DNA of 55,818 nucleotides from Candidatus Gottesmanbacteria bacterium (GTDB taxonomy: Bacteria; Patescibacteriota; Microgenomatia; UBA10105; UBA927). The translations under genes and the position numbers were made by a program. The DNA lies in contig JACREM010000047.1 of NCBI GenBank assembly GCA_016218215.1, positions 1 to 55,818 of the forward strand. The letters run 5' to 3'. Below the pieces are notes generated by a model. That model was not told the origin of the DNA. It worked only from the letters and a program-made list of their open reading frames with translations, and made no database searches. This document shows, in pieces, positions 1-55,818 of the stretch; within the stretch, counting starts at the first letter, position 1; each line of letters begins with the position of its first letter.

Positions 1-139
1 TGATAACAAAATATGTGAAGGAACAAGGACGAGAAAAAGAATACAAAAAGATGCACGTCGCGCAAATAACGATGTTTTAACAAAGAGCCTGTCGGGAGCA
101 CAATAGATACCCCGATGGCTCTGCCTCGGGGAGTGTCAT
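1..139 (+). mobile_element. Right end of an IS200/IS605-family element (3' end of Y1 transposase gene plus subterminal hairpin); runs off window start
   Basis: Frame 3..80 reads ITKYVKEQGREKEYKKMHVAQITMF*, matching the Y-x-x-x-Q catalytic helix at the TnpA C-terminus. It is followed by hairpin CCCCGA-T-GGC-TCT-GCC-TCGGGG (110-131) and ...GTCAT, after which an unrelated coding frame begins. Confidence 0.75.
3..80 (+). CDS. tnpA: IS200-type Y1 transposase TnpA, C-terminal fragment (partial)
   Basis: KYVKEQG motif; TAA at 78-80; not in the ORF track because it is truncated by the window edge. Confidence 0.7.
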   Translation: MTKYVKEQGREKEYKKMHVAQITMF

Positions 140-646
140 TATATATACGCTGTGGGCGGAGGAAGAAATAAAGTGCCCCTTGATGTGCTCGAGCGGTATG
201 ACCCAAAAAAGAATACATGGGAAAAACGCGCACCGATGCCGACCAAAAGAGAACATATCGCGGCTGTTAGCTGTGGAGGAAAGCTGTATGTGCTGGGAGG
301 GTATGCCGGCACCCGGTTTAACAACCTTACCACGAATGAAGTCTACGATCCACATACTGATACATGGAAAACATTGGCCTCACTGCCGTATCCTGTAAGC
401 GGATTTTCTTCAGCTGCGATCGGTGAAAGTATATTCATCTTTGGAGGAGAACAGGGATGGGCGGTATCGGGCGAGATACACGAGTATAAGATACGTGTGA
501 ATCGATGGATCAGAAGGTCGGATCTTCCAGCAGCTCGATATGCGTCAACCGCAACCACGTTTGGTAAAAGCATTTTTGTCATAGGCGGAAGCTCAATTCT
601 CATGGGAGAAGATTTTCGATCTGAAAACGATATTTTTACACCATGA
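140..646 (+). pseudogene. Kelch-repeat beta-propeller protein, 3' part, apparently interrupted by the IS
   Basis: Repeated LYVLGG/IFIFGG/IFVIGG, YDP..TW and MPT.R motifs. The frame begins mid-blade (YIYAVGG, 140-160) directly at the IS end, with no RBS. Confidence 0.75.
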
Positions 647-1788
647 ATATAGTTATTGTTGCTGTTGCACTTCACAAAAATACTCTGACTGGAGGGGATA
701 AAATATTTGTCGAATGTGCAAAGCGTTGGATACTCTGGGGGCACAAGGTAAAAATACTCACCAATGAAGCAGGGTATGAGTATTGCAGGAGCAATGGCAT
801 TCCTACAAATGCCATTGAGTATAAACAGATGTCCTGGATAGATGCATCAGGAGTCTATCTTGCGATGATTATAAAAACAATCGTATCGTTTTTTTGGGGC
901 GTAACGCTCGATTTTAGAAAAACCGATGTTGTATTTGCTTCCTCATTTTTTCTGCCGGATATTCTGCTTGGGTTACTGATAATGCTCAAGCACTATGAGA
1001 CACGATTGGTCACTTCATTTTATATATACACCACGTCGTTATTCGGGTCAGATTATAGCAACGGTAGAGTGAAAGGGTTTTTCTTTTATCTCAACCAATC
1101 TCTTGCGTTATTGCTTCTGAAATTAAACAGAGGATTGCTCCTTGTGGCATCGCAATTTGATATGAACGTGTTTGCATCAGTACACAGTTTTGACAAGAGA
1201 AGAATATTTGCGGTACGAGGGGGAGTAGATGCTGAATTTTTTGCTTCTATACAGAAGCAGAAGAAGAACTATGATGCTGTATTTGTCGGAAGATTTCATC
1301 CGCAGAAATGCGTAGATGAACTGATAGAAATTTGGTGTGGAGTTGTCAATGAGGGTAATACGAGAGTGCTCGCGCTCATAGGAGGAGGCTTGGAAGAAGA
1401 GGCGTTACGAGAAATCATTGTTCAGAAGCGGCTTGAAAAAAATATTGTATTCCTAGGCATGATAGACGGCAAGAAAAAAGCCATGATACTAAAGTCATCC
1501 CGCATATTTATATCTGCATCTCGTTTTGATACCGGGAACATTGCTCTGGACGAAGCTCTGGCCTGCGGGGTTCCCGGCATCATTTACGATCTCCCAAATT
1601 TAGAGTATCCAAAAGGAGTGGTGAAAGTGCCGGTTGGAAATATGAATAGATTTGTTCAAGAAATTATCAAACTTTTAAAAAATAATGGGAAAAGAGAACG
1701 TCTGGGCATTGAGGCCATGGAATTTGCAAAAACGATTGATTGGAACATACGAGCAAAACAACTGCTTCATTTTTTCGCCTCAGCATAG
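643..1788 (+). CDS. Glycosyltransferase family 4 (GT-B fold)
   Basis: N-terminal TGG, FVGRFHPQK, and D-x7-E (DTGNIALDEALACGVP) motifs. Confidence 0.9.
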   Translation: MNIVIVAVALHKNTLTGGDKIFVECAKRWILWGHKVKILTNEAGYEYCRSNGIPTNAIEYKQMSWIDASGVYLAMIIKTIVSFFWGVTLDFRKTDVVFASSFFLPDILLGLLIMLKHYETRLVTSFYIYTTSLFGSDYSNGRVKGFFFYLNQSLALLLLKLNRGLLLVASQFDMNVFASVHSFDKRRIFAVRGGVDAEFFASIQKQKKNYDAVFVGRFHPQKCVDELIEIWCGVVNEGNTRVLALIGGGLEEEALREIIVQKRLEKNIVFLGMIDGKKKAMILKSSRIFISASRFDTGNIALDEALACGVPGIIYDLPNLEYPKGVVKVPVGNMNRFVQEIIKLLKNNGKRERLGIEAMEFAKTIDWNIRAKQLLHFFASA

Positions 1789-1834
1789 TGTCAGAAGAGG
1801 AGTTTAGCGAGTGAAAGAATTTTACACTAGTTTT

Positions 1835-1843
1835 TGGTACAAT
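1835..1843 (+). promoter_or_regulatory. Extended -10 promoter for tRNA-Glu
   Basis: TGgTACAAT ending 16 nt before the tRNA. Confidence 0.55.
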
Positions 1844-1859
1844 AAAGGTTGTCTTCATA

Positions 1860-1933
1860 GCCCCGTTCGTCTAGCGGCCTAGGACCCAGCGTTTTCAGCG
1901 CTGTGACCGCCGGTTCGAATCCGGCACGGGGTA
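1860..1933 (+). tRNA. tRNA-Glu (anticodon TTC), CCA not encoded
   Basis: Acceptor GCCCCGT/ACGGGGT, anticodon stem CAGCG/CGCTG with loop TTTTCAG, T-arm GCCGG-TTCGAAT-CCGGC; followed by CTT rather than CCA. Confidence 0.95.
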
Positions 1934-1960
1934 CTTTTGAGCTACTTATAAGCCTAATAA

Positions 1961-2632
1961 ATGAGACATGGATTATTACTTTGTGGAGGAATCGCCGAAC
2001 GATATGCTAAATCTATCGGTGCAACTCCTCCGTATCCAAAGCACTTAGAAAAAACACAGGGAAAAATTATCCTGGAACAGGCGATACATGACATGGTCGC
2101 ATTGCTATCGCCTGATTTAATCACAGTAGTTACAAATACTCAATTTCACGATCAGTATTTGAATGAGTTAAGACGCATTCAAAATGAAACTCCGGACCTT
2201 AATTTATCAATTGCTTTAGTTCCACCATTAATTGGAAATGATTTTCCGTACGAAGAGATTGCACATGAATTTGACTTTATGGTATTCAAGGATCTTGATT
2301 TAAGATCAATTTCAACCCCAAGAGATTCATTATTTATTGTTGCCCCCGGTGATCAAGTTGTAAATTGGAAGCTATCGAATTTAAGGCTTTCACGAACGGA
2401 AATAGAAGCTGAGCTTAAACATTTCGATAGTAAAAATTTATTAGCTGTTGGAGATAGAGATTTACACCCAATGTAGTATATTGGCGGGTTACATGCATTG
2501 GAATATGAAGATTATTCAATTTTGCGTTTAAATAGCATGCAAGTGATAAATGTAAATACTCGCGAGGACTTGTTGTTCGCGAATGAGCTAATTGGTGAAA
2601 CTTCTCAACGAGTTGGTGGCGAATTAAAATAA
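1961..2632 (+). pseudogene. NTP-transferase (GT-A, MobA/GlmU-like) protein split by an in-frame TAG at 2474-2476
   Basis: N-terminal LLLCGGIAERY and PK.L motifs. Reading through the TAG gives 51 more residues including INVNTREDLLFANEL before TAA at 2630-2632. Confidence 0.7.
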
Positions 2633-2682
2633 TTTTTGTTCTAATAAACTTACAATTCTACATTCGTCCCGAGGTGTCAAGG

Positions 2683-3015
2683 CTATTTCACCTCCAAGGT
2701 GGAAGAAGTGGAAGAAAGGTGGAAGAAAGGTGGAAGAACTGCATTGACTTGAGTACTATTTCCGCCTATATCAACAATTATATCGTGATAATAAATTTTA
2801 CCACTCTTTCCAATGACACCGGATAATGACCCGGATGTCCCGTTTTTAATTTTAATTCCAAGTAATTCACCTATCTGAGCAGGAAATACGCACATATCCG
2901 CACCAGAATCTACGAGCGCTTCATAGCCAATTGGTTTATTTTGCTTGTATCTAAGGGTGATTGAAATAATTGGTCGTATTATGCCTGGTGCGATTCTTTT
3001 ATATTTAAATTGCAT
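2683..3015 (-). pseudogene. Retropepsin-like aspartyl protease, C-terminally truncated
   Basis: ALVDSGAD catalytic motif. The expected C-terminal (I/L)LG motif is absent and the 3' end runs into a repeat. Likely start MQFKY at 3015. Confidence 0.7.
2686..2738. repeat. Short hairpin plus four tandem (AG)GTGGAAGAA units
   Basis: TTCACCT-CCA-AGGTGGA (2687-2703); units at 2697-2707, 2708-2716, 2717-2727 and 2728-2738. Confidence 0.9.
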
Positions 3016-3019
3016 ATCG

Positions 3020-3208
3020 CTATCCAACCATCGGAGTTATCTGAGAAGGTACAAAAGAAATGATCGGATCGTTGAACCCGTTTTTTATGGCTCGACCATA
3101 TGCTACTCTTGCATTATCTGCGCTTGCGATGACAGTTTTTTCATCTCGCTTCAGAGCAACCCATTTTCCTTTATGTTCTTTATATATCTTTATCCAATTG
3201 ATTGCCAT
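3020..3208 (-). CDS. Small DUF5678-like protein
   Basis: Y.GKWVAL...E.VIAS motif; directly upstream of the aspartyl protease gene; TGnTAGTAT 6 nt before the ATG. Confidence 0.7.
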   Translation of the reverse strand: MAINWIKIYKEHKGKWVALKRDEKTVIASADNARVAYGRAIKNGFNDPIISFVPSQITPMVG

Positions 3209-3290
3209 GGTTCAATACTATCATAAAAGGAAATATCATGTTTTCTGTTAGCTTCACATTTTACGTTGCACCAATGCCAGGTTATGCTGT

Positions 3291-3776
3291 TCACAGCTCA
3301 ACCTCAAGCTCTATCTCATCTCGTATTGGAATTCTGTCATTGCCCAGGAGGGGGATTGACGGTTTTAATTTCCGTTGTTTTTCCATTTCATTTATGTGTA
3401 TAGCGGTGATAACAAATCCCCGTTTCTGATAAAATCTGAGAGCTTGAGTGTTGTCATTGGTCGTCATGAGCCAGACTTTGCTGCATCCTTCTTCTTTCGC
3501 TCTTTCCTTCACACGATCGATAAATGTAGTCCCGAGGCCTTTATTTGTCACTTCACAGTATAGTGCCACAATTTCAATGGAATTTTTATCTTTGATGTAC
3601 GAGATAAATCCAACAGGATTGCCATCGAGAGTTCCAACAAGTGTGGGGAGATTTAGGATATTGTACACATGTTCTTTGCTTATGATCTCAACCGATCCCC
3701 ACATCTGTGTCGCTATATTTGAAATCCATGCATTGTCTGTCTGTGTTTTTTCTGTGATTTGAAAAGGATGATCCAT
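3291..3776 (-). CDS. GNAT-family N-acetyltransferase
   Basis: NKGLGT acetyl-CoA motif and TTNDNTQALRFYQKRGF; start moved to 3776 because TATAAT lies 6 nt upstream. Confidence 0.9.
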   Translation of the reverse strand: MDHPFQITEKTQTDNAWISNIATQMWGSVEIISKEHVYNILNLPTLVGTLDGNPVGFISYIKDKNSIEIVALYCEVTNKGLGTTFIDRVKERAKEEGCSKVWLMTTNDNTQALRFYQKRGFVITAIHINEMEKQRKLKPSIPLLGNDRIPIRDEIELEVEL

Positions 3777-3810
3777 GAATTCATTATAGCGAAAAATGCT
3801 ATGTAACGCT

Positions 3811-4530
3811 TTATAGGTTTTGTGGAATATACACAATAAAATCATTATCAATTGCTCCGATCGGTTGACATCCTAGCCTATACAAATCCACCAATGGTAC
3901 ATTTGGGTTTCCGTGATTGAATAGATCAGAGACAAATACATCAGAAACAACTTCATGAAGCGCGGCGTACGTTGCGGGAACAGCAGCCCAACCTGCCGTA
4001 TGGCTAAAACCTTGGTACACAATGTGACTTACAAGATCAAATTCTTCTCTGCGTCCGGAAGAGTCAGCAGTTTTTTCCAATAATTTCCGGTATTTTTCTT
4101 TTGCCTGATTAAGAAAACTATTTGCAGTCATTGAGTCATACATCAGACTATCTGCTGTTTGAATATCGCCATGAATCACATTGATACTCATTGGTGTTGC
4201 ATTGAAACGGAGTAAATAGGCATTGACCAACGTTTGTATTGATGATTCATTTGGCTCGTGTATCGGCACCGAATGAATGATGTCTAGAGAATTATAGACG
4301 GCGTTTGCAACTTGCCTTCCGTTTGGTATGCCAAATCCTTTTGAAGAAAACATTTCCTGCAGTAGATGAAATTTGATCATATCGTCAAGGGAGTTAATCC
4401 ATCGAAATATCTGAGCAGTTTCTCTTTTGTCTAGCATTGGGAGAAATAGATGATCTGCTCCCAATATAGGAGTTGCAACTCTATGAATTGTGTTGCAAAT
4501 ATCCGCTGTGGTATATATTTCCTTACTCAT
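3811..4530 (-). CDS. Hypothetical protein
   Basis: 239-aa ORF abutting the upstream gene; no motif recognised. Confidence 0.7.
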   Translation of the reverse strand: MSKEIYTTADICNTIHRVATPILGADHLFLPMLDKRETAQIFRWINSLDDMIKFHLLQEMFSSKGFGIPNGRQVANAVYNSLDIIHSVPIHEPNESSIQTLVNAYLLRFNATPMSINVIHGDIQTADSLMYDSMTANSFLNQAKEKYRKLLEKTADSSGRREEFDLVSHIVYQGFSHTAGWAAVPATYAALHEVVSDVFVSDLFNHGNPNVPLVDLYRLGCQPIGAIDNDFIVYIPQNL

Positions 4531-5088
4531 CTATCGTTTTCTTAATATGAGCAGTACCACGGTAAAATCGAGGAAGGTAATGTAGAGAGGGTATGCTAAT
4601 TCCTGAAACGACCACTGTTGGATTGCCAGAAGACTTGCGATGGCTGCAAGTACATCCAGCGCATAAAACGTCCAGACTTCCGATTCAGGATATTTATATG
4701 TTTTGATAAGCATCGGGATCTGACCAGCTAGGTCTGCAGCGATAGACGCTATGATGCCAAAAAGCGGATTTGCAGTAAGTTTCCAAGCCACAATTCCTCC
4801 AAGGGATACGAAAAGACACAGAATATCTATTTTTGAAAATCCTCCCATGCCGTACTTTAAACTCAGAAGAAAAATGATGATGCTTCCTAAAGTCATTGAT
4901 CCTATGAGCCAGATTGCGACCGTGCTTGCAGAAGCAACAAGTGCACTAAATGCAAGGGATGCGATAACGACTATCACAAATCGTGTGGTTCTATGTGGTT
5001 TCGCTTCGCCCTTCAATATGGCGATAGCGTAGACGATGTAGGAGATGAGTGCGAGGACGCTGCTTATGGCAATAAAGAAATTTTGCAT
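4531..5088 (-). CDS. Multi-pass membrane protein of unknown function
   Basis: About 7 hydrophobic segments; G..KPH and KTYKYPESE motifs; TACAAT 6 nt before the ATG. Confidence 0.8.
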   Translation of the reverse strand: MQNFFIAISSVLALISYIVYAIAILKGEAKPHRTTRFVIVVIASLAFSALVASASTVAIWLIGSMTLGSIIIFLLSLKYGMGGFSKIDILCLFVSLGGIVAWKLTANPLFGIIASIAADLAGQIPMLIKTYKYPESEVWTFYALDVLAAIASLLAIQQWSFQELAYPLYITFLDFTVVLLILRKR

Positions 5089-5175
5089 ACATGCATTGTA
5101 TATCTTTCAGTGCGTATGCTGAAACAGTTTTCGTTTCATTCGGGTATTTATAGTATTTGCACTATTTTGATACCG

Positions 5176-5204
5176 TTGACAGCTCTCTTTGTCAGGTCTA
5201 GTAT
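5176..5204 (+). promoter_or_regulatory. Sigma70 promoter of the dinB cassette
   Basis: TTGACA-N17-TAGTAT. Confidence 0.7.
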
Positions 5205-5213
5205 AGAGATATA

Positions 5214-5229
5214 TTCGGGTTTATTTTGG
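5214..5229 (+). promoter_or_regulatory. Putative LexA operator (direct repeat)
   Basis: TTCGG-GTTTAT-TTTGG just after the predicted TSS; 15/16 identical to the site in the lexA promoter. Confidence 0.75.
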
Positions 5230-5244
5230 TCATAGGAAATCTTC

Positions 5245-5472
5245 ATGGAACACATCGACGAATCAGTTTCGGTTACTTTGATTTCGGCAATTCCTTCTGT
5301 TTTAGAGTGGCGGGGGAGGCAGTACATTATAAAAACCATCGGACTTCATCATACATGGCGTGATGGTCGAATACTCTACCATGTATTTTCTGTCTCAGAC
5401 GAATCAATGTTTTTCAGATTGGAGTTTAATACCGAATCGCTTCTCTGGAGGCTCACTGATATAGCAGAGTAA
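5245..5472 (+). CDS. Small beta-rich protein co-transcribed with dinB
   Basis: 75 aa; AGGA upstream; ends 4 nt before dinB; WRGRQY...HVFSV...FRL...W pattern. Confidence 0.75.
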   Translation: MEHIDESVSVTLISAIPSVLEWRGRQYIIKTIGLHHTWRDGRILYHVFSVSDESMFFRLEFNTESLLWRLTDIAE

Positions 5473-5476
5473 ACGT

Positions 5477-6739
5477 ATGAATGACATATTTTCTCCTCGT
5501 CCGTCAACCGTTCTTTACGTTGATATTAATTCCTGTTTCGCGACTATAGAGCAGCAGGCAAATCCGCTTATCCGTGGAAAGCCGGTGGTCGTGGCCGCGT
5601 ATGCCACAGGCAACGGATGCATCCTCGCCTCTTCTATAGAATCTAAACGCCTTGGGATAAAAACAGGAATGCATGTACGGGAGGCGCAGGTGATCTCTAG
5701 GGATCTCACTGTTCTGACTCCAGATCCGGAAAAATATCGTCATGTGAATGTTCTTTTAAAAAATATTCTGTCTGTCTACACAGATGTTGTAGAAGTGTAT
5801 TCTATAGATGAAATGTCTCTCGACGTTTCAAAAGATCCGTATTTTTTTCGTGTTTCAGAAGGGATACAGAGCGTTGATGCCTCCTTCGCGTATGCGAGAA
5901 AGATCAAGGAGCGTATCAGAAAAGAAATAGGCGAGTGGATACGGGTATCCATCGGAATTTCTACAAATGTGTACCTTGGAAAGGTCGCTTCAGATATACA
6001 AAAGCCGGACGGATGTACCGCAATCATCAAAGAGAACGTCGTAGAAACGCTAAAAAAATTATCAGTAGAGGATTTGTGCGGGATAAAAAAGGGATATGGG
6101 AATAGGCTTCGATCATCTGGAATGCAAACGGCATACGATATGTACAGATCTACACAGGATATTCTCATTCGTGCGTTTGGTTCAAAAATAGGTCGGGACT
6201 GGTGGCTTCGACTTCATGGATTTACCGAAGGAGACCGGGTATATAGGGAAGAACAAAAAACATATGGTCAGTCTCATGCGCTGTATATACCAAAGACTCC
6301 ATCTGATCCGGAGACCCTCTCTGTCTTGTCTCAACTTGTGTATAAAATGGCTCGTCGCCTTCGCGAGACGTACTCTGGAGCGTCTGGTGTTTCTTTGTCC
6401 TGTGTGTTTTCCGGGCATGAGTCCTGGCAGAAAAGTAGAACACTGTCGCACAGCATTTCTTCTTCGGATGATTTTTATAAAGCAGTTCTTCTCCTTTTAA
6501 ACCAAGCTCCATCTCTTCCGATCAGAATTCTTGCTGTTTCCTGTTTTGGCATGGTGTCAGGTAATAGTGTCCAGGAAGGATTGTTTGACACGAGAGAGCG
6601 AAAAGACAGTCTCACTCATGCACTTGACATAATCGGACGCAAATGGGGAGATGACGCGCTTATGTCTGCACGCGCTTTGACCGGGAGCTCTAAAGTTCTT
6701 GACCGCATTCCTTTTGGAAGAGCTGGGCTAAAAAATTAG
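5477..6739 (+). CDS. dinB: Y-family DNA polymerase (Pol IV/DinB-like)
   Basis: YVDINSCFATIEQ, YSIDE and SIGIS...K.ASD..KP motifs. Confidence 0.92.
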   Translation: MNDIFSPRPSTVLYVDINSCFATIEQQANPLIRGKPVVVAAYATGNGCILASSIESKRLGIKTGMHVREAQVISRDLTVLTPDPEKYRHVNVLLKNILSVYTDVVEVYSIDEMSLDVSKDPYFFRVSEGIQSVDASFAYARKIKERIRKEIGEWIRVSIGISTNVYLGKVASDIQKPDGCTAIIKENVVETLKKLSVEDLCGIKKGYGNRLRSSGMQTAYDMYRSTQDILIRAFGSKIGRDWWLRLHGFTEGDRVYREEQKTYGQSHALYIPKTPSDPETLSVLSQLVYKMARRLRETYSGASGVSLSCVFSGHESWQKSRTLSHSISSSDDFYKAVLLLLNQAPSLPIRILAVSCFGMVSGNSVQEGLFDTRERKDSLTHALDIIGRKWGDDALMSARALTGSSKVLDRIPFGRAGLKN

Positions 6740-6770
6740 AAAAAATAATGACAAGAGTATAATTATGTCT

Positions 6771-7967
6771 ATGGATACACGACCGCTTGCAGAACAGCTT
6801 CGCCCGCAGTCTTTTGACGATGTCATAGGTCAGGAGCATCTGGTGGGAAAAGATGGAGTCCTACGAAAGATGCTTGCCCAATCGTTTCTCCCTTCTCTGG
6901 TCTTCTGGGGCCCGCCCGGAGTAGGGAAAACGACACTTGCCAGATTGCTGGCAACGCTAACGAACAGTCACTTTGAGTCAAAATCTGCGGTGACGGCGAC
7001 GCTTGCAGACGTACGGCTTATCGTAAGCCAGGCGAGAACGCGAAAGACAGAAACCGGAGAACGGACGATTTTATTTTTGGATGAACTCCACAGATTTAAC
7101 AAAGCCCAACAGGATGCGCTTCTCCCCGTGGTAGAAGACGGGACGATCTGTTTTATCGGAGCTACAACAGAGAATCCGTCTTTTGAAGTCATTGCGCCGC
7201 TTCTTTCCCGGACGCGCGTCCTCGTATTAAAGCAATTGACGGACGATGAGCTTAAAAAATTACTGGGCAAAGCGTTGGAATTTGTTTCTACAACCATTGA
7301 TACTGATGCCCAAGGGTTTCTCATCGCATGTGCAAACGGGGACGGCAGATCTCTTCTTACCATATTTGAAATTGCGCATGAATTAAGCAATGGATCAGAA
7401 ATTACCCTGGAGCTTGTAGAAACAGCCGCGCAAAAAAAGATGCTTTCATACGATAAAACCGGAGATAATCATTACGACACGATCAGTGCGTTTATAAAAT
7501 CCATGAGAAGCAGTGATACAAGCGCAAGCATATACTATCTTGCCCGCATGACGATGTCAGGCGAGGATCCTCTTTTTATTGCCCGAAGAATGGTGATATT
7601 TGCAAGTGAAGACATAGGCATGGCGCAACCCACAGCCCTCGTCGTTGCCAATGCAGTGTTTGATGCGTGCCATAAAGTTGGGTATCCTGAGGCGCATATA
7701 GTTTTGGCTCATGGGGTCGTTTATCTGTCCCGCGCGAAGAAAAATAGAAGTGCGTATGATGCACTTCTTATGGCAGAAGTGGATGTAGAGAAATATGGAA
7801 ATCTTCCTATCCCATTGTCTGTCAGAAATGCTCCTACGAAACTTATGAAATCTCTGGGTTACTCAAAAGGGTATGAGATGTATACCAAAGATAGTCATCT
7901 GCCGGATAAAATAAAAGGCACAATATATTATAATGAAGAGTCGTCTACCGAGCATGGAAACACATAA
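6771..7967 (+). CDS. rarA: Replication-associated recombination protein A (RarA/MgsA)
   Basis: PLAEQLRP, GPPGVGKTT, DELHRFNKAQQD, GATTENP, SEDIG; start at 6765 or 6771. Confidence 0.95.
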   Translation: MDTRPLAEQLRPQSFDDVIGQEHLVGKDGVLRKMLAQSFLPSLVFWGPPGVGKTTLARLLATLTNSHFESKSAVTATLADVRLIVSQARTRKTETGERTILFLDELHRFNKAQQDALLPVVEDGTICFIGATTENPSFEVIAPLLSRTRVLVLKQLTDDELKKLLGKALEFVSTTIDTDAQGFLIACANGDGRSLLTIFEIAHELSNGSEITLELVETAAQKKMLSYDKTGDNHYDTISAFIKSMRSSDTSASIYYLARMTMSGEDPLFIARRMVIFASEDIGMAQPTALVVANAVFDACHKVGYPEAHIVLAHGVVYLSRAKKNRSAYDALLMAEVDVEKYGNLPIPLSVRNAPTKLMKSLGYSKGYEMYTKDSHLPDKIKGTIYYNEESSTEHGNT

Positions 7968-8427
7968 AACAAAACTTAAAAAAGAGACTTCTGCTGGAGG
8001 AGTGATCGTGCGGCCAAACGGAAAGGATTTTGAAGTCCTGGTGGTCCGCGACATGAACGAGGAGCTGACGTTTCCCAAAGGCGTTATCGAAGAAGGTGAA
8101 AACGCCCTGGATGCTGCATTTCGCGAGATAGAAGAAGAAGTAGGGCTATGCGATATTACCCTCATCCGGCCACTGACACCCATTTCCTATATGTATTCAC
8201 GTGACGGGGTTGTTCATAAAGTAGTGCAGTATTTTCTCTTCATGACCATAGGCACAGAAGAAACGAGCGCGCAGAAAGATGAAGGAATTCACGATGTGAC
8301 ATGGATGAGGCTTGATGAGGCGATCGATGCGATCGGATACAGGGAGACAAACAAAAAGGTACTTCTGGAAGTCAAAGCCGAGCTTGGAGTAGAAGGCACC
8401 ATGCTTCGGCGAAGGATGAGAGTATAG
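7954..8427 (+). CDS. NUDIX hydrolase
   Basis: SAGGV and Nudix box GVIEEGENALDAAFREIEEEVG. Confidence 0.9.
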   Translation: METHKTKLKKETSAGGVIVRPNGKDFEVLVVRDMNEELTFPKGVIEEGENALDAAFREIEEEVGLCDITLIRPLTPISYMYSRDGVVHKVVQYFLFMTIGTEETSAQKDEGIHDVTWMRLDEAIDAIGYRETNKKVLLEVKAELGVEGTMLRRRMRV

Positions 8428-8446
8428 ATTGTTTGGTTTGAGCCCT

Positions 8447-9130
8447 ATGATTACACTTCTACACGGAGATAACATAGAAGAATCCCGAAAAGAGTTCGTT
8501 CGTATAAAAAATGAAGCCCAAGGCAGAGAGCTTCGCGACCTGACGGAGTTTGTCTCAGATGAAAATGCACTGCGACAGGGTCTTGAGTCGCATTCATTAT
8601 TTGGATCAGATCTTTTAGTAGTATTTGAAAATGCACTTTCGCATTTTGGGAGAAAAGAGAAGGCGCTTGATGATTTTCTTTCCATTGTTCTGTCCAGTCC
8701 CTCTGTAGATATACTTTTTTGGGAGAATAAAGAAATAGGAAAAGGGACTATCGCCAAACTCGGTTCTTCTAAGGTGAAGATATTTAAGCTTCCGGTTGTT
8801 TTGTTTGCGTTTTTAGATGCGATAGCGCCGAATAATGTCCCAACGATCATAGATTTGTACAGAAAAACTGTTGCAATAAACGATCCGTATCTTGTGTTTA
8901 CTATGACCGCTCGGCGCGTCCACGACCTTCTTTGCGTCATGGAAGGAGTAAGCGCGGATCCTTCTCAAGCATGGCAGCTTGGTCGTTTGACAAAGCAGGC
9001 GAAGTTGTTTACGATTGAGAAACTTCTTTTTATGCAAAGATCTCTTCTATCTTTGGATATTTCAAACAAAAGCGGGTTGTCCGCTCTTCCTTTGCAAGCA
9101 TCTGTTGAACTTTTTTTGGCTACCTTGTAA
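8447..9130 (+). CDS. holA: DNA polymerase III delta subunit-like protein (short form)
   Basis: ITLLHGDN start, SLFG motif, C-terminal D...KSG...L.LFL. Confidence 0.65.
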   Translation: MITLLHGDNIEESRKEFVRIKNEAQGRELRDLTEFVSDENALRQGLESHSLFGSDLLVVFENALSHFGRKEKALDDFLSIVLSSPSVDILFWENKEIGKGTIAKLGSSKVKIFKLPVVLFAFLDAIAPNNVPTIIDLYRKTVAINDPYLVFTMTARRVHDLLCVMEGVSADPSQAWQLGRLTKQAKLFTIEKLLFMQRSLLSLDISNKSGLSALPLQASVELFLATL

Positions 9131-9143
9131 AGGAGATATCACT

Positions 9144-10505
9144 ATGGCGCTTGACCTTTCAATTTTCAAAGACTACGATGTGCGTGGCACGTACCCAAAT
9201 CAGATCAATGCAGAGATGGCACGCGCTATTGCGTACGCAGTTGTCCGAACGCTTCACCCTAAAACAGTTTGTATTTGTCGCGATATGCGGTTCTCCGGGG
9301 AAGAATTACGGGATGGCCTCACCGAAATATTTTTGTCACAAGGGATAGATGTCTATGATGCAGGACTCGTGGGTACTGAGATGCAGTACTTTATTGCAGG
9401 AACCAGAGACTATGACTTGGTGTTTCAGATAAGTGCGTCGCATAATCCTCCGCAGTACAACGGAATAAAGCTGGTGAAAAAAGGCCCGATTGCCGTGACG
9501 AGTGACAGTGGACTGTATGACGTGCGCGATGCAATAGCAAAGGGTCCTCTTCCGGATGCAAAGACCAGGGGAACTCGAACAGAGATAGACGTCACAACCG
9601 AATGGAAAAAGAAAGTTCTTTCACTTGTGAACGTTACCGACTTTTCTCCTTTGTCAGTCGTTGTAGATGCCGGAAATGGTATGGCGGGAAAACTCGTGCC
9701 TGCTGTATTTTCAGGATTGCCCTTTACACTTACTACCATGTTTATGGATCTGGATGGACATTTCCCAAACCATATACCAAATCCGCTTATTCCCGAAAAT
9801 AATGCGTTCCTCATCTCAAAATTAAAAGAACTCCATGCAGATGTTGGCATAACGTTTGACGGTGATGCAGATCGGATGTTTCTTATTGATGATAAAGGAA
9901 GACTCGTACCGGGGACAATCACCACAGCCCTTCTCGCACGCTACTTTCTTTCCATTCACCCTGGCGAGCTTATTCTCTATAACGCCATCTGCGGCAGGGT
10001 GGTGCCTGAGCTTGTGAAAAAATTAGGAGGCAATTCAAAAAGAGTTCGCGTCGGGCATAGCTATATAAAGACGTATATGCGGGAGACCGGAGCGGTATTT
10101 GCCGGCGAACATTCAGGGCATTATTATTATCGAGATTTTTTTAATGCTGAAAGCGGCGTACTGACAGCGCTTCTCATGCTCGCGCTTCTGTCGCATGAAA
10201 AAAGAAAACTCTCCGAGCTTGTAGATGAGTTAGATACATATCCCGCGAGCGGTGAGATAAATTTTGTGGTTTCAGATATTCCATTGGTAGTAGATAAAAT
10301 AAAGATTGCTCACTTGGATGCGGATTCCATAGATGAGCTGGATGGTGTAAGTGTGTGGTATAAGACGTACTGGTTTAATATCCGGCCATCCAAGACCGAA
10401 CCTCTTCTTAGGCTCAATGTTGAAGCAGATACCAAAGAAATTTTAGATATAAAAACAAATGAGCTTGTGAGTACAATAGAACAGCTCGGAGGAAAAAGAA
10501 AATAG
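9144..10505 (+). CDS. manB: Phosphomannomutase/phosphoglucomutase
   Basis: FKDYDVRG, SASHNP, FDGDADR, GEHSGH, RPSKTEP; AAGGAG RBS before ATG 9144. Confidence 0.93.
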   Translation: MALDLSIFKDYDVRGTYPNQINAEMARAIAYAVVRTLHPKTVCICRDMRFSGEELRDGLTEIFLSQGIDVYDAGLVGTEMQYFIAGTRDYDLVFQISASHNPPQYNGIKLVKKGPIAVTSDSGLYDVRDAIAKGPLPDAKTRGTRTEIDVTTEWKKKVLSLVNVTDFSPLSVVVDAGNGMAGKLVPAVFSGLPFTLTTMFMDLDGHFPNHIPNPLIPENNAFLISKLKELHADVGITFDGDADRMFLIDDKGRLVPGTITTALLARYFLSIHPGELILYNAICGRVVPELVKKLGGNSKRVRVGHSYIKTYMRETGAVFAGEHSGHYYYRDFFNAESGVLTALLMLALLSHEKRKLSELVDELDTYPASGEINFVVSDIPLVVDKIKIAHLDADSIDELDGVSVWYKTYWFNIRPSKTEPLLRLNVEADTKEILDIKTNELVSTIEQLGGKRK

Positions 10506-10524
10506 AAGTAAGGAGGAACAGCAT

Positions 10525-11601
10525 ATGGCAAACATGGATACTATTTCAGAAATTAAAGCACTTGATCCTTCCGGTGTGCTGGAATCTACGGCAAAATTTC
10601 CTGATCAGTGCGAACAGGCCTGGAGAGAAGCTTCGACGATTAAATTTCCACCTGGATACGAAAATATTTATAACGTCGTTGTCTGTGGGATGGGCGGCTC
10701 TCGGTTTACACCGCGGACAATTAAAGAGTTTTTTCGAGATCGTATAAAAGAACCGTATGAAATTGTTGAGGACTATACGTTGCCGCAGTATGTGGATAAA
10801 GATAGCCTGGTGATTCTTTCTTCCTTTTCCGGTACGACAGAAGAAGTGCTTTCCTGTGGACAGGATGCACTGAGACGCGGTGCGCGGATAAGTGGTGTCA
10901 TGAAGGATGGAGACAGTAAGATCGTCTCATTTCTCAAAGCGCAGGGCGCGACAGGATACCTGTTTGATCCAAAAAACAACCCGTGTGGACAGCCACGTAT
11001 AGGGGGAGGATATCTACTTATGGGACATTTGGGTTTACTTAAAGCACTCAGACTAATTGACATAGATGATAGTGAAGTCGTTTCTGCTATCGCTTATGCA
11101 AGAACAGTAGGGAAAAAATTCGCAGTAGAAGTGCCGACGGAAAAAAATCCTGCAAAACAACTGGCAAAAACACTCAAAGATACGCATCCGTTTATAGTGA
11201 CTAGTGAGTTTTTACGCGGATTCGGTAACGCTTTTTCAAATCAGATCAATGAAACAGCAAAAATGATTTCTGATCCAAGAAATATACCGGAGCTCAATCA
11301 TCACCTGATGGAAGGGTTAAAGTATCCCAAGACTCTGCATCAAAATGGATTGTTTTTGTTTTTTCTGTCACAGTTTTATTCGAAGCTTGTGCAAAAGCGA
11401 TACGCCATAACAAAAACTGTGGTGGAGAAACAGGGGGTAAATACATTTACGGTAAATCTTGAAGGTCCATCCAAACTTGCGCAAACGTTGGAAGCGTTTA
11501 CCATATCCGGATTTACGTCGTTTTACATGGCAGTCCTGTATGATATGGATCCTGTTGCCATTCCCTGGGTCGATTATTTTAAAGCCGAGCTTGCTAAATA
11601 A
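10525..11601 (+). CDS. Bifunctional phosphoglucose/phosphomannose isomerase (archaeal-type, SIS domains)
   Basis: GMGGS, SFSGTTEE, QPR, NETAK, PELNHH; AAGGAGG RBS. Confidence 0.9.
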   Translation: MANMDTISEIKALDPSGVLESTAKFPDQCEQAWREASTIKFPPGYENIYNVVVCGMGGSRFTPRTIKEFFRDRIKEPYEIVEDYTLPQYVDKDSLVILSSFSGTTEEVLSCGQDALRRGARISGVMKDGDSKIVSFLKAQGATGYLFDPKNNPCGQPRIGGGYLLMGHLGLLKALRLIDIDDSEVVSAIAYARTVGKKFAVEVPTEKNPAKQLAKTLKDTHPFIVTSEFLRGFGNAFSNQINETAKMISDPRNIPELNHHLMEGLKYPKTLHQNGLFLFFLSQFYSKLVQKRYAITKTVVEKQGVNTFTVNLEGPSKLAQTLEAFTISGFTSFYMAVLYDMDPVAIPWVDYFKAELAK

Positions 11602-11632
11602 TTGTGTACTTGATGTTCAACTTGTATTCCCC

Positions 11633-11661
11633 TTGCGCTAATTGAGGAAATTTCTCATACT
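11633..11661 (+). promoter_or_regulatory. Putative leaderless promoter of ppsA
   Basis: TTGCGC-N17-CATACT, with the ATG 6 nt downstream. Confidence 0.5.
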
Positions 11662-11667
11662 AGAAGT

Positions 11668-13965
11668 ATGTCTAAAAAATTTGTTGTTTGGTTTTCGGAC
11701 GTTGGTAAAGATGATGGGGCTCTTGTCGGTGGAAAAGGTGCAAACCTGGGAGAGATGACGCAGGCTGGCTTTCCAGTGCCGCCTGGATTTATCGTTACGT
11801 CCAAGGCGTACGAACGCTTCCTCGATGAGTCAGGGCTTCGAGCGTGCATAAAAGATGTACTTTACGGTTTAGATGTCAGTGATTCAGATGGGCTTGAGCA
11901 AGCTTCAAAGGATATTCAGAAGAGTATTACACAGTCCCGGTTTCCGCACACTATTGCAAAAGAGGTCATAGAGGCATATTTTTCGATGGATGAAGGATTG
12001 TCTCGTCACTCGCGCGTCGCAGTGCGATCCTCTGCCACGGCCGAAGATCTACCAGGTGCGTCTTTTGCCGGTCAGCAGTCTACATTTCTCAACGTTGAAG
12101 GGGAAGCTTCATTACTTGAAAAAATAAAAGAGGCATGGGCGTCTCTTTTTACCGCACGGGCAATTTTTTACAGAAAAACTCAGGGATTTGATGATTTTAA
12201 GGTAGGAATCGCAATTCCTGTGCAGAAAATGGTTGAATCTGTAGCCTCAGGTATTATGTTTACCCTTGACCCTGTCACAAATAGTAAATCTACTATCGTG
12301 ATAGAAGGTATATTTGGACTCGGAGAAATGATCGTACAGGGCGCTGTAACACCGGACCATTATGAAGTAGACAAAAAATCTCTCATTATTACCGCTAAAT
12401 CGATTAAGACACAGGAAAAACAGATGATTCGGGCAAAAAACGAAAATATCATAGAACAGTTATCCCATGCTCTCGGGTCAAAACAGAAAATTACAGACGA
12501 GATAATTTTAACACTTGCAAAAATTGGAAAAGATCTTGAAAGACATTATTATTTTCCCCAGGATATCGAATGGGCGGTTGATTTCAAAAACACCATCTTT
12601 ATCGTCCAGACAAGGCCGGTGACGACATTAAATCAATCTCCAATGACCAATACACAATCACCAAAAGCAGAAAACAAAAAGAAACTTTTGGTAAAAGGGG
12701 ATCCGGCGAGCCCCGGGATACAATCCGGCCCGGTACAAATTCTCGGGAGTATGAAAGATTTGGACAAAATCAATATAGGAGAAGTATTGGTAGCTGAACA
12801 GACAAATCCGGATTATGTACCGGCAATGAAAAAAGCAGTTGCAATAGTTACCGCTCGTGGCGGAAGAACGTCCCATGCTGCCATCGTCTCTCGGGAGCTC
12901 GGAATTCCTGCTGTCGTTGGGGTAAAAAATGCACTCAGCATATTGAAGGACGGCATGGTTGTCACAGTAAATGGTTCAACCGGAGAAGTGTTTCAGGGCT
13001 CAATTGCATCAAATATTAAAAATCAAATATCAAATATCAAAAAAGATGAAAATCATAATTTAAAGACTGCGACGAAGGTGTATGTAAATTTGGCCGAGCC
13101 CAGTAGAGCCGATGCCGTCTCAAAGATGAATGTAGACGGAGTGGGGCTGCTTCGTGCTGAATTTATGATTGCAGGCATAGGGACGCATCCAAAAAAGTTT
13201 ATAAAGGACAAAAAAGAAAAGGAATTTATTTCTATCCTCTCTTCAAATCTTGAGACCATTTGCTCTGCCCTGAATCCCCGTCCGGTGGTGTACAGGGCGA
13301 CTGATTTTCGAACGAATGAATATAGAAATCTAAAAGGAGGGCAGGAGTTTGAACCAGTCGAGGATAATCCGATGCTTGGGTTTCGGGGTGCTGCCAGATA
13401 TATCGTTGATTCAAGCGTGTTCGAGCTTGAACTTGAAGCAATAAAACACGTACGAAATAAGCTTGGGTTTAAAAATTTTTCTCTCATGATTCCTTTTGTA
13501 AGAAATCCAAAAGAAATGCTTGAAGTAAAAAAGATCGTTGCATCGGCTGGACTCTCGCGTGGCTCGACATTTAAGCTTTGGATGATGGTAGAGATTCCGA
13601 CTAATGTCATACTGTTAGATCAGTATTTGGATGTTGGCATAGATGGTGTGTCTATCGGATCGAACGATCTTACTATGCTTATCTTGGGGACTGATCGGGA
13701 TAATAGCGAAGTTGCTCATGATTTTAACGAAATGGATCCTGCTGTTCTCTGGGCGTTTGAAAAAGTAGTGACGACGTGTGCCAAGCGTGGCGTGACTGTC
13801 TCTATGTGCGGGCAGGCGCCGTCCGATTATCCTGAACTTGTGGAAAAGCTTGTGAAATGGGGTATCACGAGTGTGTCAGTCAATCCTGATGCTCTTGATA
13901 GTGTGAGGAGAACTATATTTGAAGCTGAACAAAATCTCGTGAAACATGCTTCTTTAAACCGATAG
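11668..13965 (+). CDS. ppsA: Phosphoenolpyruvate synthase (pyruvate, water dikinase)
   Basis: GGKGANLGE, VRSSATAED, GGRTSHAAIVSRE (phospho-His), SIGSNDL, CGQ. Confidence 0.96.
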   Translation: MSKKFVVWFSDVGKDDGALVGGKGANLGEMTQAGFPVPPGFIVTSKAYERFLDESGLRACIKDVLYGLDVSDSDGLEQASKDIQKSITQSRFPHTIAKEVIEAYFSMDEGLSRHSRVAVRSSATAEDLPGASFAGQQSTFLNVEGEASLLEKIKEAWASLFTARAIFYRKTQGFDDFKVGIAIPVQKMVESVASGIMFTLDPVTNSKSTIVIEGIFGLGEMIVQGAVTPDHYEVDKKSLIITAKSIKTQEKQMIRAKNENIIEQLSHALGSKQKITDEIILTLAKIGKDLERHYYFPQDIEWAVDFKNTIFIVQTRPVTTLNQSPMTNTQSPKAENKKKLLVKGDPASPGIQSGPVQILGSMKDLDKINIGEVLVAEQTNPDYVPAMKKAVAIVTARGGRTSHAAIVSRELGIPAVVGVKNALSILKDGMVVTVNGSTGEVFQGSIASNIKNQISNIKKDENHNLKTATKVYVNLAEPSRADAVSKMNVDGVGLLRAEFMIAGIGTHPKKFIKDKKEKEFISILSSNLETICSALNPRPVVYRATDFRTNEYRNLKGGQEFEPVEDNPMLGFRGAARYIVDSSVFELELEAIKHVRNKLGFKNFSLMIPFVRNPKEMLEVKKIVASAGLSRGSTFKLWMMVEIPTNVILLDQYLDVGIDGVSIGSNDLTMLILGTDRDNSEVAHDFNEMDPAVLWAFEKVVTTCAKRGVTVSMCGQAPSDYPELVEKLVKWGITSVSVNPDALDSVRRTIFEAEQNLVKHASLNR

Positions 13966-13972
13966 ATATTTT

Positions 13973-15253
13973 ATGGCTACTCAATCAACAAATATTTATG
14001 CGGTGCAGGCTCGTGAAATATTGGATTCGCGTGGAAATCCGACGATAGAAACGACTGTCGTACTGGAAAACGGCTACTATGGCATTTCTTCTATCCCCTC
14101 AGGAGCATCGGTCGGAAAATACGAGGCAGTGGAACTTCGAGATAGCGATCCGAAGCGCTATCACGGCATGGGAGTATTGAAAGCAGTGAACAACGTGAAC
14201 AGCATATTAGGTCCAAAAGTGCGTGGGAAAGACGCATTGAAACAAGAAGAAATTGATGCCACGCTTATTGCTCTCGATGGTACTCCGAATAAATCAAACC
14301 TTGGAGCCAATAGTATATTAAGCGTATCTTTGGCCTCAGCAGTTGCGGCGTCTAATGCATCCCGCATGATGGTCTATCGGTATCTCAATCAGATATTTTC
14401 TACGTTCTGCCCGACTTTGTTAGTTAAAATACCTGTACCTATTTTTAACATCATAAACGGAGGAAAACACGGTGCCGGAAACCTTAATTTTCAGGAATTT
14501 CAGATCATTCCCGCCTCCGGCAAGCCGTACCATGATGCACTTATGATGGGAGTCGAAATATATCATGCGCTTGGAAAACTCCTCGAGTATAGGGGCGCAG
14601 TACACTCTGTCGGTGATGAAGGCGGGTATGCTCCAAACCTTTTTACCAATGTTGAAGCATTGGAATTACTTTTAGAAGCAAGTAGAACACTCGGATATCG
14701 ATTTGGTACGGATGTATTTTTCGGTCTCGATGTTGCTTCAAGTTATTTCAAAACGGATAAAGGATACCTTATAAAAGACCGCGCGTTACCATATTCTCCT
14801 TCGGAATTCATAGAGTATTTTCGCACACTGAATACAAAATATAGACTTCTTCTTTTGGAAGATGCGTTTAGTGAAGATGATTGGAGCAGTTGGCAGGCAT
14901 TAACTGCTGCTCTTGGTAAGGATTCTCTTATCATAGGAGATGATCTGCTCGTGACTAATCCAGAGAAACTCGTCAAAGCGATAAACGAAAAGGCCTGCTC
15001 GGCGATACTTCTAAAACCAAATCAAATCGGCACGTTGTCTGAATTTTTTCGCGTTGTCAAAATTGCAAAGGAACACGGGTTTGGCACGATTGTGTCTCAC
15101 AGAAGCGGAGAAACTGTGGATACATTTGAGGCGGATTTAGCAGTCGCCATTCAATCCGACTACGTAAAGTTTGGTGCTCCAGCTCGCGGAGAGAGAGTTG
15201 CTAAATACAACAGACTTCTTCAGATCGAAGCTGAACTTTCTGTGAAAAAATAA
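13973..15253 (+). CDS. eno: Enolase
   Basis: AREILDSRGNPT, GDEGG, GDDL, SHRSGET, ERVAKYNRLL. Confidence 0.97.
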   Translation: MATQSTNIYAVQAREILDSRGNPTIETTVVLENGYYGISSIPSGASVGKYEAVELRDSDPKRYHGMGVLKAVNNVNSILGPKVRGKDALKQEEIDATLIALDGTPNKSNLGANSILSVSLASAVAASNASRMMVYRYLNQIFSTFCPTLLVKIPVPIFNIINGGKHGAGNLNFQEFQIIPASGKPYHDALMMGVEIYHALGKLLEYRGAVHSVGDEGGYAPNLFTNVEALELLLEASRTLGYRFGTDVFFGLDVASSYFKTDKGYLIKDRALPYSPSEFIEYFRTLNTKYRLLLLEDAFSEDDWSSWQALTAALGKDSLIIGDDLLVTNPEKLVKAINEKACSAILLKPNQIGTLSEFFRVVKIAKEHGFGTIVSHRSGETVDTFEADLAVAIQSDYVKFGAPARGERVAKYNRLLQIEAELSVKK

Positions 15254-15255
15254 TC

Positions 15256-16917
15256 ATGCTGACCAATGCGCCTGTCGTGCTATTAATATTGGATGGTTGG
15301 GGTATTGCTCCGCCAGGACCGGGGAACGCCATCTCGCGATCAAAACTTTCTATTCTCCCAAGACTTATAAATATGTACCCATCAAGTGAGCTGGGTGCGT
15401 CCGGTGAAAGCGTGGGCCTTCCACCAGGAGAAGATGGAAACACTGAAACCGGCCACATCAATATTGGTGCCGGAAGAATAGTCTATCAGGACCTTCCACG
15501 GATAAACCAGTCAATTAGTGACCGTTCTTTTCACGCCAATCCAACGTTTCTTGATGCGTTTTCCTATGCCAAGCAGCATAAAACAAACATACATCTTATG
15601 GGGCTTGTCAGTGATGGCGGTGTTCACGCGCAGATGTCTCACCTGTTTGCTCTTCTTGAGATAGCAAAATCGCAACATTGTGGGAATCAGGTGTTTTTGC
15701 ATCTCTTTACTGATGGTCGTGATGCTTCGCCAAATTCAGGCGTTCGATTTCTTGAAGAAATTATGAAACGGTGCAAGTCTCTTGACTGCGGTACTATCGC
15801 GACAGTCATGGGAAGGTATTTTGGCCTGGATCGGGATCACCATTGGGAGAGGACAGAAAAAGCGTACAGAGCACTGACAGAAGGCATTGGCACAAAGGGC
15901 TTTGATATATTAAGCATCATGCGACAGTCATATCAAAAAGGAATCACGGATGAGTTTATTGAGCCTATTATCTCTACTCGAGATGATGGAACAATGCTTC
16001 CGCGGATTTCTAATCATGATGCGGTCATTTTTTTTAATTACCGTATTGATAGACCAAGACAGCTAACAGAAGTGTTTATTCGACCAGATTTTGAAGAACA
16101 TAAGGATGTCGCTCCGTCATTCGATCCGTATACCGTAAAGTATTACCATAAGCACGTCATAGATGAAGATATAAACACTCAGCATTTTCAGAGAAAAATC
16201 ATTTTGCCGGATATATTTTTTGTTACCATGACAGAATACGAGCGCGGTCTTTCTGCAAGCGTCGCGTTTCCTCCTGAAAAAATTATCCACCCATTTGGTG
16301 AAGTACTATCAGAAGCAGGGCGGAGACAACTGCGTATATCTGAGTCAGAAAAAGAGCGGTTTGTCACGTATTATTTTAATGGCATGCGTGAGGTACCGTA
16401 TCTTGGGGAAGACCGCATTATTATCCCTTCTCCGAGAGTCGCAACGTACGACCTTGCTCCAGAAATGGCTTTGGACACACTGGTAAGCACTCTTTTAGAC
16501 CGATTAGACAGTAAAATATATCCTGTTATTATTGCAAATTTTGCCAATGCAGACATGGTTGCGCACACAGGGAACATACAGCAGGCGATACAAGCGTGCG
16601 AAATAATTGATCGAAGTATCGGACAAATAACAGAGAGAGTACTCTCTCTCGGAGGCACTTGCATCATAACTGCTGACCATGGTAACGTGGAAGAGATGCT
16701 GACAGCGGACGGGAATATAGATACAGAGCATTCCGTGTTCCCGGTACCTTTTGTTGTAGTAAATAAGAGATTTGAAGGAATACCAGGCTGCATGAAAAAG
16801 GGAGTGCTTGCTGACATAGCACCAACAATACTTTATCTTTTGGGTCTTGAGATGCCAAAAGAGATGACCGGTAAAAATTTATTAATAGATTGTATAGCAA
16901 AAGGAGGCACTATATGA
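15256..16917 (+). CDS. gpmI: 2,3-bisphosphoglycerate-independent phosphoglycerate mutase
   Basis: LILDGWG, GNTETGH, DGRD, NYRIDR, NADMVAHTG, TADHGN. Confidence 0.94.
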   Translation: MLTNAPVVLLILDGWGIAPPGPGNAISRSKLSILPRLINMYPSSELGASGESVGLPPGEDGNTETGHINIGAGRIVYQDLPRINQSISDRSFHANPTFLDAFSYAKQHKTNIHLMGLVSDGGVHAQMSHLFALLEIAKSQHCGNQVFLHLFTDGRDASPNSGVRFLEEIMKRCKSLDCGTIATVMGRYFGLDRDHHWERTEKAYRALTEGIGTKGFDILSIMRQSYQKGITDEFIEPIISTRDDGTMLPRISNHDAVIFFNYRIDRPRQLTEVFIRPDFEEHKDVAPSFDPYTVKYYHKHVIDEDINTQHFQRKIILPDIFFVTMTEYERGLSASVAFPPEKIIHPFGEVLSEAGRRQLRISESEKERFVTYYFNGMREVPYLGEDRIIIPSPRVATYDLAPEMALDTLVSTLLDRLDSKIYPVIIANFANADMVAHTGNIQQAIQACEIIDRSIGQITERVLSLGGTCIITADHGNVEEMLTADGNIDTEHSVFPVPFVVVNKRFEGIPGCMKKGVLADIAPTILYLLGLEMPKEMTGKNLLIDCIAKGGTI

Positions 16918-18023
16918 AAACAACACTCTCTGCGATCAAGGCCGACACAGGATCGGTGGGAGGACACAATAGACCAAGCAATGCCATGCTTGCCAAGGCT
17001 ACGGAACTTGCAGATGCCGCAGTGAAAAAGGGCCTTCTTTCTGACTGTAAAGTTACCTTCACCGGTGATGATATCTGTTTTCTCATGGCGCACACGCGCG
17101 GAATGGATAATCCCGATATTCATACATTTGCCTGGGAATCATTTAAGGAAACGACGGCGATTGCAAAGAGTCAGGGACTGTACGGAGCGGGTCAGGATTT
17201 ACTAAAAGACGCATTTTCAGGAAACGTGCGTGGTATGGGACCAGGATCGGCAGAAATGGAATTTGAAGAGAGACAAGCTGAACCATTTGTTCTTTTTGCG
17301 GCTGACAAATGTGGTCCGGGTGTATTTAACTACCCGCTTCTTAGTTGTTATGCTGATCCGTACCATAATGCTGGGCTACTCCTCGCACCGGACATGCATG
17401 CAGGGTTTACCTATACTGTCATGGATGTAAATTATACAGAGGCTGATAAGGTCATAAAAGTGAAGGTACCGGAAGAATACTATGATCTCTGTACGCTTCT
17501 TCGAGATCCAAATCATTATGTCGTCGAAAGCGTCACGCATAACGCCTCCGGGCTTCAGGGGTGCGCAGTGTCTACGAGTAGACTTCATAACATAGCAGGA
17601 AAATACGTCGGAAAGGATGATCCTGTGGCAATCGTCCGAACGCAGAAGCAATTTCCATCAACCGGTGAGTATCTTTCTCCCTGGGCGCTTGCTCATTTTA
17701 CGCTCGGAGACAATAGAGGATCTCATCATGTGGCAGTCATGCCGGTCAAACAAAATTCAATTATCTCCTACTTTGACGGACCGACTATCGTCAGTGCTGC
17801 GGGGTATTGCGTGCATGAGGGAAAATTTACGGAAGCTGTTGATCTATTTGATCAACCGTTCTGGGATCTTATACGAACAAAGGCTTCTGAGAAAACTCTC
17901 TCAATTCGTGCACAGGGATTTTTTAATCCCGCTATGGCTGGTATGGATGAGCTTGAATATACAGGCGTCATGGAGAATTTAAAGAGGATTGAGACAAAGT
18001 TTGAAGTGCGTAGCGTCAAATGA
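16914..18023 (+). CDS. Bifunctional fructose-1,6-bisphosphate aldolase/phosphatase (class V FBPase)
   Basis: IKADTGSVGGH, GDD, GAGQDLLKDAFSGNVRG.GPG, GKYVGKDDP, RGSH; AAGGAGG RBS. Confidence 0.93.
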   Translation: MKTTLSAIKADTGSVGGHNRPSNAMLAKATELADAAVKKGLLSDCKVTFTGDDICFLMAHTRGMDNPDIHTFAWESFKETTAIAKSQGLYGAGQDLLKDAFSGNVRGMGPGSAEMEFEERQAEPFVLFAADKCGPGVFNYPLLSCYADPYHNAGLLLAPDMHAGFTYTVMDVNYTEADKVIKVKVPEEYYDLCTLLRDPNHYVVESVTHNASGLQGCAVSTSRLHNIAGKYVGKDDPVAIVRTQKQFPSTGEYLSPWALAHFTLGDNRGSHHVAVMPVKQNSIISYFDGPTIVSAAGYCVHEGKFTEAVDLFDQPFWDLIRTKASEKTLSIRAQGFFNPAMAGMDELEYTGVMENLKRIETKFEVRSVK

Positions 18024-19753
18024 AGTACGAAGTACTGAAAAAAGATAAAACAGATGAAGAAACATCAGGTCATGCTCTCCACGATTATGACAAGATGTAT
18101 GCATCGTTTTCGTGGAAAGCAAGCGAGAAAGAATTTGTCTCGGATGATGGGTGTCTTAATGCAGCGTATGTCGCTATAGATAGACACGTAGGAACTTGGA
18201 GAAGAAATAAGCTTGCACTTATTTTTGAAGATGAGGCTGGATTTATAGAAAAGTTCACGTTTGAGGACCTTTCTCTACTTTCAAATAAGGTCGGTAATAT
18301 CCTCAAGGATTTTGGAGCAGAGAGAGGCGACAGGGTGTTTTTGTTTTTGCCCCGGACACCGTATCTGTATATCTCGTTTCTTGCGATTTTAAAAATTGGC
18401 GGTGTTGCAGGTGCACTTTTTAGCGCATTTCAGGAACAAGCGCTTTTTGACAGACTAGAAGATAGCAGTACTTCAATAGTCATCACAACTTCACAGCTTC
18501 TTCCAAGACTTTCCGGTATTAGAAAGAAGCTCAAAAACTTAAAGCATATTATTACCGTTGATACAGATGATTTTAAAACGTCGGTTGCTAACGCATCTGC
18601 CGATCTTCGCATTGCGGGAACAAGGCCTGATGATCATGCGTTTATGCTTTATACTTCAGGGACGACGGGTAAACCAAAAGGTGTGGTTCATGTGCATAAA
18701 GCTATAGTGCATCAGGCGATGTCCGCACGATTGGTTTTGGATCTGAAGGAAGATGATACGTACTGGTGTACCGCAGATCCGGGATGGATAACGGGTATAT
18801 CCTACGAAATTTTAGGAAATTTAGCCTTAGGAATTACCACCCTTGTATTTAGCGGCAGATTTGATCCAAAACGGTGGTATACGCTTTTAGCAGCACACAA
18901 AGTTACTGTTTGGTATACCGCTCCGACGGCTATTCGAATGCTCATGGCACAAGGCGTTTCTCTTCCAAAATCTTTTGACCTTTCAAATCTTCGTCATCTT
19001 TGTTCCGTAGGTGAGCCGTTGAATCCCGAAGCTATCAGGTGGAGTATAAAAGCATTCGGCAGACCGTTTCATGACACCTGGTTTCAGACAGAAACCGGAG
19101 CTATTATGATTGCTAATTTTGCAACTCTTGATATCCGAGTGGGTTCTATGGGAAAACCCATGCCTGGCGTAGTCGCAGCTATAGTAGACGACTCGGGGCG
19201 CCAGGTTCCCAACGGAACCGAGGGCAATATAGCCCTAAGACCGGGATGGCCGGCCATGATGCAGGCCATCTGGAAGAGACTGGGTAAATATCACAGTTAT
19301 TTTATCAACGGCTGGTACATGTCAGGAGATCATGGGACAAAAGATGGCGACGGGTATTTTTGGTTTATAGGCCGAGCTGACGACGTCATAAAAACCTCAG
19401 GCGAAAGAGTCGGGCCGTTTGAAGTGGAGTCTGCTCTCGTAGAACACCCCGCCGTTGTCGAAGCAGGAGTCATTGGAAAGCCGGACGAACTTCGGGGAGA
19501 GATAATAAAAGCATTTGTGGTACTAGATAAAGATCAAAGATCAAAAATAAAAAATCAAAAAGATGGAGAGAGATTAAAAGAAGAACTCATGGAGTATGTG
19601 AAAAAACATCTGGCTGGACACGCATACCCGCGAGAGATTGAATTTATTGATTCACTGCCTAAAACCCGTTCCGGGAAAATTATGCGTAGGATTCTAAAGG
19701 CCAAGGAGCTAGGGCTTCCGGTCGGAGATACCTCTACCCTTGAAGAGTATTAA
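18020..19753 (+). CDS. acsA: Acetate--CoA ligase (AMP-forming)
   Basis: YTSGTTGKPKG, CTADPGWITG, SVGEPLN, DTWFQTETG, LPKTRSGKIMRR. Confidence 0.94.
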   Translation: MKYEVLKKDKTDEETSGHALHDYDKMYASFSWKASEKEFVSDDGCLNAAYVAIDRHVGTWRRNKLALIFEDEAGFIEKFTFEDLSLLSNKVGNILKDFGAERGDRVFLFLPRTPYLYISFLAILKIGGVAGALFSAFQEQALFDRLEDSSTSIVITTSQLLPRLSGIRKKLKNLKHIITVDTDDFKTSVANASADLRIAGTRPDDHAFMLYTSGTTGKPKGVVHVHKAIVHQAMSARLVLDLKEDDTYWCTADPGWITGISYEILGNLALGITTLVFSGRFDPKRWYTLLAAHKVTVWYTAPTAIRMLMAQGVSLPKSFDLSNLRHLCSVGEPLNPEAIRWSIKAFGRPFHDTWFQTETGAIMIANFATLDIRVGSMGKPMPGVVAAIVDDSGRQVPNGTEGNIALRPGWPAMMQAIWKRLGKYHSYFINGWYMSGDHGTKDGDGYFWFIGRADDVIKTSGERVGPFEVESALVEHPAVVEAGVIGKPDELRGEIIKAFVVLDKDQRSKIKNQKDGERLKEELMEYVKKHLAGHAYPREIEFIDSLPKTRSGKIMRRILKAKELGLPVGDTSTLEEY

Positions 19754-19766
19754 TATCTTACCACTG

Positions 19767-20480
19767 TTAAAGCGAGAACAAAAGGACAATTTCCCCTTTT
19801 GCGGGCGAAGCATTTGTAAGCGCGTCATGTATCGACCCAGTCCATACAGTTTCATGTATTTTCGTCAGTTCCCGGGCGATTACTATATGAAGCGTTGGAA
19901 AAATAATCTCTAAATCTTTCAGAGTTTCAATGAGATTATGAGGCGCGCAATAAAAAATTACTGTGGGCTTCAAAGTATTGATTGTAGATTGTAAAAGCAG
20001 AAGGTCAGTAAAGATTTTTATTCTTGATGCTTGTTTTTCAGGAGGGAAACCTAAAAACAATATGTGATTGGCAGGCAGTCCGCTTGAGACAACTGCCGAA
20101 AGCATTGCCGATGATCCCGGTATTGGTATCACCCTGATAGCTCTTTTTTTACATTCTGAAATAAGGAGGTATCCAGGATCCGAAAGCATCGGTGTACCGG
20201 CGTCGCTTATGAGGGAAACAGACTGTTCCTTTTGGAGTATTTCAATGATTTCGGGCACTCGATTCATCTCTGATCTATCATCAAACCGGATAAATGTTCT
20301 TTTTTCGTTTGCCTTGATATCAAGGTTTTTATTCTGTTTTGATAATTCCTGAAGTAGGAGGCCAGCCCTTCTTGTATCTTCGCATGCTATGACTCGGGAT
20401 GAAAGCAACACGTTAATGGCGCGGATGGTAATATCTTCAAGGTTTCCGATTGGTGTTGACACTACGTAGAGCGCTGCCAT
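19767..20480 (-). CDS. rsmI: 16S rRNA C1402 2'-O-methyltransferase
   Basis: LYVVSTPIGNLEDIT, CEDTR, SDAGTP..SDPG, ARELTKIHE; start at 20480. Confidence 0.94.
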   Translation of the reverse strand: MAALYVVSTPIGNLEDITIRAINVLLSSRVIACEDTRRAGLLLQELSKQNKNLDIKANEKRTFIRFDDRSEMNRVPEIIEILQKEQSVSLISDAGTPMLSDPGYLLISECKKRAIRVIPIPGSSAMLSAVVSSGLPANHILFLGFPPEKQASRIKIFTDLLLLQSTINTLKPTVIFYCAPHNLIETLKDLEIIFPTLHIVIARELTKIHETVWTGSIHDALTNASPAKGEIVLLFSL

Positions 20481-20496
20481 AGAATCATTATATCCT

Positions 20497-21141
20497 ATGG
20501 GTAGTTTACTCGCATTTTTGAAGCCAGAGTTACTCATTCAAACATTTGGATTATTCGGTGTATTTTTTGTTTTATTTGCCGAGTCGGGACTATTTTTCGG
20601 ATTTTTTCTTCCCGGCGACAGTCTTTTGTTTACGGCGGGAGTGCTGTCATCTCAGGGGTATCTTTCCTTTCCATTGTTAGTTATTGTTAGTTTTCTCGGA
20701 GCCGTCATTGGGGATAATGTCGGATACTGGTTTGGACATACAGTCGGAAAAAAATTGTTTGAAAAAGAAGAGAGCTTATTTTTTAAAAAACATCATTTAC
20801 TAGATGCGCAGGTATTTTATGAACAGCACGGTGCGAAAACGATTGTATTTGCGCGTTTCATGCCATTTGTCCGTACGTTCGCCCCAATTGTTGCTGGAGT
20901 GGCAAACATGAATTACGGTGTATTTATGAGATACAATTTATTTGGCGGGGCGCTTTGGGCAGTGGGGCTCACTGTACTTGGGTATTTTTTGGGCAATATA
21001 CCGATCATCAAGCATAATTACGAACTTGTCATCCTTGTCATAGTGTTTGGCTCTGTTTTGCCGCTTGCCATCCATTTTCTCATAGATCAGGACAAAAGAG
21101 GCAGGGTAATACGAAAAGTAAAGAGTATATTTGGACGATAA
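20497..21141 (+). CDS. dedA: DedA/VTT-domain membrane protein
   Basis: FAESGL..GFFLPGDSLLF, GDNVGY, ARFMPFVRTFAP. Confidence 0.93.
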   Translation: MGSLLAFLKPELLIQTFGLFGVFFVLFAESGLFFGFFLPGDSLLFTAGVLSSQGYLSFPLLVIVSFLGAVIGDNVGYWFGHTVGKKLFEKEESLFFKKHHLLDAQVFYEQHGAKTIVFARFMPFVRTFAPIVAGVANMNYGVFMRYNLFGGALWAVGLTVLGYFLGNIPIIKHNYELVILVIVFGSVLPLAIHFLIDQDKRGRVIRKVKSIFGR

Positions 21142-21142
21142 A

Positions 21143-21769
21143 CTATGCCTGGTATTTACGGATAAGGCCGACAACTTTCCCCTGAATTTTTACATGTGTG
21201 GCAAAAATCGGAGACATCTGGGTATTTGCGGGCATGAGCTTGATCCTATCTTTTTCAAAATAAATCCGCTTAAGCGTTGCGAGCCCGTTTGGCAGAAGTG
21301 CAACCACGATGTCTCCATTTTTAGCATCCTGCTGGTGTTGTATAACAACAAAATCACCGTCAAAAATTCCGTCATCAATCATAGATGTGCCTTTGACCTG
21401 CAGTACATACCCCGGTTTATTGCTTGAGATCATGCCCGGGGCTACTGACATGTAAAAATTTGGATCTGTGTACGGCTCGAGAGGCGCGCCCGCAGCGATA
21501 TACCCAAGTACTGGTAGTTCTATGACAGTTTGACCAGTCAGAGCCGATTTTACACTGTCTGAAAGGTCCAATCCACGTGCCGTTCCATCGAGTTTTTTTA
21601 TAAAGCCCCTCTGCCTGAGTTTGTCTATATGTTCGTGTACTGTGGCGGGAGAAGCCATGCCAAGGGCCTCGCCTATTTCTTTCAGAGTTGGTGCATACCC
21701 ATATCTTTGAATAAATTGAGATATAAATTCTAAAATTTGACGTTCTCTCGAATAGACTGTTGCTGGCAT
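21143..21769 (-). CDS. lexA: SOS repressor LexA
   Basis: Winged helix (GYAPTLKEIG), IAAG cleavage site, GTSM serine, ATLKR lysine. Confidence 0.96.
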   Translation of the reverse strand: MPATVYSRERQILEFISQFIQRYGYAPTLKEIGEALGMASPATVHEHIDKLRQRGFIKKLDGTARGLDLSDSVKSALTGQTVIELPVLGYIAAGAPLEPYTDPNFYMSVAPGMISSNKPGYVLQVKGTSMIDDGIFDGDFVVIQHQQDAKNGDIVVALLPNGLATLKRIYFEKDRIKLMPANTQMSPIFATHVKIQGKVVGLIRKYQA

Positions 21770-21827
21770 AGTAGTATAAAATGAATGAATTGTTCTTTTA
21801 TCTCTCGTTTCTTTCTGTTACTATTAG

Positions 21828-21857
21828 AGAATAATCCAAAATATACCCGAACGTCAA
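21828..21857 (-). promoter_or_regulatory. lexA promoter with putative LexA operator in the spacer
   Basis: Minus strand TTGACG-N18-TATTCT; spacer contains TTCGG-GTATAT-TTTGG (21851-21836). Confidence 0.75.
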
Positions 21858-21905
21858 GAGGTCTATTGTGGATCAGAGCATATCAAGTATTGTATTTACC
21901 CGAAT

Positions 21906-23948
21906 ATGAATGAGTATTTACTTACATCCAAGTTTCAGCCAACGGGCGATCAGCCAGAGGCTATATTAGCTTTGCATAAGGCAATAGAAGCAGGAAATCG
22001 TGAACAGGTGCTCCTTGGTGTGACAGGGAGCGGAAAGACGTTTACCGTGGCACATCTTATAGCAAAACTAAACCGACCGACGCTTATCATCTCTCATAAT
22101 AAAACACTTGCGGCCCAGCTGTATCAGGAGTTTCGTGATTTTTTTCCTAAAAATGCTGTATCGTATTTTGTCTCCTATTACGATTACTATCAACCGGAAG
22201 CATATATTCCTCAGTCAGGTACATTTATAGAAAAAGAAACCGAGATCAACGATGAAATAGACAAACTGCGCCTTGCGGCTACCACCAATATTCTGACCAG
22301 AAAAGACACCATCGTTGTCGCGTCTGTTTCGTCTATCTATAACATAGGTTCGCCGCGCGAGTACGGACATTTTGTCCTGGAATTAAAACCCGGAATTGTT
22401 ATTTCAAGGGAATCCATTATGCTTCGCCTTATACAACTTCAGTACACGAGAGAGTCAGGAAGTTTTACGCGTGGGACATTTCGTGTCCGCGGAGATGTGA
22501 TAGATATATTTCCGGCGTACGAAGACACCGCTATCCGTTTGTCACTGTCACTCACGTCTGTGCTCTCAATCACACGTATAGATCCGATTGACATAGAGAC
22601 AATAGATACACTGCAATCGATTGTCATATTTCCAGCAAAACATTACATGACTAATCCAGAAAATCATAAAGAGGTGTTTAAAAAAATTGACAAAGACCTG
22701 GAGATAGAAGTGAAGGCACTGCAGAATAAAGGAAAAATTGTAGAAGCCCAAAGACTTCGGCAACGAGTCGAGTATGACATCGAAATGATAGGAGAGATGG
22801 GATATGTAAACGGCATCGAAAATTATTCCCGATATTTTGATGGAAGAAGCCCCGGTGATCCACCGTTTTCACTGTTAGACTATTTTAAGGAGGCAGGCGA
22901 ACAGCGGAAGAGCGATTGGCTTCTCATCGTCGACGAATCACATATTACTATTCCACAGATACGCGGCATGTATAACGGGGACAGAAGCAGAAAACAAACC
23001 CTGGTAGATTTTGGCTTTAGGCTCAGAGCATGCCTTGACAATAGGCCGCTTAACTTTGGGGAATTTTTATATAGAATTCCAGATACGGTATATGTTTCAG
23101 CAACTCCGGATGAATGGGAGCTTTCCCGAGCAAAGGATGCGTCCACTGGCGGCAATGGTGTGGTAGAGCAACTTGTCAGGCCAACGGGACTGGTCGATCC
23201 GCTGGTGAGCATCCATCCGACAGAGGGGCAAATACCGTCCTTACTTCTTGAGATAGAAAAACGTGTGCAGAAAAAAGAGAGAGCCATCATTACTACCCTG
23301 ACAAAACGGATGGCTGAAGAACTATCTGAATATATACAAAACAAAGGAATAAAAGTGAATTATCTTCATAGCGACATAGAAACACTTGACAGAAATGAAA
23401 TATTAAGAGATTTTCGCCTCGGGTTGTATGACGTAATTATCGGTATAAATCTTTTGAGAGAAGGTCTGGATCTTCCGGAGGTATCGCTTATTGCCATCCT
23501 CGATGCTGATAAGGAGGGATTTTTACGAAGTAAAACAAGTCTCATACAGATCATGGGAAGAGCCGCGCGGCACGTGCATGGATCGGTTATTTTGTATGCA
23601 GATGGTGTCACTCAGTCTATGAAAGGGGCCATGGATGAAGTAAACAGACGGCGAAAGATTCAGGAGACATATAATACCGTTCACAATATTCAACCTAGAA
23701 GCATCATAAAACCAATTCGTGACCAACTCATCGATCGTAAAGATACGTCACGCGAGACAAATGCGCTGACAATACTTGAAAATATGCGACCTCACGACAT
23801 GGATGCAATGACGCCGGATGACAAAAAAAAGTTTATATCAAAGCTTGCTCGTGAAATGAAAAGTGCCAGCAAATTGCTTCTCTTTGAGCGTGCCATGGCC
23901 ATACGGGACGCAATAACTGCAATAGAAAAGGGAGAATGGAAAAATTAG
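21906..23948 (+). CDS. uvrB: Excinuclease ABC subunit B
   Basis: PTGDQP, GVTGSGKT, SYYDYYQPEAY, DESH, GINLLREGLD. Confidence 0.97.
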   Translation: MNEYLLTSKFQPTGDQPEAILALHKAIEAGNREQVLLGVTGSGKTFTVAHLIAKLNRPTLIISHNKTLAAQLYQEFRDFFPKNAVSYFVSYYDYYQPEAYIPQSGTFIEKETEINDEIDKLRLAATTNILTRKDTIVVASVSSIYNIGSPREYGHFVLELKPGIVISRESIMLRLIQLQYTRESGSFTRGTFRVRGDVIDIFPAYEDTAIRLSLSLTSVLSITRIDPIDIETIDTLQSIVIFPAKHYMTNPENHKEVFKKIDKDLEIEVKALQNKGKIVEAQRLRQRVEYDIEMIGEMGYVNGIENYSRYFDGRSPGDPPFSLLDYFKEAGEQRKSDWLLIVDESHITIPQIRGMYNGDRSRKQTLVDFGFRLRACLDNRPLNFGEFLYRIPDTVYVSATPDEWELSRAKDASTGGNGVVEQLVRPTGLVDPLVSIHPTEGQIPSLLLEIEKRVQKKERAIITTLTKRMAEELSEYIQNKGIKVNYLHSDIETLDRNEILRDFRLGLYDVIIGINLLREGLDLPEVSLIAILDADKEGFLRSKTSLIQIMGRAARHVHGSVILYADGVTQSMKGAMDEVNRRRKIQETYNTVHNIQPRSIIKPIRDQLIDRKDTSRETNALTILENMRPHDMDAMTPDDKKKFISKLAREMKSASKLLLFERAMAIRDAITAIEKGEWKN

Positions 23949-23949
23949 T

Positions 23950-26934
23950 ATGTACGACAGTATAAAAATAATTGGAGCAAAGCAGCATAATCTAAAGAAT
24001 GTTAATCTCACTCTGCCAAAGGGCAAACTTATTGTGTTTTCAGGTCTTTCGGGTTCCGGAAAGTCATCTCTTGCATTTGATACGATCTATGCTGAAGGAC
24101 AAAGACGGTACGTCGAGTCGCTCTCATCATACGCTCGTCAATTTTTGGGTGTGCTCGACAAGCCAGATGTAGATAGCATAGAAGGGTTGTCTCCTTCAAT
24201 CTCTATTGACCAAAAAACGACCTCTCATAATCCGCGGTCTACTGTTGGTACAGTGACGGAAATGTATGATTATCTTCGCCTCTTATTTGCGCGCATAGGG
24301 CATCCGCATTGCTCTCTTTGCGGACGCGAGATAGAGAGACAGACGAACCAACAGATTGTTTCACTGTGTATAGACCGCATGCTTGAACGATCCCACGAAT
24401 CTCCCATTGTTCGTATGCTTATTTTGTCTCCCGTTGTAAGGGATAGAAAAGGGGAATTTAGTGGGCTGTTTGCAAATGCAAAAGCGAAAGGGTATTCAGA
24501 CCTTCGTGTCGACGGCGTCATCATCGGACTTGACGAAGATATCGGGCTTATTAAAACAAACAAACACAGTATAGATATTGTCATTGATCGTATAATTGTG
24601 GATCGAGCGCTTGCACGCTCAATGAAACGCGGAAAGGATGAACGTGCGTCAGACAACGATAAAATGCTCTATAAAACATTTCGTAGCCGCGTAGCAGACT
24701 CCATAGAGCAGGCACTCAAGCTTTCAGATGGCCTTGTGACCGTGGCAGATGTCCAAGAATCAGGGTTTACGTTTCCCCAAAAACCCAAAGAAATGATTGA
24801 TTTGCTTTACTCAGAGCGTTTTGCCTGTCCGACGTGCGGCATTTCGCTTCCTGAGATTGAACCCAGGTCTTTTTCTTTTAACTCCCCGCACGGTGCGTGT
24901 GGGGACTGCACCGGCCTTGGAAAAATTCTCACCGTTGATCCTGATTCCGTTATGAATCCAATACTAACTCTTAGCGAGGGCGGCATCCTGCCTTTTGCGA
25001 GGACTTTTGAAAATGACACCTGGTACTCGCGCCTTGTTCGGACTGTCTGTGAAGAACACTCCATATCTATGAAGCAGGCCATAGGAACCCTCACACAAAA
25101 ACAGCGCGATATTCTTCTTCTTGGTACGGGAGAACGCATCTACAGCGTTTCCGGCACAAACAGGTTTGGCGAAAAAACAAGAATTGAAGAACAGTTTAAG
25201 GGGTTTATTTCAGAGTTAAAAGCCAGGCATGTATCCTCGGATTCTGAATGGGTAAAAAGTGAAATTGAAAAGTATATGCGGGAAGAAGTTTGCCCAACGT
25301 GCCATGGGGATAGGCTGAAAAGAGATGCGCTGACTGTAACGGTAGACGGTAAGAATATTGCGTTTGTCTCTAGCCTTTCCATCGGCGCTCTCCATGCATG
25401 GGTGAGTACTATAGGAACGATCATAAAAAATGATCAGGAAAAAATTATTGCTACATCGATCATAAAGGAGTTGAAGCTTCGGTCTAAATTTTTAGATGAA
25501 GTAGGGCTTGAGTATCTGAGCCTCTCGCGTGCAGCCATGACTCTTTCCGGTGGAGAAGCTCAGCGAATTCGCCTTGCTTCTCAGATTGGATCAGGACTGT
25601 CCGGAGTATTGTATGTCCTGGATGAACCGTCTATTGGTCTTCACCCACGGGATAACGCAAAACTTATTTCAACACTCAAAACTTTAAGAGATTTAGGAAA
25701 TACCGTCATAGTTGTCGAGCATGACCGCGAAATGATTATGGAAGCGGATTATCTTGTAGATTTCGGACCCGGAGCAGGAGAACACGGCGGAGCTATCATA
25801 GCAGAGGGAACTGTTGATGAAGTGATCAAAAATAAATACTCAATTACCGGAGCGTATCTTTCGGGTAAACGTAATCTCGACAGATTTTACAAACATCAAA
25901 AATTGCTTACGGATGAGACGAAATACCTCAAAATTTATGGCGCGAGTGAAAACAATTTAAAAAATCTGAACGTATCATTCCCCCTCGGACACTTTGTTAC
26001 AATCACTGGAGTATCCGGAAGCGGAAAATCAACGCTTATTGTAGAAACACTCTACAAAGCGCTTCAAAAAGAAAGAGGTATTCTATCCCGCGAAGCAGGG
26101 GCAGTGTACAAAAAACTAGAGGGAATTGAATTTTTAGATAAGGTCGTTCTTATCGATCAGTCTCCGATTGGAAGAACCCCGCGAAGCAACCCTGCCACGT
26201 ACACAGGTCTTTTTACACTTATACGCGATGTCTATTCCGAGATTCCGGAAGCAAAATTACGCGGATATAAGCCGGGAAGATTTTCATTTAATGTTTCCTC
26301 CAGAGGAGGAAAAGGCGGAAGATGTGAAGCGTGTGAAGGCGAAGGACAGCGAAAAATCGAGATGCAGTTTCTTTCGGATGTCTATGTAACATGTGAAGTC
26401 TGTCATGGACAGCGGTATAACATCGAGACTCTCGAAGTGCTCTATCGTGGCAAATCCATAGCTGGCGTTTTGGATATGACCATTGAAGATGCGTGTGATT
26501 TTTTTAGGCATCATCCTCTCATGAGAGAAAAATTAGAAACACTCGCATGTGTAGGGTTAGGGTATATGCATCTTGGTCAGAGCGCGACCACTCTTTCTGG
26601 AGGAGAGGCACAGAGAGTCAAGCTTGCCACGGAGCTCTCGCGTAGATCTACTGGGAAAACCATGTATATCCTCGACGAGCCTACAACCGGCCTTCATTTT
26701 GGAGATTTAGAAAAGCTTCTCGAAGTACTTTTTGCCCTGCGAGACAAGGGAAATAGTCTTATCGTGATTGAACACAATCTGGATGTTATTAAAAATAGCG
26801 ATTGGCTTATTGATCTCGGACCTGAGGGCGGGGACAATGGAGGTACTCTCGTCGCGGTTGGTACGCCAGATGACATAAAAAAGAACAAAAATTCCTACAC
26901 AGGCCAGTGTCTTAGTGAGAGTACAGAGATATGA
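23950..26934 (+). CDS. uvrA: Excinuclease ABC subunit A
   Basis: Two ABC modules (GLSGSGKSS, GVSGSGKST; LSGGEAQR twice) and zinc fingers. Confidence 0.97.
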   Translation: MYDSIKIIGAKQHNLKNVNLTLPKGKLIVFSGLSGSGKSSLAFDTIYAEGQRRYVESLSSYARQFLGVLDKPDVDSIEGLSPSISIDQKTTSHNPRSTVGTVTEMYDYLRLLFARIGHPHCSLCGREIERQTNQQIVSLCIDRMLERSHESPIVRMLILSPVVRDRKGEFSGLFANAKAKGYSDLRVDGVIIGLDEDIGLIKTNKHSIDIVIDRIIVDRALARSMKRGKDERASDNDKMLYKTFRSRVADSIEQALKLSDGLVTVADVQESGFTFPQKPKEMIDLLYSERFACPTCGISLPEIEPRSFSFNSPHGACGDCTGLGKILTVDPDSVMNPILTLSEGGILPFARTFENDTWYSRLVRTVCEEHSISMKQAIGTLTQKQRDILLLGTGERIYSVSGTNRFGEKTRIEEQFKGFISELKARHVSSDSEWVKSEIEKYMREEVCPTCHGDRLKRDALTVTVDGKNIAFVSSLSIGALHAWVSTIGTIIKNDQEKIIATSIIKELKLRSKFLDEVGLEYLSLSRAAMTLSGGEAQRIRLASQIGSGLSGVLYVLDEPSIGLHPRDNAKLISTLKTLRDLGNTVIVVEHDREMIMEADYLVDFGPGAGEHGGAIIAEGTVDEVIKNKYSITGAYLSGKRNLDRFYKHQKLLTDETKYLKIYGASENNLKNLNVSFPLGHFVTITGVSGSGKSTLIVETLYKALQKERGILSREAGAVYKKLEGIEFLDKVVLIDQSPIGRTPRSNPATYTGLFTLIRDVYSEIPEAKLRGYKPGRFSFNVSSRGGKGGRCEACEGEGQRKIEMQFLSDVYVTCEVCHGQRYNIETLEVLYRGKSIAGVLDMTIEDACDFFRHHPLMREKLETLACVGLGYMHLGQSATTLSGGEAQRVKLATELSRRSTGKTMYILDEPTTGLHFGDLEKLLEVLFALRDKGNSLIVIEHNLDVIKNSDWLIDLGPEGGDNGGTLVAVGTPDDIKKNKNSYTGQCLSESTEI

Positions 26935-28727
26935 AATTTATTGAACGGGTGTTTACGTTTTTCATTCTTATATTTATTCCCCTTGGACACGTTTTCGCGG
27001 CTTCTGATTTTCTTGCAAATTATGATATTTCATACGCAGTTTCACCAAGCGGTAAAACCATCGTTACAGAAAATATTACCCTCATAAACAAAACATCCGG
27101 AACGTACCCAAAACAATATGCTATTACTCTTGATTCAACAGATATAAAAAATACTATCGCATACGATCCAAAAGGTATTGTTCCGATAGAAGCAAGAAGT
27201 TTAGAGGGAAAAACGATGCTTCTCCTAACTTTTAATACAAAAGTTGTCGGGATAGATAAGGCTTTGCCGTTCTCTCTTCGATTTGAAACAGATTCTGTAG
27301 CCCGAAAATTTGGGTCAATCTGGGAGATTTCAATTCCGGGCGTACCAAAAGATGAATCTATTGGCACCTATGATGTGAGGCTATCTGTGCCTGATAATTT
27401 CGGTGAAAATTCCTATGTATCGCCATCTCCTGTAGATGGAATGCACTGGACGAAAGCTACGCTTTCATATGGTGGTGTAAATGCGTCCTACGGAAAAAAA
27501 CAATCGTACAGCCTTTCGCTTTTATACCACCTAGTAAATTCTTCGACAAGAGAAAAAAACATGAGCATCACGCTTCCTCCAGACACCGCCTATCAACAAA
27601 TGCTTATTTCTTCTCTTGATCCGGAGGCCGCGAAGGTAGAGCGAGATCGTGATGGGAACTGGCTTGCACAATACACTGTGAAAGCAAACGAGAAGCTTGA
27701 TATATCAGCACAAATCTTAGCAACGGTGTATCCTTTTCCAAGAGAAAGTTACGGCAAAGATACTATAGTTTCACGGGACTATCTGGCTGAACGGCCGTTT
27801 TGGGAGGTGTCTGACCCGTCTATCGTTTCTCTGGGCGGAACATATAAAACACCCGAGCAAATATATACATACGTATCTACATTTCTTTCCTATGATTATA
27901 CAAGGGTATCTCTTGGTATTGACAGGCTTGGGGCCGTAGGAGCTTTACGTTCAAACGCTCAAGCGCTTTGCAATGAATTCACTGATCTTTTTATCGCAAT
28001 CGCAAGAGCATCGGGCATACCCGCGCGAAGAGTAGTAGGATATGGATACACGACAAATCCAAAAATTAAGCCCTTGTCACTTATCGTAGATGTTCTTCAT
28101 ACCTGGCCTGAGTACTTTGATGAAAAGCGAAGCGTTTGGATATCCGTAGACCCAACATGGGCAAATACCACTGGAGGCATAGATTATTTCAGGAAACTTG
28201 ATTTTTCACATATAGCATTTGCAATAAATGGGCTATCAAGCTCAGAACCAAAGGCTGCCGGGATGTATAAAAACGAAAAAATCCAATCAAAAGATGTTCT
28301 AGTGACACTGTCATCTGAAAAAATTGAAAGCAGTGAGTCACCATCCCTTGTTCTTTCGTTTCATCTTCCTCGTCAGGTGATAAGCGGCACATATGCCCGA
28401 GGGACTCTCGAACTTAAAAACACATCGGGTGTTGCGGTGCAGATAGAGGGTGTAAAAGTTGAATCTTTATCGCATCTTGTGAGTCTATCAAATTCAACGA
28501 CAGAAATCCCACCATTTGGGAATATTGTTCTCCCGATAACATATCCTCTCCCGTTCTTTCCGACAGTCACCCGCGACATATTTACAGCGAAAGCGGGAAG
28601 TAGTATGGCACGGGCAGAAGTGCTTTATATATCTGCCACGCTCGTTTTTACTGTGCTTCTTTCTCTTTTATCTATCGGCGGAATTATCTACATTATTTTT
28701 TTAATGCTGAGAAGAAAGCATGTGTAG
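26931..28727 (+). CDS. Membrane-anchored transglutaminase-like domain protein
   Basis: Signal peptide; Cys (ALCNEF), His (HTWPEY) and Asp (VDPTW) triad; C-terminal TM followed by a basic tail. Confidence 0.85.
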   Translation: MKFIERVFTFFILIFIPLGHVFAASDFLANYDISYAVSPSGKTIVTENITLINKTSGTYPKQYAITLDSTDIKNTIAYDPKGIVPIEARSLEGKTMLLLTFNTKVVGIDKALPFSLRFETDSVARKFGSIWEISIPGVPKDESIGTYDVRLSVPDNFGENSYVSPSPVDGMHWTKATLSYGGVNASYGKKQSYSLSLLYHLVNSSTREKNMSITLPPDTAYQQMLISSLDPEAAKVERDRDGNWLAQYTVKANEKLDISAQILATVYPFPRESYGKDTIVSRDYLAERPFWEVSDPSIVSLGGTYKTPEQIYTYVSTFLSYDYTRVSLGIDRLGAVGALRSNAQALCNEFTDLFIAIARASGIPARRVVGYGYTTNPKIKPLSLIVDVLHTWPEYFDEKRSVWISVDPTWANTTGGIDYFRKLDFSHIAFAINGLSSSEPKAAGMYKNEKIQSKDVLVTLSSEKIESSESPSLVLSFHLPRQVISGTYARGTLELKNTSGVAVQIEGVKVESLSHLVSLSNSTTEIPPFGNIVLPITYPLPFFPTVTRDIFTAKAGSSMARAEVLYISATLVFTVLLSLLSIGGIIYIIFLMLRRKHV

Positions 28728-28733
28728 ATACGT

Positions 28734-30077
28734 ATGCGATATACAAAAAATCAGCGGAAATTACTGCCAACTACCCCCGGAATTTATCAGTATTTTGACG
28801 CATCAGATAGTCTTTTATATATAGGAAAAGCCAAAAATCTTCGAAAAAGAGTAAGTCAATACTTTCTCGATACGAAGCACCTTGGAGAAAAAACTCACAT
28901 ACTCGTTTCTCAGATAGACTCAATTTCGATCATAGAGACTGAAAGCGAATTTGACGCTATACTGTTTGAATCTGAACTTATTCGTACACTTCAGCCAAAA
29001 TATAATATTCTCGCCAAGGACGATAAGAGTCCGCTGTATGTCCTTCTGACACTCCACGAAGAATTGCCGCACATTCTGTATATCCGTAAACACGATATTC
29101 AGCGTTTGTACATACGAAAAAAAGATGCGTTGTTCGGCCCATATCAATCAGCGCATATGATTCGGTCGCTCATGAGAACACTGCGGCATATTGTTCCGTT
29201 TTGTCTTCAAAAAAGACGGAACGGTAAACCGTGTTTTTCGTCTCACATTGGACTCTGCAGCCCATGCGCGTCAGAAATACAGGGTATGCCGGGGGGCAAA
29301 TTAAAACAGGAAAGCGTACGAGTATATAGATCCCATGTGATTACGTTAAAACATATTTTGTCGGGAAAATCAGACGTTGTCAGGCGATCATACGCAAGAG
29401 AGATGAACGCTCTTTCAAAACACTTGCACTACGAAGAGGCGCTCGTTATACGAAAACACATTGAATCCCTTGATGTACTTAAGCGAAGAAGATTTGATCC
29501 ATCTGTCTATACTCAAAGTGAACAAAAAATTGATGATATTTACCAGATGGAGCTCTCTGACACTCTGGAAGTACTACATAGATTTGGCATAACAATACAC
29601 TCACTAGAACGTATAGAATGCATAGACATTTCAAACACGCAAGGGACGCATGCGACAGGAGCATTGACAGTATCAATCGATGGTCGCATGACAGTGAGCG
29701 AATATCGAAAATTCCGTATCAGGACTGTACAGTCTCCAAATGATGTTCTTATGGTTTCTGAAGTTATGCGACGAAGGTTGTCTCATACCGAATGGCGGTT
29801 TCCCGAGCTTTTTGTGATAGACGGAGGGAAGGGACAGATCCAGGCTGCGTGTAGCGTACTTGATGAATACAGCTGCACTATTCCAATTATTGGTCTTGCC
29901 AAACGCTTTGAAACGATTCTTTACTACCACAGAAGAACTCAATCATTTCAAAGCATCAATCTTTCTTTCGATCGACCGGCTCTCCATCTTTTTCAGCGGA
30001 TACGCGATGAAGCTCACAGGTTTTCAAAATCATATCATTCCTTATTGCGTTCAAAAAGTATGACGCGGGAGTCTTGA
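28734..30077 (+). CDS. uvrC: Excinuclease ABC subunit C (short, lacks C-terminal HhH)
   Basis: GIY-YIG (PGIYQY..LYIGKAKNL), ECIDIS, IDGGKGQ, RDEAHRF; ends soon afterwards. Confidence 0.93.
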   Translation: MRYTKNQRKLLPTTPGIYQYFDASDSLLYIGKAKNLRKRVSQYFLDTKHLGEKTHILVSQIDSISIIETESEFDAILFESELIRTLQPKYNILAKDDKSPLYVLLTLHEELPHILYIRKHDIQRLYIRKKDALFGPYQSAHMIRSLMRTLRHIVPFCLQKRRNGKPCFSSHIGLCSPCASEIQGMPGGKLKQESVRVYRSHVITLKHILSGKSDVVRRSYAREMNALSKHLHYEEALVIRKHIESLDVLKRRRFDPSVYTQSEQKIDDIYQMELSDTLEVLHRFGITIHSLERIECIDISNTQGTHATGALTVSIDGRMTVSEYRKFRIRTVQSPNDVLMVSEVMRRRLSHTEWRFPELFVIDGGKGQIQAACSVLDEYSCTIPIIGLAKRFETILYYHRRTQSFQSINLSFDRPALHLFQRIRDEAHRFSKSYHSLLRSKSMTRES

Positions 30078-30113
30078 GAATAGAGAGTAAATTTGTTAGC
30101 ATTGGATGACACC

Positions 30114-30518
30114 ATGAGATATCTTTTGAAGTTGTTTGTTTTTCATGCATTTGCACTGTGGGTCACGACAGAAATATATGCCGGATTTGTCATACGGGGC
30201 GGTTGGCAAACAATTTTTTTTGCCGGTCTTATACTCACAGTATTAACTCTCCTGGTAAAGCCTCTTTTAAAAATTCTCTTTATACCGGTAAATCTTCTGA
30301 CATTTGGATTATTTTCCTGGATAGTTAATGTTCTTGTTTTGTATATGCTGACTGTTATCATAAACACTGTGTATGTAAGACCCTGGATATTTATGGGTTT
30401 TACGTTCCAAGGGTTTGTCGTACCATCTACTCAGATTTCGTATCTGGCCTCTCTCATCGGGGCTACATTTATTATTACCGCTATATCAAACCTTCTTTTT
30501 GAAGTAACGGAAAGCTAA
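30114..30518 (+). CDS. YvlD-like four-TM membrane protein (phage holin family 4 annotation)
   Basis: VKPLLKILFIPVNLLTFGLFSWIVN motif. Confidence 0.85.
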   Translation: MRYLLKLFVFHAFALWVTTEIYAGFVIRGGWQTIFFAGLILTVLTLLVKPLLKILFIPVNLLTFGLFSWIVNVLVLYMLTVIINTVYVRPWIFMGFTFQGFVVPSTQISYLASLIGATFIITAISNLLFEVTES

Positions 30519-30523
30519 TCTCT

Positions 30524-31528
30524 ATGGCACGAATTTCTCATAAAAATATTGTCTGTATTGGCGGTGGTACCGGTACGTTTGTGGTGCTTAAAGGCTTAAA
30601 AGAATTTTATACAAACCTTTCGGCTATTGTCACCATGAGCGACAGTGGAGGAAGCAATAAACGCATTCGTGATGAATTTGGCCTCCTCCCAACGTCAGAC
30701 ATACGACAATGCTTCGTAGCACTTTCAAGCGAGAACGGCGGATCAGGACTTTTACGAAAACTCTTTATGTATCGGTTTGAAAAAGGTCAGGGTATCTCGG
30801 GGATGACATTTGGAAATTTATTTATGGCTGCTCTTTCTGATATTTTGGGTTCGCAAGAAGAAGCGATACGTCAAACAGGTAAGGTATTGAACATAAAGGG
30901 GCACGTTATACCGGTTTCTTTTACAGATACTAATCTTATTGCCGAATATGAAGATGGAACTACTTTAAGCGGTGAACATTTTATCGATGAGCCGCCCCAC
31001 GACGGCAAGACAAAAATTACTCATATCGCTCTCAGCCCAGAGGCAGTAGCAAATCCGGAGGCGTGTGACGCTATAGAAAAAGCCGATCTTATCGTATTAG
31101 GCCCTGGAGACCTTTATACGAGTCTCGTACCAAACTTACTGGTAAAAGATATTTCCCGCTCGATTCAACATGCCCGCGCAAAAAAAGTGTATGTACTAAA
31201 CCTTATGACAAAATCAGGTCAAACGTACGGATATAAAGCCTCAGACCACCTGCGAGTGGTGGAATCGTATGTTGGTCGTGTTTCGTCTATCATTCTTCAT
31301 GAGGGTCAATTTCCTGAGCATGCGCTTGATGTATATAAAAAGTACAACGAATTCCCCGTGAAAGATGATTTGAAAAGAGACAGTAGGGCTGTGAGAGGCG
31401 ACATCGTCAACAGAAAAATTGTGACAAAATCTAAAAGTGACGCTCTGGTGCGAAGCCTGATTCGCCACGATAGCGCAAGACTTGCCGGTATCATAATTGA
31501 TATACTAGAGGAAAGAGAAAAAGTATGA
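30524..31528 (+). CDS. yvcK: YvcK/GlmR (CofD-like) UDP-GlcNAc-binding protein
   Basis: IGGGTG, VTMSDSGGS, D.RQC, GPGDLYTS, IRHD. Confidence 0.9.
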   Translation: MARISHKNIVCIGGGTGTFVVLKGLKEFYTNLSAIVTMSDSGGSNKRIRDEFGLLPTSDIRQCFVALSSENGGSGLLRKLFMYRFEKGQGISGMTFGNLFMAALSDILGSQEEAIRQTGKVLNIKGHVIPVSFTDTNLIAEYEDGTTLSGEHFIDEPPHDGKTKITHIALSPEAVANPEACDAIEKADLIVLGPGDLYTSLVPNLLVKDISRSIQHARAKKVYVLNLMTKSGQTYGYKASDHLRVVESYVGRVSSIILHEGQFPEHALDVYKKYNEFPVKDDLKRDSRAVRGDIVNRKIVTKSKSDALVRSLIRHDSARLAGIIIDILEEREKV

Positions 31529-31737
31529 AAAACATTATTCTTATTATGCATATCATCGTATCTGTGTCGCTTATCGCGCTTGTGCTTTTACAATCAAGTA
31601 AAGGCGGACTATCAAGCTTTGGAGGCGGGGAGCTTTATAGAACAAAAAGAGGTGCGGAAAAAATCGTTTTTATGCTGACGATTATTTTTGCGTGCCTATT
31701 CCTTGCGACGTCCATTGCGAATATACTCATTCGCTGA
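31525..31737 (+). CDS. secG: Preprotein translocase subunit SecG
   Basis: Two TMs flanking LLQSSKGGLSSFGG...RGAEK. Confidence 0.9.
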   Translation: MKNIILIMHIIVSVSLIALVLLQSSKGGLSSFGGGELYRTKRGAEKIVFMLTIIFACLFLATSIANILIR

Positions 31738-31739
31738 TT

Positions 31740-33080
31740 ATGTTCATATTGCGGAAAATTCGTCTCTTTTTTTGGGTCATTCGCATACTAGCGACAAAGT
31801 ACACAAAAGCTCTTGCAGGCGGATTTATCATCGGACTTTGCACTGCATTTCTTCTGTCTCAAATGCTTCCTCTCATAAAAATTACATTTTTTGCCCCGAT
31901 TGAACGAATAGGTATTGTGGGAGAGTTCACTCCCTCCACGCTTCCTCGAGAGCTTCAGGATAAAGTATCTGCAGGTCTGACCAGTCTTGCGCCAGATGGA
32001 AGCGCGAAAGAATCACTTGCTATCTCATGGGAGGCCACTGACTCTGGAAAAGTGTATATCTTTCACTTGAGGTCCGATCTTTTCTGGCACGACGGAAAAA
32101 AAGTTGAGGCAAATGATGTGAATTACAATATAAAAAATGTTACATTTTCTCCTATCGATAACAAAACCATACGAGTCATACTAACAGAATCTTACAGCCC
32201 GTTTCCAACCGTAGTAGCAAAACCACTGTTTAAAAAAGGCCTTATCGGATTTGGACCGTATAGAGTATCATCTATAAAACTTTCCGGCGACAGCGTGCAA
32301 TATCTTTTGCTTACCCCGAGATTTGAACGCCTGGGCATTTCCTATGAATACCGGTTTTATAAAACTCAATCTCAGGCCGTGTCGGCATTTAAGCGCGGAG
32401 ATGTCGATCGTATTAATGATCTGTCAGACGCATTATTGTTTTCTTCGTGGGGGACTGCAAATCTGACTGAGCAGGTGCTAAAAGACCGAATGGTAACACT
32501 TTTTTACAATACAAAGGACAGCATGCTAAAAGAGAAGCAGGTGCGTCAGATGCTCTCCTATGCAGTACCTGATCTTGGGGGCGAACGAGCATACTCTCCA
32601 ATAGGAAAAGGCTCATGGAGCTACACAGATAAAATAAGAAAGTACGATCCAAATACATCTCAGGCGTTAAAAATGGCGAAATCACTAGGAATTGCATCCG
32701 AATCATCGGAGCTGACTATAACAACATTTCCAGGCTATGTTGATGTAGCATCAAAAATAGCAACAGCTTGGACAAATATTGGAATCAAAACTTCTGTCCA
32801 GGTTGAAAACTCTCTCAGCGGTACCTTTCAGGTACTCTTGGGTGTACAGATCATTCCGCCTGATCCTGATCAATATCCATTCTGGCATTCTACTCAAACT
32901 GTAACAAACGTCACAGGGTATATAAATCAGAAAATTGATAAACTTTTGGAAGATGGCCGCGGAAAAAACCTCGATCCAGAAAACAGAAGGGTTGTGTACC
33001 AAACGTTTGCGCGTACACTAACAGAAGATGTCCCCGCTCTCTTTCTCTATTACCCTACAGTATATTCAATACACCGATAA
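31740..33080 (+). CDS. ABC substrate-binding protein, family 5 (OppA/DppA-like), N-terminally anchored
   Basis: LA.SW...D.GK.Y.FHLR..L.WHDGK...A.DV, GPY, PDPDQYPFWHS; no permease adjacent. Confidence 0.85.
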   Translation: MFILRKIRLFFWVIRILATKYTKALAGGFIIGLCTAFLLSQMLPLIKITFFAPIERIGIVGEFTPSTLPRELQDKVSAGLTSLAPDGSAKESLAISWEATDSGKVYIFHLRSDLFWHDGKKVEANDVNYNIKNVTFSPIDNKTIRVILTESYSPFPTVVAKPLFKKGLIGFGPYRVSSIKLSGDSVQYLLLTPRFERLGISYEYRFYKTQSQAVSAFKRGDVDRINDLSDALLFSSWGTANLTEQVLKDRMVTLFYNTKDSMLKEKQVRQMLSYAVPDLGGERAYSPIGKGSWSYTDKIRKYDPNTSQALKMAKSLGIASESSELTITTFPGYVDVASKIATAWTNIGIKTSVQVENSLSGTFQVLLGVQIIPPDPDQYPFWHSTQTVTNVTGYINQKIDKLLEDGRGKNLDPENRRVVYQTFARTLTEDVPALFLYYPTVYSIHR

Positions 33081-33148
33081 TTTTTTTTCAGTAAAGTATC
33101 ATCTGCGGCATATTCGGATACGTAAACGCATATGGTATACTTCACTCT

Positions 33149-34174
33149 GTGAAAAAAGTCGTCATTTCTATCATCATTATTGTTGGAATTATTGGATTTT
33201 TTTGGTACAGACAGTCATCGCAAAAGACCCCCAATATAGAAACTATTCAAGTTCAAACAAAAAACCTTGATGAAACTATCAGCGCATCAGGAAAAACATC
33301 TGCAAAACGCATGGTAGATTTAAAATTTCAGACGTCGGGACTTCTCATCTTTGTTGGGGTTAAGGAAGGAGATCATGTTGAGAAAGGACAAATTCTGGCA
33401 TCCCTGGATTCACGAGAAGTGCAAAAAAATTTGGAGAAAACGCTTATTGACTATTCCAAACAAAGAAATGACTTTGAAGAATTATGGAGAGTAACCTATA
33501 AAGGAATGAAAATGCCGCAAGATGCACTGACAAACACAGTCGCAAGAATTTTAGAGAAAAATCAGTGGGATTTGAGTCGGTCTGTACTCGATGTAGAACT
33601 TAAAGCTTTGGCAATTGAATGGTCAAAGCTCGTTACTCCTATTTCAGGCATTGTTACGCATATTGATGTTCCTGTCTCCGGAGTAAATATTACTCCTGCT
33701 GGAGCCGTATTCGCGGTAGTAGATCCGCAAAGCATTGTCTTTCAGGCAAATGTCGACGAAACAGACGTAGGTGCAGTGCATGAAGGAATGAAGGCAGTGG
33801 TGGCTCTCGACGCGTACAGAGATGTGCCTTTTGAAGGTGAAATTTCAACCATTGCCTATGCGTCGCAAACATCCAGTGGTGGTGCAACTATATTTCCTAT
33901 TGAGATGAAATTTGCTTCTCCCTCGGCTCTCCGAGTGGGGCTTAATGGTGACATCTCTATACAAACACGAAGAATCAGTAATGTACTGGTAGCCCCACGC
34001 GAAGCAGTCCGGGGCACAACTGATCGATATGTCATCCGAGTCGTAGAAAAAAAATACGTTAAAACCAGTGTCACGGTTGGACTTATAACAGAGAAAGAAA
34101 TTGAAATTCAAAGCGGCCTTGCACCGGGTGACATGGTCGTAATCAAAGGGTTTAGCGAGATTTTGGTACACTAG
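33149..34174 (+). CDS. Membrane fusion/adaptor protein (MacA/YknX-like)
   Basis: N-terminal TM, VKEGDHVEKGQILASLD, PISGIV, VDETD; GTG start. Confidence 0.9.
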   Translation: MKKVVISIIIIVGIIGFFWYRQSSQKTPNIETIQVQTKNLDETISASGKTSAKRMVDLKFQTSGLLIFVGVKEGDHVEKGQILASLDSREVQKNLEKTLIDYSKQRNDFEELWRVTYKGMKMPQDALTNTVARILEKNQWDLSRSVLDVELKALAIEWSKLVTPISGIVTHIDVPVSGVNITPAGAVFAVVDPQSIVFQANVDETDVGAVHEGMKAVVALDAYRDVPFEGEISTIAYASQTSSGGATIFPIEMKFASPSALRVGLNGDISIQTRRISNVLVAPREAVRGTTDRYVIRVVEKKYVKTSVTVGLITEKEIEIQSGLAPGDMVVIKGFSEILVH

Positions 34175-34188
34175 CGTTTATTCTGATT

Positions 34189-34878
34189 ATGATTCCTCAC
34201 ATACTCTTGTCTGTTTCTCATGTATCCAAAGCTTATAGAATGGATGAAGTAGAATTTGCAGCACTAAACGACGTGACTCTTCGTGTGTCTGAAGGTGAAT
34301 TTATCGCGATCATTGGTCCTTCCGGAAGCGGCAAATCAACGCTTATGCACCTCATTGGGTGTCTTGACACACCAACAATAGGTACGTTGTCCTTTGATGG
34401 TGTAGATATTTCAAAAATATCAAATCGTGAACTCGCTATGGTCAGAAATCAAAAAATTGGTTTTGTATTTCAACAGTTTAATCTGCTTCGAAAAACTTCT
34501 GCTCTCTCAAACGTTGAATTACCACTCATTTACGCAAACATGAATGCAAAAGAGAGAAAAGTAAAGGCCGTAGAAATGTTAAGAAAAGTGGGGCTCTCAG
34601 ATAAACTTTCGAATTTTCCTTCACAACTTTCCGGAGGTCAACAGCAGCGTGTCGCTATCGCAAGAGCACTCGTGACTAACCCGCGGATTTTGCTTGCAGA
34701 TGAACCAACCGGAAATTTAGATAGCAAATCCGGTCGCGAAATACTAGATATGTTTCAGGACCTAAACAAAAGCGGGCATACCATTGTTCTCGTGACCCAC
34801 GACATGAATATTGCAAAGGAAGCAAAAAGAATTGTTCAGATTAAAGACGGGTCAATACTATCGGACAAAAAAAAATAA
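34189..34878 (+). CDS. ABC transporter ATP-binding protein (MacB/LolD-like)
   Basis: GPSGSGKST, LSGGQQQRVAIARAL, ADEPTGNLD, VTHD. Confidence 0.95.
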   Translation: MIPHILLSVSHVSKAYRMDEVEFAALNDVTLRVSEGEFIAIIGPSGSGKSTLMHLIGCLDTPTIGTLSFDGVDISKISNRELAMVRNQKIGFVFQQFNLLRKTSALSNVELPLIYANMNAKERKVKAVEMLRKVGLSDKLSNFPSQLSGGQQQRVAIARALVTNPRILLADEPTGNLDSKSGREILDMFQDLNKSGHTIVLVTHDMNIAKEAKRIVQIKDGSILSDKKK

Positions 34879-34882
34879 ATGT

Positions 34883-36085
34883 ATGAATATAGGTGTATAT
34901 TTTAAATTATCTCTCAATAGTTTGAGTGCAAACAAAATCAGGTCTATATTAACAATGCTTGGTATCATCATAGGCGTAGCTTCTGTAATTCTTCTCGTTT
35001 CTATCGGTACAGGCCTTCAAGCATATGTCACGAATCAATTTGCGTCTCTTGGTTCTAATGTTGTCTTTGTTCTTCCTGGAAAAGTTGATTTGAAACGTGG
35101 CACACAGGGTAGGCCTCTGACCCAAGTAAGTAAATTTGAACTTCAAGATGTGACAGAATTAAATCGGCTCGGAGGGCCGATAAAGCAAGCTAGTCCTATG
35201 ATTCAGACTCAGGGTACGCTTCGAGCCCGCGGTGAATCCGTCAGCGTACCTATTATAGGAGTATGGGAGAATGTTTTTGATATAAGAAACTTAGCGGTGA
35301 AAGAAGGAAAACGCATAGCGCAAAGCGATGTTGAACGGTCAAGAAAAGTTATTGTTCTAGGTTCTGAAACGTCAAAAAATTTATTTGGAACTGAAGAAAG
35401 TGCTATCAATCAAACGCTCACAATAAATGATATTCGTTATACCGTCGGTGGAGTTCTTGAAAGCAAAGGCGGAGGCGGATTAGGGGCAAACGTAGATGAG
35501 CAGGTCTATATACCTCTCTCAACAGCACTTCGTCAGTTCAACCAATCAAAGCCAAGCATTATACTTGTGGAAGCAATAGATCAATCCTCTGTTGAAGAGG
35601 CATCAAGCGAAACGAAGAAACTATTGCTGAGACGACTTAAGGACGATGATTTTACCGTGCTTGAGCAAAAAGAACTTTTATCTACTATCAATCAATTCTT
35701 GGGCACTATTACCGTAGCGCTCGGAGGAATAGCAGCGATTTCTCTCCTCGTCGGCGGCATCGGCATTATGAACATCATGCTCGTCTCCGTGACTGAGCGG
35801 ACGCTGGAAATTGGATTACGAAAAGCGGTTGGAGCCCCACCAGAGGCGATTCTCATACAATTTCTTATTGAGGCAATCGTCCTCTCGCTTGTCGGGGGTA
35901 CGATCGGTATCATTCTTGGATCTGTGGGCGCACTCCTTTTAAGTCGATTTATTCAAACATCTGTCTCTCTATGGTCTATCGTTTTATCATTTTCCTTTAG
36001 CGCGTTTATTGGTATCGTTTTTGGAGTCGCACCCGCTATTCGGGCCGCAAGACTTGACCCAATTGCTGCTTTACGATATGAATAG
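34883..36085 (+). CDS. ABC permease (MacB/FtsX family)
   Basis: RSILTMLGIIIG, GGIGIMNIMLVSVTERT.EIG.RKA.GA, PA.RAA.LDPI.ALRYE. Confidence 0.94.
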   Translation: MNIGVYFKLSLNSLSANKIRSILTMLGIIIGVASVILLVSIGTGLQAYVTNQFASLGSNVVFVLPGKVDLKRGTQGRPLTQVSKFELQDVTELNRLGGPIKQASPMIQTQGTLRARGESVSVPIIGVWENVFDIRNLAVKEGKRIAQSDVERSRKVIVLGSETSKNLFGTEESAINQTLTINDIRYTVGGVLESKGGGGLGANVDEQVYIPLSTALRQFNQSKPSIILVEAIDQSSVEEASSETKKLLLRRLKDDDFTVLEQKELLSTINQFLGTITVALGGIAAISLLVGGIGIMNIMLVSVTERTLEIGLRKAVGAPPEAILIQFLIEAIVLSLVGGTIGIILGSVGALLLSRFIQTSVSLWSIVLSFSFSAFIGIVFGVAPAIRAARLDPIAALRYE

Positions 36086-36096
36086 CGTTCGTCTAG

Positions 36097-36125
36097 TTGA
36101 CAGAAAAGGAAATACTCTTTAGACT
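36097..36125 (+). promoter_or_regulatory. Sigma70 promoter of add-guaB
   Basis: TTGACA-N17-TAGACT. Confidence 0.7.
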
Positions 36126-36131
36126 TACAGT

Positions 36132-36228
36132 CATCTCGAGAGACTGTACTCTCGTATGTTGTTTTTTCTCAAGCAACGAATATCCCTGGCTCATGCGAAG
36201 CATGAACAGAAAGCCGCCTTGGATGTTC
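36132..36228 (+). ncRNA. Candidate structured 5' leader of add-guaB (unassigned)
   Basis: Three consecutive stems paired by eye, including GAATATCC/GGATGTTC enclosing TCATGC-GAA-GCATGA. Confidence 0.4.
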
Positions 36229-36245
36229 ACCAAACGAAAAAACGT

Positions 36246-37259
36246 ATGTTCGATTCCAATTTTTTTGTATCACTTGAATTAGCTGAAATTCATACACACC
36301 TTGGCTTTAGCGTCTCTCCGACCATGCTCTGGGAGATAGCCCACAATCAGGGTCTTCGACTTCCGACTAAAAATTATTTTGAGTTTGAAAAACTCGTCAC
36401 GATGTACGAATCCAAAGGATACGAAGAATACCTTATGCTTTTTGATCTGACAGAAAAAATACAGTCATCGCCAGAGGCGTTGTTTTTAGCCACAGAAACA
36501 GCCGTATCCAGTGCCTACCGCAAAAATAATATTACAACGCTTGAACTCCGCTTTAATCCAATTTTGCGGAGCCGAAGCGGCGAACGAGATCTAGATCACC
36601 TTATAGTATTCGCTATTCAGGGCATGGAGCGCGCCATGCTCAAGTACCCCGTAAACGCTGGGCTTATTCTTATGATGGATAGGAGATTTACACTTCGTGA
36701 AAATGAGATTATCGTTGAAAAAGCTATTAAATACAAAAGCCGGGGAATTATTGGTGTAGACCTGGCAGGGCCAATTCATAGAACTGAGTCAAGCAAAGTA
36801 TTTCGTCCCAAGGACATACTATCCTGTGTGCGTGAGGCAAGAAAGCATGAACTTGGAGTAACTGTACACACCGGCGAAACTACCTCAACAGACGAAATGT
36901 GGGAGGTGGTGAACAATCTTAGGCCGGATAGAATCGGACACGGCATAGCCTGTGTCACCGATGAGAAACTCATGAACATATTAAAGTCCAAACGCATCGT
37001 GCTCGAAACATGTCCGACGTCAAACCTTCATACTAAGGCACTAAAAAATATTGATCACATGAGAGAAATGTACAAAACATTGCTCCAGCATGACGTACCC
37101 TTTACCATAAATACAGACGGGCCGGAGATGCAAAAAATTTCTCTTCGGGGTGAATATCAGATGCTTTTAGAACATAATGTTTTGACGAAAAAAGAATTGC
37201 TTACCGCAAATAAACTCGCACACAAAGTTTCTTTTCTCAAGAAAGGATCGTCCATATGA
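36246..37259 (+). CDS. add: Adenosine deaminase family protein
   Basis: EIHTHLG, ELRF, GVDLAG, HTGE, RIGHG, CPTSN, NTDG; probable start 36246. Confidence 0.88.
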   Translation: MFDSNFFVSLELAEIHTHLGFSVSPTMLWEIAHNQGLRLPTKNYFEFEKLVTMYESKGYEEYLMLFDLTEKIQSSPEALFLATETAVSSAYRKNNITTLELRFNPILRSRSGERDLDHLIVFAIQGMERAMLKYPVNAGLILMMDRRFTLRENEIIVEKAIKYKSRGIIGVDLAGPIHRTESSKVFRPKDILSCVREARKHELGVTVHTGETTSTDEMWEVVNNLRPDRIGHGIACVTDEKLMNILKSKRIVLETCPTSNLHTKALKNIDHMREMYKTLLQHDVPFTINTDGPEMQKISLRGEYQMLLEHNVLTKKELLTANKLAHKVSFLKKGSSI

Positions 37260-38419
37260 ACAAACAATCAATTATCGAAAACAAAATAGTCCGTCATGAG
37301 GCGTTGACTTTTGATGATATTCTCCTTCTGCCAAATTACTCCGATGTAAAAAGGCAGGACACATATCTTTCAGTAAAGCTACATCCGAAAATTCATCTGC
37401 ACCTTCCGGTTCTCTCGTCGCCAATGGACACGGTGACGGAAGAGTCTATGGCGATCGCTATGGCTCTTGCCGGTGGTCTTGGAGTATTACATAGAAATGT
37501 AAGCGTGGAACATCAGGCTTCTATGGTTATAAAAGTAAAACAGCAAAAAGTGAAAAATGCCAATGAATCAGCAGTAGATTCGGCCGTAGACGAACACAAT
37601 GCACTCCTCGTCGGTGCCGCTGTTGGTGTAGGAAGTGATACCATGGAGCGTGTTGATGCGCTAATGAAGGCAAAAACGGATGTTATCGTAGTAGACAGCA
37701 GCCATGGGTACACAAAATTTGTTATTGATACAGTAAAAGATATCAAAAAACAATATCCCAAGTGTGTTCTTATGGCGGGAAATATTGCGACGTACGACGG
37801 AGCGCGTGCACTCATTGAGGCAGGGGTGGATATTCTTCGCGTTGGCATGGGACCCGGAAGCATATGTACCACAAGAATCATAAGCGGCATGGGTGTGCCC
37901 CAGATATCAGCGATTTCAGCAGTCGTTCGTGCAACTGAAGACTCGCAAGCGACAGTCATAGCAGATGGCGGCATCCGGCAAATCGGAGATATGGCAAAGG
38001 CCCTGGCATTCGGAGCCACTGCAGTTATGCTGGGGTCGCTTCTTGCAGGATACGATGAATCGCCCGGCGACGTTGCAGAGATACACAGTAAAAAATATAA
38101 AATATATCGAGGCATGGGTTCTATTTCTGCCATGAAAAAAGGTGGGGCAGAACGCTACGGTCAGAGTCGGGATACAGACGAAAGGAAATTAATCGCAGAA
38201 GGTGTTGAAGGTTTTGTCCCGTACAAAGGAAGTGTTTCCAACTACCTTTATCAGATTCATGGAAGCCTCCGAACGTCTCTTTACTACCTCGGGTCAAAAA
38301 ATCTCTTGGAGTTTTTTGAAAAGTCCCGTGTGATAAAGATATCAAATGCTGGCTTACTTGAAAGCCATCCGCATGACGTATCGATAGAATCTTCGGGGGG
38401 AAATTATGCAAAAAAATAA
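37256..38419 (+). CDS. guaB: IMP dehydrogenase without CBS subdomain
   Basis: LTFDD, SSPMDTVTE, GPGSICTTR, ADGGI, YRGMGS, flap RY, EGVEG. Confidence 0.92.
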   Translation: MNKQSIIENKIVRHEALTFDDILLLPNYSDVKRQDTYLSVKLHPKIHLHLPVLSSPMDTVTEESMAIAMALAGGLGVLHRNVSVEHQASMVIKVKQQKVKNANESAVDSAVDEHNALLVGAAVGVGSDTMERVDALMKAKTDVIVVDSSHGYTKFVIDTVKDIKKQYPKCVLMAGNIATYDGARALIEAGVDILRVGMGPGSICTTRIISGMGVPQISAISAVVRATEDSQATVIADGGIRQIGDMAKALAFGATAVMLGSLLAGYDESPGDVAEIHSKKYKIYRGMGSISAMKKGGAERYGQSRDTDERKLIAEGVEGFVPYKGSVSNYLYQIHGSLRTSLYYLGSKNLLEFFEKSRVIKISNAGLLESHPHDVSIESSGGNYAKK

Positions 38420-38452
38420 TCTCCCGATTGCATTTTTTCTTGGGATGATTAT
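38416..38452. other. Intergenic inverted repeat overlapping a putative glyA promoter
   Basis: ATAATC-TCCCGA...TTGGGA-T-GATTAT; TTGCAT-N16-TATTAT, with the ATG 6 nt downstream. Confidence 0.45.
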
Positions 38453-38461
38453 TATAAGGTC

Positions 38462-39793
38462 ATGAATAAATACTCGCTAAAATTTCAGGATAAAAAAATA
38501 TTTTCTCTTATAGAGGATGAAAAAGTGAGACAAAGAGATGGTCTTGAGATGATACCATCTGAAAATTATACCTCCGCCGCTGTTCGGGAGTGCATGGGAT
38601 CAATTCTCACCAATAAATATTCCGAAGGGTACCCGAAAAAACGATACTATGGGGGAAATGAGGTCATAGATGAAGTGGAGATTCTCGCTCAGGAGCGAGC
38701 GAAAAAATTATTTGGCGTTCCGTATGTAAATGTACAGCCCTATTCAGGTTCTCCGGCAAATCTCGCTGTCTATCTTGCAACGTGTAATCCAGGAGACACA
38801 GTCATGGGGCTAAATCTTCCGGACGGCGGTCACCTCACTCATGGATGGAAAGTCTCTGCAACAGGCACTTTTTATAAAGGTGTTATGTATCACGTTGATG
38901 AGAATGGCAGAGTGGATATAGATGAGGTATGGCGCCTTGCCAAAGAGCATAAGCCAAAGCTTATCTGGACAGGCGCGACAGCATACGTCTATCAGTACGA
39001 TTTTGAGAAATTTGTTGAAATTGCCCAAAGCGTCGGTGCGTATTTTGCAGCCGATATTGCCCATGTCGCAGGTTTAATCGTTGCAGGTGTGCATACAAGT
39101 CCATTTAAGTATGCACATATTGTGACCACCACGACACACAAGACGCTCAGGGGTCCTCGTGGCGGCATGATTATGGTAACAAATCAGGGATTAAAAAAGG
39201 ATCCCGAACTTGGAGATAAAATAGACCGGGCAATATTTCCAGGCCTTCAGGGTGGCCCGCATGACCACCAAACGGCAGCTATCGCTGTTACTTTAAAGGA
39301 AGCGTCAACGCCTTCGTTTCGTACATATGGAAGCCAGATAGTAAAAAATGCAAAAATTCTCGCAGAAACATTGAAAAAAAGAGGCATATCACTCATAGGT
39401 GGTGGGACAGAAAACCATCTGCTTTTGTTAAATCTCGTTCCAATATTTGGTCCGGGCGGAGGCGTTATAGTCTCTGACGCCCTCGGAGTGGCTCATATTA
39501 CCGTCAACAAAAACACCATACCAAAAGATCCGTCTTCACCGTTTTATCCTTCAGGAGTGCGGCTCGGGACACCTGCACTGACGACCAGAGGCATGAAAGA
39601 GAAAGAAATGAAAATCATTGGAAACCTTATTGCAGATTGTATTGACGCCGTAAAAGTATATAGAGTCCCTGCAAATAAAGAAGAGAGAACAGAATTTCTT
39701 AAAAAAATGAGAAAAGAAATTGCTCTCAATAAAATACTTCTTTTAGTGCGTAGCAAGGTCAAAAAATTAACGCGGGGATTCATCATTCCCTAA
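38462..39793 (+). CDS. glyA: Serine hydroxymethyltransferase
   Basis: SENY, NKYSEGYP..RYYGG, GGHLTHG, TTTTHKTLRGPRGG, GTPALTTRG. Confidence 0.97.
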   Translation: MNKYSLKFQDKKIFSLIEDEKVRQRDGLEMIPSENYTSAAVRECMGSILTNKYSEGYPKKRYYGGNEVIDEVEILAQERAKKLFGVPYVNVQPYSGSPANLAVYLATCNPGDTVMGLNLPDGGHLTHGWKVSATGTFYKGVMYHVDENGRVDIDEVWRLAKEHKPKLIWTGATAYVYQYDFEKFVEIAQSVGAYFAADIAHVAGLIVAGVHTSPFKYAHIVTTTTHKTLRGPRGGMIMVTNQGLKKDPELGDKIDRAIFPGLQGGPHDHQTAAIAVTLKEASTPSFRTYGSQIVKNAKILAETLKKRGISLIGGGTENHLLLLNLVPIFGPGGGVIVSDALGVAHITVNKNTIPKDPSSPFYPSGVRLGTPALTTRGMKEKEMKIIGNLIADCIDAVKVYRVPANKEERTEFLKKMRKEIALNKILLLVRSKVKKLTRGFIIP

Positions 39794-39800
39794 CGTATCT

Positions 39801-39828
39801 TTGCTACACGATGGATTTCGTGTATAAT
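39801..39828 (+). promoter_or_regulatory. rpsB promoter
   Basis: TTGCTA-N16-TATAAT; overlaps the inverted repeat TACACGA-N6-TCGTGTA. Confidence 0.6.
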
Positions 39829-39842
39829 ACGAATATTAAGCA

Positions 39843-39905
39843 CACTCATAGACGTCTTCTTTCTATCGTATAGATAGCCATGAGTGGAAGATCCAAAAAG
39901 AAGAT
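39843..39905 (+). ncRNA. Candidate pseudoknotted rpsB leader RNA
   Basis: CACTCAT/ATGAGTG stem, inner CTATC/GATAG stem, loop GTCTTCTTT complementary to downstream AAAGAAGAT. Confidence 0.55.
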
Positions 39906-39912
39906 AGGGTAT

Positions 39913-39932
39913 CCCGCCCTGGCGGGTTTTTT
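39913..39932 (+). terminator. Intrinsic terminator/attenuator-like hairpin in the rpsB leader
   Basis: CCCGC-CCTG-GCGGG followed by T6. Confidence 0.6.
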
Positions 39933-39946
39933 CAATTTTCATGCAT

Positions 39947-40753
39947 ATGAAAACGATAACATTACAGGAACTTCTCGAAGCAGGATGCCACTTTGGCCAC
40001 AAATCCGAACGATGGCACCCTCGAGCGCAGGAATTTATTTACACCAAAAAGGACGGTATTCACATTATCGACCTTGCCAAAACCAAAAGAGCCCTGGAAG
40101 AAGCCATGGAGTATGTCTATAAAGTTGCATCTACTGGCAATACCGTGCTGTTCGTTGGCACAAAGAGGCAGGCATCAGAGATAGTGAAAAGCGAAGCTTT
40201 GCAGGCAGGGGCGCCTTTTTTCGTCACTCGTTGGGTCGGTGGATTTTTGACAAATTGGGACGGGATCAAGAAAAATATCGACAAAACCAACCTCATGGCT
40301 AAGCAAGAAGCTGAGGGTGCATGGAAAATCTATCCGAAACATGAACAGTTAAAACTTGCCCACCATTTAAGAAAGCTGACGATGGAATATGAGGGAGTAT
40401 TAAACCTTCCAAAACCTCCAGTTGCACTGTTTGTTGTCGATGTAAAAAAAGAATTTTCTGCTGTCCGGGAAGCAAAAAGGACAGAATCTTTTACTCTTGG
40501 AATTGTTGATACAAATACAAATCCTCTCGACGTAGACATAGCCATACCGGCAAACGATGATGCTGTCGGATCTATTACCTATATTGTCAAAGCTATAGCA
40601 GAAGCGTATCTTGAAGGAAGAGATGCGTATAAAAAAGATCTTGCTCATGAAAAGGCAGTCCAAGAACAAAAAGAAGCAGTAAAAGAGCCAATTAAAGCAG
40701 AAACTTCAGAGAAAGAGCCAAAAGCGGCAAAGAAAAAAACCTCTACTCAATAA
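39947..40753 (+). CDS. rpsB: 30S ribosomal protein S2
   Basis: LLEAGCHFGH, GIHIIDL, FVGTK, RW.GG.LTN, DTN, PANDD. Confidence 0.97.
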   Translation: MKTITLQELLEAGCHFGHKSERWHPRAQEFIYTKKDGIHIIDLAKTKRALEEAMEYVYKVASTGNTVLFVGTKRQASEIVKSEALQAGAPFFVTRWVGGFLTNWDGIKKNIDKTNLMAKQEAEGAWKIYPKHEQLKLAHHLRKLTMEYEGVLNLPKPPVALFVVDVKKEFSAVREAKRTESFTLGIVDTNTNPLDVDIAIPANDDAVGSITYIVKAIAEAYLEGRDAYKKDLAHEKAVQEQKEAVKEPIKAETSEKEPKAAKKKTSTQ

Positions 40754-40757
40754 CCTT

Positions 40758-41213
40758 ATGCAGGTATCACTGGATCTTATAAAGAAACTTCGGGAAGAAA
40801 CCTCTGCGGGCGTGTCCGATTGCAGAAAAGCGCTTGAGGATGCCGAAGGAAACATTGATAACGCCCGAAAACTTTTACTTGAGCGCGGTCTTGAAAAAGC
40901 GGCAAAAAAAGAAGGAAAGGAAACGTCACAGGGCGTCGTTGAGGCGTATGTCCATTCCGGACGTGTTGGAGTACTCGTAGAGCTTCGATGCGAAACTGAC
41001 TTCGTCGCTCGAACCGATGAATTTAAACAGCTCGCTCATGAAATTGCGCTTCAAATTGCAGCTATGAATCCTCAATCAACCGATGAATTATTGAAATCTG
41101 CCTATATAAGAGATGGAGCTCTGACAATAGATGCTCTTATGAAATTAAGCATAGCAAAAGTGGGCGAAAACATTACCGTTGCAAAATTTTCCCGTCTTGC
41201 CTTGGATGAGTAG
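40758..41213 (+). CDS. tsf: Elongation factor Ts (short form)
   Basis: IKKLREET.AG..DCRKAL, ELRCETDFVA, GENI. Confidence 0.95.
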   Translation: MQVSLDLIKKLREETSAGVSDCRKALEDAEGNIDNARKLLLERGLEKAAKKEGKETSQGVVEAYVHSGRVGVLVELRCETDFVARTDEFKQLAHEIALQIAAMNPQSTDELLKSAYIRDGALTIDALMKLSIAKVGENITVAKFSRLALDE

Positions 41214-41264
41214 ATTTCTCTTTCCACTATTGCTCCCTTTTGATTCATACGATACCATAGAAGC

Positions 41265-41825
41265 ATGATTACAGTACTTCAGGACGCGAGAGTACGCATG
41301 CAAAAGGCACTGGATATCTCAAAACAGGATATATCAAGCATTCGTTCCGGTAGGGCAACACCGGCTTTGGTAGAAAATATCATCGTGTCCGCGTATGGAG
41401 GATCACAAAAATTGAGAATTTTAGAACTTGCGACCATAAATATACTGGATGTAAAAACGATTACTGTAACGCCATACGATCCAGCCACTATTTCTGAAAT
41501 AGAAAAAGGCATTCAGGATGCACATGTCGGTTTATCACCTCTTAAAGAAGGTGAATACATTCGTATCAGTCTGCCTCCACTATCAGAAGAGAGGCGACTG
41601 GAATATCTAAAGCTTGCGAAAGCAAAACTCGAGTCAGGCAGAGTCATGATCCGTCAGATACGGCATGAAGCCATGAAGGAGCTTCAAAAACTGGCTGATA
41701 CTAAATTTCTTACTGAAGATCAGATGCGTCATGAAGAAAAGCAGATTCAATTACTGACAGATGAGCTTATCGCTGAAATAGATATGCTTGGTGAAAGAAA
41801 AGAAGCAGAGCTTATGAAAATCTAA
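41265..41825 (+). CDS. frr: Ribosome recycling factor
   Basis: IRSGRA.P, PYD, LPPLSEERR, IRQIR; TTGCTC-N17-TACCAT promoter 6 nt upstream. Confidence 0.96.
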   Translation: MITVLQDARVRMQKALDISKQDISSIRSGRATPALVENIIVSAYGGSQKLRILELATINILDVKTITVTPYDPATISEIEKGIQDAHVGLSPLKEGEYIRISLPPLSEERRLEYLKLAKAKLESGRVMIRQIRHEAMKELQKLADTKFLTEDQMRHEEKQIQLLTDELIAEIDMLGERKEAELMKI

Positions 41826-41832
41826 AGAACAA

Positions 41833-42918
41833 ATGATACTCACTGCCGTAATCTTTTTTGTTATCCTCACGATTCTTGTATGCATCCATGAGCTGGGTCA
41901 TTTTGCTATGGCTCGCATTATTGGAGTAAAAGTTGAAGAGTTCGGATTTGGTCTTCCTCCTCGTATTTTTGGTAAAATGTTTGGCAAAACACTCTATTCA
42001 CTCAACTTGCTTCCCATAGGGGGATTTGTCAGACTTGCAGGAGAGGATGCAGAGGAAGACGTAGGGGTAAAACAAAAAAAAATTGTTTCCAAAAAATATT
42101 TTTTTAATAGAAGCAAAAAAGAACGCGTTGCTATTCTTCTGGCAGGCGTATCTATGAACCTTATTCTTGCCCTTGGCATTACGACCGCACTCCTCACCTC
42201 TGGCGTATCTGAACCGTCTGGCAAAGTTCGTGTTCAAAATATTCAGCCGAAAAGTCCTGCAGATACAATTGGACTTCGGGAAAACGATATCATTGCAAAA
42301 ATTCAAACCAATTCTGAAATTGTAACTGTGCACGTACCAAAAGATGTCATCAGTACGGTCAAAAAAAATGCGGGGTCTAGCGTTGATCTATTTATTCTTC
42401 GTAATGGGAAAGAACTGTCTCTTACAGTGGTGCCTCGAGTAGCTCCGCCGCCCGGAGAGGGCCCTTTGGGAGTTGCTATCACTGACCTTGAGATCCACTC
42501 GTATCCAATTCACCTTGCACTTATAAAATCCGTTGAAATCAATGCCGGACGTGTACGCGATATGGTTTTGTCTATAGGATCTACAATTGCACGGGTGATA
42601 ACCCTCCGGTCTCCTGAGGCTGATATAGCTGGTCCTATTGGAATCGCGAAAGTTACCGGTGAGGCAATGAAGTTCGGATGGAAAGCAGTGCTTGAATTTA
42701 TGAGCATACTCTCTTTAAATCTCGCAGTATTAAACGCTCTCCCGATACCGGCGCTTGATGGAGGAAGAGTCCTCTTTGTTCTTTTTGAAAAAATTTTAGG
42801 AAAAAGAATCAGGCCGGCATTCGAGCGGTCTACTCACCAGATAGGCATGATCGTGCTCCTGGCACTTGTCGCGCTAGTATCAATAGGCGACATAGTCAGA
42901 CTTTTTAAGAGCGGCTAA
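41833..42918 (+). CDS. rseP: Site-2 intramembrane metalloprotease (M50, one PDZ domain)
   Basis: HELGH, PIGGFVRLAGE, GPIGI, NALPIPALDGG. Confidence 0.94.
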   Translation: MILTAVIFFVILTILVCIHELGHFAMARIIGVKVEEFGFGLPPRIFGKMFGKTLYSLNLLPIGGFVRLAGEDAEEDVGVKQKKIVSKKYFFNRSKKERVAILLAGVSMNLILALGITTALLTSGVSEPSGKVRVQNIQPKSPADTIGLRENDIIAKIQTNSEIVTVHVPKDVISTVKKNAGSSVDLFILRNGKELSLTVVPRVAPPPGEGPLGVAITDLEIHSYPIHLALIKSVEINAGRVRDMVLSIGSTIARVITLRSPEADIAGPIGIAKVTGEAMKFGWKAVLEFMSILSLNLAVLNALPIPALDGGRVLFVLFEKILGKRIRPAFERSTHQIGMIVLLALVALVSIGDIVRLFKSG

Positions 42919-42919
42919 T

Positions 42920-43798
42920 ATGAAAAAAATAAGCGAGTATTTTTCCTGGTTTGTCCTCCTTGTCTTCGCTGGCCCTACGTTTATGATCATCATCTCATGG
43001 AATAGTGTTCCGGGTGATCCTTTGTATAAAACGAAACTGTATCTCGAGCAGACACTGGTATTGCTTGTAAGCCCCTCTAGGGATACGGCTACCAGCTTGC
43101 AGATGAAATATACGGAAAGACGGCTTGAAGAAGCAAAGACCCTCTTATCCCGCGACCAGTCCTCTGAGGGCTTAGCATACCTTCAGGATCAGATAGTTTC
43201 TACGGGAACGTTTATAGCAAGTTCCAAAACAAGTGCAGATCAATCGGTTCAAGCTGCAAAGTATATAGAGACACTGCAGAAAGTCTCGAAGGAACTTGAG
43301 GTACAGAATAGAACCATAACAGGCACTTCCTCCACAAATCTTTTAACCGCAAATACATCAAACCAACAAATAAATATTGGTACTCAACCAATCAGTTCGC
43401 CTCAACAAGCGGTCTCAAACACATCTCTTTCTAATGCCACTCCGTTGCCACAAAATCAATCAGCTCTTCCATCAGTAGGGACAGCTCCTTCATCAACTGC
43501 TTTAGCAAATAAGCCTGTCGTTATTCAAAATACGCCGCTTGCTGTACCGACGAATTCTGTCATTGCTGCGAAACCCGCTTCTGTACCTTCTCCCACAGTA
43601 TCGCAGGTTATCGTGTCACACGAGATTCAGGCGACACAGGAAAAAATAAAAGAGACCATAAAGGAAATGGAAAAAGTGAAGAAGGATTCTGAAGATAACA
43701 AAAGTCGAAATACAAAAGAACGGGATAAACAACAAAAAGAAGAGCAGAAAAAATCCGAAGATGAAAGCAGGAGGATAAACGAAAAAGTTTCTATGTAA
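42920..43798 (+). CDS. Membrane-anchored coiled-coil protein (DUF5667-like) with Pro/Thr/Ser-rich linker
   Basis: TM, PGDPLY.TK...E, ERRLEEA, low-complexity middle, charged tail. Confidence 0.7.
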   Translation: MKKISEYFSWFVLLVFAGPTFMIIISWNSVPGDPLYKTKLYLEQTLVLLVSPSRDTATSLQMKYTERRLEEAKTLLSRDQSSEGLAYLQDQIVSTGTFIASSKTSADQSVQAAKYIETLQKVSKELEVQNRTITGTSSTNLLTANTSNQQINIGTQPISSPQQAVSNTSLSNATPLPQNQSALPSVGTAPSSTALANKPVVIQNTPLAVPTNSVIAAKPASVPSPTVSQVIVSHEIQATQEKIKETIKEMEKVKKDSEDNKSRNTKERDKQQKEEQKKSEDESRRINEKVSM

Positions 43799-43812
43799 GT
43801 TTCTAACGAAAA

Positions 43813-43840
43813 TTGACAGACTGAATAATTGTGATACAAT
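43813..43840 (+). promoter_or_regulatory. Promoter of the T-box/pro operon
   Basis: TTGACA-N16-TACAAT with extended TG. Confidence 0.75.
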
Positions 43841-43849
43841 ACATAAAAT

Positions 43850-44055
43850 CTAAGAAAAGCGTTTAAGTTTGGTTTCCCGCCAAACAAGCTGCATACGAAG
43901 AGTACGACGGAAGGCAACCGTAAAAATATAACCAAAGTGTGTCGTAAACTAACGGAGCACTAATAAGGATTATTTTATAGATACACACCATAGGTTGGTG
44001 TGTTTTTGTTTAAGATCAAAACAAGGTGGTACCACGAGTTTAATCTCGTCCTTGT
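43850..44055 (+). ncRNA. T-box riboswitch leader (proline), atypical 5' domain
   Basis: Antiterminator ACAAGG-[TGGTACC]-ACGAG...CTCGT-CCTTGT (44021-44055), preceded by a Stem III-like hairpin ACACACCA/TGGTGTGT. Confidence 0.9.
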
Positions 44056-44088
44056 CCCGATTCAATCGGGATGAAGACGAGATTTTTT
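44042..44088 (+). terminator. T-box terminator
   Basis: AATCTCGTC..TCCCGAT-TCA-ATCGGGA..GACGAGATT plus T-run; mutually exclusive with the antiterminator. Confidence 0.88.
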
Positions 44089-44107
44089 GTGGCAAAAAAT
44101 GATAAAT

Positions 44108-44731
44108 ATGAAAGTAATGACTATCAAAATAGGAAGCAGTGTGTTACTCACCCAGCGATATAAACTGGATGAGTTTCGCGTTGCACATATTGCCGACCAA
44201 GTTGTTTCTCTTAAGGGACAAGATGTGGGAGTTGTTTTGGTGGTTTCAGGAGCGGTAGCTTGTGGAGCGAGCCGTGTCAACTTTTCCTCTGAAGATAACG
44301 AGTTAAAGATGGTTGCAGCTGGAATTGGCCAGGCCTACGTCATCTCTGTTTTCCAGCAGATATTTTCAAAAAAGCATGTACAGATAGCTCAGGTGCTAAT
44401 AACAAAAGATCTTTTGAATTCAAACAGTAAAAAAGAGGCTATGGGTAAACTGCTTCATACGTACTTAGAAATGGGCGTGGTAGCTGTTATTAATGAGAAT
44501 GATGCTATCGATCTTAATAGTTTTGGAGGTAATGATTTTCTCGCAACAGATGTTTCTATATTACTGAAGGTAGACCAATGTATGATGCTTTCTACCATGG
44601 CAGGTTCAGAGTATGGAGTTGGAGGAGGAAAAGCTAAACTTCAGGCTCTTAAACTACTAAGAAGGAACAATATCCAGGCAAATATTGTCGATGGTAAATC
44701 TAAAAACATTATTTTGCAAAGTATTTTATGA
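44108..44731 (+). CDS. proB: Glutamate 5-kinase-like protein, internally shortened, no PUA domain
   Basis: IKIGSSVL, VSGAV, AAGIGQ, AQVL, INENDA, G.ND, G.GG..AKL. Confidence 0.85.
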   Translation: MKVMTIKIGSSVLLTQRYKLDEFRVAHIADQVVSLKGQDVGVVLVVSGAVACGASRVNFSSEDNELKMVAAGIGQAYVISVFQQIFSKKHVQIAQVLITKDLLNSNSKKEAMGKLLHTYLEMGVVAVINENDAIDLNSFGGNDFLATDVSILLKVDQCMMLSTMAGSEYGVGGGKAKLQALKLLRRNNIQANIVDGKSKNIILQSIL

Positions 44732-45924
44732 AAAACACACTTAACTTAAAAAAGATCCAACTTACAGCCACTCAACTCTCTAACGCTACCGAGGGACAGC
44801 GTGATCTATTTTTGAAATTCTTGTCAAAGACATTAATAGAACGGCAAAGTAAGATTATAGAAGCCAATAAAAAAGACGTTAACGCCTCCAAAAAGAAAGG
44901 TCTACCCTCTGCATTTATCGAGCGATTGGTTCTTGATGAAAAGGCAATACAACTTTTGGTCTTAAAACTTGAAAATATTGCAAAGCTACAAAGTCATCTT
45001 GGCAAAGTAGTAGAAGAAAACTCTGATGAACAAGGATTAACTATTAAAAAGGTGAGAGTTCCCTTAGGAGTAATTGCGATCATTTATGAAGCCAGACCTG
45101 AAGTAACAATTGATGTTGCGGCTCTCTGTGTTAAATCTGGTAATGCCGTAATTCTCAAGGGAGGATCGGAAGCGGTTGAGACAAATAAAATCCTTTATCA
45201 CTGTATTTTGGCGGCTTTAGAGAAAGCAGGCTTTGCTAGAGAAGTGGTAAGTTTTATCTCCAGTAGTGACCGAAAAATAACTGACAACCTTCTCAAGCAA
45301 CATAAGTACATCGATTTAGTTATTGCCAGAGGTGGTTATGAATTGGCGAGAAGTGTTCTTCATAAATCAATGATTCCTGTTCTGGCTCATGCAGCAGGTG
45401 GAGCAAGAATTTACATAGATAAAAGTGCAGACACATTTCTCGCTCAAAAAATAATAATAAACGCCAAAACAAGTAAACCATCTGCCTGTAATTCAATTGA
45501 CACAATTGTCGTACATAAAGATATTGCAAACGACTTTATTTCAGACATTACCAATGCTTTGAAGAAAGCGAATGTTGAAGTTATGAGTAATGAGGATTGG
45601 GATAAAGAATTTTTGGGATTGTCTATCAACATAAAAATCGTAAAGGACATTGATGAGGCAATAAGCTTTATAAATGAACACAGCAAGAAACATTCTGAAG
45701 GCATTATTGCAACGGATAAAAATGTGATTGAGCAATTTATGAATTCAGTCGATTCTGCCGCTTTATTTGCCAACTGTTCCACGCGATTTCATGATGGATA
45801 TGTATTCGGCTTGGGATCAGAAATGGGTATCTCTACAAGCAAGCTTCACGCGCGTGGACCAGTTGGATTAAAAGAATTAATGACGTATAAATGGGAGGTA
45901 TATGGCAATGGACACATTCGATAA
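44728..45924 (+). CDS. proA: Gamma-glutamyl phosphate reductase
   Basis: VPLGVIAIIYEARP, LKGGSEA, PSACN (catalytic Cys), STRF.DG, GISTSKLHARGPVGL. Confidence 0.95.
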   Translation: MKNTLNLKKIQLTATQLSNATEGQRDLFLKFLSKTLIERQSKIIEANKKDVNASKKKGLPSAFIERLVLDEKAIQLLVLKLENIAKLQSHLGKVVEENSDEQGLTIKKVRVPLGVIAIIYEARPEVTIDVAALCVKSGNAVILKGGSEAVETNKILYHCILAALEKAGFAREVVSFISSSDRKITDNLLKQHKYIDLVIARGGYELARSVLHKSMIPVLAHAAGGARIYIDKSADTFLAQKIIINAKTSKPSACNSIDTIVVHKDIANDFISDITNALKKANVEVMSNEDWDKEFLGLSINIKIVKDIDEAISFINEHSKKHSEGIIATDKNVIEQFMNSVDSAALFANCSTRFHDGYVFGLGSEMGISTSKLHARGPVGLKELMTYKWEVYGNGHIR

Positions 45925-46741
45925 AAAAATAGCAGTCATTGGTGGAGGCCATATTGGTCAAGCTTTAGTGGAAGGCTTTATCAACAGTGGCAAAATTTAC
46001 GGTAATCAAATTATTATTTCTAACCCTTCTTTGTCAAAACTTACTCACTTGGAAAAATACGGTGTTGAACTAACTTCAGATAATAAAACTGCTGCAGAAA
46101 AGGCAGATTACGTTTTTCTGTCTGTAAAACCTCTGATAGTGGGAGTAGTCTTGAGAGAAATTAGTAGTTTATTAGAAGAGAAAATCGTTATTTCTTTAGC
46201 CGCTGTCGTCTCTATTTACAACCTGAAAAAATATGCTAAGAGAACAAATATAATCAGAGTCATGCCAAACATGGCAATTTCTTGCAATCAGGGAGTCATT
46301 GGATATTATGCAAGGGGGCATGATAAATTTCAGGTTAAGAAATTACTGTCTACTTTAGGAACTGTTATTAAAATGAAAAAGGAGGTAGATCTAGATCTTT
46401 TGACGTTACTTTCCGGATGCGGTCCTGCAATCGTCTCACAATTTATAGAATTGTTAGAAAATTACGGGATCAAAATTGGTTTATCTGCTGATGTAAGCCA
46501 AACGACGGCAACACTAACTTTTAAAGGTACGACAGCTATACTGGAACAGAAAAAACAATTACCAAGTCAGTTGATTCAGTCCGTATGTACTAAAGGAGGA
46601 ATAAGTGAAGCAATTTTAGATTCATTGAAGATGAATGGATTTCAAAGTACCTTTGACTATTCAATGGACTCAGGATTGAGTAAAATACGAGCATTGAAAG
46701 ATATGTATAATAAAAAGCAGGAGGAATATGGCAGCGATTGA
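45902..46741 (+). CDS. proC: Pyrroline-5-carboxylate reductase
   Basis: IGGGHIG, SVKP, RVMPN, SGCGPA, VCTKGG. Confidence 0.93.
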   Translation: MAMDTFDKKIAVIGGGHIGQALVEGFINSGKIYGNQIIISNPSLSKLTHLEKYGVELTSDNKTAAEKADYVFLSVKPLIVGVVLREISSLLEEKIVISLAAVVSIYNLKKYAKRTNIIRVMPNMAISCNQGVIGYYARGHDKFQVKKLLSTLGTVIKMKKEVDLDLLTLLSGCGPAIVSQFIELLENYGIKIGLSADVSQTTATLTFKGTTAILEQKKQLPSQLIQSVCTKGGISEAILDSLKMNGFQSTFDYSMDSGLSKIRALKDMYNKKQEEYGSD

Positions 46742-47063
46742 TGATTTTAATCAGTTAGATATACGGGTCGGAAAAATTATAGAAGTTAATGAGTTTCCAG
46801 AGGCGAGGAAACCGTCATATAAACTGACGATTGATTTTGGTTCTGAGATTGGCATAAAGCATTCCAGTGCCCAACTCGTGAAACATTACACAAAAGAGGA
46901 GCTACTGAATAAAAAAGTGTTGGGTGTAGTCAATTTTCCTCCACGACAGATTGGGCCTTTTATTTCCGAGTCTCTGACGCTCGGAGTGCCGGATGAAAAC
47001 CATGACTGTATATTAGTGGCGCCAGATAAAGACTTTGCTGTTATTGGCGGTAAACTGTATTAA
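46728..47063 (+). CDS. csaA: CsaA/Trbp111-like tRNA-binding OB-fold protein
   Basis: DIRVGKI, ARKPSYKL.IDFG, SSAQL, VNFPPRQIG...SE.L.LG. Confidence 0.9.
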   Translation: MAAIDDFNQLDIRVGKIIEVNEFPEARKPSYKLTIDFGSEIGIKHSSAQLVKHYTKEELLNKKVLGVVNFPPRQIGPFISESLTLGVPDENHDCILVAPDKDFAVIGGKLY

Positions 47064-47084
47064 GATAGTCTTAGGAGACAAATT

Positions 47085-48539
47085 ATGGCAAAAGTTTTTG
47101 AAAAAAAGGAACTCAAGAAAAAATCTGAAAATCTTTCCGATTGGTATACGGATGTGGTGCTCAAGGCGGAGCTTGCAGATTATGGCCCTGCAAAAGGCAC
47201 TATGGTCATACGTCCCTATGGCTACGCTATCTGGGAAAGATTACAGCATATATTAGACACCATGTTTAAAGAATATGGTGTGGTAAATGCATACTTTCCG
47301 CTTTTTATCCCATACTCATTTTTAGAGAAAGAAAAAGAACACATGAAAGGGTTTTCCCCGGAGCTTGCCATAGTAACTCATGGTGGAGGGGAAAAACTTA
47401 AAGAGCCTCTCGTGGTGCGGCCCACGTCCGAAACGATTATGTATCACATGTATGCAAAATGGATTCAAAGCTATAGAGATCTACCGGTTCTCATAAACCA
47501 ATGGAATAACGTCGTACGCTGGGAAATGCGAACCTATTTATTTTTACGAACAACAGAATTTTTATGGCAGGAAGGACATACTGCACATGAAACTGAAGTT
47601 GACGCGATAAGAATGCAGGAAGCCGCACTTGCATGGTACCAAAAAGCATATGAAGAGTATTATGCAGTTCCAGTGATAGCAGGAATAAAAAGCAATAAGG
47701 AGAAATTTGCTGGAGCGAAAACGACATATACGGTTGAAGCACTTATGCCGGATGGCAAAGCGCTTCAGGGAGCGACTTCACACAACTTAGGACAAAATTT
47801 TTCTAAAGTGTTTGACATAAAATTTCAAAATAGAAAAAGTCAGGAAGATTTTGCATGGCAAACATCATGGGGTTTTTCCACCCGAAGTCTAGGCGGATTA
47901 TTTCTTGTTCACGGAGACGATCAGGGACTCATACTGCCACCAAATATTGCGCCTATGCAGGTCATAGTGATGCCCATTCGTAAATCCGATCTTTCAAATG
48001 AACTCCTTGATGAGTATGTGCAAAATATTAAAGAAGCGCTTCTAAACGGCGGAGTGAGAGTAAAAGTGGATGCACGAGAGGAACCGAGTGTCGGTCGTAG
48101 ATTTAATGAATGGGAAGTAAAGGGAATACCAGTGAGATTTGAAATTGGTCATAAAGAGGCAGAGGACAATACGGTCACACTCGTCCGAAGAGATACAGGT
48201 GAAAAAACAGTGGTCAAACGAAGCGATATGCTTGTCACCGTCGAAAAGGTACTAAAAACTATACAGGACGATTTATTTGAGAAAGCGAAAACTTTTCGTG
48301 ATAAACATACCCATGAAGTTAGTACCTATGATGAGTTTAAAAAGATCATGGAGACATCCAGAGGGTTTATCAAAGCGTTCTGGTGCGAAAATGCCCATTG
48401 TGAAACCGCGATAAAAGAAGAAACAAAGGCCTCCACACGCTGTTTGCCGCTTGAAGATATTGATAAAAATCTTGATGGAGTTTGTGTAAAATGCGGAGCG
48501 AAAGCGATACACAAATGGCTCTTTGCACAGGCCTATTAA
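47085..48539 (+). CDS. proS: Proline--tRNA ligase (archaeal/eukaryal type)
   Basis: RPTSET, VVRWE, FLRT.EFLWQEGHT, QGATSHNLGQNF, C-terminal Zn site and terminal AY. Confidence 0.96.
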   Translation: MAKVFEKKELKKKSENLSDWYTDVVLKAELADYGPAKGTMVIRPYGYAIWERLQHILDTMFKEYGVVNAYFPLFIPYSFLEKEKEHMKGFSPELAIVTHGGGEKLKEPLVVRPTSETIMYHMYAKWIQSYRDLPVLINQWNNVVRWEMRTYLFLRTTEFLWQEGHTAHETEVDAIRMQEAALAWYQKAYEEYYAVPVIAGIKSNKEKFAGAKTTYTVEALMPDGKALQGATSHNLGQNFSKVFDIKFQNRKSQEDFAWQTSWGFSTRSLGGLFLVHGDDQGLILPPNIAPMQVIVMPIRKSDLSNELLDEYVQNIKEALLNGGVRVKVDAREEPSVGRRFNEWEVKGIPVRFEIGHKEAEDNTVTLVRRDTGEKTVVKRSDMLVTVEKVLKTIQDDLFEKAKTFRDKHTHEVSTYDEFKKIMETSRGFIKAFWCENAHCETAIKEETKASTRCLPLEDIDKNLDGVCVKCGAKAIHKWLFAQAY

Positions 48540-48548
48540 TCAAAAGAT

Positions 48549-49379
48549 ATGAAAACAATTATTGTTCACATCGGTCCTGACCTAGATGCGATAACAAGTA
48601 TCTGGCTCGTAAAAACATTTTTTCCGGGATGGATCGAAGCCTCTATAGGATTTGTGCCAGCAGGAAAAACTCTCAAAGACTTGCCGCCGGATGACAACGG
48701 AGAAATTCTTCACCTAGATACAGGTTTTGGAAGATATGATCACCATCAGACGGATGCAGATATCTGTGCGTCTACACTCGTTTACGAAGAGATAAAAAAG
48801 AATTCCGGGAAAGACCCTGCTCTTGAACGTATTGTTTCTCTTGTAAATGACGTAGATCATTTTAAAGAGGTGTATTATCCAAACCCCACAGCTGATTACT
48901 GGGAATTTTCTCTCATCGGCCAGATAGACGGATGGAGATTTTTGTATTCCGAAGATCCACAAAAAATTGTCGCCCTTGGCATGGACTGCCTTGATGCTAT
49001 ATACAAAATGTTTCAAAACAAAATATGGGCAGAAAAGGAGATCAAAGAAATCGGAAAAGAATTTGACACCAAATGGGGGAAAGCTCTTGGGATCGAGACG
49101 GTAAACGACGAAGTGGTACACCTGGCTCAAAAAATGGGATATATGGTCGTCATCCGAAAAGATCCAAATAAAGGATACATGCGCTTAAAGTCCCGGCCCG
49201 AGCCTGATATTGATCTTTCTGAGGCGTATGAAAAATTTAAAAAGGATGAACCGGACGCAACGTGGTTTCTTCATGCGAGTAAGCACATGGTCCTCAATGG
49301 CAGCGCCAAAAATCCTGACATGAAACCAACAAAAAAAAGTCTCGACGAACTCATTTCTGTCCTGAAAATTCACAGATAG
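48549..49379 (+). CDS. DHH/MYG1-like metal-dependent hydrolase
   Basis: H..PDLD, LDTG...YDHHQ, D.D, WFLHAS.HMVLNG. Confidence 0.6.
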   Translation: MKTIIVHIGPDLDAITSIWLVKTFFPGWIEASIGFVPAGKTLKDLPPDDNGEILHLDTGFGRYDHHQTDADICASTLVYEEIKKNSGKDPALERIVSLVNDVDHFKEVYYPNPTADYWEFSLIGQIDGWRFLYSEDPQKIVALGMDCLDAIYKMFQNKIWAEKEIKEIGKEFDTKWGKALGIETVNDEVVHLAQKMGYMVVIRKDPNKGYMRLKSRPEPDIDLSEAYEKFKKDEPDATWFLHASKHMVLNGSAKNPDMKPTKKSLDELISVLKIHR

Positions 49380-49463
49380 AAACTCTGTTCCAATTACGCT
49401 ATAATCATAGAAAGAAGTTCAGTGGGATCACTACTGAACGAAGGGGGGTGTTTTTTAATTTTT

Positions 49464-49655
49464 ATGGTATTTGTCAAGGCACAACCAGGAGATACAGCAG
49501 ATACTCTTATTCGTAAATTTACACGTAAAGTTCTCACAGAGGGCATATTGCAGGATCTAAAAAAGCGAGAATTCTATCAAAAGCCGGCAGAAGTTCGAAA
49601 AGAGCAGAACAAAGAACTGAAAAAACGCATCCGTCACGCAAATAAGAGCTATTAA
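49464..49655 (+). CDS. rpsU: 30S ribosomal protein S21
   Basis: LIRKF.RKV...GIL..LKKREFYQKP. Confidence 0.9.
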   Translation: MVFVKAQPGDTADTLIRKFTRKVLTEGILQDLKKREFYQKPAEVRKEQNKELKKRIRHANKSY

Positions 49656-49661
49656 TTACGT

Positions 49662-50108
49662 ATGCTACGAGAACAAATCAAAGAACAAATGCTTGCGTCT
49701 TTGAAAGACCATGATAAAGCGAAAGTAGAAACGCTCAGATTCTTGTTGGCCGGAATACAGCAAGCAGCGATAGCCAAATATGGCAATCTTTCGGATAGCA
49801 AGCTCTCAGATGCTGACGTATTGGATGTTATAAAAAAACAAGTAAAATCACATAAAGAGTCTATTTTTGCATTTAAAGAGGCCAAAAGAGCTGAGCTTGT
49901 TGAGAAGGAAACACAGGAACTTGCAATGTTAGAAGCATATCTGCCTTCTCAGATATCAGATGAGAAACTTATTGAAATGTTATCCCCAATAGTACAAAGC
50001 GGCGAGAAGAATTTTGGCCTTCTCATGAAGCTTGCTATGGAGAAAGTTGCCGGTAAGGCAGACGGATCCCGCGTTTCTCTCATATTAAAATCATTAATCC
50101 AAAAATAA
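49662..50108 (+). CDS. yqeY: GatB/YqeY domain protein
   Basis: TLRFL, KKQVK...ES...F, YLP.Q, GKADG; follows rpsU. Confidence 0.9.
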   Translation: MLREQIKEQMLASLKDHDKAKVETLRFLLAGIQQAAIAKYGNLSDSKLSDADVLDVIKKQVKSHKESIFAFKEAKRAELVEKETQELAMLEAYLPSQISDEKLIEMLSPIVQSGEKNFGLLMKLAMEKVAGKADGSRVSLILKSLIQK

Positions 50109-50115
50109 AATATTC

Positions 50116-50511
50116 ATGATTAATGTTCTCTTCCGCACAGAGTCTCACTATCCTGTCGATAGGAAAAAGATAGTAGAAAGCGTCACCCAAAGCCTTTCCA
50201 AAAAAGTAAAGAGCAAAACAGAGGTGAGTATATCTATCATTGGCGATAGGCTCATGAAAAGACTCAATAGTACGTACCGAAAAAAAGATACCACTACAGA
50301 CGTTCTCTCATTTCCGCAAAATGATCCTTCCGTACTCATGGCACCATTTGTCGATCCGCCTGACGGAATCTTATATCTTGGAGATATCCTCGTTTCGTTT
50401 CCTATGGCAGTAAAAGAAGCAGGGGAAGAAAATAAGCTAGTGGATGATACAATTGTTGAACTTGTGCTCCATGGACTGGATCATCTTTTAGGTATCCATC
50501 ACCCGGAATAG
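50116..50511 (+). CDS. ybeY: rRNA maturation endoribonuclease YbeY
   Basis: LN..YR.KD..TDVLSFP, LGDI, HGLDHLLGIHH. Confidence 0.94.
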   Translation: MINVLFRTESHYPVDRKKIVESVTQSLSKKVKSKTEVSISIIGDRLMKRLNSTYRKKDTTTDVLSFPQNDPSVLMAPFVDPPDGILYLGDILVSFPMAVKEAGEENKLVDDTIVELVLHGLDHLLGIHHPE

Positions 50512-50554
50512 CTTTATGAGCTCAACAACATGTTGAACTTTATAACTTATTACT

Positions 50555-51964
50555 ATGTCTTTTTATAGAACATATCGACCACAGACGATTGAAGAACTTG
50601 ATACAAAGGCAGTACGGGATTACGTACTCTCACTTCTTAAAAAAGACAAAAGCACACTGCCGCATGCATATGTACTCACGGGCCCAAAGGGCATAGGCAA
50701 AACGACGACCGCGCGACTCATCGCCAAGATTTTTAACTGCGTAAGGCCAATTAAATCCGGCGAACCCTGCGGAACATGCGACCAATGTACTGCTATTGCC
50801 AAAGGGCAGCACATGGATGTACTTGAGATCGACGCGGCAAGCAATACCGGTGTAGACAACATCAGAGAACTTCGCGACAGTATCAGCCTTACTCCGGGCA
50901 GCGGGGCATATAAGATATACATCATTGACGAGGTGCACATGCTTTCCACAGGAGCATTTAATGCACTCTTAAAAACGCTCGAAGAGCCTCCGGCTCACGC
51001 GATATTCATCCTCGCGACGACTGATCAGCAAAAAGTACCCGCCACCATCATTTCCCGATGCGTGAGGCTTCAATTTCAAAAAGCGGAAAAACAGGATATT
51101 CAAAGGGCTTTGGAGCGAATCATTGCAACGGAAAAAATTAGCATAGAACCGGATGCACTTTCTCTGATAGTAAATAGCGCAGATGGTTCATATCGCGATG
51201 CTGTAAAAAATTTAGAGCAATCAGCGCTTGCAGACGAAAAAATCACTCAAGAACACGTGTCAGAAACACTTTCTCTCTCAGACTCCTCCATCGTCCATGA
51301 GTATCTGGCTGCAGTAAAGGAAAAAAATGCACCAAAGGGACTCAAAATTTTAAACGATCTTCAAATTTCAGGAACAGATATAAAAATATTTATCTCTTCG
51401 TGCCTTTCGTATCTGGAAATCGAGTTTGTGCATCAAGCGTTGAACAAAACAAATACTCTCGAACTTACCCAAATCATCAACACGCTTATAAGCGCGTATG
51501 GAAACTTACGCATAAGTCCCATACCATTATTGCCTCTTGAAATTGCAACGATAGAAATCTGCAATCTCCCTACTACACCAGTCTTACCGACAAAAAACAC
51601 GCCGCCTCACACTCCATCGGTCTTAAAAGAAAAAGCAACCGCACCCAAAGAGGCAGAATCTCAGAAGAATGAATCTGAACAACATATTAAATCTGAAGAA
51701 AACGATCTTCTGACAATAGACACATTCAGCGAATGTTGGAAAGATTTTATAGAAGCCATGAAAGAGTATAATCATTCAATTAGCGGAGTATTGCGCTCAA
51801 CTCGGCCCAAGAGTGTAACTAAAGACACTGTCGTCATAGAGGCTTTTTATCCGTTTCATAAAGAAAAATTGTCCGTAGCACCCGTGCGAGAAGCACTTGC
51901 GCTTACCATAAAAAAATTGTTTGGAACCAAGGTCAACGTTGAGATTGTTCTCGGAAAAAAGTAA
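50555..51964 (+). CDS. dnaX: DNA polymerase III subunit gamma/tau
   Basis: YRPQ, GPKGIGKTT, CGTCDQC, EIDAASNTGVD, DEVHMLS, SRC. Confidence 0.96.
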   Translation: MSFYRTYRPQTIEELDTKAVRDYVLSLLKKDKSTLPHAYVLTGPKGIGKTTTARLIAKIFNCVRPIKSGEPCGTCDQCTAIAKGQHMDVLEIDAASNTGVDNIRELRDSISLTPGSGAYKIYIIDEVHMLSTGAFNALLKTLEEPPAHAIFILATTDQQKVPATIISRCVRLQFQKAEKQDIQRALERIIATEKISIEPDALSLIVNSADGSYRDAVKNLEQSALADEKITQEHVSETLSLSDSSIVHEYLAAVKEKNAPKGLKILNDLQISGTDIKIFISSCLSYLEIEFVHQALNKTNTLELTQIINTLISAYGNLRISPIPLLPLEIATIEICNLPTTPVLPTKNTPPHTPSVLKEKATAPKEAESQKNESEQHIKSEENDLLTIDTFSECWKDFIEAMKEYNHSISGVLRSTRPKSVTKDTVVIEAFYPFHKEKLSVAPVREALALTIKKLFGTKVNVEIVLGKK

Positions 51965-52019
51965 AATATACAAATTACAAATATACAAATTCACAATATT
52001 TAAACAAAGGAGTAATACT

Positions 52020-52292
52020 ATGATGAACCCATTTAAAATGCTTGGAGATATGAATGAGATGAGAAAGCAGGCAGGAACCATACAAAAAGCACTCGAAGAA
52101 CAGGTGTTTGATGTAGCATACGGAACCGTAAAAATAAAAATTACCGGAAATCAAAACGTCTTAAGCGTTACGGAAAATGGCGTTGAACGAAATGACATCC
52201 GTACTGCTATAAATGATGCTATCAAAAAATCCCAGCAGGCAGCAGCAGGAAAACTCATGGAACTTTCCAAAAGCATGGGACAGGGACAGTAA
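52020..52292 (+). CDS. ybaB: YbaB/EbfC nucleoid-associated protein
   Basis: Follows dnaX; KQA..IQ..L, VKIKITG, A.NDA.KK; AAAGGAG RBS. Confidence 0.85.
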   Translation: MMNPFKMLGDMNEMRKQAGTIQKALEEQVFDVAYGTVKIKITGNQNVLSVTENGVERNDIRTAINDAIKKSQQAAAGKLMELSKSMGQGQ

Positions 52293-52327
52293 TAGTTTAA
52301 TGAAAAGTGAAAAATTGACTCAATACA

Positions 52328-53281
52328 ATGAACATATTAGTTACTGGAACGCTGGGATATGACTACATCATGGACTTTGACGGGCTCTTCGCCGAGAGAA
52401 TCATGCCGGAGCGTGTTCATAATCTGTCGTTAAGCTTCCTCGTAGATTCACTTTCAAAACAGCGCGGCGGAACAGCAGGAAACATAGCATACTCTCTTCA
52501 TCTTCTCAAGCTTTCACCGTTACTGCTTTCATCTGCGGGCAATGACTTCGGACCATATTTTAAGGAAATAAAACAACTTCGAATGAATACCAAAGGGATA
52601 TCTTTACATAGAGATGTCTCAACTGGATCGTACTTTGTCGTTACAGACAAAGCAGACAATCAGATAGGTTCGTTTTATATCGGTGCTTCAAAATACAACA
52701 AAGATATTTCTTTTTTACCATATATTCAAAAAAAATATCCAAACGATTCGTTTGCCATTATTTCGCCAAACATCCCTGATGCAATGAAAAAATATGTCAG
52801 AGAGTGTCTTACACTCAAAATCCCCTATATGTACGACCCGGCGTTTCAGATTGGAAGCATTGAACCTGATGAATTAAAAAAGGGGATAACTGGAGCTACT
52901 ATCGTCATAGCAAATGACTACGAAATAGGACTCATGCAGGATCGCCTTGAGATGACCCACGAAGAACTTATTGCCGAGGCAGGCATACTCATTACTACCC
53001 TTGGAAGTCGCGGATCGATCATCGAAACCATGAAAGATGCAATTCATATAAAGCCTGCAAAACCGAAGGAAATTCTTGACCCCACCGGAGCAGGAGATGC
53101 CTACAGAGCCGGATTTATCACAGGATTTCTAAAAAAATTTGATCTACCTACTTGCGGTCAGATGGGTTCTGTCACAGCCGCATATACGGTTGAAGCGTAT
53201 GGTACTCAAACACATGTGTTTACCGTAAAGGATTTTTGTTTGAGGTATGAAGAAAATTTTTATGACTCATTATTACTCTAA
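52328..53281 (+). CDS. PfkB-family kinase, probable adenosine/nucleoside kinase
   Basis: GTLGYDYIM.F.G.F, SLSFLV, GGTAGNIAY, NDYE, DPTGAGDAYRAG; adjacent to ahcY. Confidence 0.85.
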   Translation: MNILVTGTLGYDYIMDFDGLFAERIMPERVHNLSLSFLVDSLSKQRGGTAGNIAYSLHLLKLSPLLLSSAGNDFGPYFKEIKQLRMNTKGISLHRDVSTGSYFVVTDKADNQIGSFYIGASKYNKDISFLPYIQKKYPNDSFAIISPNIPDAMKKYVRECLTLKIPYMYDPAFQIGSIEPDELKKGITGATIVIANDYEIGLMQDRLEMTHEELIAEAGILITTLGSRGSIIETMKDAIHIKPAKPKEILDPTGAGDAYRAGFITGFLKKFDLPTCGQMGSVTAAYTVEAYGTQTHVFTVKDFCLRYEENFYDSLLL

Positions 53282-53299
53282 AAACACGTGTTATACTCG

Positions 53300-53382
53300 T
53301 GATTCACTGCTTCTGGTGCATTTAGTGCCCTATAATTGTTCTATAATTGATGAAATCCGGAGGAATGCACAGAGGATAATCG
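53300..53382 (+). ncRNA. Candidate structured RNA upstream of ahcY (unassigned)
   Basis: TGnTATACT at 53289-53297, then long-range stem CTTCT-G-GTGCATTT / GAATGCAC-AGAGG. Confidence 0.35.
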
Positions 53383-53465
53383 TACAAAAAACTCCTTGAC
53401 TCATAGTTCTCTAGGGTATACAAAGGGTGGGTAACAAAAATGAATAGAAGAAAGGAATACATCGT

Positions 53466-54734
53466 ATGAGTAAATACTTAAAACACAACGTGAAGGATCT
53501 GAATCTTTCAAAAGATGGTAAGCTTAAAATAGAATGGGCAGATCAGAACATGCCCGTACTAAAACAAATTCGCGAAGAATTTGCCAAAAATAAGCCGCTC
53601 AAAGGCATATCTATCGGCGCATGTCTTCATGTTACAAGCGAAACTGCCAATCTTATGCTCACATACAAAGCCGGCGGAGCTGATGTATCGCTTTGTGCAA
53701 GTAATCCTCTCTCAACACAGGACAGTGTCGCCGCATCTCTTGTTTCGGATTATGGCATACCTGTCTTTGCGATACATGGTGAAGATAAAAAAACATATTA
53801 CAAACATCTAAACAATGTTTTAGACTTTCGGCCCATGCTTACCGCCGACGACGGAGCGGATCTTGTAGCACTTCTTCATACCGAGAGAACACAACAACTC
53901 AGCGGTATGCTTGGAAGCGCGGAAGAAACTACAACCGGCGTCATACGCCTAAAGGCCATGGCTCGAGACGGAGCGTTAAGGCTTCCGGTACTCGCAGTAA
54001 ACGATAGCGATACAAAACACATGTTTGACAACAGATACGGTACTGGACAATCGACGGTAGACGGAATCGTTCGCGCAACCAATATCTTACTTGCAGGCAA
54101 AAGAGCGGTAGTGTGCGGATACGGATGGTGCGGCAGGGGCATAGCATCAAGGCTTCGGGGTCTTGGAGCCATTGTCACAGTAACAGAAGTTGATAGCGTC
54201 AAGGCCCTGGAAGCCGCAATGGATGGTTTTAGCGTCGATCAGATCTCGCGGGCAGTTCGATATGCTGATCTTATTATTACCGCAACCGGAGACAAAGAGG
54301 TGGTAAATATCGGCAGCATGAAAAAAATGAAGGAAGGCGCAATTATTGCAAATTCTGGTCATTTTAACGTGGAATTTGACTACGATGGGATGGTAAAATT
54401 TGCAAAGGCACGACGCACACTTCGAAATTCTCTCGAAGAGCTTACTCTTCCCGGCGGGAAACGAATTTATGCTCTGGCTGAGGGAAGGCTGGTCAACCTT
54501 GCGGCGGCGGAAGGACACCCAGCTGCAGTCATGGACATGAGTTTTGCAAATCAGGCTCTGGGTGCGGCATGGTTTTGCCACATGAAAGGAAAACTCAGGA
54601 CAAAAGTATACGTATTGCCAAAAGCGATAGATCAACGTGTAGCAAGACTCAAACTCAAGGCCATGAACATGCGCTTTGACAGATTAACCAAAGCGCAAAG
54701 GAAGTATCTTCATAGCTGGGAAGAAGGCACGTAA
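53466..54734 (+). CDS. ahcY: S-adenosylhomocysteine hydrolase
   Basis: CLHVT.ETA, SNPLSTQD, DDGAD, EETTTG, KHMFDNRYGTGQS, GYGWCGRG, GRLVNL.AAEGHP. Confidence 0.97.
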   Translation: MSKYLKHNVKDLNLSKDGKLKIEWADQNMPVLKQIREEFAKNKPLKGISIGACLHVTSETANLMLTYKAGGADVSLCASNPLSTQDSVAASLVSDYGIPVFAIHGEDKKTYYKHLNNVLDFRPMLTADDGADLVALLHTERTQQLSGMLGSAEETTTGVIRLKAMARDGALRLPVLAVNDSDTKHMFDNRYGTGQSTVDGIVRATNILLAGKRAVVCGYGWCGRGIASRLRGLGAIVTVTEVDSVKALEAAMDGFSVDQISRAVRYADLIITATGDKEVVNIGSMKKMKEGAIIANSGHFNVEFDYDGMVKFAKARRTLRNSLEELTLPGGKRIYALAEGRLVNLAAAEGHPAAVMDMSFANQALGAAWFCHMKGKLRTKVYVLPKAIDQRVARLKLKAMNMRFDRLTKAQRKYLHSWEEGT

Positions 54735-54750
54735 AATAATCAACTGCTTC

Positions 54751-54779
54751 TTGCAATTATTAAATATGTGTCATATTAT
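54751..54779 (+). promoter_or_regulatory. Putative promoter of the CBS gene
   Basis: TTGCAA-N17-TATTAT. Confidence 0.5.
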
Positions 54780-54803
54780 GCACTGTAATTCTGCCTCTTT
54801 CTC

Positions 54804-55818
54804 ATGTATTACAGATCAATACTAGACCTCATTGGAAATACTCCACTTGTAAAAGTTAATGCGCTTAATCCAAATCCAAACGTAACTCTCCTCTCAAAAC
54901 TTGAATATTTTAATCCCGGTGGTTCAGTCAAAGATCGTATTGGTACGACCATGATTGATCGTGCCGAGAGACTTGGAAAGTTAAAACCTGGAGGAACCAT
55001 CGTCGAGCCTACGTCGGGAAATACCGGCACTGGTCTTGCCATGGTAGCGTCAATACGAGGATATAAAACAATCTTTGTCATGCCGGATAAAATGAGCGAC
55101 GAAAAGAGAAATTTACTTCGCGCATACGGTGCAAAGGTGGTCATCACTCCTACGGCAGTGCTTGCTGAAGATGAACGGAGTTACTATAAAGTGTCAGATA
55201 GACTTGCAAAAGAAATAAAAGGAGCCTATAAGCCGGATCAATACCACAATCCGGCAAACCCTGACGCACATTACAAAACTACAGGACCTGAAATCTGGAA
55301 CCAGACAGAAGGGAAAATTACCCATTTTGTCTGCGGCATGGGTACAGGAGGGACAATCACAGGAGTTGGAAAATATCTCAAAGAGAAAAATCCAAAAATC
55401 CAGATTATCGGAGTAGATCCGGTAGGATCAGTATATACTGAATATAAAAAATCTGGTAAATTTCCTAAGATATTTAAAACGTATAAAGTGGAGGGAGTGG
55501 GAGAAGATTTTATCCCTACCACTATTGATTTTCAATATATAGACGATGTTATACAGGTTGCAGATCAGGAATGTTTTCTGACAGCCCGAGAGTACGCCAG
55601 AAAAGAAGGCATACTCGTTGGTGGATCTTCTGGTATGGCGCTGTACGCAGCTCTTCGGCTCTCAAAAAAATTAACAGCAGGTACCATTGTGGTACTCCTG
55701 CCTGACAGCGGAAAATCATACCTCACAAAAATGTATAACGATGTATGGATGCGGGAAAACGGATTTTTACCACACGCATCTGAGGGTGTCACTATAGGAC
55801 AAGTTCTTTCAAAGAAAA
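54804..55818 (+). CDS. Cystathionine beta-synthase / cysteine synthase family PLP enzyme (partial, runs off window end)
   Basis: Not in the ORF track. Reads MYYRSILDLIGNTPLV..KLEYFNPGGSVKDRI..EPTSGNTG..MPDKMSDEK..SYY..DQYHNPAN..GMGTGGT..YKVEGVGEDF..PDSGKSYLTK and continues past the catalytic domain, as in CBS-type enzymes. Confidence 0.88.
   Translation, partial: MYYRSILDLIGNTPLVKVNALNPNPNVTLLSKLEYFNPGGSVKDRIGTTMIDRAERLGKLKPGGTIVEPTSGNTGTGLAMVASIRGYKTIFVMPDKMSDEKRNLLRAYGAKVVITPTAVLAEDERSYYKVSDRLAKEIKGAYKPDQYHNPANPDAHYKTTGPEIWNQTEGKITHFVCGMGTGGTITGVGKYLKEKNPKIQIIGVDPVGSVYTEYKKSGKFPKIFKTYKVEGVGEDFIPTTIDFQYIDDVIQVADQECFLTAREYARKEGILVGGSSGMALYAALRLSKKLTAGTIVVLLPDSGKSYLTKMYNDVWMRENGFLPHASEGVTIGQVLSKK

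Follow-up and report, generated by a model that had tools for sequence, protein, structure and literature searches.

Canonical T-box riboswitches of the Rfam family RF00230 combine a long Stem I, which carries a K-turn, a side-bulge Specifier Loop with an S-turn, an AG bulge and a distal loop, with an F-box and a Stem IIA/B pseudoknot, a UGGNACC bulge flanked by A1 and A2 helices, and a mutually exclusive terminator followed by a U-run. In the proline-specific members, uncharged tRNA-Pro is described as turning proline synthesis on, and the specifier of the Bacillus proBA and proI T-boxes is a bulged CCU (Brill et al. 2011, as cited in PMC3858371). An ultrashort Stem I has been described mostly for translational T-boxes, those of actinobacterial ileS (Sherwood et al. 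2015; 6UFG, 6UFM), as summarised in the review PMC7583486. By that account, a short Stem I in the ileS leaders displays the specifier in its apical loop, with a purine after it, and there is no elbow-binding platform. Stem II and the IIA/B pseudoknot come directly afterwards, both a K-turn and the S-turn of Stem II are retained and called essential, and these leaders act on translation by sequestering the Shine-Dalgarno sequence. The same review holds that short Stem I-Stem II constructs cannot bind tRNA without the K-turn and that, as a general rule, T-boxes acting on transcription depend on the elbow contact of a long Stem I for fast tRNA capture, and it explains the absence of Stem II from glycine T-boxes by the strength of the GGC-GCC duplex; the glyQS leaders studied nevertheless retain a long Stem I and the elbow contact. 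A search of the full-text literature, a body that leaves out most subscription journals, returned no paper joining T-boxes with the names Patescibacteria or CPR.

The leader described here lies in a 55,818-nt stretch of DNA (the window; contig C15 in our numbering) from a Candidatus Gottesmanbacteria genome of 1.27 Mb in 96 contigs (42.5% G+C, 96.9% complete); a CPR lineage, as suggested by the initial annotation, is corroborated by a 79%-identical ProB locus from a 'Patescibacteria group bacterium'. All features given below are on the forward strand. The gene upstream of the leader stops at 43798 and is followed by a near-consensus promoter of the sigma-70 type (43813..43840), with a -35 box TTGACA (43813-18), a 16-nt spacer and an extended -10 box TGnTACAAT (43832-40). 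This promoter matches 11 of 12 consensus positions, plus the TG, and its position suggests that the transcript probably starts near 43847. The -10 box is separated by 183 nt from the start of the antiterminator, in agreement with the clear promoter about 180 nt upstream that had been noted at the outset. The leader is about 240 nt long and precedes five tightly packed genes, overlapping or 21 nt apart, which form the operon proB-proA-proC-csaA-proS (44108..48539), the gene order first read as proBAC-csaA-proS. They encode a short amino-acid kinase form of ProB without PUA domain (44108-44731; start 44108 chosen from a comparison of orthologues), ProA (44728-45924), ProC (45902-46741), a CsaA-like tRNA-binding protein (46728-47063) and an archaeal/eukaryal-type ProS (47085-48539). 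Both proB and proA are rare among relatives: of 401 genomes examined in the class 8 have proB, and of 81 in the family 4 have proA. Four sequencing runs contain the region 43300-45300; all are DNA from a single groundwater study, with no RNA run among them.

The 3' half of the leader identifies it as a T-box. Searching 401 nt with RF00230 gives a match at 43882-44056 with 40.0 bits and an E value of 1.3e-7 (9.9e-8 when the whole genome is searched), against a gathering cut-off of 93 bits; when reporting is restricted to that cut-off, the one Rfam match in the window is a tRNA and the T-box is not listed. The discriminator part AACAAGGUGGUACCACGAG...CUCGUCCUUG is aligned to the model at high posterior probability, as is AAGGUGGUACCACGAG (44023-38), which contains the 7-nt UGGNACC bulge. 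The antiterminator (44023..44053) consists of helix A1 (AAGG 44023-26 / CCUU 44050-53), the bulge UGGUACC (44027-33) and helix A2 (ACGAG 44034-38 / CUCGU 44045-49). It is overlapped by an intrinsic terminator (44043..44088) that pairs AUCUCGUC (44043-50) with GACGAGAU (44076-83), has an inner helix 44055-60 / 44066-71 and ends in U6 (44083-88). Positions 44043-53 are common to both structures, which are therefore mutually exclusive, so that the antiterminator and overlapping terminator of the initial annotation are both present in full. The computed energies are -20.4 kcal/mol for the terminator and -6.8 kcal/mol for the antiterminator; with the stronger terminator on the same 3' strand, the default state should be 'off', as in known T-boxes. 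The fold of the whole leader has a z score of -5.2, and none of 200 shuffled sequences folds equally well. Within the bulge, U44030 would pair with the discriminator base A73 of tRNA-Pro. We infer that termination also takes place in vivo, and put the probability that the leader is a proline-specific T-box riboswitch acting by transcription attenuation at about 0.8. By comparison with related leaders its identity as a real, functional-looking T-box is well supported, and the mechanism proposed below would follow by analogy with described systems.

The 5' part of the leader is where it departs from canonical T-boxes, since there is no long Stem I with a side-bulge Specifier Loop and S-turn, AG bulge and distal loop, the codon is in an apical loop, Stem II is cut to a 5-bp hairpin, and the score remains at 40 bits against the cut-off of 93. 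No AG bulge, AGAGA or distal-loop motif is conserved, and the Rfam Stem I positions are unaligned or deleted, so the early observation that a canonical Stem I and its AG-bulge and T-loop signatures are missing holds. What takes its place is an ultrashort Stem I (43859..43889), built from the basal pairs G43859-C43889 and C43860-G43888, an asymmetric internal loop GUUUAA (43861-66) / AA (43886-87), and a hairpin (43867-43885) with the stem GUUUGG (43867-72) / CCAAAC (43880-85) and the apical loop UUUCCCG (43873-79). The internal loop occupies the place of the K-turn without its G·A pairs, having A·A instead; relatives show UUUGA/AA or the canonical UGAUG/GGAGC. The initial annotation had pointed to this hairpin as one of two helices displaying a proline codon, here in the terminal loop, and we now take it to be the whole of Stem I together with the specifier. 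It is 100% paired and is kept in 9/9 full-length proB-type orthologues as GUUUGG-UUUCCCG-CCA(A/G)AC; the single U-A to U-G change is the only variation in these nine closest orthologues, so that covariation is absent within the group. The same hairpin and loop recur unchanged in five families of the class, among which ProB identity is as low as 38%. One stretch further downstream, GGUUGGUG (43993-44000), resembles the distal-loop consensus and was considered as a displaced distal loop; it is paired in an inserted hairpin, is absent from the orthologues, and was rejected.

The anatomy, including the proline assignment of the loop, was worked out by comparing the leader with some 20 leaders linked to proline genes and some 60 other Patescibacteria T-boxes. 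A proline codon followed by a purine (CCN + purine) is present in the apical loop in 20 of 21 proline-linked full leaders: all 14 genomic leaders of full length, which lie ahead of proB, proC-like, csaA-proS or proS genes and use six different stems, and 6 further proline-linked leaders from metagenomes. Examples are GUUCGG[UUUCCGG]CCGGAC ahead of a proC-like...proS locus (G023), GUUCCGA[AUUCCGG]UCGGGAC ahead of proB (G006), CGCUAUG[UUCCGAG]CAUAGCG ahead of proS (G007), and GUCCCG[CUCCGAA]CGGGAC and GGUUUCG[AGAUCCGAC]CGGAACC, both ahead of csaA-proS (G018 and G012). The proS leader of G037 has a large loop starting with CCAA and is ambiguous. The metagenome scan was anchored on the Stem IIA element and not on Stem I, and used a loose pattern; 80 loci were examined of at least 117 matches, and 14 of these 80 have a T-box bulge downstream, one of them a chance match, leaving 13 true leaders. 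Among their loops, UUUCCCG precedes proB twice, csaA once and a DUF1893 gene once, UAUCCCG precedes proB, UCUCCCG a class-III aminotransferase gene, UUCCCG a gene of no named function and UUUCCUG an amino-acid kinase gene. Positions 4-6 of the 7-nt loops in proline-linked leaders read CCC, CCU or CCG, all of them proline codons with synonymous C/U/G variation at the third position, and are followed by G. In the present leader, CCC (43876-78) with the purine G43879 overlaps CCG (43877-79); we take CCC + G43879 (43876..43879) as the specifier because positions 4-6 always spell a proline codon and the next register does not. With CCG as the main register, the orthologous loops would have to read CUG or CGG, and that option was rejected.

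Downstream of Stem I, the elements were defined on an alignment of 9 full-length and 2 5'-cut proB-type leaders from relatives, 3 proB-type loci coming from the species-representative collection. On these 11 leaders the proposed structure pairs 98.7% of 235 cells (27-44% in slid controls; equalled by 0/500 shuffles) with a covariation score of 0.145 against 0.079 in shuffles (reached by 0/500), figures that overstate the significance because related leaders are not independent. The reduced Stem II (43892..43906) pairs CAUAC (43892-96) with GUACG (43902-06) around the pentaloop GAAGA (43897-901) and has no S-turn; it contains one A·C mismatch in our genome, shows double-sided changes at 3/5 pairs, and its loop is GA(A/U/C)GA in 9/9 sequences. 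Stem IIA (43907..43923) follows as the hairpin ACGG-AAGGCAA-CCGU (43907-21) with the F-box-like CCGUAA (43918-23), and is invariant in 10-11 sequences. In the Stem IIB strand of the pseudoknot (43932..43933), C43932 pairs with G43914 in the IIA loop and C43933 with G43913. Only these two pairs form in our genome; across leaders, the IIA loop covaries with a strand about 10 nt downstream in eight different pairings (GG/CC, GGUA/UACC, GUC/GAC, GUCA/UGAC, GGAU/AUCC, UUGA/UCAA, GAA/UUC and GCAC/GUGC), and at least three Watson-Crick pairs are found in 11/13 cognate pairs, compared with 28% of 150 mismatched pairs. A lineage-specific hairpin, which we call X (43937..43960), pairs GUGUGUCG (43937-44) with CGGAGCAC (43953-60) around UAAACUAA and has double changes at 2/7 pairs; it is also found in the long-Stem-I Tyr T-boxes of the lineage and is missing from the shortest proline leaders. 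The homologous leaders thus show covariation in Stem II, hairpin X and the pseudoknot, and invariance in Stem I and Stem IIA.

The second helix drawn by the initial annotation consequently survives in part. Its inner portion, ACGG/CCGU, is Stem IIA, whereas the outer pairing of GCATAC (43891-96) with GTGTGT (43937-42) and the loop-E-like role given to AGTA lose their support from the covariation in Stem II, hairpin X and the pseudoknot: GCAUAC pairs locally as Stem II, GUGUGUCG pairs within hairpin X, and the GUA of AGUA, a motif that reads AGCA in two orthologues, is paired inside the covarying Stem II. The interval between hairpin X and the antiterminator (43961..44022) holds a linker rich in purines, UAAUAAGG (43961-68), followed by the Stem III region, into which a terminator-like hairpin ACACACCA/UGGUGUGU (43983-44003; -11.7 kcal/mol) followed by UUUUGUUU (44004-11) is inserted. 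Of the 82 T-box leaders compared within the lineage, 20 have an insert of this kind, and four proline orthologues are without it. GUGUGU (43937-42) was also considered as an anti-terminator for the inserted hairpin through pairing with ACACAC (43983-88); this complementarity is not conserved in the leaders L089 or G028.

The architecture is widespread in the lineage and the phylum. With E <= 0.01 as the limit, RF00230 finds matches in 33 of the 41 relatives, and in just 5 genomes does one exceed the cut-off; in a phylum-wide sample, 41 of 151 genomes have matches with E <= 1e-7 and again 5 are above the cut-off. All 83 match regions of the relatives were examined and their downstream genes named, and 48 leaders in which a motif test finds no long Stem I and whose downstream gene names an amino acid were used to compare codon and gene; the long-Stem-I leaders (the Tyr group and ilvB), leaders without a gene label, and L062, whose bulge falls outside the pattern, were left out. 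A cognate codon followed by a purine is present in some hairpin loop 5' of Stem IIA in 37/48 of these (39 if AAC is accepted on aspS), compared with 17.3 +/- 2.9 (maximum 28; 0/5000 reaching 37) when labels are permuted, a contrast inflated by the same kinship among leaders. By eye, 35/48 show the cognate codon in the apical loop of the hairpin that comes first after the base helix: Pro 8, Ile 14 (all AUC + purine), Val 2 (GUC-A), Asp 4 (GAC), Gly 4 (GGC), and one each for His (CAC-G, hisG), Thr (ACC-A) and Arg (CGC-A, argH). The others are three aspS leaders with AAC (Asn), eight arginine-pathway leaders with an intermediate Stem I and the codon in a side bulge, and two unclear cases, one proS and one class-I lysS. 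On one aspS, the stem GUUUGG/CCAAAC known from proB presents GAC instead of CCC. The fourth base of the T-box bulge follows the amino acid class as well, being U in Pro, A in Gly (4/4) and G in His leaders. An S-turn Stem II (GAAGAA/AGUAGA) is present in the Ile and Asp leaders of the lineage, the Pro leaders have a bare hairpin, and the Gly leaders have no Stem II. A hairpin of at least 5 bp followed by at least 5 U, 22-66 nt past the bulge, is found in 37 of 41 short leaders. The ultrashort transcriptional T-box variant is therefore common in the phylum and mostly missed by the Rfam cut-off, and it is from the anatomy, the codon-gene agreement (35/48) and the hairpin with U-run (37/41) that we read the proB leader as transcriptional with an ultrashort Stem I.

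This survey bears on two other explanations of the locus. One is that the leader is a decayed or tRNA-independent attenuator, in which the discriminator has been kept and the 5' part is read by another factor such as a protein, or by nothing. The sub-threshold Rfam score, degenerate K-turn, 2-bp IIB and internal terminator-like hairpin would all fit decay. Against them stand the identity of hairpin and loop in five families with ProB identity down to 38%, the synonymous variation of the codon and the agreement between codon and gene across eight amino acids, and we consider this explanation improbable. The other is that the leader controls translation like the actinobacterial ultrashort T-boxes, or translation and transcription together, as might be expected from the mostly translational T-boxes for which the review PMC7583486 describes an ultrashort Stem I. 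Here the alternative helix is followed by U6, ends 20 nt 5' of the start codon and contains no Shine-Dalgarno sequence, and with a hairpin and U-run in nearly all short leaders, translational control appears very improbable.

A further explanation is raised by the Rfam alignment of the leader itself. The initial annotation had expected a match to the 3' half only; the actual match spans model positions 1-219, with the Stem I part misaligned onto other elements. In our genome (G000), the model forces Stem I onto 43888-43958 with non-standard pairs and leaves 26 bases unaligned in place of its 47 distal positions. Taken at face value, the alignment describes a canonical but degenerate Stem I, with a base GC 43888-89 / GC 43957-58, AGUA 43901-04, a helix CGAC 43905-08 / GUCG 43941-44 and the specifier in UAAACUAAC (43945-53), and both AGUA and GGAGC then fall at consensus positions. 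This 3' side (43945-53) contains no proline codon, however, the pairs in the alignment are non-standard and its distal part is omitted. Moreover, RF00230 aligns the orthologues otherwise: in G001, of the same genus, and in G006, 86-91 Stem I model positions are deleted, ACGG-loop-CCGU-AA falls on the positions of Stem IIA/B and the F-box, and the preceding hairpin on those of Stem II. Covariation backs Stem II and hairpin X instead, and hairpin X also occurs 3' of genuine long Stem I's in the Tyr leaders, so we give a degenerate Stem I hardly any credence. Equally hard to credit is the codon proposed in the initial annotation, CCA (43932-34) opposite AGUA, alone or together with the loop codon: it has the legal format of CCA then A and is single-stranded in the minimum-energy fold, but coincides with the IIB strand, which in orthologues reads GAC, UACC, AUCC, UCAA or UUC, complementary to their own IIA loops, and faces AGCA in two of them.

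If the leader is an ultrashort proline T-box, the genome should be considered for its ligand. ARAGORN reports a tRNA-Pro(CGG), which ends in A73, and a tRNA-Pro(GGG) on contig C25. The latter forms a perfect cloverleaf of 72% G+C, and its acceptor, D and anticodon arms closely resemble those of the canonical tRNA-Pro(GGG) of the relative G186; GG is missing from its D-loop, its T-loop has GGCGGGA in place of UUCAAGU, and the Rfam tRNA model does not report this cloverleaf even at E <= 10. A pattern search of five genomes with a UUUCCCG leader found a canonical tRNA-Pro(GGG) in three (G360, G454 and G186) and none in our own 96.9%-complete assembly or in G001. The aberrant tRNA-Pro(GGG)-like gene was in turn found in 0/5 relatives' genomes by BLAST and pattern search; a single match with two mismatches in one of the five was not accepted as such a gene. 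Having lost the canonical elbow nucleotides (the D-loop GG and T-loop UUC), the C25 tRNA, the sole one in this genome whose anticodon is the matching GGG, may be kept mainly as a riboswitch ligand.

By analogy with the described systems, regulation could proceed as follows. The decoding module (43859-43935), comprising the 6-bp Stem I hairpin, the 5-bp Stem II with its GAAGA loop and the IIA/B pseudoknot, would be made first, and the loop UUUCCCG would offer CCC and the stacking purine to the anticodon of tRNA-Pro(GGG), possibly also to CGG by way of the CCG that overlaps it. The pseudoknot and the purine-rich loop of Stem II might then pack against the codon-anticodon helix, in the manner described for Stem II of the ileS complexes from Actinobacteria (PMC7583486). 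With uncharged tRNA bound, its NCCA end would pair with UGGU (44027-30) and stabilise the weak antiterminator, permitting read-through into proBAC-csaA-proS; with the tRNA charged or absent, the much stronger terminator (44043-88) would form. Both tRNA binding and a supporting role of the Stem II loop for an all-G-C helix would be expected from these parallels. As there is no AG bulge or distal loop, the canonical contact with the tRNA elbow would be impossible, and since nothing in the leader appears able to form a double T-loop platform, the elbow would not be read in the known way; the anatomy thus argues for elbow independence.

The predicted riboswitch accordingly combines features of several known classes. 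With the canonical T-boxes it shares the UGGNACC bulge, the A1/A2 helices, the exclusive terminator with U-run, the F-box and the IIA/B pseudoknot, and, in the proline case, the logic by which uncharged tRNA-Pro is described as switching synthesis on. With the actinobacterial ileS T-boxes, as the review presents them, it has in common the specifier and purine in an apical loop, the missing elbow platform and the Stem II and pseudoknot directly after Stem I. It differs from them in having an intrinsic terminator in place of a sequestered Shine-Dalgarno sequence, in lacking the G·A pairs of a K-turn and the S-turn, and in belonging to another phylum and serving another amino acid. Like the glyQS T-boxes, it dispenses with the Stem II S-turn where codon and anticodon are all G-C (GGC/GCC there, CCC/GGG here), and the bare or absent Stem II of the Pro and Gly leaders fits the argument of the review that an all-G-C helix may need less support; the Gly leaders of this lineage, unlike the glyQS leaders studied, also lack the long Stem I with its elbow contact. 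What is new, as judged from the sequences, is a T-box that combines transcriptional control with a Stem I of ultrashort form and a Stem II reduced in size. Its weak points are also the source of its interest, as the elbow and K-turn requirements set out in the review are difficult to reconcile with a leader that has no elbow platform and, at the K-turn position, a loop GUUUAA/AA without G·A pairs.

Taken together, these observations suggest a broader reading, which we offer tentatively and at somewhat less than even odds. Patescibacteria may run aminoacyl-tRNA synthetase and amino-acid genes by a whole family of minimal terminating T-boxes of about 115-180 nt, which would sense tRNA only by a 'codon loop' resembling an anticodon loop and by the NCCA end, leaving the elbow untouched. 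The Stem II S-turn would have been dropped for all-G-C codons (Pro and Gly), the GGG tRNA may be mainly a ligand, and the inserted hairpin with its U-run may act as a programmed pause, giving a slowly captured tRNA longer to bind. If true, this reading would contradict the view that timely tRNA capture by transcriptional T-boxes needs an elbow platform. Candidate natural counter-examples are at hand by the dozens, so that the elbow-contact rule for transcriptional T-boxes becomes directly testable, and such leaders, at about 130 nt and with a loop codon that can be swapped, could provide compact parts for tRNA-sensing devices. For the organism, one of the few proline-making Patescibacteria, the arrangement would tie proline supply and prolyl-tRNA synthetase to the charging of tRNA-Pro; for the Candidate Phyla Radiation, it means that T-box control is common and largely invisible to standard annotation.

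The leader upstream of proBAC-csaA-proS carries a CCC specifier at 43876-43878, for which the cognate partner would be a tRNA-Pro(GGG)-like gene located outside the window, on the minus strand of contig C25 of the same genome (15454-15528; positions 555-629 of the fetched locus L099). This gene has 72% G+C and folds into a perfect cloverleaf of 21 bp, with a D-loop, AAUAAGCUA, that lacks GG and a T-loop, GGCGGGA, that lacks UUC; the Rfam tRNA model gives no match to it at E <= 10. A canonical tRNA-Pro(GGG) in the relative G186 is clearly its homologue.

The short decoding module also occurs with other codons. In L046, the aspS leader of relative G035, the loop CUGACA presents GAC (Asp) on the stem GUUUGG/CCAAAC, the same stem as at 43867-43885 in the window; the two look like one scaffold with the specifier swapped. 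Decoding modules closely resembling the Pro module are likewise present in L020 (relative G014), L143, L148, L196 and L202, with loops CGCA or GUCGCGA that contain CGC (Arg), and downstream of these five leaders are small ORFs without a Pfam family. The short T-boxes before four bacterial-type aspS genes (L054, L056, L058 and L062, from relatives G017, G012, G019 and G028, respectively) have AAC (Asn) and not GAC in the apical loop, which fits a non-discriminating AspRS under the control of tRNA-Asn charging.

Besides the proline leader, the genome holding the window encodes three further T-box leaders, all scoring below the Rfam cut-off: a Tyr leader (UAC) with a long Stem I (C78:15-321; 75 bits), a short ileS leader with loop AUAUCA (C52:3538-3730), and, in front of argG, a leader whose Stem I is of intermediate type, with CGA in a side bulge (C91:9041-9259). 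Found among T-boxes of both kinds in the lineage, short and long-Stem-I, is a conserved hairpin between the pseudoknot and Stem III (GUGUGUCG-loop-CGGAGCAC; 43937-43960 in the window), in which a U-G / G.A / U-G core is constant and compensatory changes are present. This hairpin is not known to have a counterpart in described T-boxes.

The proline leader also contains, 5' of the antiterminator, a terminator-like insert (43983-44011), in which UUUUGUUU comes after a hairpin of 8 bp (-11.7 kcal/mol). Of 82 T-box leaders from the lineage, 20 have such an internal insert in the Stem III region, among them Tyr and Pro leaders as well as other types, and (A/G)UGG often follows; the insert is missing from four Pro orthologues. 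Candidate roles for this element include pausing of the polymerase and leaky termination ahead of the main terminator, though it may also serve another purpose.

Few genomes of the lineage have proline biosynthesis genes (44108-46741 in the window), and their distribution is patchy, with proA in 4/81 family genomes and proB in 8/401 class genomes. A Patescibacteria-type proB leader is present in two records titled 'uncultured Gammaproteobacteria bacterium' (CAYHFH010000029.1, L088; CAYZEE010000093.1, L089), labels that are probably wrong. Despite the patchiness of the genes, the leader hairpin is identical in five families, suggesting that operon and leader travel as one.
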